The translations under genes and the position numbers were made by a program. From positions 71,022 to 135,021 of the forward strand of contig CAWDHZ010000014.1 of the NCBI GenBank assembly GCA_963802225.1: 64,000 nucleotides of DNA. The letters are read 5' to 3'. Position 1 is the first letter of the stretch. The number at the start of each line of letters is the position of its first letter. This DNA is from an uncultured delta proteobacterium. Lineage in GTDB: Bacteria; Desulfobacterota; Syntrophia; Syntrophales; UBA2192. Positions 1 to 64,000 of this stretch are shown here, in pieces. Under the pieces are notes generated by a model. It made no database searches, was not told the DNA's origin, and was given only the letters and a program-made list of their open reading frames with translations.

Positions 1-50
1 CCGATGGCGAAGAGAACGATTCCCAGTCCGACGACGTGTTCCAGGCTCAT
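1..50 (-). CDS. nuoK: NADH-quinone oxidoreductase subunit K, 5' fragment (runs off window)
   Basis: ATG at 50 overlaps the nuoJ stop (ATGA); reads MSLEHVVGLGIVLFAIG, a typical NuoK start; position after nuoJ. Confidence 0.8.
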   Translation of the reverse strand, partial: MSLEHVVGLGIVLFAI

Positions 51-562
51 GAGGGATCCTTTTCCTTTCTCGTGATGAGGACGGCCCCGACGGCGGCGGC
101 AAGGAGCAGCACGGAGGTCAGCTCGAAGACGAGCAGGTGCCGGCTGAAGAGCTCCAGCGCGATTGCAGCCACACCGGGTCCGGGGCGAAGCCCGCTCCCC
201 GCACCGGCGGGGATCGATAGGTTTACGGCCCTCCAGCCGAGCCATGCCATCCCCGCCGTCAGCCCGACAGCGGCGGCGCTTACGGCAACGGCGGCCGGGG
301 AACGGGGGATGCCCGAGGCAGGCCCCTTGAGGTTCAGGAGCATGACGACGAACAAAAACAGCACGAGGACGGCCCCGATGTAGACGATGACCTGGAAGAG
401 GGCCATCACGGTTGCCCCCATGAGGGCGTAGAGGCCCGCCGTGGCCAGCATGGCCGCAAGCAGCGCCATGACGCAGTTGACGGGGTTGCGCAGGACCACG
501 ACACACAGGGCCGATGCGACGGCCGCAAGGGCAAGGCCCCAGAAGAGGATCGATTCGATCAT
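47..562 (-). CDS. nuoJ: NADH-quinone oxidoreductase subunit J
   Basis: C-terminal part of ORF 47..2146: MIESILFWGLAL...QVIVYIGAVLVLFLFVVMLL...FELTSVLLLAAAVGAVLI; GGAGGG RBS. Confidence 0.93.
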   Translation of the reverse strand: MIESILFWGLALAAVASALCVVVLRNPVNCVMALLAAMLATAGLYALMGATVMALFQVIVYIGAVLVLFLFVVMLLNLKGPASGIPRSPAAVAVSAAAVGLTAGMAWLGWRAVNLSIPAGAGSGLRPGPGVAAIALELFSRHLLVFELTSVLLLAAAVGAVLITRKEKDPS

Positions 563-1002
563 GGGTTTCCCTCCCCCTTTCGGTCCGGCTTCGCCCCGCG
601 GCCCGGCACGGCCAGAAGCCGCTCCGTGGTGTAGACGAGGGGCTCGCGGCCGCAGGTGGCCAGTTCGTACTCGCTGCCCATTGCAATGGCCTCCACGGGA
701 CAGGCCTCCACGCAGAGCCCGCAGAAGGCGCAGCGATTGAGATCGAGGGTGTAGCTTGCAAGCGCCCGGATGCCGTCGGGCCCCGTTTCGGCAGCGACGG
801 TGATGCAGAGGCTCGGGCAGATCTTTTCGCAGAGGCCGCAGGCCACACAGCGGGGCGTTTCGTCCTCGCGGGCAAGCAGCACCGGCCGCCCACGGAAGCG
901 CTCCGGCACGGGCCGTTTCTCGTCGGGGTACTCCACCGTGACGGGCCGGCGGAAAAACGTTTTCAAGGTGAGGGCCAAACCCTTCAGCAGGGCCTTGCTC
1001 AT
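559..1002 (-). CDS. nuoI: NADH-quinone oxidoreductase subunit I
   Basis: TVEYPDE..RFRG, two CxxCxxCxxxCP [4Fe-4S] motifs. Confidence 0.95.
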   Translation of the reverse strand: MSKALLKGLALTLKTFFRRPVTVEYPDEKRPVPERFRGRPVLLAREDETPRCVACGLCEKICPSLCITVAAETGPDGIRALASYTLDLNRCAFCGLCVEACPVEAIAMGSEYELATCGREPLVYTTERLLAVPGRGAKPDRKGEGNP

Positions 1003-1011
1003 GGCAGCTCC

Positions 1012-1967
<956 letters not shown>

Positions 1968-1971
<4 letters not shown>

Positions 1972-4305
1972 GTGCCGATCCTCGCAATGGCCGCCGGCAC
2001 GACGTCCGTGCCCGGCCGGATGAGGGAGAGCCCCGCGGCGCTGCCCGACGCGTGGCGAAGAAGGAGCATCGCGCGCGGCATGGCCGCGTCGTGCCCCGCC
2101 TCGGCCCGGGCGGTCCCGAAGGGGGTCCGGACCTCCACGATTTCACGCTCCCCGAGCCCCATCTGCTCGAAGTCCTCCCCGTTCATCACGATCTGAAGAC
2201 CCCGGCGGATCTGTGCCAGATCGGGGCTTTGCCGCGACAGAAGCCCGTCGCCGAAAAGCGAGGGCACCGCCGTGAGACGGAAGGAAAACCCATGCCCGGC
2301 GTCCTGCGGCATTGCTGAACGGGCGGGACCCGCCTGATCCTGCGCCACCGATGGCGAAACGATGCGGGGCGTGTCTTCCCTTCCGAGGGCCCCGGCGAGG
2401 TCCCGGAGGATCTCCCGGTCCGGCCGGCACTGCCCGAAGGGGGGAAGGACGGGACGGATCTCGTTTTCGAAACCCAGCACCGAGAGGGTCGAGCCCCCCT
2501 TCTCCGGGATCAGGGCCGACGGAAGGACCACGTGGGCCAGATCCGTCACGGCTGTTTCGTAGGGGCTCTGGCAGACGATGAGGTCGAGCCTTTGCAGGGC
2601 GGCCCTGACCCTGGCCGGTTCCGGCAGGGTTTCGAGGGGGTCCTCGCCCAGGAGGTAGAGGGCCCGGATGCGGCCGGCCTCGATCGCCTCGATCAGTGAA
2701 AGTCCGTCCGCGGCGGCGCCGCAGGACAGCAGGCCGGCCTTTCGGAGGGCGCCGGCACTGTTGACCTGGGCCCCGAGGGGAAGGATCGACCTTGCCGGTC
2801 ATGGAGCAGCGCGGCAAGCCGTGCTCTCTGCAGGTTGTCCCCGAAGGGGTCCGGCGCAACAAGGACCGTCGTCTTCCGGTCCGCCCCGAGAAGGGCGATG
2901 AGCCTGGCGAGCCCGCAGGTGTCGACGCCGAACCGGGAGATGTCGGCCGAGGCATGGGTTCGCTCCGCCGAAAGGGCGTCGTGCAGTTCCGCGAAGAAGT
3001 CCTCGGCGTATCCCGCCGTGATCGTCAGGGCAAGTGTCGCCCGGCGCGTCAGGGTGTCCGGCCACGACGAAAGGACGACCAGCTCCCTGCCCTCTTTTCT
3101 CATGAGGCCGTTGACGAGGGGCTTCAGGGTCGGGTGCAGCTCGGCGGCCCCGCCTCCCAGGACGATCAGGGTCTCGGCCTCGCTCAAGTCTTTCAACGTT
3201 GCCGGCTCCCAGGACGGCCCCAGCTCCGCGCCGAGAACAGAGTGAATCTGCCGGTACCCCGCCGCCTGGAGGGACCCGATGTCTGCGCAGCCCAGGGTGT
3301 CGCGGAAAAGGGCGCCGCAGACCCGGGCCTCCTCCGTCGTGAGATGGTCCGCCGTGAGCAGGGCAAGGGACGGTTGCGCCGTGGGTGCGCCGGATCCCGT
3401 CGAGGGCCCTCGCGGCGTGTTCGATGGCCTCGCCCCACCCGGTTTGCCGCAGGGCTCCGTCCCGGCGAAGCCGGGGGACCGACAGCCTCGAGGGGCTTTC
3501 GAAGGCTCGCCAGCCGAAGTGGCCCCTCGCGCAGAGGAGCCCCTTCTTGCCGTCTGGCAAAGACGGTCGGCGTCACGCGCCGCAGCCGCCCTTGCTCGAG
3601 GTGGAAGTCGGCCGAGCAGCCCAGGCCGCAGTGGCTGCAGGCGGTGGTCTCCTTTTGAAGCTTCCAGACGCGGCTCCGGTCCTTGAAGAGCTTGTCGTTG
3701 AGGGCCCCCACAGGGCACGTGGAGACGCAGAGCCCGCAGAAGTCGCAGTCGAGGGCTCGCCCCCCGTCGGTTCCCACGAGCGTTTTGTGGCCCCGGTGGA
3801 TGAACTCGATCTCGTCGCGGCCCTGGAGCTCACCGCAGATCCGGACGCAGCGGCCGCAGAGGACGCATCGGGTCATGTCCCGCTCGATGAGCGGCGATTG
3901 GCGATCCACGTAGCGGGCAAAGCGGTCCGTCCCGAAGGGCGCCTCGGTGATGTTGTAGCGGATTACCAGGTCCTGGAGGGTACATTCGCCCGCCTTGTCG
4001 CAGACGGGACAGTCCAGGGGGTGATTGACGAGGATGAGCTGGAGCTGCGTCCGGACGGCCTCCAGGACACCGGGCGTGTCGGTGACGATGTCCATCCGGT
4101 CACGGGCCGGGGTGAAGCATGACGGGATGAGGCTGCCCGGTTTCTTGCGGTCCTCCACGACGCACAGGCGGCAGGCCCCGTAGGGGGTGATCCGCTTGTC
4201 GTGGCACAGCGTCGGGATGAAGACGCGGGCCCTCTCGGCGGCCTCCAGAATGGTGCTCCCCCGGGGAACGGTGACCTCGATGTCGTTGATCTTCAGGGTG
4301 ATCAT
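1968..4305 (-). CDS. nuoG: NuoG-like subunit (2Fe-2S, His-4Fe-4S, 2x4Fe-4S, molybdopterin-oxidoreductase fold); split by about 3 frameshifts near 3565, 3370 and 2790
   Basis: IPTLCH..GACRLCVVE, HPLDCPVCDKAGECTLQD, RCVLCGRCVRIC, CSHCGLGC, LCARGHFG, DLAHVVLPSALIPEKGGS recovered across ORFs 3193..4305, 2799..3560, 2693..3718 and 1968..2549. Confidence 0.85.
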
Positions 4306-4314
4306 GGTTTGCCT

Positions 4315-6102
4315 CTAGTGTATCGCCTTGAACTTGCAGGCCCGGATACAGGATTTGCAGCGGATGCACTTCTCGCGGTGAAGGACGGCCACTTCCTTCT
4401 TCTGCCAGGTGATGGCGTCCACGGGACAAACCTTGGAGCAAAGGCCGCAGCGCTTGCAGGACTCCGCATCGACCTCGAAGCGCAGAAGGTCCACGCAGAC
4501 GAGCGCCGGGCATCGCTTTTCCCGGATGTGGGCCACGTACTCGTCGTGGAAGTACCGCAGGGTGCTCAACACGGGGTTGGGCGCCGCCTGGCCGAGCCCG
4601 CAGTGGGAGGTGGAGGCGATGTGGTTCGCCTGCCTCTCCAGCAACTCCAGGTCGGAGGGCTCCCCCTGACCGACGATGATCTTTTCCAGTGTGCCCAGCA
4701 TGACCCTGAGGCCCACGCGGCAGGGTACGCACTTGCCGCAGGATTCGTCGACGCAGAACTGCGTGAAGAACCGGGCCACGTCCACCATGCAGTTCGTGTC
4801 GTCCATGACGACAATGCCGCCCGAGCCCATCATGGCGCCCGCGTCCTGCAGGGAGTCGAAGGTCACCGGCAGGTGAAGGTGCTCCTCCGTGAGGCACCCC
4901 CCCGAAGGCCCGCCGAGCTGGACCGCCTTGAATCGCGCGTTCCCCCGAATCCCCTCGCCGATCTCGAAAATGATCGTCCGCAGGTCCGTCCCCATGGGCA
5001 CTTCCACGAGCCCCACGTTTTTCACGGCGCCCGTGAGCGAGAAGACCTTCGTGCCCGTGCTGTCCTCGGTGCCGATGGAGCGGAACCATTGGCCACCGTT
5101 GAGGACGATCTGGGGAACGTTGGCGAAGGTCTCCACGTTGTTGAGACATGTGGGCTTCCCCCAGAGGCCCGACTCGGTGGAGCGGGGCGGCTTGGTGCGC
5201 GGCATGCCGCGCTTTCCCTCAATGGAGTACATGAGCGCCGTCGACTCGCCGCAGACGAAAGCCCCCGCCCCGGGGTAGATGTCGATGTCGAATTCGAAGC
5301 CCGTTCCCAGGATGTTGCGGCCCAAAAATCCCTTCCCGCGGGCCCGGTCGATGGCCGTCCGCAGCATCCTCAGGGCCAGGGGGTATTCGGCCCGGACGTA
5401 GATATGTCCCTGGTGGGCTCCGATGGCGTACCCGCAGATGATCATCCCCTCCAGGACGGCGTGGGGATCGGACTCCATGACGCTGCGATCCATGAAGGCG
5501 CCGGGGTCGCCCTCGTCGCCGTTGCAGATGACATACTTGGGGAACGCCCCGTACTTGCGGGCCTCCTCCCACTTGGTGCCCGTGGGAAAGCCCGCTCCGC
5601 CCCGGCCGCGCAGCCCCGAGAGCTTCACCTCGCCGATGACCGCCTCGGGCGTCATGGCCGTCAGCGTCTTGTAGAGGGCAAGGTAGCCGTCATGGGCGAT
5701 GTACTCCTCGATCGACTCGGCGTCGATGTGGCCCCGGTTGCGAAGCACGATGAGCTTCTGCTTCGCGAAGAAGTCCAGGTGCTCGATCCCGGGAATCTCC
5801 TTCTCGGTGCGGGGCTCGCTCAGAAGCGGCGAGGTGGGGTGCTGCAGCGAGGCGAAGAACCCCTTCAGGGTCTCCGTGAAGTGCTCCTCCGAGAGGACCT
5901 GGAAGACCTTTCCGCCCGGCAGGAACATGATGGAGGGCCCCTGGAAGCACGAGATCAGGCAATCCGTTTCCACGAGGCCGATCCGCCCCCGGTAGCCCAG
6001 TTCGTCGAGGGCCTTCTCCAGCAGCGAGCGCACGTCGATGGGCTTGCGGAATTTGCACTTGCGGCTCGCGCAGTAGGCGATCTTGCTGACCGACGAGATC
6101 AT
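4315..6102 (-). CDS. nuoF: NADH-binding flavoprotein NuoF/HydB-type with N-terminal thioredoxin-like 2Fe-2S domain and C-terminal 2x[4Fe-4S]
   Basis: SGLRGRGGAGFPTG.KW, CNGDEGDPGAFMDR, GAGAFVCGESTAL, GGPSGG, ESCGKCVPCR, C-terminal ferredoxin; start MISSVSK at 6102. Confidence 0.93.
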   Translation of the reverse strand: MISSVSKIAYCASRKCKFRKPIDVRSLLEKALDELGYRGRIGLVETDCLISCFQGPSIMFLPGGKVFQVLSEEHFTETLKGFFASLQHPTSPLLSEPRTEKEIPGIEHLDFFAKQKLIVLRNRGHIDAESIEEYIAHDGYLALYKTLTAMTPEAVIGEVKLSGLRGRGGAGFPTGTKWEEARKYGAFPKYVICNGDEGDPGAFMDRSVMESDPHAVLEGMIICGYAIGAHQGHIYVRAEYPLALRMLRTAIDRARGKGFLGRNILGTGFEFDIDIYPGAGAFVCGESTALMYSIEGKRGMPRTKPPRSTESGLWGKPTCLNNVETFANVPQIVLNGGQWFRSIGTEDSTGTKVFSLTGAVKNVGLVEVPMGTDLRTIIFEIGEGIRGNARFKAVQLGGPSGGCLTEEHLHLPVTFDSLQDAGAMMGSGGIVVMDDTNCMVDVARFFTQFCVDESCGKCVPCRVGLRVMLGTLEKIIVGQGEPSDLELLERQANHIASTSHCGLGQAAPNPVLSTLRYFHDEYVAHIREKRCPALVCVDLLRFEVDAESCKRCGLCSKVCPVDAITWQKKEVAVLHREKCIRCKSCIRACKFKAIH

Positions 6103-6491
6103 TCGATCTCCACCCGTTTCTGGGGCCTTTCGAGCCCCTGCCCGATGGCGTACTCCGCCTTGGGGTGCCCGCCCAGGACGTGGCTGTAGAAGATCTCCCG
6201 GGTCTTCGCGGCATCGAGCTTGCCGTACTTGACGGGCGTCTGACCGGGAAGATGGACCGTGATCATGGGCTCCATGCTGCAGAGCCCCGCGCAGCCCGTG
6301 ATGCGCAGCTTCACGTTTGCAACGCCCAGGCGCTCGATCTCCCCCTGCAGGGCCGAAAAGACATTGCGGCCCCCGGCGGCGATGCCGCAGGTGCCCATGT
6401 GGACATCGACGGTGACGACGCCCTCTTCGAGCTCTTTTTTCCGCTCGTCGATGTAGGCTTCCTTGATCTCGCTCAGTTCCTTGATGGTCAT
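6099..6491 (-). CDS. Thioredoxin-like (2Fe-2S) ferredoxin, HydD/HndB-like subunit
   Basis: VHMGTCGIAAGG...TGCAGLCSMEP..V....YG. Confidence 0.9.
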   Translation of the reverse strand: MTIKELSEIKEAYIDERKKELEEGVVTVDVHMGTCGIAAGGRNVFSALQGEIERLGVANVKLRITGCAGLCSMEPMITVHLPGQTPVKYGKLDAAKTREIFYSHVLGGHPKAEYAIGQGLERPQKRVEIE

Positions 6492-6509
6492 GACCGCTCA
6501 CTCCCTGTT

Positions 6510-6992
6510 TCAGGCCTTTTCGATGATCTCTTCCACGTGTTCGGGGTCGATGAGGCCGAAGGTCTCTTCGCCGATGACGACGACGGGCGCCAGGCCGCAG
6601 GCCCCGAGGCAGCGGACCTCCTCGATGGAGTACTCGCCGTCGGCCGTGACTTCCCCTTCCCCGACACCGATCTTCTGCTTGAGCCGGTCCAGGATCTCGC
6701 CGGATCGCTTCACGTAACAGGCCGTCCCGCTGCAGACCTTGACGACCTTGCGCCCCCGGGGGACCGTGCTGAAATAGGAATAGAAGGTCACGACCCCGGA
6801 GACCTTGCTCGGGGGGACTCCCATCTTCGAGGCGATATAGCGCTGCAGATCCACGGGCAGGTACAGGGTGATGTCCTGCGCCTTTTCAAGAGCGATGAGC
6901 AGAGCGCCGGGAACCTTCCGGTGCGCCTCGATGACGGCGTCCACCTTCGCCATCTGCTCCTCGGAGAATTGCTGTACGAGTTGACGTCTCAT
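6510..6992 (-). CDS. nuoE: NADH-quinone oxidoreductase subunit E / HydC-like 2Fe-2S subunit
   Basis: VVTFYSYF, VCSGTACYV, VRCLGACGLAPV. Confidence 0.93.
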   Translation of the reverse strand: MRRQLVQQFSEEQMAKVDAVIEAHRKVPGALLIALEKAQDITLYLPVDLQRYIASKMGVPPSKVSGVVTFYSYFSTVPRGRKVVKVCSGTACYVKRSGEILDRLKQKIGVGEGEVTADGEYSIEEVRCLGACGLAPVVVIGEETFGLIDPEHVEEIIEKA

Positions 6993-7036
6993 AACCTTTC
7001 TTTCCTTTGATCTTTATCCTTTAGCCTGCAGCCTCT

Positions 7037-8206
7037 TTACCGGTCCACCTCGGCCAGCACGATGTCCAAGGCCCCGATGACGGCCACGACGTCGGCCAGG
7101 AGCCTGCCGCGGACCATCTTCACGAGGCCCTGGAGATTGACAAAGGAAGGGGGGCGGACCTTGAGCCTCAGCGGCCGGCTTCCCCCGTCGCTCACGATGT
7201 AGAAGCCCAACTCCCCCCGGGGCGACTCGACGGCGTGATAAACCTCCCCGGCAGGCGGCTTGAAGCCCTCCATGACGAGACCGAAGTGCCGGATGACGGC
7301 GGCGATGTTCTGCTTCAGCTCACCCTTTGCCGGAAAAACGGCGGTCGAGCCCGGCGTCGTCCAGGGCCCCTCGGGCAGCCCGTCGACGGCCTGCCTGGCA
7401 ATGCGGGCGCTTTCGCGCATCTCCCGGATCCGGACGCGGTAGCGGTCATAGACATCCCCCGCCTCCCCGACGGGTATTTCAAAATGAAATTCGTCGTAAC
7501 AGCAGTAGGGTTGCGCCTTTCGGAGATCGAGGGCCTGCCCGGCGCCGCGCAACATCGGCCCCGAGATGCCCAGGCGGACGCACTCCGAGGCATCGAGGAC
7601 GCCGACCCCTTTCGTCCGGTATTTCCAGATGGGGTTATCCGTGAGAAGCGTCTCGTACTCGTCCACCCGGGCCTGGAAGGTGTCCGTGAAGGATCGAACG
7701 GCCTCGACGAAACCGGCATCGATGTCGGCGGCAAGCCCGCCGATCCTCAAAAAGCTCGGCGTCAGGCGTGAACCCGAGAGGGACTCGAAGATGTCCATAA
7801 GGGCTTCGCGCTCCCGCATGGCGTAAAAGAGCGGCGTCATGGCCCCCATGTCGTGGGCGTGGGTGCCCAGCCAGAAAAGATGGCTTGCGATCCGCTGCAG
7901 CTCTGCCAGGGCCGCCCGCACATATTGCGCCCGCCGGGGCACCTCGATGTCCATGAGCTTTTCCACCGCCATGACATAGGCCAGGTTGTTGCTGAGGGCC
8001 GCCAGGTAGTCGAGGCGGTCGGTGAGCACGATGATCTGGTGATAGGTGCGGTTCTCGGCGAGCTTCTCGATGCCCCGGTGCAGAAAGCCGATGTCGGGAC
8101 GGGCGTCGACCACGGTCTCGCCGTCCAGTTCGAGGACAACCCGCAAAACACCGTGGGTGCTCGGGTGCTGGGGGCCCAGGTTGAGGCTCAGGGTCTCGGC
8201 GCTCAT
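7037..8206 (-). CDS. nuoD: NADH-quinone oxidoreductase subunit D
   Basis: [45 protein letters not shown]; no NiFe CxxC motifs. Confidence 0.96.
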
Positions 8207-8661
8207 GACTGCTTCACTCCCTCCAGGGGGAAGTCCTTCCGCAGGGGGTGCCCCTCGAAGTCCTCCGGCAGCAGGATCCTTCTGAGATCGGGGTGATTGC
8301 GGAACCGGATGCCGAACAGATCGAAGCACTCCCTCTCGTGCCAGTCGGCCGTCTCCCAGACGGACACGACGGAGTCGATGACCGGGTCCTCTCCCCCGAG
8401 GGGGACCTTGACCCGGAGACGGTGGCCGTGGCGCAGCGAAAACAGGTGGTAGACCACCTCGAAGCGCGGGGCTTGCGGGGTAAGCGGTCCACGCCGCACA
8501 GATCGGACAGGAAATCGAAGGCGAGGGCCTCTTCGTCCCGGAGGGCTTTGCAGAGAGACACGATGCGCGTCACGGTCGACGGTAAGGCTCGTCTCCCCCC
8601 GGAAGACGGTCACCTCGCCGATGGCTGCGCCGAAACGTTCACGGATCGCGTCGAGGTTCAT
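8203..8661 (-). CDS. nuoC: NADH-quinone oxidoreductase subunit C (two compensating frameshifts near 8570 and 8485)
   Basis: [11 protein letters not shown] in one frame; [42 protein letters not shown] in the other. Confidence 0.92.
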
Positions 8662-9137
8662 CGCGCGCCTCCCTGTGCCTCGCGGGCGATCTTTTCCTGG
8701 AGCCGGATCAGGCCGTCGAGCAGCGCCTCGGGCTTGACGGGGCAGCCCGGGATGTAGACGTCGACGGGCAGGAACGTGTCGACCCCCTGGACCACGGCGT
8801 AGGTCGGGAAGAGCCCGCCCGAGCATGCGCAGGCGCCCATGGCCACCACCCATTTCGGTTCGGCCATCTGGTCGTAGAGGCGTTTCACCGCGGGGGCCAT
8901 CTTGCAGGTCACCGTACCGGCAACGATCATCACGTCGGCCTGGCGGGGCGAGGGGCGGAAGACCTCCATGCCGAACCGGGCCATGTCGTAGCGGGCGGCG
9001 GCCGTGGAGATCATTTCGATGGCGCAGCAGGCCAACCCGAACGTCAGCGGCCACAGGGAGTTCTTCCGGGCCCAGCCGACGACACGGTCGAGGTTTGCCG
9101 TGACGATGGTGGTTTTACCGATCCGTTCTAGTCCCAC
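8658..9137 (-). CDS. nuoB: NADH-quinone oxidoreductase subunit B
   Basis: [45 protein letters not shown]; GTG start at 9137. Confidence 0.95.
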
Positions 9138-9482
9138 TGCAGGTCTCCTTTTCGCCAGACATAGACAAGGGCCGCCAGCAGGACGGCGATGAAGACGAAC
9201 ATCTCGACGAGTCCGAAGGCCCCGAGATCCCGGACGACGACGGCCCAGAGGTACAGAAAGACGATTTCCACGTCGAAGATCGACGAAGAGCAGGGCCACC
9301 TTGTAGAACCGGACGGGAAACTGCGTGTGCGCCTTCTCGATGGGCAGCATGCCGCACTCGTAAGGCACGTCTTTTTCGGCCGTGAGGGGACGGCGCCCGA
9401 CCCGGTGGGACACCAGGAGGATCGCGGCGGCCGACCCGACGACCAGAAGGAGGTAGATAAACATGGAAAAGGAAGCTGTCAT
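9128..9482 (-). CDS. nuoA: NADH-quinone oxidoreductase subunit A (frameshift near 9280)
   Basis: KDVPYECG...RFYKVALLF then [13 protein letters not shown]...[11 protein letters not shown] in the shifted frame. Confidence 0.9.
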
Positions 9483-9521
9483 CCCGTCAAGAATTCCCCT
9501 GTCTTTTGGATACAGCTATAG

Positions 9522-9537
9522 GGCAACGGCTGTGCCA
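9522..9537 (-). promoter_or_regulatory. sigma54 -24/-12 promoter of the nuo operon
   Basis: Minus strand TGGCAC-AGCCG-TTGC matches the TGGCAC-N5-TTGC consensus about 40 nt upstream of nuoA; IHF-like ATCAA-TCCA-TTG at 9589-9601. Confidence 0.85.
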
Positions 9538-9731
9538 GGGGGGTCCACCCTGCGGAAAGCGGCGGGGCCGAACCGGCGGTTGACGCTTCAATGGATTGAT
9601 GTCAAAAGGAAATATTTAATTCGGCCGGAAGGAATGCCTGCGGCTTTTCCTGTTTCCGGGGCCCTGCAGGAGGGCCGTGGCGAGGCAAAAGTGTTTCAAA
9701 ACGAAATGGGGCGTTCGGTCAGCGAACACCC

Positions 9732-11095
9732 TCAGGGAGACGAGTTAAAGTCCTTTTCGGTTTCCTTGAGCTTTCTCCAGAGCGTCGTGTAGCCGATGCC
9801 CAGCTTCTTCGCCACGAGCTTCTGGTTGTAGTTGTACCTCTGCATGGCCTTGAGGAGGTGGCGGCGCTCCATCTCCTTCAGGGGGATGATCTCGTCGTCC
9901 TTGTGCTGTTCCGCCAGCTTGAGATAGTGCTCGCAGGCCAGGGGGAAATCCTCCGGCTGCAGCGTCTGGTGACCCGACAGCAAGGCGGCCCGCTCGAGGC
10001 TGTTTCGCAACTCCCGGACGTTGCCGGGCCAGGGATAGGCCATCAGCACGGCCATGGCCTGCGCGGAGACGCCCCTGACTCCCGTTGTGAGCCGCTCATT
10101 GATTTCCTGGAGGAAGTAATCGACGAGGGGCAGGATATCCTCCTTGCGCTCCCGAAGCGGCGGGATGACAATGTCGATGACGCTCAACCGGTAGAACAGG
10201 TCCTCGCGGAAGGTCCCCTCGCCGATCATTTTCTTGAGGTCCCGGTTGGTGGCGGCGACGATGCGGACATCGACGGAACGGGATGCCGTGTCCCCCACCC
10301 GACGGATCTCCTTTTCCTGGATGACCCGCAGCAGCTTCGACTGGAACTGCGGCGTGGTGTCGCCGATCTCGTCCATGAACAGCGTCCCCCCGTCGGCCAT
10401 CTCGATGAGCCCCTTGCGGGTCTGCGTCGCTCCCGTGAAGGCCCCCCGGACATATCCGAAGAGTTCGCTCTCGAGGATTTCGTTGGGGAGGGCGGCGCAG
10501 TTGATGGCGACGAATTCCTTGTTGTGCCGGGAGCGTGCTGCGGTTGTGGAGGATCCGGGCGATGAGTTCCTTGCCCGTCCCGCTTTCGCCGTGGATGAGG
10601 ATGCCGCTGTCGACGTCGGAGACCCGGAGGGCCGTCTGGAGGACCTGCTCCATGCTGCGCGACACCCCCACGACCTCGTCGACGAGGTAGCAGTAGGGCT
10701 CGTTGACCCGTCGAAGGGATTTCAGATCGTGCTCGCGGCGGTGCAGGGCGTCGCGGACGATCTCGAGGAATTTCCCGTTGTCCACGGGTTTCATGACGTA
10801 GTTGAGGGCGCCCATCTTGATCGTCTTGACGACGCAGTCGATGGAGCCGAAGGCGGTGACGACGATCACGTCAAGGTTGAGTGAAGTGCTCCCGGATCCA
10901 GTTCAGGAGCCCGACGCAGAGGCAGTCCGGGGCGCACAGATCGGTGACGACCAGATCCGGGACTCTTTGCTCCATGAGTTGCATGGCCTCGATCTCGGTG
11001 GTCGCTTCATCAATCTCGTACCCCTCGTCTCGAAGGAGGGCGGCCAGCGCCGTCCGCGCCGGCTCGTCGTTGTCGACAACTAGGATTCTCTTCAA
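9732..11095 (-). CDS. NtrC-family sigma54-dependent response regulator (REC-AAA+-HTH); frameshifts near 10875 and 10530
   Basis: REC (ILVVDND, DLVVTD, IVVTAFGS), GESGTGKE, ESELFGYVRGAFTGA, LFMDEIG, FREDLFYRL, WPGNVREL, C-terminal HTH. Confidence 0.9.
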
Positions 11096-11202
11096 CCTGA
11101 AAAATAGCCTCCGGGTTACACCCTATCCACTGCAACCTGATCAATCTATATCAGAGATTCCCTGTAATCGACAAGGTTTTCGAACACCCGTGAGACCCGG
11201 CC

Positions 11203-11997
11203 TCAGCGCAGGGCCGCCTTGAGGGAGGCGGCGTAGGCCTCCACGGCGCCGACCAGACCGGGGCTGCCGGCCTTCTCGCCGATGAGTTTCACGAAGGCGC
11301 TCCCGACGACAACACCGTCGGCCGCATTGCCGATCTGGCGGGCCTGCTCGGGTGTGGAAACACCGAATCCGACGACGACGGGGAGTTTCGTCAGAGCACG
11401 GATCGCCCCGACGTTCTTGCGCGTTTCCTCCAGCTCGGGGCCCCTCGTGCCCGTCACCCCCGTCACCGAAATATAGTAGATGAAACCCGAGGACGCTTTC
11501 ACGACCTTCCTGACCCGGTCGCCCCCCGTCGTGGGCGCCACCAGTGAGATGAAATCGATGCCCGCCGGGTCCGTCTGACTGCGCAGCTCCGCCGCCTCCT
11601 CGGCGGGGAGATCCACCACGAGCACACCGTCGACGCCGGCGTCGGCGGCCCGCCTTGCAAAGGGTGCGCTTCCCATGGAGAAGATCGGGTTGTAGTAACT
11701 GAAGAGCACCAGCGGGATCTCCACGGTGCCTCGCAGCTCACTGATGAGATCGAGCACCCGCGGCAGTGTCGTGCCGCTTTCCAGCGCCGCCTGGGATGCC
11801 GCCTGGATCACGGGCCCGTCTGCCGTGGGGTCCGAGAAGGGGACACCCACCTCCAGGATGTCCACGCCGGCCTTCGCCAGGGCGGGGATCAGCGCCCGCG
11901 TGGTCTCGAGGTCGGGATAGCCCGCCGTGATGTAGGCCACGAGGGCCTTTTCGCCTTTTCTCTTCAGCTCGGCGAATTTCTTTTCAATGCGCTTCAT
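11203..11997 (-). CDS. trpA: Tryptophan synthase alpha chain (in frame with trpB in this sequence)
   Basis: [42 protein letters not shown]; own GGGAG RBS before ATG 11997. Confidence 0.95.
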
Positions 11998-13251
11998 GAT
12001 CGGTATCTCCCTGAAAGGACAAACCTCCTCGTCCCCCTTTCGCAAAGGGGGGAAGGGGGATTTAATTCTTGTTTCTTCGATGATCCCTGCGTCCTTGTCC
12101 CCCCGCCCCGAGAGGTTGATGACGATGATCCGGTCGCTCTTCAGCGTGGGCGCAAGCTTCATGGCGTAAGCGATCGCGTGGGCGCTCTCCATGGCGGGGA
12201 TGATCCCCTCGCAGGCGCACAGCGTGCGGAAGGCCTCCAGGGCCTCTCCGTCCTCGACGGAGACGTAGTCGGCCCGCCCCGTTTTCTTGAAATAGCTGTG
12301 CTCGGGCCCCACCCCCGGGTAGTCGAGCCCCGCCGCCACCGAGTGGGCCTCGCGGATCTGGCCCGTGTTATCTTGTAAGAGGTAGGTCTTGTTGCCGTGA
12401 AGCACGCCGATACGCCCCGCCGAGATGGAGGCCGAATGCTTCCCCGTGGCGATCCCGAGACCCGCCGCTTCGACGCCGATCAGCTTCACGTTTTCGTCGT
12501 TGCGGAAGGGGTAGAAGATCCCCATGGCGTTGCTCCCGCCGCCCACGCAGGCGATGATGCAGTCGGGCAGGCGCCCCTCCTGCTTGAGGATCTGCCGCCT
12601 CGTCTCGCGGCCGATGACGCTCTGGAAATCCCTGACCATCATCGGGTAGGGGTGGGGGCCCGCCACGGAGCCGATGATGTAGAAGGTGTCGCGGACGTAG
12701 GTCACCCAGTGGCGCATGGCCTCGTTCATGGCGTCCTTGAGGGTGGCCGACCCGGCGGTGACGGGAACCACCTCGGCGCCGAGGATCTTCATTCGCAGCA
12801 CGTTGGGGGCCTGGCGGCGGATGTCCTCCTCGCCCATGAACACGCGGCACTCCATCCCGAAAAGCGCCGCCACGGTGGCCGTGGCCACCCCGTGCTGGCC
12901 GGCGCCCGTCTCGGCGATGACGCGCCGCTTGCCCATGCGCCGGGCGAGCAGGGCCTGGCCGAGGGTGTTGTTGATCTTGTGGGAGCCCGTGTGGTTGAGG
13001 TCCTCGCGCTTCAGGTAGATCTTCGCCCCGCCGAGCTTTTCCGTGAGGTTTTTCGCCAGGTACAGCGGCGTTTCCCTTCCCGAGTATTGCCGGAGGTAGT
13101 AGTGCAACTCCTCGCGAAAGGCCTTGTCCTTCCGGCTCTGCCGGTAGGCGGCCTCCAGCTCCAATAGGGCCGGCATGATCGTCTCGGCCACGTACCGGCC
13201 GCCAAAAACCCCGAAATGCCCTTTCCTGTCGGGCAGCGATGGCATCTTCAC
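11998..13251 (-). CDS. trpB: Tryptophan synthase beta chain (no stop before trpA)
   Basis: [49 protein letters not shown]. Confidence 0.95.
12032..12063. repeat. GC palindromic repeat (TCCCCCTTT-N3-AAAGGGGG..GGGGATTT family)
   Basis: tccccctttcgcaaaggggggaagggggattt; related copies at 16551-16727, 18251-18367, 21010-21092, 22793-22825, 24160-24206, 52576-52654. Confidence 0.85.
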
Positions 13252-13925
13252 GTCTTTCTCTCCTTACGTTTTCTTAAATATCCGCTTGTCCGAATCGGTC
13301 TGACCGGGCCGGCTAAAATGCTGACGGAAGCAATGACCGACCGTATCTTTTCATGATCTTTCTTTCCGGGCGCTGTCTCGACGCCGCTCGAGATGTCCAC
13401 GGCCAGTGGGCGCACTGCCTCCAGGGCCGCAATGATGTTCTCCTCACTGAGCCCGCCTGCGAGGATGAGGGGATGGCGCGCCGCCGCTCTGTTCGCCAGG
13501 TTCCAGTTGCAGGTCTTCCCCGTGCCGCCGAAACGGACCGGGTCGTGGGCATCGACGAGAAAGGCCCTCACCGGGTAATCGGCCATCGCGACAAACTCTT
13601 CTTCGCTCCGGAAGGACAGGGCCTTGATCACCCTTTCGCGGGGGAACCGAAGGCAGTACTCCCGCGTCTCCGCGCCGTGGAGCTGGATGAAGTCGAGCCC
13701 GCAGAGCTCTGCGATCTGCAAAACCTCGACGGCAGCCAGATTCACAAAGACCCCCACCGTGCAGACGGTCGGCGGCAGGACCGCGATGATTTCCCTCGCC
13801 TTCCCCGGCGTCACGTAGCGGGGGCTTGCGGGGTGAAACACGAACCCCAAAGCATCGGCCCCGGCCGAGGCAGCCGCCAGTCCGTCCTCAATGTTGGTGA
13901 TCCCGCAGATCTTGATCTGAACCAT
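13248..13925 (-). CDS. trpF: Phosphoribosylanthranilate isomerase
   Basis: [35 protein letters not shown]. Confidence 0.95.
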
Positions 13926-13945
13926 TTTCGTCTGTCCGGTCCGTC

Positions 13946-14035
13946 CCGGGTCTCGTATCGGGTCTATCCGGTCTAGTTTTGGAATCCTGTAGCCTGATTC
14001 CCTCTACCCTATACCCTATACCCTATCCCTGTCCC
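13946..14035. repeat. Heptamer tandem repeats (TACCCTA/TACCCGA type), inverted pair
   Basis: cgggtctcgtatcgggtct ... taccctataccctataccctat; related arrays at 14821-14901, 22737-22769, 24236-24274. Confidence 0.75.
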
Positions 14036-14804
14036 TGCCGAGCAGCTCCCTGAGTTTCTTCCCCACATCCTTCTCCCTCATCAGGCTCTCGCCGACGAGA
14101 AAGGCGTGAATGCCGGCTTCCATCAGCTTCTCGATGTCGCCGCGGCTGCTGATCCCGCTCTCGCTCACCACCGTGACACCCTTCGGGACCATGCGGGCAA
14201 GCCGGATGCTCACCTCGAGATCCGTCCGGAAGGTCGCCAGGTCGCGGTTGTTGATCCCCACGATCCTCGCCCCCGAGGAGACGGCCTTTTCCACGTCGGC
14301 CTCGTTGTGGACCTCCACGAGGGCCGCAAGGCCCAACTCCGAGGCAAGCCCGAGGAAATCCCGCAGCTCGCCTGCCTCGAGGAGCCTCGCAATGAGAAGC
14401 AGCGCATCTGCGCCCAGGACGCGGGTCTCGTTGATCTGGTAGGCGTCGATGATGAAGTCCTTCCTCAGCAGCGGCAGCCCAACCGCCCTTCCGATCTGAG
14501 GGATGTAAGCGGCACTGCCCTCGAAGAACTTCCGTTCCGTCAGGATGGAGATGGCCGAGGCGCCGTTATCCTCATAGATGCCGGCGATCCCGACGGGGTC
14601 GAAATCTTCCCGGATCCGGCCCTTCGACGGCGAGCTCCGCTTGACCTCGGCGATTACGGCACAATCCCGGTTTCGGATCGCCCCTTCGAAATCACGGGTC
14701 GGGGGCCTGTCGGCAAGCATCTGACGCAGCTCCCCGAGGGGCAGGATCTCCTTCTGCCGCGCCACTTCTTCGCGTTTGTTCTCGACGATTTTCTGAAGAA
14801 TCAT
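14016..14804 (-). CDS. trpC: Indole-3-glycerol phosphate synthase
   Basis: IAEVKRSSPSKG, LRKDFI, GINNRDL.TF, SESGI, LVGESLM; start MILQKI. Confidence 0.96.
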   Translation of the reverse strand: MILQKIVENKREEVARQKEILPLGELRQMLADRPPTRDFEGAIRNRDCAVIAEVKRSSPSKGRIREDFDPVGIAGIYEDNGASAISILTERKFFEGSAAYIPQIGRAVGLPLLRKDFIIDAYQINETRVLGADALLLIARLLEAGELRDFLGLASELGLAALVEVHNEADVEKAVSSGARIVGINNRDLATFRTDLEVSIRLARMVPKGVTVVSESGISSRGDIEKLMEAGIHAFLVGESLMREKDVGKKLRELLGRDRDRV

Positions 14805-14908
14805 CTGGTCTGATCCCTTTCGGGTATCGGGTCTCTTGTCTGAAATCAAAAGAACCCGCTTCCTGTACCCGGTACCCTGTACCCTGTACCCATGTACCCT
14901 GTTTTTAG

Positions 14909-15919
14909 TCAGCTTCGGCTCATCTCGATGAGGGCCTGGAGCTTTTTGATCGCGGCGCCGCTGTCGATGCACTCCTCGGCCACCTTGATCCCCTCGGCAA
15001 TGGTCTGCGCCTTCCCGCCGGCGACAATGGCCAGGGCTGCATTCAGGACGACGATCTTGCGCCGCGCCCCGTCATCGCCGGTGAGGACGGCCTTGGTGAT
15101 CTCGGCGTTTCTCGAGGCATCGCCGCCGAGGAGCGCCTCGCCGCCGTATATCCTTCCGAAGTAATCGGCGGGGTTGATGTTGTAGGTCGTGACAATCCCG
15201 TCCTTCAGCTCCGAGACCCTCGTCTCTGCCGTCACGGTGGCCTCGTCGAGACCATCGGCCCCGTGGACGATGAAGGCCCGCTTCGTGCCCAGGTTTTTCA
15301 GCACGCCGGCGAACATCTCCGTGAGCTTCGGGTCGTAGACGCCGATGAGCTGGGCGGTGGCCGAGGCGGGGTTGGTCAGCGGCCCCAGCATGTTGAAAAT
15401 GGTCCGCAGCCCGATCTCGCGGCGGGGCCCGATAGCGTACTTCATGGCCCCGTGGAGCTTCGGCGCAAAGAGAAAGCCGATGCCGATCTGCTGGACGCAC
15501 TCCTCGACGATCTCGGGCGGGGCGTCGATGTTGACCCCGATGGCCTCGAGCACATCGGCGCTCCCGCAGCTGCTGGAGACGGCGCGGTTGCCGTGCTTGG
15601 CCACCGTGAGCCCTGCCGCCGCGACGACGAAGGCCGCCGTGGTCGAAATGTTGAAGGTATTGCGGCCGTCGCCCCCGGTGCCGCAGGTGTCGACGATGAC
15701 GGGCGAGCGGGCGTCGATCCGAGTGGCCTTGAGGCGCATGACCCGGGCGGCGCCGGTGACCTCGGCGATGGTTTCCCCCTTCATGCGCAGGGCCGTGATG
15801 AATGCCCCGATCTGGGCCGGTGTGGCCTTCCCCTCCATGATCTCCGTCATGGTCTCCGTCATTTCCGCTTCCTGGAGGTCGATTCCCTGGACGACCTTCG
15901 CCAGTGCTTCTCGGATCAT
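14909..15919 (-). CDS. trpD: Anthranilate phosphoribosyltransferase
   Basis: [37 protein letters not shown]. Confidence 0.97.
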
Positions 15920-15923
15920 GATG

Positions 15924-16523
15924 CTATTCTCCTTTCCCTTTCTCTTGCCCGTTCCCGGTGACCATTTCCAGGAAGTTTCTCAGAATTCGTTTCCCGTTCG
16001 GCGTGAGGACCGACTCGGGGTGGAACTGCACCCCCTCCAGGGGGTAGTGGCGGTGGCGAAGCCCCATGACCTCGCCCTCCTCCGTCTCGGCGCTCACCTC
16101 CAGGAAGGGCGGGAGCGTGTCTCGCTGCACGAGAAGCGAGTGATAGCGCCCCGCCGTGAGCGGGTTGGGCAGGCCCTTGAAGATCGTCCGGCCGTCGTTG
16201 AAGACGGGCGAGGTCTTGCCGTGCATCAGCCTGTCCGCACGGACGACCTCGGCGCCGAAGGCGTAGCCGATGGCCTGGTGCCCCAGGCAGATTCCCATGA
16301 TGGGAATCCGCTCGTGAAACCGCCTGATCACCTCGACGGTGACTCCCGCCTCCTTCGGCGTGCAGGGGCCAGGCGAGAGAAAGATCGCCTCGGGCGCCAT
16401 CGCCTCGATTTCCTCGATGGTGATCTCGTCGTTTCGGTGCACGGCCACCTCGCAGCCCAGCTGGCCCAGGTACTGGACCAGGTTGTAGGTAAAGGAATCG
16501 TAGTTATCGATCATCAGAAACAT
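15924..16523 (-). CDS. trpG: Anthranilate synthase component II (glutamine amidotransferase)
   Basis: [36 protein letters not shown]. Confidence 0.95.
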
Positions 16524-16550
16524 GATTGCTTCTCCCGTCTTTCATTCTTG

Positions 16551-16727
16551 AAATCCCCCTCTTATCCCCCAGTGAGCTGCTACGCAGCAGTAACTGGTGA
16601 TTCGTGACTAGTTGATAAGGAGGAAAGGGCTCGCTCGGGCGGACTGTCTGTTCTTCCCCAATCAACTAATTACCCAATCAACCAATTCCTGCAGCGAAGC
16701 TGCCAAAGGAGGGTTGGGGAGGATTTT
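16551..16727. repeat. Nested composite repeat: GC palindrome halves enclosing GCTGC inverted ends and inverted octamer arrays
   Basis: aaatccccctcttatccccc | gctgctacgcagcag | taactggtgattcgtgactagttgat ... atcaactaattacccaatcaaccaatt | ctgcagcgaagctg | caaaggagggttggggaggatttt. Confidence 0.7.
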
Positions 16728-16728
16728 A

Positions 16729-18231
16729 TCATTCTTCCGACAGCTCAAAGCCCCTCGCTGCCAGTCGTACCGCCTTCATCATCGCGGCGGCCTTGTTGAG
16801 CGTCTCCTCGTACTCCTTTTCAGGATCGGAATCGGCCACGATGCCGGCGCCGGCCTGGATCGAGAGATTCTCGCCCTGGAGCACCATCGTCCGGATCGTG
16901 ATGCAGAAGTCCATGTTCCCCGTAAAGCTGAGATACCCCACGGCACCCCCGTAAGGGCCTCGCCGGGACGGTTCCAGTTCGTCGATGATCTCCATGGCGC
17001 GGATTTTGGGCGCCCCCGTCAGCGTCCCCGCCGGGAAGGATGCCCGCATCACATCGAAGCAGTCCTTCCCTTCGGCAAGCTGGGCCCTCACGTTCGAGAC
17101 GAGGTGCATGACGTGGGAGTAGCGCTCGACGATCATGTACTGGTTGACCTGAACGCTCCCGATCGCCGCGATCCTGCCCAGGTCGTTTCGCCCCAGGTCG
17201 ACGAGCATGACGTGCTCGGCCCGCTCCTTGGGGTCTTCGAGGAGTTCGTCGGCCAGCATCCGGTCCTCCTGTTCCGTCTTCCCCCGACGCCGCGTCCCCG
17301 CGATGGGCCGCAGCTCCGCGAAACCGTCCTCGACACGGACCATGACCTCCGGCGAGGAGCCGATGAGGTGTACATCCTCCAGCTTCAGGAAGAAGAGGTA
17401 GGGCGAGGGGTTGACAAAGCGCAGCGCCCGGTAGAGATCCACGGGGTCGAGGGGGTTTTTCGCCGAGAAGCGCTGCGAGAGGACCGCCTGGATGATGTCG
17501 CCCGCGCCGATGTATTCCTTTGCCCGGCTAACCATCTCCTTGAAAACCTCGGGCGTCATGTTGGACTCGAATTCGACGTCCTTGCGGAAATCCCCGTTTC
17601 TTATGAGCAGCGGCTTGATGGGCTCCTGGAGCAGTGCAATCATTCGATCGATCTTCGCCGTCGCCTCGGCGTAGGACCCTTCGAGGCAACTCTGCCCTTC
17701 GTCGCAGCGGGCCGAGGCCACCACCTTGATCGTGTGGCGGACATTGTCGAAAATGATGAGCGTGTCCGTGACCATGAACACTGCGTCGTCCATTTCGCCT
17801 TCGGCATGGGTGCTCTTCGCCAGCCGCTTCTCGAAGTAGCGGACTATGTCATAGGAGAGGAAACCCACGGCACCGCCGCTGAAGCGCGGAAGCCCGCTCA
17901 CGGTGACGGGCCGGTACCGGGCGAGAAGCTCCTTCAGGACCGCCAGGGGGTCGCCCCTATGGGGGAGTTGCATGAGGTGGCCATTGCTGCGGACCTCCAC
18001 CTCCTCGGGCTTCACACGGACCACGGCCAGGGGGTCGGCGCCCAGGAAGGTATAACGGCCCCACTTCTCGCCGCCCTCGACGCTCTCCAGCAGAAAGGCG
18101 TAGGGGCGCTTGCGGATCTTCAGAAGGGCCGTCACCGGCGTCTCCTCGTCGGCGAGGATCTCCCGGTAGACGGGGATGAGATTGCCGCGTTTCGAAAGTT
18201 CCTTGAATTCCTCAAAAGACGGTTTGAACAT
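16729..18231 (-). CDS. trpE: Anthranilate synthase component I
   Basis: LLESVEGGEKWGRY, NPSPY, GSSPE, PIAGTRRRG, EHVMLVDLGRND, PAGTLTGAPK. Confidence 0.97.
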   Translation of the reverse strand: MFKPSFEEFKELSKRGNLIPVYREILADEETPVTALLKIRKRPYAFLLESVEGGEKWGRYTFLGADPLAVVRVKPEEVEVRSNGHLMQLPHRGDPLAVLKELLARYRPVTVSGLPRFSGGAVGFLSYDIVRYFEKRLAKSTHAEGEMDDAVFMVTDTLIIFDNVRHTIKVVASARCDEGQSCLEGSYAEATAKIDRMIALLQEPIKPLLIRNGDFRKDVEFESNMTPEVFKEMVSRAKEYIGAGDIIQAVLSQRFSAKNPLDPVDLYRALRFVNPSPYLFFLKLEDVHLIGSSPEVMVRVEDGFAELRPIAGTRRRGKTEQEDRMLADELLEDPKERAEHVMLVDLGRNDLGRIAAIGSVQVNQYMIVERYSHVMHLVSNVRAQLAEGKDCFDVMRASFPAGTLTGAPKIRAMEIIDELEPSRRGPYGGAVGYLSFTGNMDFCITIRTMVLQGENLSIQAGAGIVADSDPEKEYEETLNKAAAMMKAVRLAARGFELSEE

Positions 18232-18379
18232 TTTTTCTTCCTTCCGGGCTTCCCCCTTTCATAAAGGGGGACCGGGGGCGCATCCCGTCAGGGTGCGCAA
18301 CCATGTCTGGTTCCTTCCTTGCCGGGCCGCCCCGCGAAGCGGAACAGGGCGGCAAAAAGGGGGATTTGATTCTGTTGTC

Positions 18380-18415
18380 AAAATGAAAAAGGCCGTGCTC
18401 CTCGCACGGCCTTTT
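18380..18415 (-). terminator. Second (downstream) attenuator terminator of the trp leader
   Basis: AAAAGGCCGTGC-GAGGA-GCACGGCCTTTTTCATTTT on the minus strand. Confidence 0.8.
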
Positions 18416-18432
18416 GATTCTTGCAGATCGCT

Positions 18433-18476
18433 GAAACAAAAAAACCGTGGAGCACCCTCGGGGTTTCCCACGGCCT
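18433..18476 (-). terminator. First attenuator terminator of the trp leader
   Basis: GGCCGTGGG-AAACCCCGAGGGTGC-TCCACGG-TTTTTTTGTTTC on the minus strand. Confidence 0.85.
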
Positions 18477-18496
18477 TGATCAGTCAATTCATGTTC

Positions 18497-18574
18497 TTAT
18501 GGCAGCAGGCAGACCCCTCCTATGAAGTTCCACCACCACCAGCTGTTTGTTGAAAAAATTGCTCTGCTCACCAT
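18497..18574 (-). CDS. trpL: trp operon leader peptide MVSRAIFSTNSWWWWNFIGGVCLLP (25 aa)
   Basis: Four consecutive TGG codons, GGAG RBS, lies between a promoter and terminators upstream of trpE; absent from the ORF track. Confidence 0.92.
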   Translation of the reverse strand: MVSRAIFSTNSWWWWNFIGGVCLLP

Positions 18575-18594
18575 TCGTTCTCCAATTATTCGTA

Positions 18595-18623
18595 CTTATA
18601 ACAAGCTTTCCGCCACCTGTCAA
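18595..18623 (-). promoter_or_regulatory. sigma70 promoter of the trp operon
   Basis: TTGACA-N17-TATAAG on the minus strand, about 20 nt upstream of the leader ATG. Confidence 0.8.
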
Positions 18624-18654
18624 CCCGGTTTATTTGGACCATGACGCCCGGCAG

Positions 18655-19221
18655 TTAATAATAGAGATTCGGCGACTGGACCTTTTCTTTCTCATCAATG
18701 GAAATCCCCTCCTGTTCCAGCAGCGCCCGCTTCATGGCAAGTCCTCCCTGGTATCCGCCGAGCCTTCCGTCGGAGCAGATCGCCCGGTGGCAGGGGATGA
18801 CGATGGGGAATGGATTTGTCGCCAGGGCGTTGCCCACAGCACGGGCGCCCTTGGGAACGCCCAGATGGGCTGCGATTCTCCGGTACGTGCTCACGGAGCC
18901 CCGCGGGATGCCATATTCCGCCAGAAGGACTCTCTGCTGAAACGGGGGACAGAGATCGAGCCGCACATGCCCGAGCGCAAAACGGACATCGGCACCGTCG
19001 AGACACGCCTCGATCCGCCTTGCCAGATCGTCGATGAGGCTGCAGGAGAATGGGAGCGAATCCGGGAACTGTTCCTTCAGGCTCATTTCTGCCGGCTGCC
19101 CCGGTCTAGAGATCAGGATCTGCCGGACCATGGGTTTGTGTGACCGGGTTTCCCACAGGATGACCGCGGGGCCGAAGCGCGTTCTGTGCACGATATGGCA
19201 ACATGGCTTTTCCCTTTGCAT
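18655..19221 (-). CDS. ogt: Methylated-DNA--protein-cysteine methyltransferase
   Basis: IPRGSVSTY, ARAVGNALATNP.PIVIPCHR, GGYQGG...K..LL..E. Confidence 0.9.
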   Translation of the reverse strand: MQREKPCCHIVHRTRFGPAVILWETRSHKPMVRQILISRPGQPAEMSLKEQFPDSLPFSCSLIDDLARRIEACLDGADVRFALGHVRLDLCPPFQQRVLLAEYGIPRGSVSTYRRIAAHLGVPKGARAVGNALATNPFPIVIPCHRAICSDGRLGGYQGGLAMKRALLEQEGISIDEKEKVQSPNLYY

Positions 19222-19388
19222 AAATCCTATCCCCGTGCCTTCAGCACCAGCCGCTCGTTTCAGGCGGTCCTTGATCGCCCGCATCGAAGAAAACGATTCC
19301 ACGCTTGCCCCGGCAAAGCAACGGGGTGGCTCCTTGACGGTGCCACCCCGTTCACTGACCCGTGGGAAAACAGAAACATTCCCGATGG

Positions 19389-20024
19389 CTAGAAGCGATA
19401 CTTCAGCCCCACCGTGATCATGTGATTGGTGAGGTCCCCGTCGCCGGTATCGAAGCCGTACGAACATTGGACGTAGCGATAGCCTACGTCGATGGCCCAT
19501 TGGGGATTAATCACAAAATCGGCCCCGAGGAGGAACTGCCAGGCGAAGTCGTCCGCTGTCTGGTTCAGGATCCGGGAGAGGGACCCCGTGCCCGAACCGG
19601 ACGTTTCGCCCCAGGACCAGCCGATCCCCAGGCCGACATAGGGCTGGAACCAGTTGACGGGATACCGCAGTAACACATTCAGGAACAAGTTGTTCGTCGT
19701 GATGTCGCCGGAGTTGATCCTGGAGGCGCCCACCGCCTGGTTTTCGAAGTCGTTTGACGTGTAGAAATACTCCAGCTCCACGGCGATATACTGCATCTGG
19801 GGCAGGATATAGCCTCCTTTCACGCCCGCCACATACCCGCTATCGAGGCCGATATCCCCGGATCCGGCGGACCCCCCGGACACCTCCAGGTCATCGGGCA
19901 TGGTGTAACCGCCAAAGATCCCCACGTAACCGCCGGTTCCAGCCGCCGCAGCATTCCCTGCGGGAACAAAGAGCAGCAGGAAAGCGACGACTGCCCAAAG
20001 CGCATATCCTGTCCACTTCTTCAT
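19389..20024 (-). CDS. Outer-membrane beta-barrel protein (OmpW/porin-like)
   Basis: Signal peptide MKKW..AAA, QPYVGLGIG, FAWQ..LGAD, DVGYRY, C-terminal GLKYRF. Confidence 0.85.
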   Translation of the reverse strand: MKKWTGYALWAVVAFLLLFVPAGNAAAAGTGGYVGIFGGYTMPDDLEVSGGSAGSGDIGLDSGYVAGVKGGYILPQMQYIAVELEYFYTSNDFENQAVGASRINSGDITTNNLFLNVLLRYPVNWFQPYVGLGIGWSWGETSGSGTGSLSRILNQTADDFAWQFLLGADFVINPQWAIDVGYRYVQCSYGFDTGDGDLTNHMITVGLKYRF

Positions 20025-20229
20025 CACGCAACCTCCTTTTTCGTGGTTTATGGTTCGATCGCCACGAGCGAACACTCATGGCGAGACATCCAATGGAATT
20101 TCTGCAGCACTGCAGGCTTGGGTCCGGATCGGTAGCGATCAGGTGTTTCGGATACGACGTATGGGAAAGGTCAATTCATGGGTAGGATAAAGGCGGCGCA
20201 ACGCCCTGTCAAGAAAAATACGGGTCCCC

Positions 20230-20997
20230 TCAGCCCTTCCTGTTTTCCTGCCGGATTAGCTCCTCCAGCGCCTTCGCGCCCTGTTGAACGACAAGCGGTT
20301 TCACGGTGCCGATGGCCCTCTCTTGGAGGTCCAGGATTTCGGATGCATGGGGGTTCCCCGCGATAATCTGCGCATAGAGCTGCGGATGCGAGAAAAGATT
20401 CTCGACGGCCGCGAGCCTTGCCCGGAAAAGCGGTGTCGAGAAACGCTCCAGTTCCTCCTGCGAAATCCCGGCCTCACGGATCGAGAGCCCCAGGACGAGC
20501 GTGTTCAGGTGATTCAGCGCCTGGACGACGGCCATGATCTCGTCGTGCCGCTCCGGCGTTGTCTCGATGAGATTTGCGCCCCCTTGCCCAAGTACATCCC
20601 GCACCCAAGGGGGCCATCTGTCGCCCCTTGCCGGGCACAGGACGATGTTCTGCCCTTCCAGGGACGGCACTCCCGGACCGAACAGCGGGTGAAGGCCGAT
20701 GACCTCCGAGGCCGATGCTTCCAGCATGGCCCGCACCGGCCCCGCCTTCAGGGAGGTGAGATCCATGAGGAGAGAGTTCGTCTTCATGTGCGGCCCCACC
20801 TCGCGGATGACGGCTTGAGTCACCCCGATGGGCACGCTCACGATGACGACGGGGCAGGTTGCCGCCATCTCTGCGGGGCGAAGGCCGCCTGTTTGTCCCG
20901 ACGCGTGGACGGGGTAGCCCGCCTGCTCGAAGAACCCGGCAAACCAGCGGCCGATACCACTGACGCCCCCAATGATGCCGATGGGAAACTTTTCCAT
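20230..20997 (-). CDS. tyrA: Prephenate dehydrogenase
   Basis: GIIGG.SGIGRWF, DLTSLK, HPLFGP, HDEIMAVVQALNH. Confidence 0.9.
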   Translation of the reverse strand: MEKFPIGIIGGVSGIGRWFAGFFEQAGYPVHASGQTGGLRPAEMAATCPVVIVSVPIGVTQAVIREVGPHMKTNSLLMDLTSLKAGPVRAMLEASASEVIGLHPLFGPGVPSLEGQNIVLCPARGDRWPPWVRDVLGQGGANLIETTPERHDEIMAVVQALNHLNTLVLGLSIREAGISQEELERFSTPLFRARLAAVENLFSHPQLYAQIIAGNPHASEILDLQERAIGTVKPLVVQQGAKALEELIRQENRKG

Positions 20998-21107
20998 ATT
21001 TCTTTTCTCTCACCCTCCTTTGAAAAAGGAGGGTCGGGGAGGATTTGCCATTGGAAGAAAATCCCCCTGTATCCCCCTTTATAAAAGGGGGATGATAAGA
21101 ATGCGAT

Positions 21108-22160
21108 TCATCGCACAGCCCTCTGTCTCAGCAGATGATCCGCCAGGACCAGGCAGACCATGGCCTCGCAAACGGGGACGATGCGGGGGATGACGCAGGC
21201 GTCGTGCCTGCCCCGCACCGTGATTTTTACCGGGGTTCCCCGGGCGTCGATGGTTTCCTGCTCCATGGCGATGGAGGCGATGGGTTTGCACGCCGCCCGG
21301 ATTACGATTTCCTGCCCCGTCGTGATCCCCGCAAGCACTCCGCCCGCGTGATTGGTCTTGAACCCGTCGGGGCCGATGGGATCGTTGCACCGCGATCCTC
21401 TCATCCGCGCCGCCTCGAACCCGGCGCCGATCTCGACGCCCTTCACCGTCCCGATGCTCATGAGGGCCCCGGCCAGTTCAGCGTCGATCTTGTCGAAGAC
21501 GGGCTCTCCGAGCCCCGCCGGGCCGCCCGTGACGCGGATCTCCACGATGCCGCCGAGGCTGTCGCCCTCGCCCCTCACCTCTTCCAGCTTCTGCTCCATC
21601 CGCTTTGCCGCCTCGGGGTCGGGGCACAGCAGGCGGTTTGCGCCGATGGCATCCCTCGACCAGGTCTCGATGCCGATGCCGCCCAGCTCCACGGTACAGC
21701 CCAGGACATAAAGCCCTTCGCGGGTGAGGAGCTTGCGGGCAACGGCGCCAGCGGCCACGCGGGCCGCCGTCTCGCGCCCCGAGGCACGGCCGCCGCCAAG
21801 GGGATCCCGGATGCCGTATTTTTTCAGATAGGTGAAATCCCCGTGGCCGGGCCGGAAGACGTCTCGAAGATCGTCGTATGCCTCGCTGTCGGCGTCGCTG
21901 TTTCGGATGAGAAGAGCGATCGGTGTGCCCGTCGTCTCTCCTTCGAAGACCCCGGAGAGGATCTCCACGCGGTCTTTTTCTTTTCTTGACGTGGAGGCTT
22001 TGTGACCGCCCGGCTTGCGCCGATTGAGCTCCGCCTGGATGTCGGCCTCGCCGAGAGCGAGCCTCGGCGGGCAGCCGTCGATGACAGCCCCGATGGCCTT
22101 CCCGTGCGATTCCCCGAACGTGGTGACCCTGAAGAGCACGCCGAAGGTGTTACCGGACAT
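21108..22160 (-). CDS. aroC: Chorismate synthase
   Basis: [38 protein letters not shown]. Confidence 0.97.
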
Positions 22161-22728
22161 GGGGCCGCCTCCTCTTCCGTTTCTTTTTCAGTTTCTTGTC
22201 TGCATCCATCCGATCGTCTCCCAGCCGCCCGGCGATCTCGGCCGCAATCCCGGCAGGATCCTTACCCGCCGTGCCGACGACAACGTCGGCGACAGCCCCG
22301 TAAACCGGCAGGCGCTTCGCCAGGACCTCTTCGATCTCCGCCAGCGTCCCGGCCCCGGTGAGCGATGGACGCTGAAGCGCGCCGCTGCGATCCCTGCTCA
22401 TTCGAAGGGCCAGGATCCTTGCGTCGGCCTGAAGCCAGACGAACCGGCCCCCTGCCCTGAGCATGGACACGTTGTCGGGATCCATGACGGCGCCGCCCCC
22501 TGTCGCGATGACGACCTCATCGAGACCGGAGAGCTCCGAGATGACTGTTTTCTCCACCTCACGAAAGGCCTGCCAGCCGCTTGCCGCGACGATTTCCCGG
22601 ACGGTCCTGCCTGTCTTCGCGAAGATCATCCGGTCCGTGTCGAAAAAAGGACGGCCCAAAAGTCTCGCCAGCTCCCGTCCTGCCGATGTCTTGCCGCTTG
22701 CGCGGTATCCGATCAAGATGATGTTCAT
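22150..22728 (-). CDS. aroK: Shikimate kinase
   Basis: [29 protein letters not shown]. Confidence 0.93.
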
Positions 22729-22826
22729 GCAATAACCGGGTATCGGGTACAGGGTATCGGGTATCGGGTGAAAACAAAAAGAGACATCTTGACCCCCCCT
22801 CTATCCCCCTTTATGAAAGGGGGAAG

Positions 22827-24107
22827 TCAAACGGGCTGATAAAGCTTCCCCAACTCGTCCCAGAAACCGGGAAACGATTTTCCGACACAGCCCGGGTTGC
22901 GGATCCGCATGCCGGGGACACAGAGACCCAGCACGGCAAAGCTCATGGCGATCCGGTGATCGTTGTAGGTCTCGATCTCGGCTCCGCGCGGCGTGCCTCC
23001 CGTGATGACGAGACCGTCGCCGGTTTCCTCGGCCCGGATGCCCGTCTTCGCAAGCTCCGTCACGAGTGCCTCCAGGCGGTTGCTCTCCTTGATGCGAAGG
23101 TGCGCCACATTGCGAATGATGGTCCGCCCCGGGCGCAGGGCCGCAAGGACGGCAAGGGTGGGCACCATGTCGGGCAGATCCTCCATGGAGGCCGTGAAAT
23201 CGCCCGCGATGAGCCTCCCCCCCGAAACTTCGATCCACCGGTCCGTGGCAGAAACGCCGCAACCGAGTTCTTTCAAGTACCTGAGGAATCGCACATCCCC
23301 CTGGTGCGTCCAGAAGTTCGTGTTTGTGACCCGGACGGTTCCGCCACAGAGAGCCGCCGCGAGGAAAAAGTAGGACGCGCTCGACAGATCCCCTTCGACG
23401 AGGTAGCGGCATCCCCGGTAGCCATGCCCGCTCTTTATGGAAAAATGATTCTCGTCATGCTTCTCCACGGGGACCCCGAAGGTTTTCATCACCGCCCGGG
23501 TCATCTCCACATAGGGGCGTGACACGGCGGAGCCGTGGATCTCGACTTCCACATCCCCTGCGGCATAGGGCGCCGCGATCAGGATCGAGGAGACATACTG
23601 GCTGCTCTCGATATCCCGGAATATGACCCGCCCGCCCCGAAGCGTGCCGCCGTGGACGGTTACAGGGGGAAACCCGCCGGTGCGCCGGCAGGTGCTGGAC
23701 ACCCCGAGGCTCCGGATCCCCTCGAGCAGAGGCTGCAGGGGTCTCTCGCACAGGCGCGGGTCTCCCGTCAGGGTGATGTCGCCCGACCCGAGGGCCGCGA
23801 CGCTGACAAGAAACCGCATGGCCGTCCCGTTGTTCCCCAGGTAGAGTTCCATGCCGGGGATTTGGATGCGCCCGCTCGTTCCCGTGACGATCATGTCCCT
23901 GTCCGAGGTGACGATCCCGGCACCCAGACGCCGGAGACTCTCCACGAGAACCTGCGTGTCTTCCGAGACGAGCGTGTTTCTCAGGATCGACTTCCCCTCG
24001 GCAAGCGACGCGATGACGAGCGCCCTCTGGGTGTAGCTCTTGGAGCCGGGAACCTGCAACTCGGCATTCACGCGCTCGAGCGGCCTGATTTCCATTACCT
24101 CAGCCAT
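22827..24107 (-). CDS. aroA: 3-phosphoshikimate 1-carboxyvinyltransferase
   Basis: PGSKSYTQR, GNNGTAMRF, SSQYVS, LRIKESNRL, DHRIAM, KSFPGF. Confidence 0.97.
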   Translation of the reverse strand: MAEVMEIRPLERVNAELQVPGSKSYTQRALVIASLAEGKSILRNTLVSEDTQVLVESLRRLGAGIVTSDRDMIVTGTSGRIQIPGMELYLGNNGTAMRFLVSVAALGSGDITLTGDPRLCERPLQPLLEGIRSLGVSSTCRRTGGFPPVTVHGGTLRGGRVIFRDIESSQYVSSILIAAPYAAGDVEVEIHGSAVSRPYVEMTRAVMKTFGVPVEKHDENHFSIKSGHGYRGCRYLVEGDLSSASYFFLAAALCGGTVRVTNTNFWTHQGDVRFLRYLKELGCGVSATDRWIEVSGGRLIAGDFTASMEDLPDMVPTLAVLAALRPGRTIIRNVAHLRIKESNRLEALVTELAKTGIRAEETGDGLVITGGTPRGAEIETYNDHRIAMSFAVLGLCVPGMRIRNPGCVGKSFPGFWDELGKLYQPV

Positions 24108-24264
24108 CGCCTCTCCCTTGTCGACTCCGCATGTTCATTCCTGCTCGATCCTTTGCGTCAAATCCCCCTCTTTCCCCTTTTGCAAAGGGGGATGAAAGGG
24201 GGATTTTCCCCTTGTCTTGTTTCTTGTTGTTTTGCCCCCGACCCGATACCCGATACCCTATACC

Positions 24265-25083
24265 CTATCCCCTGTCTTTCGTCAGGGTCGTCTTCACCAC
24301 CCGCGTCATCAGTTCGACCGGAGGCTCGAGTCCCGTCCAGATGCGGATCTGCTCCGCCCCCTGGCGGACGAACATGGAAAGCCCCGTGATCACACCGCAC
24401 CCGGCCGCTCTTGCCTCCCGCAGCAGGCGCGTCTCGAGAGGGTTGTAGATCGTCTCCACGACCCATCGGAACCGGGCCAGGTGCCGCCGATCGACGGGAG
24501 TCTCATCCATAAGCGGGCGCATCCCGACAGGGGTTGCGTTGATGAGCACCTCGGCCTCCACCGTGCCCAGATGGGCCAACGGCTGCGCGCCGCACCCGAA
24601 CCATCTCGCCAGGGATTCGGCCCTGTCGCGGCGGCGGGCAAAGACAATCGGAATGCCTCCCTCTCTCAGCATGCCGTAGACGGCGGCCCGTGCGGCGCCG
24701 CCAGCGCCCAGCACGGCAACGGTCTTGCCTTCCAGGGGAAATTGCTCCTGCATGGCTGCAGTGAGACCCGTCCAGTCCGTGTTCGAGCCCCGGAGCTTCC
24801 CGCCTTCGTTTTTAATCGTGTTGACGGCGCCGATGGCGCGGGCATCTTCGTCCACCTCGTCGAGGAAGTCCATGACGGCCCCCTTCACGGGCAGGGTCAC
24901 GCTCACGCCGGCAAGCGGCTTCTCCCGGATCATCCGGACCGAGAGCTCCAGGCTTTCCACGCAGTGCGCCTCGTAGCGGGCACGGATCCCCATGGCCCCG
25001 AAGGCCGCGTTGATCATCAGCGGCGAGAGACTGTGCCCCACGGGGTTGCCGAAGAGTGCGTATTGTCGAATGCTTTCTTTCAT
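24265..25083 (-). CDS. aroE: Shikimate dehydrogenase
   Basis: GNPVGHSLSP, SVTLP.K, IGAVNT, NTD, LGAGGAARA, INATPVGM. Confidence 0.95.
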   Translation of the reverse strand: MKESIRQYALFGNPVGHSLSPLMINAAFGAMGIRARYEAHCVESLELSVRMIREKPLAGVSVTLPVKGAVMDFLDEVDEDARAIGAVNTIKNEGGKLRGSNTDWTGLTAAMQEQFPLEGKTVAVLGAGGAARAAVYGMLREGGIPIVFARRRDRAESLARWFGCGAQPLAHLGTVEAEVLINATPVGMRPLMDETPVDRRHLARFRWVVETIYNPLETRLLREARAAGCGVITGLSMFVRQGAEQIRIWTGLEPPVELMTRVVKTTLTKDRG

Positions 25084-25766
25084 GACGACCCCTGTAAAAT
25101 CCCCAGGAGCTTTTTCATCTCCCCTGCCGTCAGTTGTCCCGGCGCCGACTCGGCTCCTTCTTCGAGGCTCGCATAGCTCATGCAGGACCCCAGCAGCGGC
25201 GCCGCCACGCGGCTCAGGCGCCCCTTCCCGCCCATGCAGAACGCGATGATGTCCTGGCCCATCTCCAGGGCCTGCGGGATGAGATCCAGCACCCTGAGGT
25301 TGTCCTCCGCCGTTTCCGCCAGGGTGACGATCTTCACGATGTCGGCCCCGAGAAGGCGGCAGGCCTTGAGCCTTTTCATCAGGGTTTGCCGGGAAGGGGT
25401 TCCTTTCAGATCGTGATGGGAGACGATAAGCCCCGTTTTGCCTTTCTTCGCGCGGATCGCCTTGCCCAGTCTGCCCACGGCCGCAGCACCCGTTCGCGCC
25501 TCGATATCCACGTAGCGTGCACCCAGATCGACCGCCTCGCGAAGCAGCGCCGTGCGCTTGTCTTCGCATCTCGCAAAGAACCCTCCCTCGTCCCTGCGGC
25601 GGTTTGTCACCAGGATCCTTTCCTTCCCGGCGTAAAGGAGCAGGGGCAGGTCAGGTTGCCCGATTCGGTCGATCCGCAATTCGACGAGATCCGCCTCGGG
25701 CAGCGCCCGCGCGAGCAGGCACAGGGCCTCCTCATTCGTTTCGGGCACGATGGATATGCAGATCAT
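25080..25766 (-). CDS. aroD: Type I 3-dehydroquinate dehydratase
   Basis: ELRID, TNR...EGG, IVSHH, IVKIV, MG..G.LSR, APGQL. Confidence 0.93.
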   Translation of the reverse strand: MICISIVPETNEEALCLLARALPEADLVELRIDRIGQPDLPLLLYAGKERILVTNRRRDEGGFFARCEDKRTALLREAVDLGARYVDIEARTGAAAVGRLGKAIRAKKGKTGLIVSHHDLKGTPSRQTLMKRLKACRLLGADIVKIVTLAETAEDNLRVLDLIPQALEMGQDIIAFCMGGKGRLSRVAAPLLGSCMSYASLEEGAESAPGQLTAGEMKKLLGILQGSS

Positions 25767-26842
25767 GGTTTCTCCGCCTCTCCGGGGTAGGACCCCAGCA
25801 CCTTGAGGAAAGCCGTCTTGCGTTGCAGTTTTCGAAGACCGTCCTTCACCGGTTGCTCGTCCGAATGACCCTCGATGTCGATGAAGAAGAGATACCGCCA
25901 CATCCGATCCCGCGCCGGGTGGGATTCGATGCGCAGCAGGTTGATCCCCGCCGTTGCAAACGGCTCGAGCGCCGCGTGCAGGGCCCCCGGCCGGTGTTGC
26001 GTCGAGAAGAGGATCGATGTCTTGTCCCGCCCCGTCGGGCTGTTGGATCCTCTGCCGATGACGATGAAGCGTGTCGTGTTGGCCGGGTGGTCCTCGATGC
26101 CTTCCTCGACGATGGGAAGCCCGTGGATTTCCGAGGCCAGGCGGCTGCCGATTGCGGCGGCCTCCCGGTCCTGAAGGGCCTTCAGCACGGCCGCCGAGGT
26201 GCTCTCCGTCTCGACGGGGACCGCCCGGGGAAGATTCTTCGCCAGCCACTGCCGGCACTGGGCCAGCGCCTGGGGATGGGAATAAACCCGTCGAAGCCTT
26301 CCCTTTGCCCCCCGGGCCATGAGGCAGTGGGAGATGCGAAGGAAGATCTCGCCCCGGATCGAAAGCGGTGTTGCGATCAGCCTCTCGAGGGTGACCCTCA
26401 CGGGCCCCTCCACCGAGTTTTCCAGCGGGACGACCCCGAGGTCGGCCTTTTGTTTTTCCGCAGCGTCGAAGACCGCGCCGATCGTCTCCTGCGGCGCCAT
26501 GCGGGCGCTTCCTCCGAAGCGATCGAGAGCCGCCAGGTGGGCAAACGAGCCTTCCGGTCCCAGGCAGGCCACCGCGAGGGGCGCCTGGAGCGCCCGCGAC
26601 GACGACAGGATCTCCCGGTAGATGTGCCCCAGCGTCTCGACGGCGAGGGGGCCCTCGTTGAGGGCTGCGATTTCATTCAGGACGCGCGACTCCTGGGCGG
26701 GGTCGTAGACGCCGATCCCCTCTTGCCCCTTGATCTTTCCCACTTCAAGGGACAGGCGGGCGCGCTCGCTGAGGAGCCGCACGATGTCGCGGTCCTTGTG
26801 CCGGATCTCGCGCCGGATGTTCTCGATGCCCGTTTTCTTCAT
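25763..26842 (-). CDS. pheA: Chorismate mutase / prephenate dehydratase
   Basis: N-terminal CM domain, LGPEGSF, ENSVEG, SHPQALAQC, NTTRF, ACT domain IESHP. Confidence 0.96.
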   Translation of the reverse strand: MKKTGIENIRREIRHKDRDIVRLLSERARLSLEVGKIKGQEGIGVYDPAQESRVLNEIAALNEGPLAVETLGHIYREILSSSRALQAPLAVACLGPEGSFAHLAALDRFGGSARMAPQETIGAVFDAAEKQKADLGVVPLENSVEGPVRVTLERLIATPLSIRGEIFLRISHCLMARGAKGRLRRVYSHPQALAQCRQWLAKNLPRAVPVETESTSAAVLKALQDREAAAIGSRLASEIHGLPIVEEGIEDHPANTTRFIVIGRGSNSPTGRDKTSILFSTQHRPGALHAALEPFATAGINLLRIESHPARDRMWRYLFFIDIEGHSDEQPVKDGLRKLQRKTAFLKVLGSYPGEAEKP

Positions 26843-27933
26843 GCCTTGAGTTCCTCGATGGTTTGCTGTACGAGCTCCAGCGCAACGCCGCCGTTGACAA
26901 AGGGCATGCCGGGTTTGCGCAGAAGGACAAAGTGGATCTTGCCGCCCGCCTTCTTCTTGTCCGCCGCCAGGTGCGACAGGATGCGCGCCGTATCCAGGCT
27001 CTGCGGGATCCGGACGGGAAGGCCCGCCCGCCCGATTGCGGTAACGACCCGCTCCCGGTCCTCGGCGGAGAGGTAGCGCTGCCTCTCCGAGATGAGCGCC
27101 GCGGCGACCATGCCCATGGCCACCGCCTCGCCGTGCGCAATGGCATATTGCGACTCGGCCTCGATGGCGTGGCCTACAGTGTGGCCGAAGTTGAGGATGC
27201 GGCGCAACCCTTTTTCCGTCTCGTCGACCTCGACGACACCCTTCTTGATCCGGCAGGACGTGGAGACGAGGCGCTCCAGGAGGGCGGGATCCCTGCCCTG
27301 CAGGGCCTCGGCCCCTTCCTCGATGGCCGCCAGGAGTTCGGGGTCTTCGATGATCCCGTACTTCACGATCTCCGCCAGCCCGTTGGTGAACTCCCTGGCC
27401 GGGAGCGTGTCGAGGAAGGCCAGGTCAATGAAGACGGCCCGCGGCTGGAGGAAGGTGCCCAGCATGTTCTTTCCCGCCGGGAGATCGACGCCGGTCTTTC
27501 CCCCGATCGAGCTGTCCACCTGGGCAAGAAGCGTCGTGGGAATCTGCACGCAGGGGATGCCCCGCATGTAGATGGAGGCGACAAAACCCGCCACATCGCC
27601 CACGACCCCGCCGCCCAGGGCGATCAGGCCCGAGGTCCGGTCGGCGCCTGACTCCAGCAGTCGCCCCGCCAGCTCCACGCAGGTGCCGATGGTCTTCGAG
27701 GCCTCCCCGGCAGGGAAGACGATCGTTTCGACGGCAAGCCCGTTTTCGCGCAGCACGCCGAGGACCCTTTCCCCGTGGAGAGCCGACACGTTGTCGTCCG
27801 TCACGACGAACCATCGGGAGGCCCCGCCGTTCTTGGTGAGGACGGGGGCGACCCGGTCGAGGATGCGGCAGCCGATGTGGATGTCGTAGGAGGCGTTGAG
27901 CCGCCTGTCGAGATTCACCCTGATCCGGTTCAT
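26839..27933 (-). CDS. aroB: 3-dehydroquinate synthase
   Basis: GEASK, LGGGVVGD.AGF, PTTLLAQVDSSIGGKTG, LNFGHT.GHAIE, HGEAV. Confidence 0.96.
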   Translation of the reverse strand: MNRIRVNLDRRLNASYDIHIGCRILDRVAPVLTKNGGASRWFVVTDDNVSALHGERVLGVLRENGLAVETIVFPAGEASKTIGTCVELAGRLLESGADRTSGLIALGGGVVGDVAGFVASIYMRGIPCVQIPTTLLAQVDSSIGGKTGVDLPAGKNMLGTFLQPRAVFIDLAFLDTLPAREFTNGLAEIVKYGIIEDPELLAAIEEGAEALQGRDPALLERLVSTSCRIKKGVVEVDETEKGLRRILNFGHTVGHAIEAESQYAIAHGEAVAMGMVAAALISERQRYLSAEDRERVVTAIGRAGLPVRIPQSLDTARILSHLAADKKKAGGKIHFVLLRKPGMPFVNGGVALELVQQTIEELKA

Positions 27934-28958
27934 GACGGCACCCTCTGCATCCGCTGCATGGCGGTCTCGAGCACCGCAAGATCTTCCATGAGCTGGTAGA
28001 ACTTCTCGGGCTTCAGGGACTGCATCCCGTCGGAGACGGCCTTTTCGGGCTCGGGGTGGACCTCGACGATGATCCCGTCGGCCCCCACGGCGACGGCCGC
28101 CCGGGCCAGGGGCGCCACGTACTTCCAGTGGCCCGCCGCGTGGCTCGGGTCCACGATCACCGGGAGGTGGGAGAGCTCTTTGAGGACGACAACGGCCGAG
28201 AGATCCAGGGTGTTTCGCGTGGCCGTCTCGAAGGTGCGGATCCCCCGCTCGCAGAGGATGACCTGACTGTTGCCCTCGGAGAGGATGTACTCGGCCGACA
28301 TGAGGAGCTCCTCGATCGTCATCATCATCCCCCGCTTGAGCAGGACGGGCTTGCGCGCCTGGCCCACAGCCTTCAGGAGCGCGAAGTTCTGGGCGTTGCG
28401 CGCGCCGACCTGGAAGATGTCGGCGTAGGCCTCCACGAGATCCACGTCGGCGGGATTTACGACCTCCGTCACGATGGGAAGCCCCGTATGCTCGCGGACC
28501 TTCTTCAGGAGCTTGAGCCCCTCCTCTTCCAGGCCTTGGAAACTGTAGGGCGAGGTCCGGGGTTTGAAGGCGCCGCCCCGGAGGATATGGGCGCCGGCCT
28601 TCTTTGCCACCCAGGCGCATTCCATGAGCTGCTCCTCCGTCTCGACGGCACAGGGCCCCGCCATGACGATGAACCGCGGCCCGCCGATCGCGAGCTCGCC
28701 CACGCGGACGATCGTATCGGCTTCCCGGAATTCGCGGCTGGCAAGCTTGTAGGGCTTGAGTATGGGCACCACGATCTCCACCCCCGGCAGGTGGGCAACG
28801 GATTTGATCTGCTCGCGGCCCCGGGCATCCCCCACGGCGCCGATGATCGTCTTCTCCGTCCCGCGGGAGAGGTGAGCCCGGTACCCGACAGACTCGATCC
28901 ACTCGACAACCCGGTCGACCTGTCCGTCCGTTGCGTTTTTCTTCATCACGATGATCAT
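27930..28958 (-). CDS. aroF: DAHP synthase (type I-beta) with N-terminal ferredoxin-like regulatory domain
   Basis: MIIVMK start with GGAGG RBS; [40 protein letters not shown]. Confidence 0.95.
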
Positions 28959-28973
28959 AATTGCAGTACCTCC

Positions 28974-29012
28974 AATGAAAAGGGCCATGATGGCTGCCGC
29001 CCCCATGGCCCT
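28974..29012 (-). terminator. Second attenuator hairpin of the aro leader, directly before the aroF RBS
   Basis: AGGGCCATG-GGGGCGGCAGCCAT-CATGGCCCTTTTCATT on the minus strand. Confidence 0.7.
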
Positions 29013-29019
29013 CCTCGAT

Positions 29020-29066
29020 GAAAACAAAAAAGCCATGGGCAGCGTCTTTCGATCTACCCATGGCTT
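29020..29066 (-). terminator. First attenuator terminator of the aro leader
   Basis: AAGCCATGGG-TAGATCGAAAGACGCTG-CCCATGGCTT-TTTTGTTTTC on the minus strand. Confidence 0.85.
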
Positions 29067-29095
29067 CGGTTTGGCTTATTCTTTCGTGCTTAAGT

Positions 29096-29185
29096 CTAAG
29101 TCCTCCTCAGCGACGGGCAGACCTGTCCGTAAAAATAATAGGTGCTAAACCAGAAGCCAAGATTACGGAGTTTCATGCTGTCCAT
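29096..29185 (-). CDS. aro operon leader peptide MDSMKLRNLGFWFSTYYFYGQVCPSLRRT (Phe/Trp/Tyr-rich; alternative start 29176)
   Basis: 7 aromatic codons in a 9-codon run, lies between a TTGACA promoter and terminators upstream of aroF. Confidence 0.85.
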   Translation of the reverse strand: MDSMKLRNLGFWFSTYYFYGQVCPSLRRT

Positions 29186-29213
29186 CACGAAGGTTTCCTT
29201 CAAAAAGTGGCCC

Positions 29214-29242
29214 ATGAAAACACGCTCGGGCGCCCCTGTCAA
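29214..29242 (-). promoter_or_regulatory. Putative sigma70 promoter of the aro operon
   Basis: TTGACA-N17-TTTCAT with an extended TG element. Confidence 0.55.
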
Positions 29243-29314
29243 CAGAAATTTTTCGCCATGCCGACCAGGGGTCCCTGAAACCCTTGAGGGGCGGGCCTTT
29301 AGCGGCACGCCGGA

Positions 29315-30148
29315 TCACATGAGCGTATCGCCCTGCGAGAGCTTGAAGCGGATGGGGATCTCCACCCATGCATCCACGACGGCACCCATGCGCCGTGCCG
29401 GTTCGAACCGCCAGGACCTCACGGCCTCGAGGGCCGAATCGTCCAGCGAGGCGTAGCCGGAGGAACGCTTGACCCGGACGGCCCCGATCCGGCCGTCGGC
29501 ACGGACCTCGGCCGCGATCAGCACGTCGCCCTCGTAGCCCCGCTGCCTCGCAGCACCAGGGTAGGCGGGGGGCCGGTTCTCGCGGTAGCGGGGCATGGCC
29601 TCCGAGTAGCCCTCCTGGGCGCTGGCGCCCGTTTGCCGCTGCCCCCAAGGCACCTCACCTGCCGAGGAACCCCGGCCCGCTGCGGCCGCGGCAACGCCTC
29701 CCTTCGCGGTCTCGACGGAAACGCTCGTCTCCATCGCCTCCCGCTGCAGGGGCCGGCTGGCAACGGCTTCGGTAATGACGGTTTTTTCCATGGCCTTCGG
29801 AACGATGGCGGGGGCGGCCTTTGGTTGATGGACCTGCTTTTTCTTGAACTCGTCGGCCTGGGCGGCCCCGTTGCCGTTCTCGGGACCCGGCATCACCGTC
29901 ACCAGGGAGACCCGGACGACCCCTTCGTCGCCCGCCGTGGGGAAACTGAAGAAGGGGTTTGCCACGGCGAACAGGACAAAGGCCAGGACACCCGCGTGCA
30001 GAACCGCAGACAGGGCGATGCCGGGCAGCATGCTCTTCCCGGGGCGGCGCACCGCCGCCCGGACCCTCTGCGCGGGGCCGGGGATTGCCATGCTCAGATC
30101 AGCGGGGCATTCTCTTCTCCATGTCGTGACATTCATGTGCACTGCCAT
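29315..30148 (-). CDS. tonB: Energy transducer TonB
   Basis: TM anchor SAVLH, low-complexity linker, PAYP..ARQRGYEG.V, SSGY..LD.SAL.AV..WRF.PA; start uncertain. Confidence 0.9.
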   Translation of the reverse strand: MAVHMNVTTWRRECPADLSMAIPGPAQRVRAAVRRPGKSMLPGIALSAVLHAGVLAFVLFAVANPFFSFPTAGDEGVVRVSLVTVMPGPENGNGAAQADEFKKKQVHQPKAAPAIVPKAMEKTVITEAVASRPLQREAMETSVSVETAKGGVAAAAAGRGSSAGEVPWGQRQTGASAQEGYSEAMPRYRENRPPAYPGAARQRGYEGDVLIAAEVRADGRIGAVRVKRSSGYASLDDSALEAVRSWRFEPARRMGAVVDAWVEIPIRFKLSQGDTLM

Positions 30149-30170
30149 CCTTGCTGCTGCTTTGACCGGA

Positions 30171-32216
30171 TCAGAAGTATAACGAAACCCCTCCCCGAAA
30201 GTTGATCTCCGGAGCAGGGTAATAGCTCAACCCCGAAAAGGTTTCGTAGCCCACAGGGACATAACTCTTGTTGGTAGATTCTCCACCCCCACGAAGGCGC
30301 TCGGCTTCGCAACCCCGAACATCTTCCAGTCGGGCTGATAGCGCAGGGTCAGGTTGACGATCGTGTAGCTGTCGAGCTTCGTCGAGCTGTTGTTGTTGTC
30401 GGAGCCGAAGTACTGTTCCCCCACGTACCGGACCTCGGGCCTCAGCGTGAGGCTCCAGGGCAGGTAAATCTCGAGGGCCGCATTGGCCATGTGGTTCGGC
30501 ACGAGCGGGACGTCCTTGTCCCTGTTCGCCCCCTCGCGGAAGATAGGCCTCCTGGAAGGTGTAGTTGGCATAGAGCCGCGCCAGTTTCCGGAACTGCCAG
30601 TCCAGCGAGAATTCGACGCCCTGGTGACTCGTCTTGTCCAGGTTCTCGTTTCGGAACGTGACGGGGTTGTAGCTGATCTCGTCCTCCATGTCGATGAGGT
30701 AGAACGTGAGCCCCAGCTTGAGATCCTTCATGGGGCTGACCTGCGTGCCCACTTCGTAGCTCTTGCCCGTCTCCTTCTCGAGGTCCGTCAGGAAGCTGTC
30801 GAAGGGAAAGGCGTAGTAGGATGCCTGCTGGTCCAGGGAGGGGAAGCGGTAGATCGTGGCGTACTTTCCCCATACCTTCGACTTCTCCCCGAAGAGGTAC
30901 GTGAGCGAGCCCTCCCAGGCCGTCCCCTTGTGAACTTTCTCGGCGTCGAAGACATTGACACCCGTCGCGAGGTTTGTCTCGCTGCCGTTTACATCGGCCC
31001 GCTCCGTCCGCGCACCGAGGGCCAGGATGAGGTCCTTCAGGATGCTGAACTCGTCGCGGGCATACAGCCCCATCGTCTGCCTCTTGAGCTCCGCCTCGTA
31101 GGTCCTGATTGCCTGCGAGCGGTTCGCGAAGGTGTCCTTGTCGAGCTTGTCCTGGTAGAAGTCAAACCCGACGGTGAGCTTGTTGTCGAAGCCGAAGAGT
31201 TTCTTGTCGAGGATATAGCGCGGGGTGGCGCCCACCGTATCGATGTCGATCTTCGTGAACGAGGCGAAGGAGGCGTAGTTGGAGGTCACCTCCCGCCTGC
31301 CGTAGATCAGGTTGGCGTCGAGACGGCCGAAGGAGCCCAGGATGGTCTTGACGAGAAGGTTGGCGTCGAAAAAGGTCGAGCTCGCATCGTCATCGGGGTT
31401 CTGGGCCTGCTTTCGGTTGGCGTTAACCTGGGCCTGCGTGAGGGCGCCCGGGAACTGGTTGTCGGTCTTGTTGGCTGTGATCCCCAGGGAGACGTCAAGA
31501 GCGTCGGTGGGGTTGTAGCCGATGCTGCCGCCTGCGCTTTCCGTGGTGAACTTCGAGCGGTCCCGGTACCCGCTGCTGGTGAGTACTTCGCCGTTGAGCG
31601 CATAATAGACCTTGTCGGCCGAGCCCCGGATGCCGGCGCGGCCGTTGTAGGTGTTGTAGCTTCCGCCGATGAAGGTCGCATCGCCCTTCGGCTTTCCCTC
31701 GCCTCGCTTGGTGATGATGTTGATGGAGCCGGCGATGGCCGAATCGCCGTAGAGAACGCTGTTGGCGCCCCGCACGACCTCGATCCGGTCGATCTCCGAG
31801 AGCGGGATCTCGAGCCAGTTGATCCCCGATATATCGGGACGGTTCAGGCGCCGGCCGTCGAGCATGACCACGTTGCGAAGGTAGCCCGCCTCGGAGCCGA
31901 AGGCCCGCATGTCCACGATGGACTGGGAGGCATTGCCGCTGTAGCTGGTGACGTTGATGCCCACAAGCCCCGTCAAAACCTCGGGAACGCTCGTGGCGCC
32001 CGATTTCTGGATGTCGTCGGCGGTGATGACGGTCACGTTGGCAGGGACTTTCCGGACTTCCTGGGCGTCGCGGGTGGCCGTGACGACCACCTCACCCATC
32101 CGGTACTCGGGCCGGGCGGTCTCCGGCGCCGCCTGCGAATAAACAGACCCCGGCGCCGAGATCCCTGCGATGAGCAAGACAAAAAGAACCAGTTCCCTTT
32201 GTGAAAAAGCTTTCAT
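30171..32216 (-). CDS. btuB: TonB-dependent receptor, probable cobalamin receptor (compensating frameshifts near 30545 and 30280)
   Basis: Signal peptide, EVVVTATR TonB box, IDRIEVVRG.NSVLYG, C-terminal aromatic F; downstream of a cobalamin riboswitch. Confidence 0.88.
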   Translation of the reverse strand: MKAFSQRELVLFVLLIAGISAPGSVYSQAAPETARPEYRMGEVVVTATRDAQEVRKVPANVTVITADDIQKSGATSVPEVLTGLVGINVTSYSGNASQSIVDMRAFGSEAGYLRNVVMLDGRRLNRPDISGINWLEIPLSEIDRIEVVRGANSVLYGDSAIAGSINIITKRGEGKPKGDATFIGGSYNTYNGRAGIRGSADKVYYALNGEVLTSSGYRDRSKFTTESAGGSIGYNPTDALDVSLGITANKTDNQFPGALTQAQVNANRKQAQNPDDDASSTFFDANLLVKTILGSFGRLDANLIYGRREVTSNYASFASFTKIDIDTVGATPRYILDKKLFGFDNKLTVGFDFYQDKLDKDTFANRSQAIRTYEAELKRQTMGLYARDEFSILKDLILALGARTERADVNGSETNLATGVNVFDAEKVHKGTAWEGSLTYLFGEKSKVWGKYATIYRFPSLDQQASYYAFPFDSFLTDLEKETGKSYEVGTQVSPMKDLKLGLTFYLIDMEDEISYNPVTFRNENLDKTSHQGVEFSLDWQFRKLARLYANYTFQEAYLPRGGEQGQGRPARAEPHGQCGPRDLPALEPHAEARGPVRGGTVLRLRQQQQLDEARQLHDRQPDPALSARLEDVRGCEAERLRGGGESTNKSYVPVGYETFSGLSYYPAPEINFRGGVSLYF

Positions 32217-32258
32217 GATGACTCCTCCTCCCCCCTCGGGAAATGATGTGGTTCACGC

Positions 32259-32509
32259 CGCCGGTCAAGTATACTGGCTTGCGGCTCCCTACTCTCCGCG
32301 CCTTCCAGGCCCCCTGTGCCGGGGGCCCGTGGCCTTGCTGCGGATTTCGTTCCGCCTACAGTTGCGGGGCAGCGCCGGACTTCGACCGGCTTCCTTCCCC
32401 AACGGCTCTAAAACAGTGTCTGAGTGTTTGAGTGTCTGAGTGCAAAAGTGAAGAGGAATCCCGTCTTATCTTTTTCTTCACTCAGACACTCAGGACTCTT
32501 GAAACCGGT
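32259..32509 (-). ncRNA. Cobalamin riboswitch upstream of btuB, with an expanded P2 loop
   Basis: Minus strand CCGGT..GGAA-GCCGG-TCGAAGT-CCGGC-GCTGCCCCGCAACTGTA..GCCACGG..GGAAGGC..AAGCCAGTATACTTGACCGG. Confidence 0.88.
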
Positions 32510-32593
32510 AATTCAGTAATTGAGTAAATGGTGATTAAGGAAAATGAGGGTACCGATCTCTTCAATTACCCAATTACTTAGTTACTAATTACA
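32414..32593. repeat. Two inverted pairs of octamer tandem arrays (GTGTCTGA type; TAATTGAG type)
   Basis: gtgtctgagtgtttgagtgtctgagtg / cactcagacactcag; taattcagtaattgagtaaatggtgatt / aattacccaattacttagttactaattac. Confidence 0.75.
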
Positions 32594-32604
32594 CCCTCAC
32601 GTCC

Positions 32605-33378
32605 TCACGTGAGGGTGATTCGCGGCGATCCCGTCCGGGGATGCCGGTCCACCATGACCTTTGTCTCGTAGGCTTTTCGGATGTGCTCTTCCGTAATGAC
32701 GGCATCGACAGGCCCCGCGGCCTCGATGCGCCCGTCCTTCAGCAGGATGATCCGGTCGCAGTAGTGGGCGGCCAGGTTGATGTCGTGGGTCACGGCGATG
32801 ACCGTGAGGCCCCCGTCGTGGTTGAGCGCCCGGATGCGGTCGAAGAAATCCACCTGGTGCCGGATGTCCAGGAAGGCCGTGGGCTCGTCCAGGAGCATGA
32901 GCCGCGGCCCCTGGGCCAGGGCCCGGGCGATGAGCACCCTCTGGCGCTCTCCGCCGGAGAGAGACTCCATGTCCCTTGCGGCAAGGCCGAGCGTGTCTGT
33001 CATCTCCATGGCCTTCTGGGCAATGCGATGGTCCTCGTCGCCCTCGAAGCGCCAGCGCCCGAGGTGCGGCGCCCTTCCCATGAGCACGACCTCCTCCACG
33101 GAGAAGGGAAAGGCAAGGGCCGAATACTGCGGTACGACGGCTACGAAACGTGCCAGGGCCTCTCGCCGCAACTTTCCGATTTCCGTGCCCTCGAGGAGCA
33201 CCGCCCCCTCCTGGGGCGTGAGGATCCCGTCAATGACGCGCAGCAGCGTCGTCTTGCCCGAGCCGTTGGGCCCGATGATGCCGAGAAAATCCCCCTTTTC
33301 GACCTCGAAGCCGACCCCCTGGAGGACCCACTGCTCGCCGTATTTGAAGCTCACGTTGTCGACTCTCAGAAGCGGCAT
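32605..33378 (-). CDS. btuD: Cobalamin/Fe-siderophore ABC transporter ATPase
   Basis: GPNGSGKT, LSGGERQR, LLDEPT..LD, HDINLA. Confidence 0.88.
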   Translation of the reverse strand: MPLLRVDNVSFKYGEQWVLQGVGFEVEKGDFLGIIGPNGSGKTTLLRVIDGILTPQEGAVLLEGTEIGKLRREALARFVAVVPQYSALAFPFSVEEVVLMGRAPHLGRWRFEGDEDHRIAQKAMEMTDTLGLAARDMESLSGGERQRVLIARALAQGPRLMLLDEPTAFLDIRHQVDFFDRIRALNHDGGLTVIAVTHDINLAAHYCDRIILLKDGRIEAAGPVDAVITEEHIRKAYETKVMVDRHPRTGSPRITLT

Positions 33379-34454
33379 CGGCCGGCCTCCGTTTTCTTCA
33401 GCAGGTAGATGAAAAAGGGCGCCCCGAAGAGAGCCGTGATCACCCCCACGGGGAGCTCGCTCGGCCCGAGCGCCGTCCGGGCCAGCGTGTCGGCGGCCAC
33501 GAGAAAGGTCGCGCCGAAAAGAAAGCTTGCCGGCAGCAGAAGCCGGAAGTCGGAGCCGAAGATCATCCGGATGATGTGGGGCACGAGCAGCCCCACAAAC
33601 CCGATAAGCCCCGAGAGCGACACGGCGGCAGCAGTGATGAAGGAGGCCGCGAAGAAGAGCACCCGCCGGGTCTTTTCGACGTCGACACCCAGTTGCAGGG
33701 CCTGCTCCTCGCCGATGACGAGCAGGTTCAAGGCCCTGGCGTGACGGTAGATCACGATGAACCCTGCAAGGAGGGCAACGCCCCCCAGGAGGGTCTGGCT
33801 GGTGTCGGCAAGCCCCAAATCCCCCATGAGCCAGAACATGATCCCGTGCAGGCGCGTGCCCGAGGCGGTGGAGATGAGAAACATGATGGCCGCCGTGCAG
33901 AAGGCGTTCACGATGACCCCCGAGAGCAGGAGCGTGCCCGACAGGGACTCCCGCCTCTTGCCGGCCACGCCGAAGACGAGCACGATGGTGATGAGAGAGC
34001 CCAGGAAGGCAAGGACGGGGACGGCGAAGGGCAAAAAGTCCAGCCCGGCGATGATCCCGAGGACGGCCCCCACGGCGGCCCCCCCGGAGATCCCGAGGAT
34101 GTAGGGGTCGGCAAGGGGGTTGCGCAGCAGCCCCTGGAATACGGCGCCCGCCGTGGACAGGGTGGCGCCGACGATGGCGGCAAGCAGGATCCGGGGGATG
34201 CGAACGGAGAAGATGATGGTATGCTCGGGAGATGCCGCGGCGCCGTCCTGCCTGAGAAGCGAAAGCAGGTCGATGCGGTGGGGGCCGGTGATTGCGGCGA
34301 TGGCCGCCACGGCCAGGAATACGAAAGCGAGCAGGGCGCAGACGCGGCTCACCCGACGCGGGGTCACCGCCTTGCCCGTCTCGATTTTCGCTGCGACGGA
34401 AAGGACGATTGCCGGAACGGCTAGAAGAAATGTAAAAAGGAAGAACCGGGTCAC
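33366..34454 (-). CDS. btuC: Cobalamin/FecCD-family ABC transporter permease
   Basis: RIPR, QGLLRNPLADPYILGISGGA, FWLMG, GFVGLLVPH, ELPVGVIT..FGAPFF. Confidence 0.88.
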   Translation of the reverse strand: MTRFFLFTFLLAVPAIVLSVAAKIETGKAVTPRRVSRVCALLAFVFLAVAAIAAITGPHRIDLLSLLRQDGAAASPEHTIIFSVRIPRILLAAIVGATLSTAGAVFQGLLRNPLADPYILGISGGAAVGAVLGIIAGLDFLPFAVPVLAFLGSLITIVLVFGVAGKRRESLSGTLLLSGVIVNAFCTAAIMFLISTASGTRLHGIMFWLMGDLGLADTSQTLLGGVALLAGFIVIYRHARALNLLVIGEEQALQLGVDVEKTRRVLFFAASFITAAAVSLSGLIGFVGLLVPHIIRMIFGSDFRLLLPASFLFGATFLVAADTLARTALGPSELPVGVITALFGAPFFIYLLKKTEAGRCRF

Positions 34455-34476
34455 CGCAACCTCCCTCGAGGCTAAC

Positions 34477-34621
34477 GGGGTGGACCAGTCTTCCGGCTCA
34501 GGGCGCCCTACTCTCCCGCCTTCCCATCATGGTGACCATGACAGTGGCTAATTGGGATTTCGTTCCCATCACGGCTGCGGGGCAGCGGGGGCATTTCACC
34601 CCTCTTCCATCTGCCCACCCC
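34477..34621 (-). ncRNA. Cobalamin riboswitch between btuF and btuC
   Basis: Minus strand GGGGTGG..GGAA-GAGGGGTGAAATGCCCC-CGCTGCCCCGCAGCCGTGA..GCCACTG..GGGAAGGC..GAGCCGGAAGACTGGTCCACCCC. Confidence 0.88.
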
Positions 34622-34666
34622 TTTGGATACTTCCCCACTAACAGAGCACCGGGGCTTTGTCAAGGC

Positions 34667-35494
34667 TCAAAACCCCGCGGCGCAGGCAGCCATTTCCTCG
34701 ATCCCGGCCACGGCCCGGGGGCTCAGGCGGTAGAGGCGTTCGGTGACGACGCAGACCCTCCCCTCTTTCACGGCGGGCAGCATGTGGAGCCTCTCCTTGA
34801 AACGTTCGATGCCCCCGCCCGACATGAAGCCCTGCCCGGCGAGAAGGAAGTCGGGCGAGCGGTGGATGATCTCCTCGAGGGAGTATTTGGGGTATTTGAC
34901 CTCCCCGTCGGCCGCGACGTTGCGGATTCCGAGGATGCCGAAGGCCTCGTGGATGAGCGTGCCGGGACCTGCCACGACGATGGGCTCGGGTTGGATGATG
35001 AAGAGGGCCGATTTCGGGGAGTGGGGGCGCTTCTGCCGCGCCTTCTTCTCCAGGGCCGCCATGTCCTTCTCGATCCGGCCCGCCAGCGCCGAGGCCTCCT
35101 TCTCGACACCCAGCGCAACCCCCAGCTCCCGGATGCCCCCGGGCAGCTCCTTGAGGCGCCGGGGCTTGAAGACATGGCAGGGGATGCCGAGGTCCCTGAG
35201 GCGGTTATAGATCGCCTTCGGGTTGCCGTCGTCGGTCAGGATCACGAGGTCAGGTTTTGCGCCGACGATGGCCTCGAGCGAGGGGTTCGTGAAACCGCCC
35301 ACGCGGGGCTTGGCCTTCGCGGCAGGCGGGTAGTCGCAGAAATCGGTCACCGCCACGACCCGGTTCTCGAGGCCCAGGTCGTAGAGGATCTCGGTGATGT
35401 TGGGCGCAAGGGAGACGATCCTTGCCGGTCCCGCCCCGAAGGCCGGGGCTGCAAGGCAAAGCAGGATCACGATGACGGAAAGAATTCGTTTCAT
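34667..35494 (-). CDS. btuF: Cobalamin-binding periplasmic protein
   Basis: Signal peptide, RIVSLAPNITEILY.LG, FCDYP, E.I...KPDLV, RLSPR. Confidence 0.88.
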   Translation of the reverse strand: MKRILSVIVILLCLAAPAFGAGPARIVSLAPNITEILYDLGLENRVVAVTDFCDYPPAAKAKPRVGGFTNPSLEAIVGAKPDLVILTDDGNPKAIYNRLRDLGIPCHVFKPRRLKELPGGIRELGVALGVEKEASALAGRIEKDMAALEKKARQKRPHSPKSALFIIQPEPIVVAGPGTLIHEAFGILGIRNVAADGEVKYPKYSLEEIIHRSPDFLLAGQGFMSGGGIERFKERLHMLPAVKEGRVCVVTERLYRLSPRAVAGIEEMAACAAGF

Positions 35495-35840
35495 GGGAGA
35501 ATGATCCTATGCCAGGCGGACGATTTCGTCAACCCCACTTGGGATAAAGTGCAGGATCGACTGAGTCTGTGAGTATGGAAGCGCTTAGAAGGGAGGGGGC
35601 GAAAAAGGACATGAACACGGATATGTGCGAAAGGCAGAACCTGACTTGCCAGATCGGCTCCAATCAAGTCTTGCCAGCTTACCGGCTTCACCTACGAGTC
35701 CACGCACTCATGTAACGACAAGACCCCAGCTTTACCAGTTAAAATGTGCATATAAAAGGCAGAGCCCTCTGACCCTGACATAAAGGTAAGCAAAGGAGTT
35801 GTCGTTGCCCAAGAATGGCTCCCCTGTGGGCCAACCTAAT

Positions 35841-36350
35841 TTAGTAGGCTACACACCTGCCCTTATAACACATGAAATCGTCACCTGGGCACTGAGCGGA
35901 ACTCGTACAGCGTTGCCCTCGGGGCATGACTCGTTTGGGAACACATCTATACGTTTCCTGTCGTGGTGGCTCCGGCTGCTCCATTGAAGGTGGAGGTGTC
36001 TTCGGGCCTTCGGTACTGTGTACTGGTGAGCAGACTTCATTTGCTCGACAGTCAGCGTTAGAGCGGCAAGTTTTAGCGGTAGGAGGACTGATGGAATCAC
36101 AACCGCAACATGCAAGTCGAACGAGCCAGGACCCTTCAAATAATCCAGCCTTACATGTGAAGCCGTCCTTTCCGATGCAAAACGAAACGCAGTCCGTAGG
36201 CGTGCAGTAATCAAAACCACTCTTATCAGGACATGGCATTTCATACTTATAGATATGGTCCAACTTGGCTAGAACGTCTTGGCCATGCAGAGAGATCAGG
36301 AGGACAACCGCCATAAGACCTAACAGGATCCTTCCTTGTAATCTTTTCAT
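35841..36350 (-). CDS. Exported cysteine-rich hypothetical protein
   Basis: GGAGG RBS, signal peptide, many Cys, C-terminal C..xxxC....C modules; AT-richer DNA. Confidence 0.7.
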   Translation of the reverse strand: MKRLQGRILLGLMAVVLLISLHGQDVLAKLDHIYKYEMPCPDKSGFDYCTPTDCVSFCIGKDGFTCKAGLFEGSWLVRLACCGCDSISPPTAKTCRSNADCRANEVCSPVHSTEGPKTPPPSMEQPEPPRQETYRCVPKRVMPRGQRCTSSAQCPGDDFMCYKGRCVAY

Positions 36351-36428
36351 ACAAACCTCCTTGCAACAGAAATGACTACCGGAACAGGAATAAGCTCTTG
36401 GTCAGGCCGTCAACAGGTCAAGTTCTTT

Positions 36429-36842
36429 TTAGGGCAGATTAACATCATAGATGTTGTCATTTTCGTTGCTTTCTTCCACCATGTTTTTTGCATCGGCCCG
36501 AACCACGAGATTTGCCGCTGATAGACTGAAAAGATCCAGACCACGAGGCGACGAGAAGCTACTGAAAGGAATAGGGCCAGAAATCCAAGAACTACCCGCC
36601 TTAATACCGTCGACTTTTGCAGAATATTGAGATTGAGGCTTTGCAGAATCGGCAACCCCCACCTGATTGATTTCAATATAGGTAAGATGTGCGCCCGCAT
36701 CTTTGTTCCCGTTGTTCATGACTGTGACATCGACGGTTTTTGCTGTGAAATCAATTTTTGCGCTTTGCACGACAAGATTCGGTACACAGCCGGCCAGCAC
36801 TAATATGCTGACTGCTACAAGCAGAATATAATACTTCTTCAT
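36429..36842 (-). CDS. Lipoprotein with CARDB-like Ig domain
   Basis: Lipobox LAGC, PNLVV, V.N.G, AD.KN.VEESNENDN. Confidence 0.8.
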   Translation of the reverse strand: MKKYYILLVAVSILVLAGCVPNLVVQSAKIDFTAKTVDVTVMNNGNKDAGAHLTYIEINQVGVADSAKPQSQYSAKVDGIKAGSSWISGPIPFSSFSSPRGLDLFSLSAANLVVRADAKNMVEESNENDNIYDVNLP

Positions 36843-37629
36843 AAATGCCTCCTTTTGTTGTGTTGGGAAAACGGTCTTTCTGAATAACCTGGGGACGTAT
36901 CGTCAGTTTCTTCAACATCAGCGTGAAGGTGTACAGGAATTAACATCTCCTTCTCTTGAACGGTAGATGCAGATTTAAATCCGAGAAATGGATGAGAAGA
37001 GTTTGAAATTCATGACACCTCCATCAAGTCAAGAAAGCCGTGATGGTTTCCAGCTTAGAAGGATCACGATACGATGGAAGATAAAAGGAATAGTCAGTGG
37101 AACAATAGAATTGGAGAACTAATTCGATATGGAGTAATGACTATCTACGTTGTTTATTAACGGAACTTTTCAAGATAAGTCAAGATAATTTATGAGTATT
37201 TTGCATCTGACAGCCATTCCTTCCGTGATTCGGCCTGAATTGTCGATAACCGAATGCAATCTTCTATTTCTCACTTTTATCTGATTTTAACCCTTTGAGG
37301 AAGGAGTTGATAAGGGCCAAAGTTGCGCAATACACCTACATCTGTTGCAACCAGAGTTCGTTTGGAGCGGAAGATTGCTGCCTGAAATGATTACCCTGCA
37401 GATAGTTAAGACGGGTTCTTCAAGCCCGCCTTGCCGGGCCGGGCGTGGATCATTTCACTGCAAAGAATAGTCTGAATTGCCGGCATGAGGCTAATCTGAT
37501 ATATAATATTTAGTAAAAGCCGCTTTTATCGTGGCGGCAATTTCAGGCAGCGCAAGCGACGATGACTCTTCCGATGAACATGACTGCATGCGGTAGCCTG
37601 ATAAAGAAAGAGAGGGGATTCACACGGCC

Positions 37630-38100
37630 ATGAAACGAAAACGATGTGCCCTTTTTCTCGGCCTCGGACTTTCGATCGTGATGCTTGTGACGGTCCAGGA
37701 CACTCTTGCCGCCCTGGGCGAATCCGTTGATTCCGTCGAGGCGGACAGGGAGAGACTCACGGCTGTGCGCGGCGCCATGACGGCCCACCGTGATTATACC
37801 ATTCATGAGATCAAGACCGAATCGACGGTCGTCAGGGAATACGTGTCGCCCTCGGGCATCATATTCGCGATTGCCTGGAAGGGACTGGTGCATCCCGATC
37901 TCACAGAGCTTCTCGGCTCCTATGCGGGCGAATATCAGGAAGCCCTGCGGCAGACCCCGCGCAAACAGGGACGCAGGCAGCTCCAGGTAAAGACGAATCG
38001 GGTTGTTGTCCAGAAATGGGGGCACATCCGAGACATGAAGGGCCGGGCCTATGCCCCGGATCTGATCCCTCCGGGGGTGAGCATTGATGCCATCAAGTAA
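37630..38100 (+). CDS. DUF2844-family exported protein
   Basis: A.LG, TVVREYV.PSG.IFAIAW.G..PDL..LLG.Y, GRAY.P...P.GV; paired with DUF3443. Confidence 0.8.
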   Translation: MKRKRCALFLGLGLSIVMLVTVQDTLAALGESVDSVEADRERLTAVRGAMTAHRDYTIHEIKTESTVVREYVSPSGIIFAIAWKGLVHPDLTELLGSYAGEYQEALRQTPRKQGRRQLQVKTNRVVVQKWGHIRDMKGRAYAPDLIPPGVSIDAIK

Positions 38101-39280
38101 ATTGCTGCACTTTCTCCTGATCCTTGCGCTGGTGTCCGGGCATGCGGCTTGCGGAGGGAGTGATTCCTCGTCAGGAGGCGGCACGCCTCCCGCCCCTCCC
38201 GTAGTTTCAGGGGATAACGTGCTGGCAATCACCGTGAACGGATCCTTGTGCTCGAGTAACTCCTACATCAACAAACCCTGTGTCAGCGTGACGATCTGCA
38301 CGCCTGGCACCTCCACCTGCCAGACGATCAATGACATCCTTCTCGATACCGGGGATTCGGGGCTGCGGATCTTCAAGCAGGTCCTCAGTGTTTCACTCAC
38401 GCAGGTGACCAGCGGTGGCAACCCGGTTGGGGAGTGCATCCAGTACGTTGACGGCTCATCGGTGTGGGGTCCTGTAAAGGTTGCAGGGGTTGTCCTCGGA
38501 AACGAGCCTGCCGTCCAGGTCCCGATCCACGTTATCGACTCCACGTTCGGCACTGCCCCGGCCCGATGCTCCGGTGCGTATCAAACCCCTGCCGAAGCCG
38601 GTTACAACGGGTCCCTGGGGGTTAGTTTTTTCGAACAGGACTGCGGAGCGACCTGCTCGGCCGGCGCCGGCAATCAGTACTATTTTGCGTGCAGCGGTGC
38701 GACCTGCAGCGGAACGGCAGTTCCCCTTGCCAATCAGGTGCAGAACCCGGTGGCACTTCTGCCCGTTGACAACAATGGCGTGATCGTGCAGCTTCCAAGC
38801 GTTCCTTCCAGCGGATCGCCCTCGGTCAATGGCTACCTGGTGCTCGGGATCGGCACCCGGTCCAACAACGTACCTTCCGGGGTAACAGCCTATGCAGCCG
38901 ACGCGTCCGGTAATTTCATCACATCCTTCAACGGAAGCGACTACACCGGGTTCATCGACACCGGCAGCAACGGACTGTTTTTCCCTTCCCCCTCGCTTCC
39001 TGATTGCACTAGCTATTTAGGCTGGTATTGTCCCTCATCCACTCAAAACCTTTCCGCTACAAACAAGGGGGCATCCGGCGCGCCGAGCGGCGTCACTTCA
39101 TTCCAGATCGCGAATTTCGAGACCCTGTTTGTTACTACGACCAACAACGTGTTTGCCAACATCGGCGGCTATAACGTGGACTTCGATTGGGGGCTGCCGT
39201 TTCACCTTGGACGCAATGTCTGCATCGGGATCGAAGGAAAGGCCTCCAGCCTGGGCACAGGACCTTACTGGGCGTATTGA
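38087..39280 (+). CDS. DUF3443-family lipoprotein, pepsin-like double DTG motif
   Basis: Lipobox-like AACGG, N.P.VSVTIC.PGTS.CQTI..IL.DTG, QVQNPV..LP.DNNG, FIDTGSNG, FDWGLPF..GR, GPYWAY. Confidence 0.82.
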   Translation: MPSSKLLHFLLILALVSGHAACGGSDSSSGGGTPPAPPVVSGDNVLAITVNGSLCSSNSYINKPCVSVTICTPGTSTCQTINDILLDTGDSGLRIFKQVLSVSLTQVTSGGNPVGECIQYVDGSSVWGPVKVAGVVLGNEPAVQVPIHVIDSTFGTAPARCSGAYQTPAEAGYNGSLGVSFFEQDCGATCSAGAGNQYYFACSGATCSGTAVPLANQVQNPVALLPVDNNGVIVQLPSVPSSGSPSVNGYLVLGIGTRSNNVPSGVTAYAADASGNFITSFNGSDYTGFIDTGSNGLFFPSPSLPDCTSYLGWYCPSSTQNLSATNKGASGAPSGVTSFQIANFETLFVTTTNNVFANIGGYNVDFDWGLPFHLGRNVCIGIEGKASSLGTGPYWAY

Positions 39281-39544
39281 ACGAACGAACCCTGCTGCTC
39301 CGTCATATGATTCGCTCATCTTCATCAGCTCATCTTCGACTGAGCCCATGCACGGTTAACGATTGTAATCCTCTACCCGGCCCCAGAATCCGATTTCAGC
39401 TACTTCGGGAAGTGACACATCACCTGGCACGAGCTGTCTGGTCAGCATGAGCTCTTGGACAGCTGATGCAATCCCGCGCTTCAGTCTTGCGGCTCGTGGC
39501 TTATTCTTTCAGATTGCGCCATTTTCCTGTATAGTACGCCGGAA

Positions 39545-40501
39545 ATGAGCCTTGAGATCCAGATACTTTTCGCCCTGTTCCTCGATTTGCTCTTCGGGGA
39601 CCCCCGCGGCTTCCCCCATCCGGCGAGGATGGTGCAGCGCTTTGCCCTTGCCCTGGAGCCTTCAGTGAGACGGATGATCCAGTCGCCCCGGGAGGCGGGG
39701 GTGCTGGCCGCCGTCATGGTTATCGGCCTTGCGGGCCTTGCGGCCTGGGGGCTGTTGAGGCTTGCGGCCTCCATCCACCCCTGGGCGTATACGGCCCTCT
39801 CGATCTGGCTCATCTACGGGGCCCTCTCAGCGCGGGCACTGGCCGATCAGAGCGCCGAGGTATGCCGGGCCCTCGAGGTGAAAAACCTCGTCCTGGCGAG
39901 AAAGCGCGTCTCCGAGATGGTCGGGCGCGACACGGATCGCATGGACGGCGAGGAGACCGCCCGGGCGTCCATCGAGAGCGTGGCCCGCCACAGCGTCGAC
40001 GGCGTCATCGCCCCGCTCATCTGCGCCTTCCTCTTCGGCCCCCTGGGCGCCTTCCTCTACAAGGCCATCGACGCCCTCGATGAGGCTTTCGGCCGTAAAA
40101 ACGAGCATTACTATGATTTCGGCAGGTTTTCCGCCTGGCTGGGCCGGCTGGCCAACTGGATCCCTGCGCGCGTTGCGGTCTGGTTCATGGCGATCTCGGC
40201 AATGCTTTTGGGAATGAGGCCCCTTGCGGCGCTGCGCATCAGCCGCCGCGACGGGTCGGTGCAGGCAAACCCCAATGCAGGGCTCCCCGAAGCAGCCATG
40301 GCGGGGGCCCTGGGGGTGCAGCTGGGCGGCCCCGTCTTCCGGGACGGCAAGTTCGACCCCGAGCCCTTCATGGGCGACCCCGTGCACCATCTCGAGCCGG
40401 GACACATCCGGCAGGCCAATGCCCTCCTGTTCGCCATGACCATCATTGCCGCCACGGTCTTCGCCCTGCTCCGCAAGGGCCTCCTGGCGATCTATTCATA
40501 G
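39545..40501 (+). CDS. cbiB: Adenosylcobinamide-phosphate synthase CbiB/CobD-like (divergent motifs)
   Basis: LDL.FGDP...PHP, MVGRDT, DGVIAP, ANWIPAR, NPNAG.PEAAMAGALGVQLGG. Confidence 0.85.
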   Translation: MSLEIQILFALFLDLLFGDPRGFPHPARMVQRFALALEPSVRRMIQSPREAGVLAAVMVIGLAGLAAWGLLRLAASIHPWAYTALSIWLIYGALSARALADQSAEVCRALEVKNLVLARKRVSEMVGRDTDRMDGEETARASIESVARHSVDGVIAPLICAFLFGPLGAFLYKAIDALDEAFGRKNEHYYDFGRFSAWLGRLANWIPARVAVWFMAISAMLLGMRPLAALRISRRDGSVQANPNAGLPEAAMAGALGVQLGGPVFRDGKFDPEPFMGDPVHHLEPGHIRQANALLFAMTIIAATVFALLRKGLLAIYS

Positions 40502-40578
40502 GCCTGAGCGGCCCCGATTTTGCAGTAAATCATTTAAAAAACCGGGGCGGCAACGTCCCGCAAACAGGTGATGCCGAC

Positions 40579-42000
40579 ATGATCGACTGCCCACGGATTG
40601 TCATCGGAGGAACGGAGAGCGGCGCCGGAAAGACGTCGATCACCCTTGCCCTCGTTGCGGCCCTTCGCCGCCGGGGGGCGCGGGTCCAGACCTTCAAGGT
40701 GGGGCCCGACTTCCTCGACCCCTCTTACCTTGCCATCGCCTCGGGAAGGCCCTGCTACAACCTCGACGGCTGGATGATGGGACGCGATTACGTGGAAAAG
40801 CTCGTTGCGCGCACCACGGCCGATGCCGATATCGCCGTCATCGAAGGCGTCATGGGGCTCTTCGACGGGGCCGAGACCGACAGCCTCGAGGGGAGCACGG
40901 CCGAGATCGCCTCCTGGCTCAAGGCCCCTGTGATCCTCGTGGCCAACGTCCACGGCATGGCCCGAAGCCTTGCCGCCGTGGTCAAGGGCTTTGCCACCTT
41001 CGAGCGAAAGGTGAAGGTCTCCGGGGTCATCGCCAACCACTGCGGCTCCGTGCGCCACGGGATCATGCTCGCCGAGGCGCTCCAGGCCTCGCGTCTGCCG
41101 CCGATGGTGGCCGCCGTGCCCCGGGGGGCGCTCCCGGAGCTGCCGAGCCGGCACCTGGGCCTGGTCACGGCCGACTCGCGCAACCTCCCGCCCGAGACGC
41201 TCGAGGCGCTGGCCGATGCCTTCGAGCACTATTCGGCATTAAGCGAGATCGTCAACATGGCCCGCAGCGCGCCTTTTCTTTACGTGGAGGCCCCTGAGAG
41301 GAAGGGGATTGCGGAGCGGGTGCGCCTCGGCGTGGCCCACGACGCGGCCTTTCACTTCTACTACCGGGATCTGCTGGACGAATTGGAAGATTCCGGCTGC
41401 AGTATCGTCCACTTCTCACCCGTTGCAGGCGGAGGCTTGCCCGAAGGGCTTGATGCCCTCTACATTGGCGGAGGCTACCCCGAGGAAAAGGCGGCGGAGC
41501 TTTCGGCAAACGAGCCCATGCTCGCCGCCGTGAGGGAGTTTGCGAAGTCCGGGCGGCCCATTTACGCCGAGTGCGGGGGCCTCATGTACCTCTGCAGGGA
41601 TCTGGAGACGGCGGACGGGAAGCGATATCCCATGGCGGGGCTTCTCCCGGCGGGGACAATGATGCACAAAGGACTTCAGGCGCTTTCCTACGTGGATGTG
41701 ACCCTCAAGGCAGACTCCCTCTGGGGTCTTGCGGGAGAGAGTGTCCGGGGTCACGAGTTTCACCACTCGACGCTCACGGCAAATCCCGCAGGTCTCGAGG
41801 GCTGGCGATCCGTATACAGCATGAAGAAGAGCCGGGCCGATGCGCCTGTCGAGGAGGGCTTCCAGAAGGGGAACATCCTGGCCGGCTACGCCCACCTCCA
41901 CCTGCCGAGCCGCCCTGCGGCGCTGGAGCACTTTGTCCAATTCTGCGAGAAGCAAGAAAACGACAAAACGGTCTGCAGCCTCGACATCCGGGACGCCTGA
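40579..42000 (+). CDS. cbiA: Cobyrinate a,c-diamide synthase
   Basis: SGAGKT, FKVGPDFLDP, EGVMGLFDG, SRHLGL, GGGYPE, AECGG, RGHEFH, Y.HLH. Confidence 0.95.
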   Translation: MIDCPRIVIGGTESGAGKTSITLALVAALRRRGARVQTFKVGPDFLDPSYLAIASGRPCYNLDGWMMGRDYVEKLVARTTADADIAVIEGVMGLFDGAETDSLEGSTAEIASWLKAPVILVANVHGMARSLAAVVKGFATFERKVKVSGVIANHCGSVRHGIMLAEALQASRLPPMVAAVPRGALPELPSRHLGLVTADSRNLPPETLEALADAFEHYSALSEIVNMARSAPFLYVEAPERKGIAERVRLGVAHDAAFHFYYRDLLDELEDSGCSIVHFSPVAGGGLPEGLDALYIGGGYPEEKAAELSANEPMLAAVREFAKSGRPIYAECGGLMYLCRDLETADGKRYPMAGLLPAGTMMHKGLQALSYVDVTLKADSLWGLAGESVRGHEFHHSTLTANPAGLEGWRSVYSMKKSRADAPVEEGFQKGNILAGYAHLHLPSRPAALEHFVQFCEKQENDKTVCSLDIRDA

Positions 42001-42047
42001 GGCTCTGAGGCATCCTGATCAGGCTGATCAGGTCATAAATCGGCAAG

Positions 42048-42085
42048 ATAAAGAGGGCTCATCAACCGGATGGGCCCTCTTTATT
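42048..42085. terminator. Bidirectional terminator between convergent genes
   Basis: ataaagagggctcatc-aaccg-gatgggccctctttatt. Confidence 0.7.
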
Positions 42086-42125
42086 GCTGCGGGGATCGAT
42101 TGCTCATTACTTGTGCTGATGCTTG

Positions 42126-42521
42126 CTATTTCTTTCTCCCCTCTTCGACAGCCTCCTGGTCGGCCGTCTCCTCCATTTCGTGCAACCGCGTGTAATAGTC
42201 GGGGTACTCCTGGAGGTGGTCCATTGTGATCTCAAGGGCCGTATATTTGTCTGTCGTGTGCTCCTGCTCGACTTTGATTCCCATGATCAGCTGGTCGAGA
42301 TCGAAGTCCGTCACCCGATTGCCATCGGCGCGGCCGCCCTTGAGCTTCTGCTTGTAGGTCTTGATGTCGATACCGTGGGCCTTCTTGATCGCCGCCCGGT
42401 ACTCCTCGAACTTCTTCTGGTCCGCTGCGGGCGCCGCCGACGCGCCGATCGAAAAGACAAATGTGAAAGCAACGATCAGGGCCACCGACAGCATGAGCCG
42501 ACATAAAATCCGTCTGTTCAT
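42126..42521 (-). CDS. Exported protein with DUF5661-like domain
   Basis: Signal peptide then GG.AD, MGIKVEQEHT, ITMDHL.EYPDYYTRL..ME; AGGAGG RBS. Confidence 0.75.
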   Translation of the reverse strand: MNRRILCRLMLSVALIVAFTFVFSIGASAAPAADQKKFEEYRAAIKKAHGIDIKTYKQKLKGGRADGNRVTDFDLDQLIMGIKVEQEHTTDKYTALEITMDHLQEYPDYYTRLHEMEETADQEAVEEGRKK

Positions 42522-42720
42522 ATCCCGTCCTCCTTTCGCGTGATCATATGGGAAGAGTTTAACCCTCTTTGCCATTTTTTTCACCCGGAACTTTATCCGG
42601 CCACTGCCGGTAAAGGGGCCCAGGTTGCCGAGATCGGTTTTCCGGCGATCCCGGTGCGGATGTTGCAAGGAAGGAGATGCCGCCCCGGAGGGCGAGAAAA
42701 CCATCCTGCAGGACCGGGAC

Positions 42721-43347
42721 ATGCCGTTTTTCCGTCTAGCTGCCGCAACCCTGACCATCGTTCTCGTACTGTCCTGCGGGCCCAGCCCGTCGGGCCGGGA
42801 CGGCTCCCCGATCAACGTCCTGGAGCCGCCGTCGATGGAAAAGCAGGAGCCCGGGGTCGTAAAGGTTTCAAAGGACGGCTACGACATCTCCATCACGCAG
42901 AAAGCCGCCTACACGGTGCGAGGGATCGTGGTCGGCAGGGAGAATTACCACTCGGGCTGGAACTCGCTCATCTCGCCCGCCGACGTGGCCCTGTGCTGGG
43001 GAGAGCTCGCCGAGAACGGGACACACAAGCGGCTCAAGTGGTCGCAGGGCAACCGGTGGTACTTCTGGCGTGCAGGCGAGGAGTTCGGCTACAACAACGA
43101 CTTCGTCGCCGTTCACAGCTCGAACAACCACCTGATCCCCGCCACCCCGAATCTCGCGAAAGCCGTCAGGAGCCTGAAGGAAGGCGACGCCGTGGAAATG
43201 ACGGGGCACCTCGTGGATGTGACGGCCGTGAAAAAATCGGAGAATTATTTCTGGAACTCGTCGACTTCCACGGCGGACCGCGGCGACGGCTCCTGCGAGG
43301 TCATCTACATCACGCGCCTCAAGATGCATGGAAAGGTTTATCAATGA
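42721..43347 (+). CDS. Hypothetical lipoprotein
   Basis: VLSC lipobox; ISPADVAL.WG, SNNHLIPA, W.SS....D.GDGSCEVIYI. Confidence 0.7.
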   Translation: MPFFRLAAATLTIVLVLSCGPSPSGRDGSPINVLEPPSMEKQEPGVVKVSKDGYDISITQKAAYTVRGIVVGRENYHSGWNSLISPADVALCWGELAENGTHKRLKWSQGNRWYFWRAGEEFGYNNDFVAVHSSNNHLIPATPNLAKAVRSLKEGDAVEMTGHLVDVTAVKKSENYFWNSSTSTADRGDGSCEVIYITRLKMHGKVYQ

Positions 43348-43381
43348 AAATCAAAAATACCCCCGGGATAAAGAGGTGTCA

Positions 43382-44374
43382 ATGATCCGATCGATTGCTG
43401 TTCTGCTGACCCTGAGCCTATTTTTCATGCCGGCCGTCTTTGCCGCGGGCCCCCCAGAGGCCATGACGCCCGAGCACCTGGCCGGAACGTACGAGAAGCT
43501 GGTGAAGATGAAGGCCGGTGCGACCGACGAGATCCGGAGTCTGGATCGGGCAATCGAGCAGAACAACCGGACCATTGCGAAGTCCGAGGACCTCATCCGG
43601 CAGGCAAAGGCAAAGGGAAATGCCGAGGCGGAGCAGATCGGACGCCAGGCCCGGAGCAAGGCCCTGGAGGCAAAGAAGAAAAACGAAGCCGCCCGGGCCG
43701 CGGCCGAGACGAGAAGGAAACGCGCCGACGATGCAATGCAGACCGTGAACTCACTCATGGCGAAGGCTTCGCCCGACGGGACCGTGCCGAAGGTCGATTG
43801 CGCCGCCCTGATCAGGCGGTGGCAGAACGACCCCACGAGGAAGGCCTTGCAGGACTGCGAATGCTTCGATCCGGAGCGGCCGCCAATGTGCGTCCCGAAG
43901 GGGACAAAGATGCCCGAGTTGAAGGAGGAGGTATACAGCTTCTACTGGATCATCGATTTCCGCACTGCGGAAGGGCAGATGAACATCACCGATGGCTCCC
44001 ACACGGGAAAGTACAAGACTTACGATGCGGCCCTCAGGGGCTGCCAGGATGAGGCCCGGAGGGCTCTCGATCCGATCGATCAGGTCGTCAACCTGATCTG
44101 CATGCCCACCGTATGGCCGGAGTCGCCCCAGGTCAAGGCGACCGCGGCCCCCGCCGGAACTGAGACAGGGCAACCTCTGAAGCTGAGTCCACAAAGAAAG
44201 GGCCCGATCGTCGTGATCGGGCTCTACTTGTTTCCGGTTCTTTCGCCGTTGCCGGACCTGTCGAATTACCGCCTGCCTCTCCCACCGGACGGCGCGTTCC
44301 TGGACGGTCGGCGCCGGGCGTCGCCCGCCTGCGCGGGAGCGGCATCCTCGGCCAGCATCACGTTCAATTTCTGA
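43382..44374 (+). CDS. Exported coiled-coil hypothetical protein with Cys-containing C-terminal part; true 3' end probably near 44185
   Basis: GAGG RBS, signal peptide, Ala/Lys/Glu coiled coil; the ORF tail crosses a hairpin at 44195-44228 and the convergent gene. Confidence 0.65.
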   Translation: MIRSIAVLLTLSLFFMPAVFAAGPPEAMTPEHLAGTYEKLVKMKAGATDEIRSLDRAIEQNNRTIAKSEDLIRQAKAKGNAEAEQIGRQARSKALEAKKKNEAARAAAETRRKRADDAMQTVNSLMAKASPDGTVPKVDCAALIRRWQNDPTRKALQDCECFDPERPPMCVPKGTKMPELKEEVYSFYWIIDFRTAEGQMNITDGSHTGKYKTYDAALRGCQDEARRALDPIDQVVNLICMPTVWPESPQVKATAAPAGTETGQPLKLSPQRKGPIVVIGLYLFPVLSPLPDLSNYRLPLPPDGAFLDGRRRASPACAGAASSASITFNF

Positions 44375-45305
44375 ATCACCTCGTTCAGGTTCGGACCCGT
44401 GACCGTGCCCACGTGATCGCCGTTCCGGTAGAGCAGCGTCGTGGGGATGGTCGTGATCTTGAGCTTCTTCGCCAGCTCCGGGTTCTCATCCACGTTGATG
44501 TTGACGAACTTCACTTTCCCCCGGTAAGAACCCCAGCATCCGCATGGATATACCTGTTCATGGTCATGCAGTCCGTATTGTAGGCCGTGCAGAGGACGGC
44601 CGCCACGGGGATCTTCGACTGGGCCACCTCGGCCCCGAGATCTCCGCCGTCGATCTCCTGGAACAGCGCCTTGTTGCCGAAGGGCTCGGTACGCTTGAAG
44701 CTCACCTTCACCGGCTGCACCCCTCTCACCACGTCCATCGTGCAGGTCGAGCCGGGTGCGCCGTCGAGCAACTCGCTGAACTGCAGCAGCGTGAGGCCCT
44801 TCGTCGGCTTGCCGTCCACGGCGACGATCTTGTCGTTCTCCTTGAGGCCCGCCGCCGCGGCCGGCGAGGTGGGGTGAACGCTCCGGAGATAGAAACCGTC
44901 GGGAAGGGCTACCGCCGCCATGCCGATGGAGCCCGACTTGCGCGACCAGGCCCGCATCTTTTCCAGCTCCGCGATCTCCGCCTTCACCTTCGCCGCATCG
45001 GGCGCATTCGGGGCAAAGGCCAGGTAGCGGTTGTAGGCGTCGATGGCCTGCTTGGTCCTGCCGCGCGTCATGGAGAGGGTCTTGCCGAGGAAGTAGTAGA
45101 CTTCGGGAGAGTCCGGGGCGATCTTGGCCGCCGCCTCGAACTCCCCCACGGCCCTGTCGAAATCCGACGGCGTTTTCGCCTTCTCGATGGCGTCGATCCC
45201 GGCAAGCAGGTGTTTCTTCGCCGCCTCCGGGATGCCCTGCTGGGCCCAGGCCGGGGCCGCACAAAGCAAAAATGCCATCATCACAAGCAGAATCTTCGTC
45301 CCCAT
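44266..45305 (-). CDS. Exported TPR-PDZ-thioredoxin-like protein (frameshift near 44540)
   Basis: TPR (APDSPEVYYFLG), PDZ (GSIGM, SPAAAAGLKENDKIVAVDG), Trx (KFVNINVDENPELAKKLKITTIPT). Confidence 0.8.
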
Positions 45306-45363
45306 TCTCCATCTCCCTTTTCCTGTCTTGGAATGTTTTCTTTCATCGCGATGCTCCGTATCT

Positions 45364-46382
45364 TCACTGAGTCACCTTCCCGCCGGCCGATGCGCCTGCA
45401 TTTCCCTGCCCGGCGCGTGCCTTCAAGTCGTTGAGGCCCTTCAGTTCGTTTTGCGCCTTGTTGAGCTCCTCCGAGGCCTTGCGGTCTTCTTCCCGTGCCT
45501 CTTCGAGGGCTTTTTTCGCCTCGGCAAGCAAGGTGTCCGCCTCCTGCTTCTCTTTCGGATCCCTGGTGCTCTGACTCTTCTTCTCCAGGGTCACGACCTC
45601 GGCGCTTTTCTTCTCGGCTGTGGCCTTTGCTTTCTCCGTCCGCCCCTGCAGGTTGGCGATGAGGGGCGTAAGCCGCTTCTCCTCTTCGATCACGCGCACC
45701 TGGATGTCATCACCCGGCATCGGGACCCAGGTCGGGGCTGGCGGTTCGGGGACCTGGGGGACTCCCCCGCATGGCATGCCGGGACGGATTTGCCCTCCCG
45801 GGCCGCGATGGAGTAGTCGGCGTAGCTTTTCGCACTGGCCCGATCGCCCCTCTGGGCTGCCTGGCCTGCCCGGGCAGCCCAGCAGTCGCTCAGCGCCTGC
45901 CAGTTCGTGCCCCCGGAGGCGTTCAGGCGGTTGCGCAGATCGCTCGCCAGGGAGCCTTTGCCCCGGTCGAATTGCTGCTGCTGCAGCACGGCGGCCGCCT
46001 GTTCCATGGCGGCAATCTGCGCGCGCTGTTTCGCGGCATCTTCCTCCTGCTTCCGCTGCGCCTCAAGCACCGCAGGATCGGGCTGCTGAGTCTGCCCGGC
46101 AGTCGATTGCCCGCTGGGGGGCCGATAGGTCGGCGCGGGGGCGACGTATGGCTTCGGGGGGTCGAACCCGCTGCAATAGGAGTTATTCGACTCGAACCCG
46201 GGACGCGATGTCCGGTAGGATTCGCATTGGGATTTCGTGGCGAAATTACCCCTGCCGCCATAGCCGAACATCTTCGCCGCCTTGCCGGAGTAGTGGATCT
46301 GCCAGCCGGCAAGGGCATCCTGCGCCGGAATCAGCGCGAGGACGAACAGGAATATCCAGAATCGTGTGAATCTCTTCTTCAT
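45364..46382 (-). CDS. Exported hypothetical protein with Gln/Ala-rich and C-terminal coiled coil (frameshift near 45770)
   Basis: ORFs 45690..46382 and 45364..45777 join; signal peptide MKKRF..ALA. Confidence 0.65.
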
Positions 46383-46413
46383 GTCATGCCTCTTTCATTC
46401 TATTTTCCCAATC

Positions 46414-46761
46414 TCAATCCATAAACTGCAGCGCTGCCCCCGTCACTTTATTGCCGTCGTGCCTTACCTCGCAGACGTAGCGGCCGAAGACAGCGGAGCT
46501 GGTCACAAAGACGGCCCCCTCCCTGGCGGGGACCACGGCAACCCGGGTCGGGAACCGGAGTCCTTCTGCGCGGGCCTCGTCCCGGGCCTGCTCGATGGTG
46601 GCTCCCGGCGCAAGCCCCGTGCAGTACCGCTCGACGGCCTGCCGGCCCAGCACCCAGGAGATCGCCGTCCAGCCGATCCAGAGGCATGTAAGCGCCGCCA
46701 AAAGTCCGACAACAAAGCGCCGGTTTTTGGGACGCCCGCTCTTCGTCTTCTTGTCCTGCAT
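46414..46761 (-). CDS. Small membrane-anchored hypothetical protein
   Basis: GGAG RBS, single TM helix, two Cys in the periplasmic part. Confidence 0.6.
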   Translation of the reverse strand: MQDKKTKSGRPKNRRFVVGLLAALTCLWIGWTAISWVLGRQAVERYCTGLAPGATIEQARDEARAEGLRFPTRVAVVPAREGAVFVTSSAVFGRYVCEVRHDGNKVTGAALQFMD

Positions 46762-47193
46762 GCAACTCCATCCTTTCCGTCCGATGCGAAAACATCGGGC
46801 CCGGGGCCTCACCTGCCGCGATCAGCCCATCCCCGCAGGCATTGAAAATGCGGGCCATTCTTTCTTCTCTACCGGTGGCGTCAGTATTGCATTGCTTCCA
46901 CCGGCTGATGAACGGGTCGGGCTGTCGCCCCGTCGCAATCGGCAAGCCGGGAAAAGGGCATGCAATATTTCTACCGGAAGCCCATCGATCGCACGCTTTT
47001 TTATTGTGCCCGGCAGAGGGCACCCGAAGCAGCCGGGAGGGACAATTTCGGGAAGCCATCAGGGGCAACAGAGCGTAAAGTTTTTACGCCTGCCGACCGA
47101 TGATACCCGTTAGCGGCAATGGATGGATCTGCGCAGAAACTCTCCGAAGCAAGGGGGTTTTCGCGATATACTCAGGCAATGGAAGGAGAATTT

Positions 47194-47553
47194 ATGGCAG
47201 TGTCGCATCGTCGTTTCGTCGTCTGTGCTTTGGGGATCTTCATCCTTATGTTGACCCTGTCAGGCACCGCCTTTGCCCAGAGCGGGTGCAAACAGCAGTG
47301 CGTGAGAGAGACCGTCAAGTGTGTCCAGTACGACACGCAGTGTGCCCAGTACCAGAATCGATGCGCCCGATACGACACCAAGGGCCGGTGCCTGCAACAG
47401 CAGCAGGTCTGCGTGCAGAAGAAACAGGTCTGCGTGCAGCAGCAGAAGGTCTGCACCCAGTACCAGACGGTCTGTCCACCGCAGCAGGGCAAAACGGGCA
47501 ACGCATTCCAGCAGCTCCAGAAAATCGAAAAGGGACAGGGCGGATTTGACTGA
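47194..47553 (+). CDS. Exported Cys/Gln heptad-repeat protein
   Basis: GGAG RBS, signal peptide ending AFA, 10 Cys mostly at 7-residue spacing; hairpin at 47601-47638 downstream. Confidence 0.75.
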   Translation: MAVSHRRFVVCALGIFILMLTLSGTAFAQSGCKQQCVRETVKCVQYDTQCAQYQNRCARYDTKGRCLQQQQVCVQKKQVCVQQQKVCTQYQTVCPPQQGKTGNAFQQLQKIEKGQGGFD

Positions 47554-47675
47554 GAGGCGCTTATGGCGTCAACAAACGGACCTGATCCTGAAAGGTATCG
47601 CAACAAGGGCACACCCTGTGAGGGATGTGCCCTTGTTGTTTGCGGGGAATCGAATCGCACCTTCGATTCCTGTCG

Positions 47676-49180
47676 TCACAATGCTGCCCGTTGCTCCTTC
47701 ACCTCACTTGAAACCCGCAAGCCCCGGGTGATGACGACGGCGCCAGCGATGGCGGCCGTGAGGACGCCGGTGAAGGCCCCCCAGCCAAATTCCTGGTAGA
47801 TCAACCCGGGCAGCCAGGAGCCCAGCGCCGCCCCCGTGTAGTAGATGGAGATGTAGAGGCCGTTGGCAACGGCCCGGTTTTCCGTGGCGAGCTTGTTCAT
47901 CGTCCCCATGGCGACGGCATGCACGAAGAACATCCCCCCGCACATGACGAACATGATGACGAAGATCCCCGAGCCGCTGGGCACATTGATGAGGAGCATG
48001 GAGATTCCGAAGAGCACGAGCCCGATCGTCATCGCCCGCCTCTCCCCGCCGCAAAGCCCGATGATCCTCGTCGCCCCCACCGACATGACGATCCCCATCA
48101 GGAACCCCGAGTACATCATCGAGATGACGAAGGCCGTGTATGAGGGGTCGATCTCCTTGAGCCGGAAGGGCAGAAACGTGAGCAGGGCCATAAAGGCAAA
48201 GAAGATCGTGAAGGCCACGGCATAGAGCCGCGCAATGTCGCCGTTTCGAAGGATCGGCATGACGGCCGAGAGGCGGACGGACGACATGGACAGGCGCGAG
48301 TCGGCCTTCATCCTCATGACGCCAAAGATACAGCCGACCAGTGCGACGGCAATCAGGAAGAAGGTGTAGCGCCAGCCCGCATTCGTCGCGACCCAGCCCG
48401 ACAGCACGCGGCCCATGAACCCGCCGAAGATGTTGGCCGCCACGAAGTAGGTCATGGCACGCTGGATGTGCTCCCGGTCAACCGTGTAGGCAAGGTACGA
48501 GGTGATGGCGGCAAGGATCGCCGGCACGCAGGCCCCCTGGAATAGCCGTGCGGTGAGAAGCAGGCCGTAGGAATCGGCAACCCCGAAAGCGACCTGCAGC
48601 AGCGCGAGGATCCCGAGTGTGATCAGCAGCATCCGCTTGGCGGGCTGCGATTCCAGGAGAAGAATAGAACAGGCAAAAGCAGGAAGAGGCGATATAAGAA
48701 GGTGTAGCGCCAGCCCGCATTCGTCGCGACCCAGCCCGACAGCACGCGGCCCACGAACCCGCCAAAGATGTTGGCCGCCACGAAGTAGGTCATGGCACGC
48801 TGGATGTGCTCCCGGTCAACCGTGTAGGCAAGGTACGAGGTGATGGCGGCAAGGATCGCCGGCACGCAGGCCCCCTGGAAGAGCCGTGCGGTGAGAAGCA
48901 GGCCGTAGGATTCGGCAACCCCGAAAGCGACCTGCAGCAGCGCGAGGATCCCGAGTGTGATCAGCAGCATCCGCTTGGCGGGCTGCGATTCCAGGAGAAG
49001 ACCATAGAACAGGGGGGCAAAGCTCAGGGGCAGCAGCACCGCCGTCATGAGCAGGGCCCCGCCGGAGGTCGTCTGGCCGAATTCCCCGGCCAGAAGCGGC
49101 AGGATGGGCTGCGGCGCATAGATCGACGCATAGACGGCCACAGTTGTGATGAGGACAAACAGGATATCGCGCAGGAGCAT
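47676..49180 (-). CDS. MFS transporter (YnfM-like) disrupted by an internal ~306-bp duplication
   Basis: YAPQPILP, ARLFQG, GG..GR.LSG....GWR, NGLY.S.YY.G.ALGS; split over ORFs 48623..49180 and 47676..48632. Confidence 0.8.
48358..49001. repeat. Direct repeat 48358-48663 / 48696-49001
   Basis: Near-identical copies (4 substitutions seen by eye) separated by 32 nt. Confidence 0.9.
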
Positions 49181-49337
49181 CGGGAGTTTATGCCCCCGAT
49201 TCGCCCGGCATGCAACTTTTTTTTACGGCCTCCGCGCCGAGGCTGACCCGGCTTGACTTGTCGTTCAGGCTCTGTTAGCAATTAAAGATACTTACCGCCG
49301 GGCGCGGCCGGGCGGGAATCGAAAGGAGAACGAAACC

Positions 49338-49823
49338 ATGGCAGCAAAGCAGTGGCAGACACCGCCTGCAATGCAGATCGACGCGGCAAAGAACTACCGG
49401 GTGACGATCGAGACAACGAAGGGCACGATCGTCCTCGAGCTCTATCCCCAGCATGCCCCCAAGACAGTGAACAACTTCGTCTTCCTGGCAAAGGAAAGCT
49501 ATTACGACGGTGTCGTGTTCCACCGGGTAATCGACGATTTCGTCATCCAGGGGGGCGACCCCACGGGCACGGGGCGCGGCGGACCCGGTTACCAGTTCGA
49601 GGATGAATTCAAGGGAAATCCCCTGAAGCACGGCACGGGTTTCATCTCCATGGCCAATGCGGGGCCCGGCACCAATGGGAGCCAGTTCTTTGTCACCCAC
49701 TCCCCCCAGCCGCATCTGGACGGGAAGCACACGGTGTTCGGGAAGGTGGTCGAGGGGATGGACGTGGTCAACGCAATCCGGCAGGGCGACAAGATGGTGA
49801 AGCTGTCCGTAGAAGAGGTTTAG
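49338..49823 (+). CDS. ppiB: Cyclophilin-type peptidyl-prolyl isomerase
   Basis: [52 protein letters not shown]. Confidence 0.95.
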
Positions 49824-49846
49824 TCCCGACAACAAGGGGGGGTGAC

Positions 49847-50185
49847 ATGATCGAGTTTTTCAAAAGCGCGAAGTTCAAGGGTATCGTGGCAACGATTCTG
49901 ATCTGCATCCTGGTCCCGCTGTACAGCTACTTCGTCTCCGACACGGTTGTGACGCGGATCAACGATGCGCAGATGAACATGGTCGACGGGAAATTCATGA
50001 TCGCAACCGAATACAATCCCCTGGTCAATTCCGATGCGAAGTACCGTTTCAAGTTCGACTCGGGAACCATCCAGAACGATGCCGTCCGGCTCAAAGGCAA
50101 GCAGGTCAAGATCTGGAAGTACGGCTGGCGCATCCCGATTTTATCCATGTACGAAAACGTGGTGAAGATCGAGGAAGTGAAGTAA
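49847..50185 (+). CDS. DUF1523-like membrane-anchored protein
   Basis: N-terminal TM; N.D....KFDS, YGWRIP.LSM..N. Confidence 0.65.
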   Translation: MIEFFKSAKFKGIVATILICILVPLYSYFVSDTVVTRINDAQMNMVDGKFMIATEYNPLVNSDAKYRFKFDSGTIQNDAVRLKGKQVKIWKYGWRIPILSMYENVVKIEEVK

Positions 50186-50234
50186 TCCGCCGGTCCGGCA
50201 GGAAACGGCAAAATCTATTGCGACAGGGTGATAA

Positions 50235-50270
50235 ACGGGCGGCGCCGCCTCGAGGCGCTGCCCGTTTTTT
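50235..50270 (+). terminator. Rho-independent terminator
   Basis: acgggcggcgcc-gcctcga-ggcgctgcccgt followed by a T run. Confidence 0.75.
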
Positions 50271-50386
50271 ACTGACGCGCAGCGGCGCAGGGCGAGAACG
50301 AATATTGCAGGAATAGTGCGTTTGAAGACGGGGGCACCCTCCGGGGCAAACCCGAATCATACCGGCCCCGAGAATATCTGGAGATC

Positions 50387-50704
50387 ATGAAAACGACAAT
50401 GAAAGAATCTTCCTCGACAGCCCTGCTCGTGCTCTCGGCCCTGTTTCTCGCGCCGGGCTTGCTTATCCTCTCACCCGACGGGAGGCTCTTCTGCCTCTTG
50501 CTTGCGGGGCTCGTCTCGGTGATCGTCCTCATCGCCGGCCCGTCCCGGAAGAAAAGAATCGCCGCGTGCATCGGTCTTCTCCTTGCCGTTACCCTTGCGA
50601 TCCCGACCTGGTCGGAGTATCGGGCGCACTCCGATACCTGGAAAAAGCACGTCTTGCGGCCGCAGGAGCAGAATAGCAAACAGGGATTGCCTGCTGCCCG
50701 CTAA
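50387..50704 (+). CDS. Small membrane protein (about 3 TM)
   Basis: GGAG RBS, hydrophobic helices. Confidence 0.6.
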   Translation: MKTTMKESSSTALLVLSALFLAPGLLILSPDGRLFCLLLAGLVSVIVLIAGPSRKKRIAACIGLLLAVTLAIPTWSEYRAHSDTWKKHVLRPQEQNSKQGLPAAR

Positions 50705-50849
50705 AGTTAGGGCCGATAAACACGATATATAGCCTGAGCGGCCCTGAGCGGGACACCGGGACCGACTCAGCCATCAGGGGGTCATTCAAGACGGGGCCAA
50801 GAAGAGCGAGAAGAAAGAGTCAGAATAAGCGGAACAACCCGGTAAGATG

Positions 50850-50887
50850 AAAACGGCAGGGCCACGATGAGCCCTGCCGTTTTTTTG
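50850..50887. terminator. Terminator between convergent genes
   Basis: aaaacggcagggc-cacgatga-gccctgccgttttttt. Confidence 0.75.
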
Positions 50888-50922
50888 CGCAACCCCCCGC
50901 ACTCTTTCGCGGGGGGACACGA

Positions 50923-51892
50923 TCAGGCGATGCGGTAGAGGACAAGCCCGCCCCGCTCATCCGTCCTCACATGACCCTTGTCCATCAGTTCCACGATATG
51001 GACGTAGGTCTCGTTGAGGGCGAGGAACTGGTCGAACTCGGGAAGCTCCGTCCCGAAGATGACGCCGGAGACCTCGAAGGCCGTCTTCTCTTTTCCCTGG
51101 AGCGCCTCGACGATCAACTGCGTCCTCTCTGCATGATGCTCCCGGATCTCGTCGACGCGCTTCGGCAAATCGGGGAAAGGCTCCCCGTGAGCGGGGTAGA
51201 CCATCCGGACGGGCAGGTCGCGGATGGCGCCCAGGGATTCGAGAAAGCTCTTGAGCGGCCGGTACTCGAGCCGGAAGATGTCGGGGCTGAGATTGGGCGT
51301 GATGTCGGGCAGGATGTGATCTCCGGCAAGAAGAATGCCCTCGTCGGGAAAATAGAAGCACATCTGGCCTGCCGTGTGGCCCGGCGCGGGGATGACCTCG
51401 AAGGTCCTGTCGCCCAGGGTGATCTTTTCGCGGGGCTCCAGGTGGCTGCCCACCCGGAAGGGAATCGTGGCTTTCCGGAAGACGGCCATCAGCTTGACCA
51501 GCGTGTCCATGGCCTTTTGCGGGAGGCCCTGCGGGAGGAAGAAGTTCCGTGCCCGCTCGACGAGTTCCTCGTGCCTGTTGTTGTACTGCAGGCGCATCTC
51601 GTCGGCAGCCGAGAGGCGGACCGCGGCGCCGGAGAGCTTCTGGATCCTGCCGGCGATCCCGCAGTGATCGGCGTGGAAGTGCGTGAGGAAGATGTGGTCG
51701 ATGTCTTTTGTCGTCTTCCCCAGGGTCGCCAGCGCCTCGTCGAGCACCTTGTACGTCTCGGGGATGTTCATGCCCGTGTCGAAGAGGGCCACCCTTGCCT
51801 TCGTGCAGCAGGGCATAAACGTGGACGTGACGAAGGCGGAAAGGCATGGGCAGGGTGATCCGGTAGAGGTCGGGCAGGATTCGGTCGATCAA
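50923..51892 (-). CDS. MBL-fold metallo-hydrolase (frameshift near 51810)
   Basis: LPMPFRL.HV, DTG, THFHADHCG, PGHT.G, GDHIL..ITPN, PAHG. Confidence 0.88.
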
Positions 51893-51917
51893 TTCAATGG
51901 CTCCCGGCTGAGACGTT

Positions 51918-52518
51918 TTAACGCGCCAGTTCGTACCCCAGTTTTCGCGCCTTGTCCAGGATCGCCTGCGGCAGATCCTGCTTTTCGTGCAGGGCGGCCT
52001 TCCCGATGAAAAGCGTGCCCGCCGGTTTTGCGCCCAGGGTCTGCGCGGCGCGCTTCAGGCCGCCCAGCGAGCGGGTGAAAATCCGCCCGAGGGCGGCGGG
52101 CATGGCGCTCGAGGTGACGAGCACGGCCTTGATGCCCCGGTCTTTCACCCTTGTGACGGGCCCCGGTTTCCCCCAGGGCCAGAAGGCGTAGCACACGAGC
52201 CGTTCCATGAAGCGCTGCGTCACCGCCGTGACGCCGAAGAAATTTACAGGCGATGCCAGGACGAGGCCGTCGGCCGCCTCGATCTTCTTCAATATCTCTT
52301 CCATGTCGTCCGGGTTGGACGCAAGTCCCCCTCTGCGGACCTTCCTGCTGCGTGCATTTGCGGCAGTTCCGGCAGAACTCAATGCGGGATTCGATGAGAC
52401 GGATCCTCTCCGTCTCGGCCCCCTTCTCGGCCGCTGCCTGCAGAATCGCATCGACGGCGCGTTCGATGGTGCCGTCCCTGCGATAGCTTCCGATGATTGC
52501 GACGATCTTCTTGGCCAT
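51918..52518 (-). CDS. Flavodoxin / NADPH-dependent FMN reductase family with Fe-S Cys (frameshift near 52320)
   Basis: GS.R..G, C..C..C....C, DDM, ADG.VLASPV.F, FMER. Confidence 0.85.
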
Positions 52519-52575
52519 GACGTCACGCGTCGACGCGTTCCCCTGCGCACGAGAAACAGTTGAATCGTTTCTGTA

Positions 52576-52654
52576 AAATCCCCCTCATCCCCCTTTTACA
52601 AAGGGGGAAGATTTAGACCCCCTCCTTTGGAAAAGGAGGGCTGGGGAGGATTTT
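52576..52654. repeat. Double copy of the GC palindromic repeat
   Basis: aaaatccccctcatccccctttttacaaagggggaag ... ccctcctttggaaaaggagggctggggaggatttt. Confidence 0.85.
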
Positions 52655-52782
52655 AAAGCGCTGTTTCTTCCATGAATAACCCCGGACAAAGTCGGGGTCC
52701 GTGGCCCGAGATGGACTGCGTGACGCAGGTGTAGCATAACAGGGCCGTTAAATAAACCGTCATATGCGGCGGCCGTCGCACC

Positions 52783-53860
52783 TCAAGGCTGATACTCCCG
52801 CGGCGTTTCCTCGCCGCGCAGGATACGCAGCGCCCCTGCGGCCATGGCCTCCATCTCGTCCTCGCCCGGGAAGATAAAGACGGGCGCGATGAACCTCGTC
52901 CGCTGCCGGACCCACCCGGTCAGCATCTCCGAATGGGCAAGCCCGCCCGTCAGGACAACGCCGTCGACCTTGCCCGCCAGGACGGTCGCCATGGCGCCGA
53001 TGTCCTTGGCGATCTGGTAGGCCATTGCCTGAAAGATCAGCTCCGCTTTTGCGTCGCCCTTCCTGATGGCCTCCTCGACCTCGACGGCGTTCGTCGTCCC
53101 GAGGTAGGCCGCAAGGCCCCCCTGGCCGACGAGCTTTCTCGCAAGATCCTTCGGGCTCAGGACGGCCCGATTGGGCAAGCTCGAGAAGGTCCTGCGTCGG
53201 CAGGGCCCCCGCCCGCTCCGGCGTGAAGGGGCCTTCGCTCAACCCGTGCGTGCAGTCGATCACGAGCCCCCTGCAGTGGGCGCCGATCGTGATGCCGCCG
53301 CCGAGGTGGGCGACGACGAGGTTGACGTCCTCGTAGCGCTTCTTCATCTGCCGTGCCGCCTTGCGCGCGGCGGCCTTCTGGTTGAGGGCGTGAAAGGCGC
53401 TTTTCCGTTCGATCTCGGGCAGCCCCGACACACGGGCCAGGGGTTGGAACTCGTCGGTGCTCGGCGGGTCGATCACGACGGCGGGCATGCGATGCTTCCG
53501 CGCCAGGCCCAGGGCCATCGAAGGCCCCAGGGCCGAGGGGTGCTTGCCGTATCGGCCCTCCATGAGATCGTCGCACATCGCCTCATCGATGGTGTAGGCG
53601 CCGGCCGGCCCCGGACGGCCCAGGCCCCCGCGGCTGATGACGAGATCGACCTGGCTCATGTCGATTGCGTTTTTCTCGATGAATTTCCGGAGGCCCTCCT
53701 CGCGAAGGGGCAGTTGCTCCCCGAGGCCCTCGTACCGGGAAAGGTCGGCGGCGCTATACGTAATCGATTCCTGTACGAGCCGCTCCGAGTCCCGGTAGAA
53801 GGCGACCTTGGTGGACGTGGAGCCGACGTTGATGGCCAGGATGTGGCGTGTCTTTTCCAT
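52783..53860 (-). CDS. buk: Butyrate kinase (frameshift near 53165)
   Basis: IN.GSTSTK, SRGG, HALNQKA.AR, AHLGGGIT.GAH, GPFTPERAG, YQIAK.IG, LTGGLA, PGEDEM. Confidence 0.93.
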
Positions 53861-53863
53861 GAT

Positions 53864-54769
53864 CTAGAACCTCCCGCAGAGAAGGACGGCAAGCTCGATT
53901 TCCGTCAGCCGGTTCTCCGCCGGAACGAAGGGGAGATTCAGCACGACGGGGTGGCTCACCCCCATGAGGGCGCAGGCCATGGGGGTCTTGCCGATGAAGA
54001 CCGAGAGTTCGGCCATGAGGAGTCCCGCCTCGACATTGGGCACGAGGTAGATGTCGCCCTGCCCCGTGACGGAGCTGTGGACGCCCTTGCGGGTGGCGGC
54101 CCTGCGGCTCACGGCGCAGTCGATGTCGAGGGGCCCCTCGAGGGTGACGTCGCCGAACTGCCCCCTTTCGGCCATCTTCGAGAGGATCGCCGCATCCAGT
54201 GTGGAGGGGATGGCGGGGTTGACCTGCTCGATGGCCGACAGCGCCGCGATCTTCGGGGAGTCAAATCCCAGCACGCGGGCCAGGCGGATGACATTTTCCG
54301 TGATGGTGACCTTTTCGACAATCGAGGGGAAGCTGTTGATGTAGGTGTCCGTCGCCATGGTCACGCGCTCGACACCGGGCGGGTCGAAGACGGAGACGAG
54401 GCTTGCGACCCTTTCTTTCAGCAGGCCCTTCTCCTTGTCCAGGACCGCCTGGAGGAATCGATTCGGGTCCAGGGACCCCCGCATCAGGATGTCCGCCTCG
54501 CCCTTTTTCAGCATGTCGATCGCAAGGGCGAGGGCCCGCATGGCGTCGGGCTCTTCGATGATTTCGATTTCGGAGGCCTTCTTTCCAAGCCCTTTCACCC
54601 AGGACGACAAGGCGTCGCTCGAGCCGATGACGATGGGGGAGACCAGGCCTTCCGCCAGGGCGGCGGACAGGGCGCCGAAATCCATCGCGGCCGGGACGGG
54701 CGCAACGACGACCCTCTTTTTGCCTTTTGCCTTTGCCTCTTTACGGATCTGATCGAAGCTCGTCATCAT
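53864..54769 (-). CDS. ptb: Phosphate butyryltransferase
   Basis: ADILMRG, KIAALSA.EQVNP.IPST.DAA.LSKM..RGQ, EGPL..D.A, VPNVEAG. Confidence 0.85.
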   Translation of the reverse strand: MMTSFDQIRKEAKAKGKKRVVVAPVPAAMDFGALSAALAEGLVSPIVIGSSDALSSWVKGLGKKASEIEIIEEPDAMRALALAIDMLKKGEADILMRGSLDPNRFLQAVLDKEKGLLKERVASLVSVFDPPGVERVTMATDTYINSFPSIVEKVTITENVIRLARVLGFDSPKIAALSAIEQVNPAIPSTLDAAILSKMAERGQFGDVTLEGPLDIDCAVSRRAATRKGVHSSVTGQGDIYLVPNVEAGLLMAELSVFIGKTPMACALMGVSHPVVLNLPFVPAENRLTEIELAVLLCGRF

Positions 54770-55695
54770 GATGCCGTCCCTCCCTTGATCTGCTCGGCCA
54801 CGGTGACCCCCGCGGCGATCTCGCCGAGGATGGAGTCCTGGAAATCCGATCGCGAGGGGATGATGACGGGCCCCCGGGAGCTCATGACCAGGGAACGTCG
54901 CCGGACGTTTTTGAGGGCAAAGTCGAGCTTGACGAGGATGTTGCCCGTCGCGAGGTTGGGGACGAGCATGATGTGGGGGAAGTCCGCCTTGCCGATGTCG
55001 ATGCCGTCCAGGCGAAAGACCTTTCCCCCCGGGCAGAAGATGTCCAGAAACGAGGTGGCCTCCATCACCTCGCAGGAATCGAGATCGCCCGCAGCGGCCG
55101 CTTTTTTCAGCTCGAGGTAGTCCTGGTAGGAAGGGATGTCGCCGTTGATCTCCCTCTTGCCCGAGAGGACGCAGATCTTCGGCCGCGGGTAGCCCAGCAG
55201 GTGAAAGAGAAAGACGGCATTGCGCAGGATCTCGGCCTTGGCGCGGTAATCGGGCGTGATGTTGACGCCCGTGTCGGTGAAGCAGGTCAGGTGGTCGAGG
55301 CCTTCGATGTCCCACATGGATATGACGCTGACGACCTTCCCCTTGCCGACCTTCGATTCCTCGCGGATGATGGCCCGGTAGATGTAGGCCGTCGGGATCT
55401 GCCCCTTGCCGGCGATGTCGACCTCGCCGGAGAAGAGCATGGAGATGCCGAGATCGGCGATGGCCTGGCGGCTCTTCTCGTAGATCTTCTCCGTCCCGCT
55501 GATGTCGTAGTGCACCTGGTCGGCCAGCCGCTCCATCTTCTCCCGATCGCCGATGAGAATGGGCTGGGTGTAGCCCTCCTCGGCGCTCTTTTTGACGGCC
55601 ATCATGAACTCCTCGTCCTCGGGAGCCAGCACCACGAGCCTCTTCGGCCCTTTTTCGGAGGCCAGCCTGTCCATGTCTCGGAATGAGCGGATCAT
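54766..55695 (-). CDS. Phosphate acyltransferase (PTB/PTA family), divergent paralog
   Basis: KGQI.T, TDTG.NI.P, K..I..NA, LVPNL.TGNILVK, P.I.PSRSD. Confidence 0.8.
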   Translation of the reverse strand: MIRSFRDMDRLASEKGPKRLVVLAPEDEEFMMAVKKSAEEGYTQPILIGDREKMERLADQVHYDISGTEKIYEKSRQAIADLGISMLFSGEVDIAGKGQIPTAYIYRAIIREESKVGKGKVVSVISMWDIEGLDHLTCFTDTGVNITPDYRAKAEILRNAVFLFHLLGYPRPKICVLSGKREINGDIPSYQDYLELKKAAAAGDLDSCEVMEATSFLDIFCPGGKVFRLDGIDIGKADFPHIMLVPNLATGNILVKLDFALKNVRRRSLVMSSRGPVIIPSRSDFQDSILGEIAAGVTVAEQIKGGTAS

Positions 55696-55763
55696 CTCTC
55701 CCCCTCCCTGTCTTTCATCCAGGCTCCTTTCGCTCTCAACCCATTCCCGGTTTGCCGCCAAAT

Positions 55764-55798
55764 AAAAAACCCCGCCTCTTTCCGGGAAGCGGGGTTTT
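55764..55798 (-). terminator. Terminator downstream of bfr
   Basis: aaaaaaccccgc-ctctttccgggaa-gcggggtttt. Confidence 0.7.
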
Positions 55799-55826
55799 GA
55801 ATGTCGTCACTCCAAGGGTGCCCGGA

Positions 55827-56294
55827 TCATCCCACCTGGATGGAGAGGAAGATCTGCAGCGTCATCTGCTGGATCTGATCCTGCAGCTCCTCGATCTGGT
55901 CGATGTGCCGGTCTTCGTCCTTGAGGATCTTCTCGAGGATTTCGCGGGTGGCGTAATCCTTCACCTCCCCGGCGAGGATGATGGCTTCGTTGTAGGACTT
56001 GATGGCGCCCATCTCGAGGCCGCGGTCGCCGGCCAGCTGCTTGGGCACATCGGCGCCGATCGACATCTTGTTGTACTTGCTCACGGTGGGGCTCCCCTCG
56101 AGGAAGAGGATCCGCCCGATGAGCTGCTCTGCGTGCTTCATCTCGTCGATGGCGCGTTTCTCAAAGGCCTCATGCAGCTTCTTGTAGCCCCAGTTATTGG
56201 CCATCTCGGAGTGGACCATGTACTGATTGATGGCGGTCAGCTCGTCGGCGAGAAGGTCATTCAGTGTCGCGATCAGCTTGGGATTTCCTTTCAT
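55827..56294 (-). CDS. bfr: Bacterioferritin
   Basis: MKG...I..LN.LL..ELTAINQY..H, DEMKHA..LI.RILFLEG, IL.DE..HID. Confidence 0.96.
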   Translation of the reverse strand: MKGNPKLIATLNDLLADELTAINQYMVHSEMANNWGYKKLHEAFEKRAIDEMKHAEQLIGRILFLEGSPTVSKYNKMSIGADVPKQLAGDRGLEMGAIKSYNEAIILAGEVKDYATREILEKILKDEDRHIDQIEELQDQIQQMTLQIFLSIQVG

Positions 56295-56410
56295 ATTTCT
56301 CCTCCTTCATGAAGATAGTCTTAAGATTTTCTCATGGATTATAGACGAAAAAACGAAATCTGTTGGGAAATTATTGATGGACCTTTTTGCCCTCCCTTCA
56401 TGCGTCCATA

Positions 56411-56426
56411 TGGCATGATGTTTGCT
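56411..56426 (+). promoter_or_regulatory. sigma54 -24/-12 promoter
   Basis: TGGCAT-GATGT-TTGCT about 43 nt upstream of the ATG at 56469. Confidence 0.7.
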
Positions 56427-56468
56427 CAACCACAACCTGATTACTGCCCAAAAGCACGGGCGACTGCC

Positions 56469-56888
56469 ATGGACAATCTGAAAATCCTGATCGCGGAAGA
56501 CAACAGTTTCAGCCGGAAATTCTACGACAATTACATTTCGGGCAAAGTCTTCGACAAGCGGTTTGCCGAAAACGGCAGAGAAGCACTGGAAATCTATACG
56601 GAGTGGCGTCCCGATATCATCCTGCTCGATCTCATGATGCCCGTCATGAGCGGCCAGGAAGTCCTGCAGGAGATCCGCGAGACCCGGAAAGATCTTGCGA
56701 CCACCGTCATCATCTCGTCTTTGTCCTCCCACAAAGATGACGTCTCGGTCTGTGCCCACTACGGGGTGCAGGGATACCTGGTGAAGCCGCTCAACCCCAA
56801 AGAGATCAGCAAGATTCTCCTTCAGCTCTACAAGAAGGCAAATCCCAGGAAGGCCGCCGACATCGTGGCCCTCATGCAGTACCTGTAA
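56469..56888 (+). CDS. Single-domain response regulator (CheY-like)
   Basis: KILIAED, A.NG.EAL, DIILLDLMMP.MSG, GYLVKP. Confidence 0.9.
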   Translation: MDNLKILIAEDNSFSRKFYDNYISGKVFDKRFAENGREALEIYTEWRPDIILLDLMMPVMSGQEVLQEIRETRKDLATTVIISSLSSHKDDVSVCAHYGVQGYLVKPLNPKEISKILLQLYKKANPRKAADIVALMQYL

Positions 56889-56893
56889 CCCCC

Positions 56894-58012
56894 CTACACG
56901 TTGCCCAGGGTCGCCTCGATCTCTCCCCGCACAGCCCCGTCACTGCCCGCAAAAAAGCGCTCGAGAGCATCCTTTGCCTGCCTGCCCCCGATGCGGCCCA
57001 GCGCCCAGGCGAGCATTCCCCTGACCCGCGCGTCGTCGTTCTCGTCGTATGCACGGATGAGATCGGGCACATAGGATTCGTCGCGGCTGTTCCCCATGGC
57101 ACGGGCAACGTTCATCTTCCATTTCCAGAGGTTGTTCGGCGACATGTAGAACATGTGCGGCCAGACCCGGCTTTGGAACCGGGCGGCATCCATCTGCAGC
57201 AGGGCCCTGAGATCGAAGTCCTTCGCCTTCGCCTCCACGCGGGGATTCACCGGCCGTGCCCGGGAAAGCCAGGGAAGGTTGCGCGGGCAGACGTTCTGAC
57301 AGCGGTCGCAGCCATAGACATACAGGCCCATGGGCTCGCGCAGCTCCCTCGGCGTGATCTCCTTACCGAAATACGTCATGAATGAGATGCACTTGCGCGG
57401 ATCGATTTCCCCGTTTCCCTTGATCGCCCGCGTGGGGCAGGCGGCAACGCACACGTTTCTGCACCAGTCGGGGCAGCCCAGGCCACCGGCTGGAGAATCG
57501 GGGGCAAATTCACGGTCCACCACCACGGTGAGGGGAACCACCCAGGAGCTCTGGAGCACAGCCCGGCTAGAATAGAGCAGGGCGTTCTTGCCGAGGGTCC
57601 CCATGCCCGCCCGCATCGCAGCCGCCCGGTGAGGAAGATTGAAGGGCACCTTGGAGTCGATCCCGTTCTCGCGAAGGAAGCTGCGAAACGCCTTGATGCG
57701 AAGCGCCAGGCCGTCCTTCGTCACGCGGTCATCGTCGAGGTAACAGCGGCCGAAATGGCCCTCGAGCGCCGGCGGGAAGGCCTCCCGGAAATAGCTCTCC
57801 ATGAGAACGATGATGGACTTCGCCGAGGGCATGACGGCCTTCGGGTCCGTGCCGGTCATCAGGCCGAGCCCCACCTTCTCCGTCCAGCCATATTCCTCCT
57901 GGTGATTCCGAAGGTACTCGAGCTGGGCACCGAAGGGCTCCGCCGTCGTAAACCCCACGTCCTCGAAGCCGAGCTCCAAGGCTTTTTCGACGAGGTCGTT
58001 TCGGGTCAGCAT
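56894..58012 (-). CDS. Epoxyqueuosine reductase (QueG)-like Fe-S/cobalamin protein with C-terminal HEAT repeat
   Basis: A.RAG.G.LGKN, C..C..C..ACPT.A, D.RKCISF.T, YGCDRCQ.VCPRN, N.A.AMGN, WALGRIG. Confidence 0.85.
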   Translation of the reverse strand: MLTRNDLVEKALELGFEDVGFTTAEPFGAQLEYLRNHQEEYGWTEKVGLGLMTGTDPKAVMPSAKSIIVLMESYFREAFPPALEGHFGRCYLDDDRVTKDGLALRIKAFRSFLRENGIDSKVPFNLPHRAAAMRAGMGTLGKNALLYSSRAVLQSSWVVPLTVVVDREFAPDSPAGGLGCPDWCRNVCVAACPTRAIKGNGEIDPRKCISFMTYFGKEITPRELREPMGLYVYGCDRCQNVCPRNLPWLSRARPVNPRVEAKAKDFDLRALLQMDAARFQSRVWPHMFYMSPNNLWKWKMNVARAMGNSRDESYVPDLIRAYDENDDARVRGMLAWALGRIGGRQAKDALERFFAGSDGAVRGEIEATLGNV

Positions 58013-58078
58013 CGACAATGTCCTTCCATTCGAACATTGATGGTTGCTCCGGACCGGAAGTGAAGACGACCCGGTCAC

Positions 58079-58516
58079 TCATCGCACCAGCGCCATCATC
58101 GTCGTCTGCATGACGGCAACGAGCGTCTTCTCCCCGTTGTTGTATGCCCAGACATCCCCCGAGCAGACCGCGAGTGTCCGCCCCGCCTTGATCACCTTCC
58201 CGATCGCAACAAACCGCTCCCCCTTGGCCGGTGCCAGGAAATTGATCTTGTTTTCCACCCCGAGCACCTCGGAGCCCGCCGGCATGAGGGTGTAGGCGGC
58301 ATACCCGCAGGCGTTGTCGGCAATCGTGCTCAGGATCCCCGCGTGGACGAACCCGTGCTGCTGGGTGACGGCCTTGCTGTAGGGAAGCTCGATCCGGACC
58401 TCCCCGGGGTCGACCTTCAGCAGGCGCGCGCCGATGGTCTTCATGAGCCCCTGCTGAGCGAAACTGGAGCGGATGCGGGATTCAAATTCGGGATCGGGCG
58501 GGCTCGCTTTCTTCAT
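58079..58516 (-). CDS. PaaI-family hotdog thioesterase
   Basis: SF.QQG.M.T.GA, QQHGFVHAG, D.ACGYAA, E.K.NFLAPA.G. Confidence 0.92.
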   Translation of the reverse strand: MKKASPPDPEFESRIRSSFAQQGLMKTIGARLLKVDPGEVRIELPYSKAVTQQHGFVHAGILSTIADNACGYAAYTLMPAGSEVLGVENKINFLAPAKGERFVAIGKVIKAGRTLAVCSGDVWAYNNGEKTLVAVMQTTMMALVR

Positions 58517-58549
58517 GCATGCATCTCCCTGCGCCATGGGGTGTCCTGC

Positions 58550-59169
58550 CTATCGGTTGAGCGACTTCATGTCGGGTTTCGGCAGGTGCCCCCCGGAGGT
58601 GTGCGATGTCAATTCTGCAATCTGCGGGTTGGTCAGGGTGCATCCCGGGCATTCATAACTTGCCGCTTTCACGATGCCGAAGCCGGGCTTGACCCAGGTG
58701 CGCGTGTAGAGCTTCTGCTGCGGCCTGACCTGCTCCTCCCGGAACTTCAGGCAGCCGGTGTACTTCCCGGCAGGGACCGTCACCGTCTCGATTGCCTCGA
58801 TCGTCGTGCGGACGGTCCGACCGTCGCGCCTCTTCTGGTCCCAGGAAATTCCTGCGGGCCCTTCCATGAACATCCGGGTCTCCACCCCGTCGCCATCGTA
58901 CCGAAAGACCTCGTTGCCGACGGATCGGAGGAGGCTGATCTCTTCGTGAGGTCCCGAGGGATTGAAGAGCACGAGGACATCGTAGCTCTTGCCGTTTGCA
59001 ATCGAGCGCACGGGGCTGTTGACCGTGAATTGTCCCTTCGCGGCGTGATTGCTCACCGAGAAGGTGTAGACATCGCCAGGGTTCATGGGAAAGAAGGTGT
59101 CCGCGGCGGCAGGCGCGGACAGGACGGTCCATGCGAGATGATGATGCATGCGGCCACGAGCTTCTTCAT
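58550..59169 (-). CDS. Exported hypothetical protein (frameshift near 59137 in the signal peptide)
   Basis: AGGAGG RBS + MKKLVAACIII; FFP..PG..Y, E.VTVPAG.Y..C, W...G.G.VK. Confidence 0.75.
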
Positions 59170-59218
59170 AGGTCCCTCCTGTGCAATCACACGGCTCTCG
59201 TCAAGCTGTTGAATTCCA

Positions 59219-60474
59219 TCACTGACCCCATCGGATGCTGTCGAACATCTTGTCCGTGCGGAGCTTCTGGCTCCTCAGCAGCTCCTTCCAGCGCAGATCG
59301 ATGATGGCCCGGAAGGGCGATGATTCATGAAAGTTCGCCCCGGCAAGATTGGCGCCCCTGAAGTTGGTGCCCCGGATTTCCGACTCCGTGAGATTCGCAC
59401 CCTCGAGATTGGCTTCCACCAGGATGGCGTTGTGGACCTCCGCCCGGGTGAGATTGGCGGCTCGCAGATCCGCCCTGCCGAGCTGCGCATTCTGCAGATG
59501 CGCCGCTGTGAGGTCGGCGCCCCGGAACTGCCCATCGCTGAAATCGGCTTCCTGGCAGTATGCCTTGGCAAGCTTCGCCTGGTTGAATACGGCCCGGGGG
59601 CCTTTTGCCTTTTTCATGTCCGCGCCCTCCAGCCTCGCGCCGGTGAAATCCGCCCGGGTCATGTCCGCACCCTCCAGGTTTGCATAGGCGAGCTGCGCCT
59701 GCCTGAGCGTTGCCTCGCTGAGGTTGGCCCCGGCGAAGTTCGCCCGACGGAGCCTGTTTCGCCTTTGAAGTTCGCGGAATCGAGCTTGGCGTAACGCAGG
59801 TTCGCCGAGGTGAAGGTCACCGACAGGGCCTCGACATTCCTGAGGATGGCCCGTTCCAGGTTGGCGCCGGTCAGGTTCGACTCGTTGAGGTACGCCCCCT
59901 CGAGATCGGCCCTCGAGAGATCCGCGCCCTTGAGATTTGCGCTTGACACGCGGGCATCGCGGAGATTGGCCCCGTCGAGCCTGGCGCCCTCGAGATTGGA
60001 ACTGGACAGGGATGCGCCGGCCAGGTTCGCCCGCGAGAGTGTCGCGCCCTGCAGATTTGCACCGTCAAACCTCGCACCGCCGAGATCTGCGCCGGAGAGG
60101 TTCGCCCCTTTCAGATCGGCCCCGGCCAGGAAGACCTTCTTCAGGTCGGCCCCGCAGAGCCGGGCCCCGGCCAGATTCTTGTCCTGCTTTTTCGCGCGCC
60201 CGTAGGCCGCCTCGTCGAAGCAGTCGACTTTGCGGACTCCCTGCCCGGGAGCCGCCGGCCTGACCTGAGAATCCTGACCGGTCTTCGCCTTGGGGACAGC
60301 GACCGTCGAGGCCGGCTTGTCGATTTTAGGGCCGAGGGGCTGAGTGCCTTGAGCCGCCGACAACCCCGAACCCGCGAAGAAGGAAACCACAAGAACCGCG
60401 ACAAAGACGTGGAAGTGATTCACCCTGAGATACCTCCTTGAGAATGGTTGTTCCTTTATAGCACTTTGCTTCAA
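59219..60474 (-). CDS. Exported pentapeptide-repeat protein (frameshift near 59745)
   Basis: Long A(D/N)LxG runs in ORFs 59659..60474 and 59219..59662; N-terminal hydrophobic segment; start uncertain. Confidence 0.88.
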
Positions 60475-60506
60475 AATGAGAAATCCTCTTTCAGCCCCGA
60501 CGTGCC

Positions 60507-62019
60507 TTACCGGATGTGGCGCTCCCAGAGGGCCCTCGAGTCAACAGGCTGCATCTGCTCGTTGTACTTGGGGTTCTTCCCCTCGAAGTGCACGTAGTCG
60601 TAGGGCTTGCCTTCCCGGTACTCGCCGGTGGCCGTGTTCTTCGTGCCCCAGCTGTCGCTCCGGTAGACGGCGCCCCCCTCCATCGAGGAGATCCAGTCCT
60701 GCTGGCCCCGGATGTAGCTTGTCCGCTGGTAGTCGATGTAGTCCATGCTTTTCTGCCTCTCGTCGTAGGCGGCCTGCATCATCTGGCGGATCTCCTGGGC
60801 GTTGCGGGTCACCATGGCCGAGGTCTGCTGCTGCATCTCGCGCAGCCTGCGGGCCCCCTGGGCGGCGTAGTCCGACGCCCAGCGCTCGTTGATCTTGTAG
60901 GAGCCGAGCATGTCGGCGAAATTGCCGGCCCAGGGGCCGAAGCGCTCCGCTCGGGGCCGTCACGGTCAGGTGCCGAAAGCTCCAGTTGGTCCCGAGACGC
61001 GAGCCGAAGGAGATCCCGAAGGTGTATCCCCGGGTCGCCTTTCCCTCCTTGTTCGTGAAGGTGTAGATGAGCTCCTCGACGGTGACGGGCCCCGCCGTGT
61101 AGGTCTGCCCCATCTGCCGGGCCATGTCGGCCCGCGGGATCACCTTCTCGAAGCGCATGTTCGAGGCAAGCCCGTAGCGCGCCGTGATGAACTGCCAGGC
61201 CTGGCCGGGGGCGAGGTACGGCGAGACGAGGATGCCGGGCTGGTTGACCCTCATCTGCGGGGTGAGCAGGTCGACGTTGCCCGAGATGAACGAGTAGCCG
61301 CCGGGATCCCCTGCGACAAAGGTCCCCTTGCCGTGGTCCTGGCACTGCCAGCCCTGCGGTATCACGAAGGAGGCCGAGCCGTCCCTCAGGCGGTAGGGAA
61401 CCAGCTGCACCCGGACGGGGGCTGCCGCAGCCTGGGGGGCAACAGCACCCTTCATGACGCGGATGTTGGAAAGGACGGTGAGAAGCGTGGGCTTCATCGC
61501 CGAGAGCTGCCCTGCCGGCGCCTCGATGCGGGCACAGGCGGATTGGCCCCCCTGCAGGGACACCCACGAGCGGAACTCGGTCTTGCCCCGCTTCGGAGGC
61601 GAGTAGGTCCCGTCGAAGGCGAGCGACGATCCGTCACGGGACGCAAAGGCGCTCCGGATCTCCAGGTCCGGCGCTGCACGGCCGAGCTTGGCGGCCTCGC
61701 GCTTTGCCAGGGACGTCACGTTTTCGCCCTGCGAAGCCGCCCCGGTCGAGAAGAACACGAAGGAACGCCCCGAGGGGTCCGAGGCGGTGACCTGGAGGGC
61801 CTGCCCGTCCGTTGACTCCTGCGCCTTCCACCCATTGGGGATGTAGAGGACGAAGGAGGCCTGCTGCGTGACGACCTTCTGCATCCCCGGGCCGGCAGGG
61901 GTCGCGGCCCGGGCGCCCTTGGCCGCCTGGGCCAAGCAGGTGCCGTGCAAAAGCACAAACGCCAAGGCGGTGATGACGGTCAGACACGGCGTGCGGCTTG
62001 GGTTGACACGAATGCTCAT
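60507..62019 (-). CDS. Exported hypothetical protein with two related IPxGW domains (frameshift near 60945)
   Basis: GGAGG RBS, signal peptide, YIPNGWK and VIPQGWQ segments, Gln/Met-rich helix, C-terminus in ORF 60507..60911. Confidence 0.75.
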
Positions 62020-62304
62020 GGCTTTCCTCCTTGTGACACCAATCTCAATGGACTATCCCAAATCAATTCACCCCTCTTAACTGCGGGAAAAATAAGCGAA
62101 TCGGAACCACTGTGCCATTGTGGCACAATCCGGGTCCATCCGGTAACGGCTCCCCGGCGGACTCAGGGCGAGCCAACCATCGAGAACAAAAGCAGATTTG
62201 TCAACTCCGGCCCTGCGGCACGCCTGATGCTCATCCCGGAGACCAGAAAGGACAAGGTCAATCCAAAGGGTCTTTGAACTCGCATAAAAGAGAGGGTTGC
62301 AAGA

Positions 62305-62666
62305 TGAAAGTGCTCAAAGTGTTGTTCGTCCTGTTTTGCCTCCTGGCTTACGCGTGGGCATTCAGCAGACCTGTGCAGGCGCAGGTTTTTCAAACCCTGT
62401 ACGCTTCGTACCCGACGAACTCAGCCGCCGGGGACACGCTTCCTTTCAAGGCGCTGGTCGAGAGGACCAGTCCGCTTTTCGCCGACAGGCAGATGACATT
62501 AAAGATCGCCGATGTCCCCGCGGGCCAGCAGGTCATGGTCCTGGAGAAATACATCACGAATCAAAGTGATCGACTCCTCATCCTCCTGGTGACGTATGCC
62601 GGCAAGGACGGAAAGGAGCGCACGGGCTGGTTCTGCGGCACCCTGCATGTCCACTATCCCCATTAG
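62305..62666 (+). CDS. Small exported hypothetical protein
   Basis: GAGG RBS, MKVLKVLF..VQA signal peptide. Confidence 0.65.
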
Positions 62667-62725
62667 CGCACGGTACCGGTCCCGGCCCTATTGCCGTCGT
62701 TGCTTCATTCCCTCGCGCCCCGGCA

Positions 62726-63616
62726 TCATTTCCCCGCAGCGGCTGTCCCCGAAAGCCGCTGGGCCTCGCTGCAGGCGTCCTTCGGGTTGCGGTTCAGCAG
62801 GTGCGACAGAGCTTCGACATTTTTCTCGTCGGGTTTCTTCGCCTCGAGGGATTGAAGCCACCGCGCCTCCAGATCTGTCAACGCAAGCCCGAAGACCTCC
62901 TCCCAGGACCGCTTCCCGTCTTCCGAGAGCCGCCAGAAGCGCTTCATCTTCTCCGCTCCGTGGCTTGCCAGGAGGTATTCTCCGAAGGAGCCGGATTCGG
63001 CGTACATGACGTGCTGGCGGGGCTTGTCCAGTACGACGGGCACTCCCCCGCGGGTGGACATCCCCCACTGCTCGTGATCGGGCCCCAGGTCCGAAAGGTT
63101 GATGTAGGCTTGTTTCCGGCGGAAGGCCTCTACCCATTCGTCGGAGCGGAATCCGCACATGGGAAAGGTGATGGGATTGCCGAAACGCACCTCCATGGGG
63201 ATTCCCATCATGTTGCGGACGAGTTTGTCGGGACTGATGAAGATGGCGTGGGTCAGCTTGTGCGCCACCATCTGGGGCTCCTTGTCCACGCCGAAGATCC
63301 GGACAACGCGGACCTTGCGGTTTCCCTCCTTGACCATGAGGAAGACCGTGGAATAGGTCCCGCCCCGCGGCTCGTCGAACTCCAGTCGGATCTTGCCGAG
63401 ATTTTCTACCTTCGGGCCCGCGTCATAGAACCGGAGGACCTTGTCGAGCTTCTCCAGGGCATCCTTGGTCAGGGACGCCTGACGATCGACGGAGAGATTT
63501 CCCGTCAGATCACGGACAACAAAGACGTCCGCCTCCAAGGCTGCAAGGCTTGACGGAATGAAAAGCAGCAGGAACAGTGCCGCCAGAGAAACCGATCCCG
63601 CAAACTTCGTCTTCAT
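62726..63616 (-). CDS. Exported gluzincin/peptidase-MA-like protein with degenerate HExxH
   Basis: Signal peptide; AHKLTH; Y.ESGSF.EYL...HG.EK, E.VFG.....LE..W. Confidence 0.65.
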   Translation of the reverse strand: MKTKFAGSVSLAALFLLLFIPSSLAALEADVFVVRDLTGNLSVDRQASLTKDALEKLDKVLRFYDAGPKVENLGKIRLEFDEPRGGTYSTVFLMVKEGNRKVRVVRIFGVDKEPQMVAHKLTHAIFISPDKLVRNMMGIPMEVRFGNPITFPMCGFRSDEWVEAFRRKQAYINLSDLGPDHEQWGMSTRGGVPVVLDKPRQHVMYAESGSFGEYLLASHGAEKMKRFWRLSEDGKRSWEEVFGLALTDLEARWLQSLEAKKPDEKNVEALSHLLNRNPKDACSEAQRLSGTAAAGK

Positions 63617-63649
63617 TTCCCCTCCTTTGCCGCAGGCCCGTGGAAAGGC

Positions 63650-64000
63650 TCAGCGCGAGAGAAGACTCGGAAGCACGGTGATGAACCACGGGAAAACAGT
63701 CAGGATGACCAGCACCACCAGCAGGGCATACAGGTAGGGCAGGCACGCCTTCACGACGCGCTCGATGGGCACCTTGGAGATGGCGCTCGCCACGAAGAGA
63801 TCAAGGCCCACCGGCGGGGTGATGCAGCCGATGGCCAGGTTGACGACCATGAGCACGCCGAAGAACAGGGGGTCGATGCCCAGGGTCTTGGCCACGGGCA
63901 GGAAGATCGGGGTCAGGATGACCACCGCTGCCGAAGCGTTGACCATGGTGCCGGCGATGAGCAGCAGGATGTTCATCGCAAACAGGAACAGGATCGGCGA
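63650..64000 (-). CDS. dctM: TRAP transporter large permease, 3' part (starts beyond window)
   Basis: PIFLP....GIDP..FG.....NLAIG.ITPPVG..LFV. Confidence 0.92.
   Translation of the reverse strand, partial: SPILFLFAMNILLLIAGTMVNASAAVVILTPIFLPVAKTLGIDPLFFGVLMVVNLAIGCITPPVGLDLFVASAISKVPIERVVKACLPYLYALLVVLVILTVFPWFITVLPSLLSR

Follow-up and report, generated by a model that had tools for sequence, protein, structure and literature searches.

A probable leader-peptide attenuator with Phe, Trp and Tyr codons upstream of the only detected DAHP-synthase operon of an uncultured Syntrophales bacterium

The aromatic operon and its leader

The window, a 64,000-nucleotide stretch of a contig from an uncultured member of the Syntrophales, carries nine aromatic pathway genes on one strand, in the order aroF-aroB-pheA-aroD-aroE-aroA-aroK-aroC-tyrA, which are presumably co-transcribed. 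All features described here lie on the minus strand, and most coordinates within the leader are given in the direction of transcription. The first gene, aroF (27933-28973, with GGAGG at 28973-28969 and the ATG at 28958), encodes a DAHP synthase of type I-beta with an N-terminal ferredoxin-like domain (PF00793 and PF18152; NCBIfam NF006421, 517 bits). It is followed by aroB (26842-27933), pheA with its CM-PDT-ACT architecture (25766-26842), aroD (25083-25766), aroE (24268-25083), aroA (22830-24107), aroK (22153-22728), aroC (21111-22160) and tyrA (20233-20997), all assigned by Pfam; an earlier reading of the sequence had placed a leader ahead of the whole shikimate-pheA-tyrA operon, and the Pfam matches confirm that arrangement. 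In the genome, which is 90.7% complete, aroF is the sole DAHP synthase detected: the only other PF00793 match is a KDO8P synthase, and PF01474 and PF01959 had no match; therefore, one entry enzyme must answer to all three aromatic products.

The interval between positions 29242 and 28977, immediately upstream of aroF, contains a TTGACA promoter, a uORF of 29 codons, a terminator (T1) and a terminator-like hairpin (T2). The promoter-like site (29214-29242), as read from the sequence, consists of TTGACA at 29242-29237, a 17-nt spacer ending in TG, and TTTCAT at 29219-29214; TTGACA also occurs 5' of the leader in order-level relatives. Further upstream on the same strand, about 250 nt away, is the end of a TonB-domain gene, at 29315. 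As for the uORF, it runs from the ATG at 29185-29183 to the TAG at 29098-29096, with an in-frame GTG at 29188-29186, so that the whole feature covers 29096-29188; its product is MDSMKLRNLGFWFSTYYFYGQVCPSLRRT, and AAGGA at 29200-29196, 7-10 nt 5' of the predicted uORF, is a possible ribosome-binding site. The regulatory codon run occupies 29155-29129 (TTC TGG TTT AGC ACC TAT TAT TTT TAC, FWFSTYYFY), with seven of its nine codons aromatic (3 Phe, 3 Tyr, 1 Trp), exactly as the earlier reading had it.

A scan with consensus rules for promoters and terminators called neither the promoter of the aro leader nor T1 nor T2, and returned one unrelated promoter-like site in the aroF leader region. T1 went uncalled because its apical part exceeds the 3-8 nt loop that the scan allows, and the promoter because its -10 hexamer is TTTCAT, preceded by TG; given these loop-length and -10 rules, the scan was rejected as a test of either element. 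Contigs assembled from RNA libraries (Logan, four runs), which do not prove transcription and speak neither for nor against termination, include one of 151 nt that matches 28930-29079 with no difference and spans T1, T2 and the start of aroF, and one of 340 nt that matches 29084-29400 with 12 differences. In a screen of sequence words across 24 runs, none of the 24 contained as many as half of the words.

Pairing regions of the leader RNA

The leader can be divided into six regions, whose pairings are mutually exclusive in the manner 1:2, 3:4 and 5:6 versus 2:3 and 4:5. Region 1 (29188-29178, GUGAUGGACAG) spans the start codon of the uORF and pairs with CUGCCCGUCGC in region 2; this 1:2 duplex has a free energy of -12.0 kcal/mol, is part of the minimum free energy fold, and is paired in 80.5% of the cells of an alignment of 28 sequences. 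Region 2, the switch strand (29123-29110, GGUCUGCCCGUCGC), has region 1 and region 3 as alternative partners. In the alignment of relatives its core GGTCTGCC is invariant or almost so, and in GTC TGC CC the third codon positions are likewise invariant.

Region 3 (29066-29051) contains both the 5' arm of T1, AAGCCAUGGGUAG at 29066-29054, and the antiterminator stretch GCCAUGGGUAGAUC at 29064-29051, which pairs with region 2. The pairing between 29110-29123 and 29051-29064 had already been proposed with 13 of 14 positions matched, and this count held on recalculation, with three G-U pairs and -18.4 kcal/mol. Across the 28 sequences, 87% of the cells of the 2:3 pairing are paired, against at most 52% in the slid controls used for these shares; no pair has changes on both sides, and the covariation score was equalled by 225 of 500 shuffles. 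Hence, it is conservation together with the slid controls, and not covariation, that points to the predicted 2:3 antiterminator.

T1 is completed by region 4 (29042-29021), in which the 3' arm CUGCCCAUGGCUU (29042-29030) overlaps the run UUUUUUGUUUU (29031-29021). The 3:4 hairpin has a stability of -22.6 to -22.8 kcal/mol and leads directly into that run; 95.6% of its cells are paired in the 28 sequences, and three of its pairs have changes on both sides. Regions 5 and 6 (29016-28977) form T2, GGGCCAUG...CAUGGCCC at 29011-28982 followed by CUUUUC, with -22.3 kcal/mol; this hairpin is fully paired (100%) in the 27 of 28 rows that have it, and three pairs covary. Regarding the 4:5 alternative, the stretch 29016-29001 can pair with region 4 and its U-run at -22.2 kcal/mol, with 83% of cells paired, a value that is not separable from a shared palindrome because both stems are built on CCATGG.

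The sequence-only reading, which covered 29020-29242, ended before T2 and thus missed the second conserved hairpin. It had also given weight to a local "protector" hairpin, ACGGACAG/CUGCCCGU, which does exist; it is weak (-4.4 kcal/mol), is paired in only 68.4% of cells in the 28 sequences, and is not kept outside the family, and as a partner of region 2, the region around the uORF start codon is better conserved (80.5%).

For the 206-nt leader, the folding energy is -68.2 kcal/mol (z -3.3), and none of 200 shuffles was equally stable; for the segment from region 2 to region 3 (-31.3 kcal/mol), the same was true of 300 shuffles. When a ribosome was masked in equilibrium folds, T1 and T2 persisted, because no other helices are as stable as 3:4 and 5:6; the 2:3 antiterminator appeared only when region 4 was withheld, and then in all four leaders of this type in the genome (see below). 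The argument for the antiterminator is therefore a kinetic one, as for classical attenuators. Finally, region 1 lies more than 20 nt 5' of the aromatic codons, so that a single stalled ribosome would leave region 1 uncovered, a point against the scheme proposed below, in which 1:2 has to be avoided during stalling.

Conservation upstream of aroF

A search upstream of aroF in relatives, an idea already contained in the earlier reading, found the F/W/Y-rich uORF, region 2 and T1 in all 30 loci from relatives at genus, family and order level; these loci were picked by the aroF protein, without use of the motif, and the uORF is thus conserved. Within the order, 194 of 339 genomes contain a strict form of the motif, and its reversed-pattern control gave 0 in every row listed; the relatives are not independent, so these counts overstate the support. 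Among 49 unique aroF-linked leaders, an in-frame start is present in 48 and an SD-like motif in 40, the peptide has 24-33 amino acids, and the stop codon falls 25 nt past the start of region 2 in 35.

Phe, Trp and Tyr are all kept in 46 of the 49 leaders, with Trp absent from the other three, and the 14 codons before region 2 hold on average 1.0 Trp, 3.0 Phe and 3.6 Tyr. The neighbours of Trp vary (FWF, YWWF, YWF, FWY, FWS, GWWF), and the comparison of sequences suggests that the mixed run of F, W and Y codons is under selection. A pairing between the codon run (GGCUUCUGGUUUAGC) and the spacer (GCCAAACCGAAGCC), suggested by eye, was discarded, having a mean z of -0.2, with 3 of 49 leaders below -2 and a z of 0.1 in this window.

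The peptide tail VCPSLRRT is almost invariant in the genus and common in the order. The frame in which region 2 is read differs between lineages, giving either VCP or GLP: in Desulfobacterales leaders, GGTCTGCC stands in the GLPG/VR frame, and in two Tyr leaders it stands in the third. Selection therefore acts on the RNA and not on the peptide tail.

Related leaders with other codon runs

The genome has four leaders on a common scaffold, GGUCUGCC ... GCCRUGGG ... CCAYGG plus a second hairpin. In addition to FWFSTYYFY before the aro operon, they carry WWWW before trpE, WWRW before a Phenol_MetA_deg outer-membrane protein (channel), and YFAFFSFFGFF, a Phe run, before a Liv-type ABC transporter. 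The codon run is the sole part of the scaffold that differs systematically among these paralogues, and its residues correspond to the product of the genes downstream; in the paralogous leaders, the stop codon comes directly after VCP.

Beyond this genome, a motif scan of contigs gave at least 117 stretches, and the matches listed comprised 80 loci, which were retained only where T filled at least 7 of the 12 positions that follow the match. Of the 80 listed, 43 were retained, and every one of these has a deltaproteobacterial or Thermodesulfobacteriota title; the 37 removed, most of them from other phyla, are probably matches by chance. Among the 37, one locus (L107), with its 6-T tail, resembles a genuine Phe leader. 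At two aroF loci (L048, L066), the contig end is too near for the codon run to be read.

In the Desulfobacterota leaders, the codon content tracks the function of the downstream gene. Three different first-step enzymes, namely DAHP synthase I-beta, a 383-aa DAHP synthase, and a DeoC-type aldolase with DHQS-II, stand behind leaders with F and Y codons and usually W as well; the genes for the DeoC-type aldolase and DHQS-II were found behind F/Y(/W) leaders in Desulfobacterales (L081, L082). Leaders of pheA-first operons have F and Y and no W (3/3), those of livK-like genes have F only (5/5), and two other binding-protein genes have Y-run leaders; W-run leaders precede trpD, the gene of an outer-membrane protein and an IorA-like gene. 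In Desulfosarcina cetonica JCM 12296, a leader with F/Y codons stands before pheA-aroE-aroA-aroK-aroC (L078). Taken jointly, these leaders may represent a modular attenuator family of the Desulfobacterota, a proposal whose chances we regard as even: one RNA switch (GGUCUGCC / GCCRUGGG, with two chained terminators) would receive its specificity from an exchangeable codon cassette (W, F, Y, F+Y or F+W+Y), the F+W+Y form would act as a three-input OR gate, and the cassette would label the substrates of unannotated transporters and channels.

Proposed mechanism and alternative explanations

The leader very probably acts as a ribosome-mediated (leader-peptide) transcription attenuator, multivalent for aromatic amino acids, on the only DAHP-synthase operon, with 1:2, 3:4 and 5:6 opposed to 2:3 and 4:5. 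The sequence holds the features by which a leader-peptide attenuator is recognised, i.e., a uORF, a cluster of product codons, a predicted terminator, and an antiterminator that excludes the terminator; in silico, it was observed that these parts are present and conserved, that their pairings exclude one another, and that codon content agrees with operon function across paralogues and lineages. Transcription would start near 29207, and a ribosome would translate the 29-codon uORF. With Phe-, Tyr- and Trp-tRNAs all charged, it would reach the UAG and cover the 3' half of region 2; upon its release, region 1, at the uORF start codon, would capture region 2, 3:4 (T1) and 5:6 (T2) would then form, and transcription would stop before aroF. 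If any aromatic tRNA were scarce, the ribosome would stall in FWFSTYYFY, leaving region 2 free to pair with region 3 once this is made; region 4 and its U-run, then free, would pair with region 5, neither T1 nor T2 would form, and the polymerase would enter aroF-aroB-pheA-aroDEAKC-tyrA. The scheme predicts that the uORF is translated, that transcription ends at T1 and T2, that 4:5 serves as a relay, and that the leader responds to each of Phe, Tyr and Trp, by which the operon would be on when any one is short. An OR-gate attenuator for the common aromatic pathway was also what the sequence-only reading had proposed; the attenuator has all the sequence features, F+W+Y in 46 of 49 leaders and the single-residue paralogues in its favour, the OR gate is a prediction, and the protector hairpin and the omission of T2 are the parts that do not stand.

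It is rather unlikely that the attenuator, though genuine, senses only Phe and/or Tyr, the lone Trp codon being too weak and control by Trp being exerted through the WWWW trp leader. The low mean Trp content (1.0, against 3.0 Phe and 3.6 Tyr), the three of 49 unique leaders without Trp and the existence of a separate leader for the trp operon agree with this reading; moreover, the F-Y-F leader aroR of Corynebacterium glutamicum answers Phe and not Tyr, according to the available text of a review, so the presence of a codon is no proof of sensing. However, Trp is kept in 46 of 49 leaders despite its changing neighbours, and leaders on the same scaffold lack it where Trp is irrelevant (0/3 pheA-first, 0/5 livK-like); nor does complementarity between codon run and spacer explain the conservation (mean z -0.2; 3/49 below -2). 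A functional peptide tail, GQVCPSLRRT serving as a nascent arrest peptide or small protein, would account for a VCPSLRRT that is almost invariant in the genus and common in the order, and is scarcely credible given that the third positions of GTC TGC CC are invariant too, that GGTCTGCC is read in other frames (GLPG/VR in Desulfobacterales, the third frame in two Tyr leaders), and that the stop directly follows VCP in the paralogues.

Conservation of regions 2 and 3 as nucleotides would also be expected of a translation-independent switch, in which the RNA is controlled by a bound protein or small ligand (riboswitch, T-box, TRAP-like) and the uORF is incidental. Such a switch is very improbable: the codon run alone varies systematically among the paralogues and fits the downstream product, an in-frame start is found in 48 of 49 leaders, and the spacing between region 2 and the stop codon varies little (25 nt in 35/49). 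Furthermore, an Rfam cmscan of 27000-31000, run with an E-value limit of 10, yielded six matches, none of which came near its gathering score or belonged to a leader or T-box family; the leader families of Rfam include Trp_leader, Phe_leader, His_leader, Leu_leader and Thr_leader. Finally, the end of the TonB-domain gene on the same strand (29315, about 250 nt upstream) invites the view that the hairpins are its constitutive terminators, or that they stabilise RNA, and that the aro operon is controlled elsewhere. This is most doubtful, since a conserved TTGACA promoter lies between that gene and the leader, relatives have the leader before aroF irrespective of what is found 5' of it, three other operons here are also preceded by it, and terminators alone leave the uORF and the alternative pairing unexplained.

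Significance

If the three-aromatic attenuator is real, it would be the first case of aromatic attenuation with Phe, Tyr and Trp all monitored by a single uORF; if, in addition, it is a true OR gate, one RNA would do, in organisms with a single DAHP synthase, the job of the three isoenzymes and two repressors of Escherichia coli. It illustrates how, where the shikimate pathway has one entry enzyme, a bacterium could couple that enzyme, together with the branches to Phe and Tyr, to each of the three products. The codon cassettes on one scaffold form a codon-swap series made by nature, with which the specificity rule can be tested directly, and the scaffold is a compact design for synthetic amino acid sensors. 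The cassettes also hint at substrates where Phe-only or Tyr-only leaders precede genes of Liv-type binding proteins, and at function where Trp-only leaders precede those of the outer-membrane channel and the IorA-like oxidoreductase.

Comparison with known systems

Within the literature outside subscription journals and supplements, no description was found of F/W/Y leaders in Deltaproteobacteria, Desulfobacterota or Syntrophus, nor of amino acid attenuation in Syntrophales or Desulfobacterales, a gap that the present leaders would fill; an earlier description is possible. In Rodionov 2004 (PMC545781), the terms "aromatic" and "leader peptide" have no occurrence. A precedent within the phylum is the aromatic supraoperon aroA'-aroB' of Desulfovibrio vulgaris, listed in 2005 with a "putative attenuator" from the Merino database (Table 7 of PMC1173090). 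The two cases share a predicted terminator/antiterminator before aromatic genes, the counterpart here being the F/Y(/W) leaders ahead of the DeoC-type aldolase and DHQS-II genes of Desulfobacterales (L081, L082); in the accessible text of that source, "leader peptide" is absent and the sensed amino acids are unstated.

The uORFC-13-1 motif of Acholeplasma is a predicted uORF with Phe codons located just 5' of a terminator before aroF; it has Phe codons only and, according to the portion of the source at hand (PMC8632094), is a prediction reported only from Acholeplasma and environmental sequences. As for C. glutamicum, the available sections of a review (PMC11802643), which present trpL and pheL as classical attenuation, describe aroR (Phe-Tyr-Phe) 5' of the DAHP-synthase gene aroF, with transcription enhanced by Phe limitation (Neshat et al. 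2014, as cited there) and Tyr availability without effect; the relevant part of another source (PMC4046766) calls this leader predicted and notes that the organism has a second DAHP synthase. On these descriptions, and not on sequence, aroR is a functional analogue with mixed aromatic codons before a DAHP-synthase gene; it has three aromatic codons, none for Trp, and controls aroF, whereas seven codons including Trp precede nine genes with one DAHP synthase here. The sequence-only reading knew of no characterised example, a statement that aroR qualifies.

The enterobacterial trpL, pheL and hisL are alike in having a short uORF with codons for the product, the position of the ribosome choosing between terminator and antiterminator. 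The his leader is a chain of six segments in which A:B, C:D and E:F oppose B:C and D:E, and this layout, in its familiar form, is the closest match to 1:2/3:4/5:6 versus 2:3/4:5. Unlike these three leaders, which sense one amino acid each, the aro leader carries three in one run; in addition, its region 1 spans the uORF start codon and not the regulatory codons, and 3:4 and 5:6 are both terminator-like with U-runs. Multivalent leaders are those of the thr (Thr/Ile) and ilv (Leu/Val/Ile) operons of E. coli, in which, as here, a single leader has codons for each of several amino acids that depend on the operon; the amino acids are other ones, and the aro operon comprises the common aromatic trunk together with the branches to Phe and Tyr. 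In conclusion, the kind of mechanism is textbook leader-peptide attenuation, and the novelty is its three-aromatic version.

The leader upstream of aroF and its operon

Regarding its layout, the leader before aroF (minus strand) opens with a promoter-like site read from the sequence (TTGACA 29242-29237, TG-n-TTTCAT to 29214), followed by AAGGA (29200-29196) and a uORF that runs from GTG 29188 or ATG 29185 to TAG 29098-29096 and encodes MDSMKLRNLGFWFSTYYFYGQVCPSLRRT. The aromatic run F W F S T Y Y F Y named in the sequence-only reading matches codons 29155-29129 exactly, and the complementarity it noted between region 2 (GGUCUGCCCGUCGC, 29123-29110) and a terminator arm (GCCAUGGGUAGAUC, 29064-29051) holds at 13/14 positions. 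The terminator T1 (regions 3:4; 29066-29030, -22.8 kcal/mol) is followed by UUUUUUGUUUU; T2 (5:6; 29011-28982, -22.3 kcal/mol, then CUUUUC), a second hairpin overlooked in that reading, stands directly ahead of the aroF ribosome-binding site (GGAGG 28973-28969; ATG 28958). For the 206 nt leader the folding energy is -68.2 kcal/mol (z -3.3), a stability reached by 0/200 shuffles.

As for the genes downstream, Pfam assigns nine on the same strand, namely DAHP synthase, aroB, pheA, aroD, aroE, aroA, aroK, aroC and tyrA, so that the earlier description as a whole shikimate-pheA-tyrA operon is correct as gene content; the nine are presumably co-transcribed. In Pfam terms, the aroF product is a DAHP synthase with a ferredoxin-like domain, and the pheA product is CM-PDT-ACT. 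The genome (90.7% complete) yielded no other DAHP synthase: searches with PF01474 and PF01959 were empty, and a second PF00793 match is KDO8P synthase by NCBIfam. The 5' neighbours of the leader are a TonB-C gene and a TonB-dependent receptor gene.

A palindromic repeat, CCCC(C/T)TT-n-AA(A/G)GGGG, which looks REP-like, has 152 copies in the genome and 6 in the window (12033-12051, 18252-18270, 21073-21091, 22805-22823, 24174-24191, 52589-52607); three copies lie in gaps of the aro operon (aroE/aroA, aroA/aroK, aroC/tyrA) and one directly 5' of trpE. A promoter-like TTGACA follows tyrA near 20210, and two unrelated-looking ORFs separate tyrA from the trp leader (18655-20075, minus); by eye only, ORF 19389-20075 (minus) resembles a beta-barrel outer-membrane protein, and ORF 18655-19500 (minus) ends in a methylated-DNA-protein-cysteine methyltransferase-like sequence.

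Conservation of the leader

The AroF protein is present in 41/41 relatives searched, and the best 30 loci cover the genus (16 genomes), the rest of the family (4 genomes) and 10 other families of the order. The sequence-only reading had proposed a search for aromatic-rich uORFs upstream of aroF; a short F/W/Y-rich uORF occurs in 30/30 of these loci, as do T1 and the GGTCTGCC block, the latter with two variants, GGTGTGCC and AGTCTGCC. In L011, the locus of a same-genus relative, the uORF frame is shifted by a 26-nt tandem duplication within the run of aromatic codons; the duplication is a natural variant of the leader or else an error of assembly.

In an alignment of 28 of the 30 loci (L011 and L026 excluded), the conserved blocks are region 2 and both arms of T1 and of T2. 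T1 has 95.6% of its cells paired and 3 pairs with changes on both sides, and T2 has 100% paired in 27/28 rows, with 3 covarying pairs (AU to GC in 8 rows). The antiterminator 2:3 reaches 87.0%, without a compensatory pair, 4:5 reaches 83.0%, and 1:2, which joins the start-codon region to region 2, 80.5%; the protector hairpin proposed earlier, at 68.4%, is the lowest of the helices compared and is wrong as a structural detail. When partners were slid by 1-3 columns as a control, overall pairing of each tested structure fell to 28-52%. The predicted alternative helices are supported by conservation, without covariation, among relatives that are non-independent in these counts.

Paralogous leaders and the wider family

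A whole-genome scan, also with one mismatch per block, returned exactly four leaders and one chance match within a coding region. The trp leader before trpE (18623-18385, minus) has the layout of the aro leader: TTGACA at 18623-18618, a uORF from ATG 18574 to TAA 18499-18497 encoding MVSRAIFSTNSWWWWNFIGGVCLLP, a run of four Trp codons (18541-18530), the GGTCTGCC block (18515-18508), a terminator and its T-run (18475-18434) and another hairpin, with TTTTTC (UUUUUC; 18411-18385); it carries GGUCUGCC, then the GCCGUGGG...CCACGG terminator with its U-run. The Phe-only phe leader (MYGHQSVGRYFAFFSFFGFFREVCP; contig C1:141310-141378, L031, minus) stands before a Liv-type ABC operon that comprises a binding protein, an ATPase, an AMP-binding enzyme and two permeases, which points to an uptake system under Phe regulation and perhaps specific for Phe; five other genomes hold the same pair. 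The Trp-rich trp2 leader (MAGQAHKNIFGWWRWANISAGVCPS, ending GWWRWANISAGVCPS; contig C3:32955-33036, plus) precedes a single gene (L032:357-1337) for a Phenol_MetA_deg family outer-membrane protein, which may be a Trp- or indole-related channel; L091 holds a similar pair.

Unconstrained folds of all four leaders give 1:2, 3:4 and 5:6, and 2:3 forms once region 4 is withheld, with a stability that varies among them: -31.3 kcal/mol for aro and -33.0 kcal/mol for phe (shuffles at least as stable, 0/300 each), and weaker folds for trp2 (51/300) and trp (128/300). The four leaders are a natural codon swap, in which the codon run alone differs in kind and fits the downstream genes.

Within the order, at least one exact motif match occurs in 194/339 genomes, 122/204 high-quality genomes and 53/72 genera, and the reversed-pattern control gave 0 in every listed row. 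When one genome per species was scanned for the exact pattern, at least 117 stretches were found; among the matches listed (80 loci), 43/80 have a T-rich tail, all from taxa named Deltaproteobacteria, Thermodesulfobacteriota, Syntrophales, Smithella, Desulfobacterales, Desulfosarcina or Desulfarculus, and the other 37/80, without such a tail, were left out as likely chance matches. Among these 43, three duplicate sequences of window relatives, one of them from the same genus.

With downstream genes assigned by tblastn against the window genome's proteins and by Pfam, leader codon content tracks the function of the first downstream gene. Type I-beta aroF comes first behind 51 leaders (49 unique), always with F and Y, and with W in 46/49 unique ones; F and Y also precede a 383-aa DAHP synthase (2 leaders, W in 1), a DeoC-type aldolase (2, W in 1; one then DHQS-II) and, without W, pheA-first operons (3). 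F alone precedes livK-like genes (5), Y runs other Peripla_BP_6 binding proteins (2), and W runs trpD (2), the Phenol_MetA_deg protein (1) and a TPP/POR_N protein (1). The Tyr-only leaders, L075 and L092, read YSYYYYAY and YYYYGY and lie 5' of the Peripla_BP_6 genes; at L034, WWWW precedes the gene of the TPP_enzyme_C/POR_N protein, which we take to resemble the alpha subunit of indolepyruvate ferredoxin oxidoreductase. In Desulfobacterales (L081, L082, L059, L102), F/Y(/W) leaders on the same scaffold stand 5' of different first-step enzymes, either the DeoC-type aldolase with DHQS-II (archaeal-type route) or the 383-aa DAHP synthase; there, the leader goes with the pathway step rather than the gene family. 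The GGTCTGCC block reads V-C-P in Syntrophales, G-L-P in Desulfobacterales and in a third frame in the two Tyr leaders. Since the block is translated in three frames across the family, conservation of the "peptide tail" reflects a constraint on the RNA.

Proposed mechanism

Sequence, pairing potential, conservation and codon-function correspondence are direct results, and this comparative evidence (conservation, paralogues, codon-function match) supports well the leader-peptide attenuator of the sequence-only reading, which was right in kind. The parts match a six-segment extension of a classical attenuator; the his attenuator has six segments. In the off state, 1:2, T1 and T2 would form; in the on state, a ribosome translating the uORF would stall in the aromatic run, 2:3 would form, and region 4 with its U-run would pair with region 5 (4:5 duplex, -22.2 kcal/mol), leaving neither terminator. 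By known footprint sizes, a ribosome at the UAG would cover about half of region 2. Region 1 lies at least 23 nt upstream of the first aromatic codon, beyond the reach of one stalled ribosome, and its masking may require a second ribosome or depend on kinetics. Translation of the uORF, termination, the 2:3/4:5 relay and, above all, a response to each amino acid are predictions of this scheme, and the OR gate, induction by lack of any one of Phe, Tyr and Trp, is a candidate, unproven reading.

Comparison with known systems

Multivalent leaders occur before thr and ilv. The leader region matched no Rfam family, and neither a tri-aromatic leader nor the present scaffold turned up in the open-access main texts searched. 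A review (PMC11802643) agrees with the earlier statements that trpL and pheL each sense one amino acid and that enterobacterial DAHP synthase genes are controlled by TyrR and TrpR. The same review supplies a characterised relative where the sequence-only reading knew of none: Corynebacterium glutamicum aroR, a Phe-Tyr-Phe leader that controls aroF and is reported to have responded to Phe and not to Tyr; the aroR attenuator is also predicted in PMC4046766. In two further papers, a Phe-containing uORF motif lies 5' of aroF in Acholeplasma (PMC8632094), and a 2005 survey, which mentions no leader peptide, places a database-predicted attenuator 5' of the Desulfovibrio vulgaris aroA'-aroB' supraoperon (PMC1173090). 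In conclusion, the tri-aromatic leader is a further variant of a known attenuation mechanism, and it gains interest as one member of a proposed attenuator family in Desulfobacterota, modular and with swappable codon runs.
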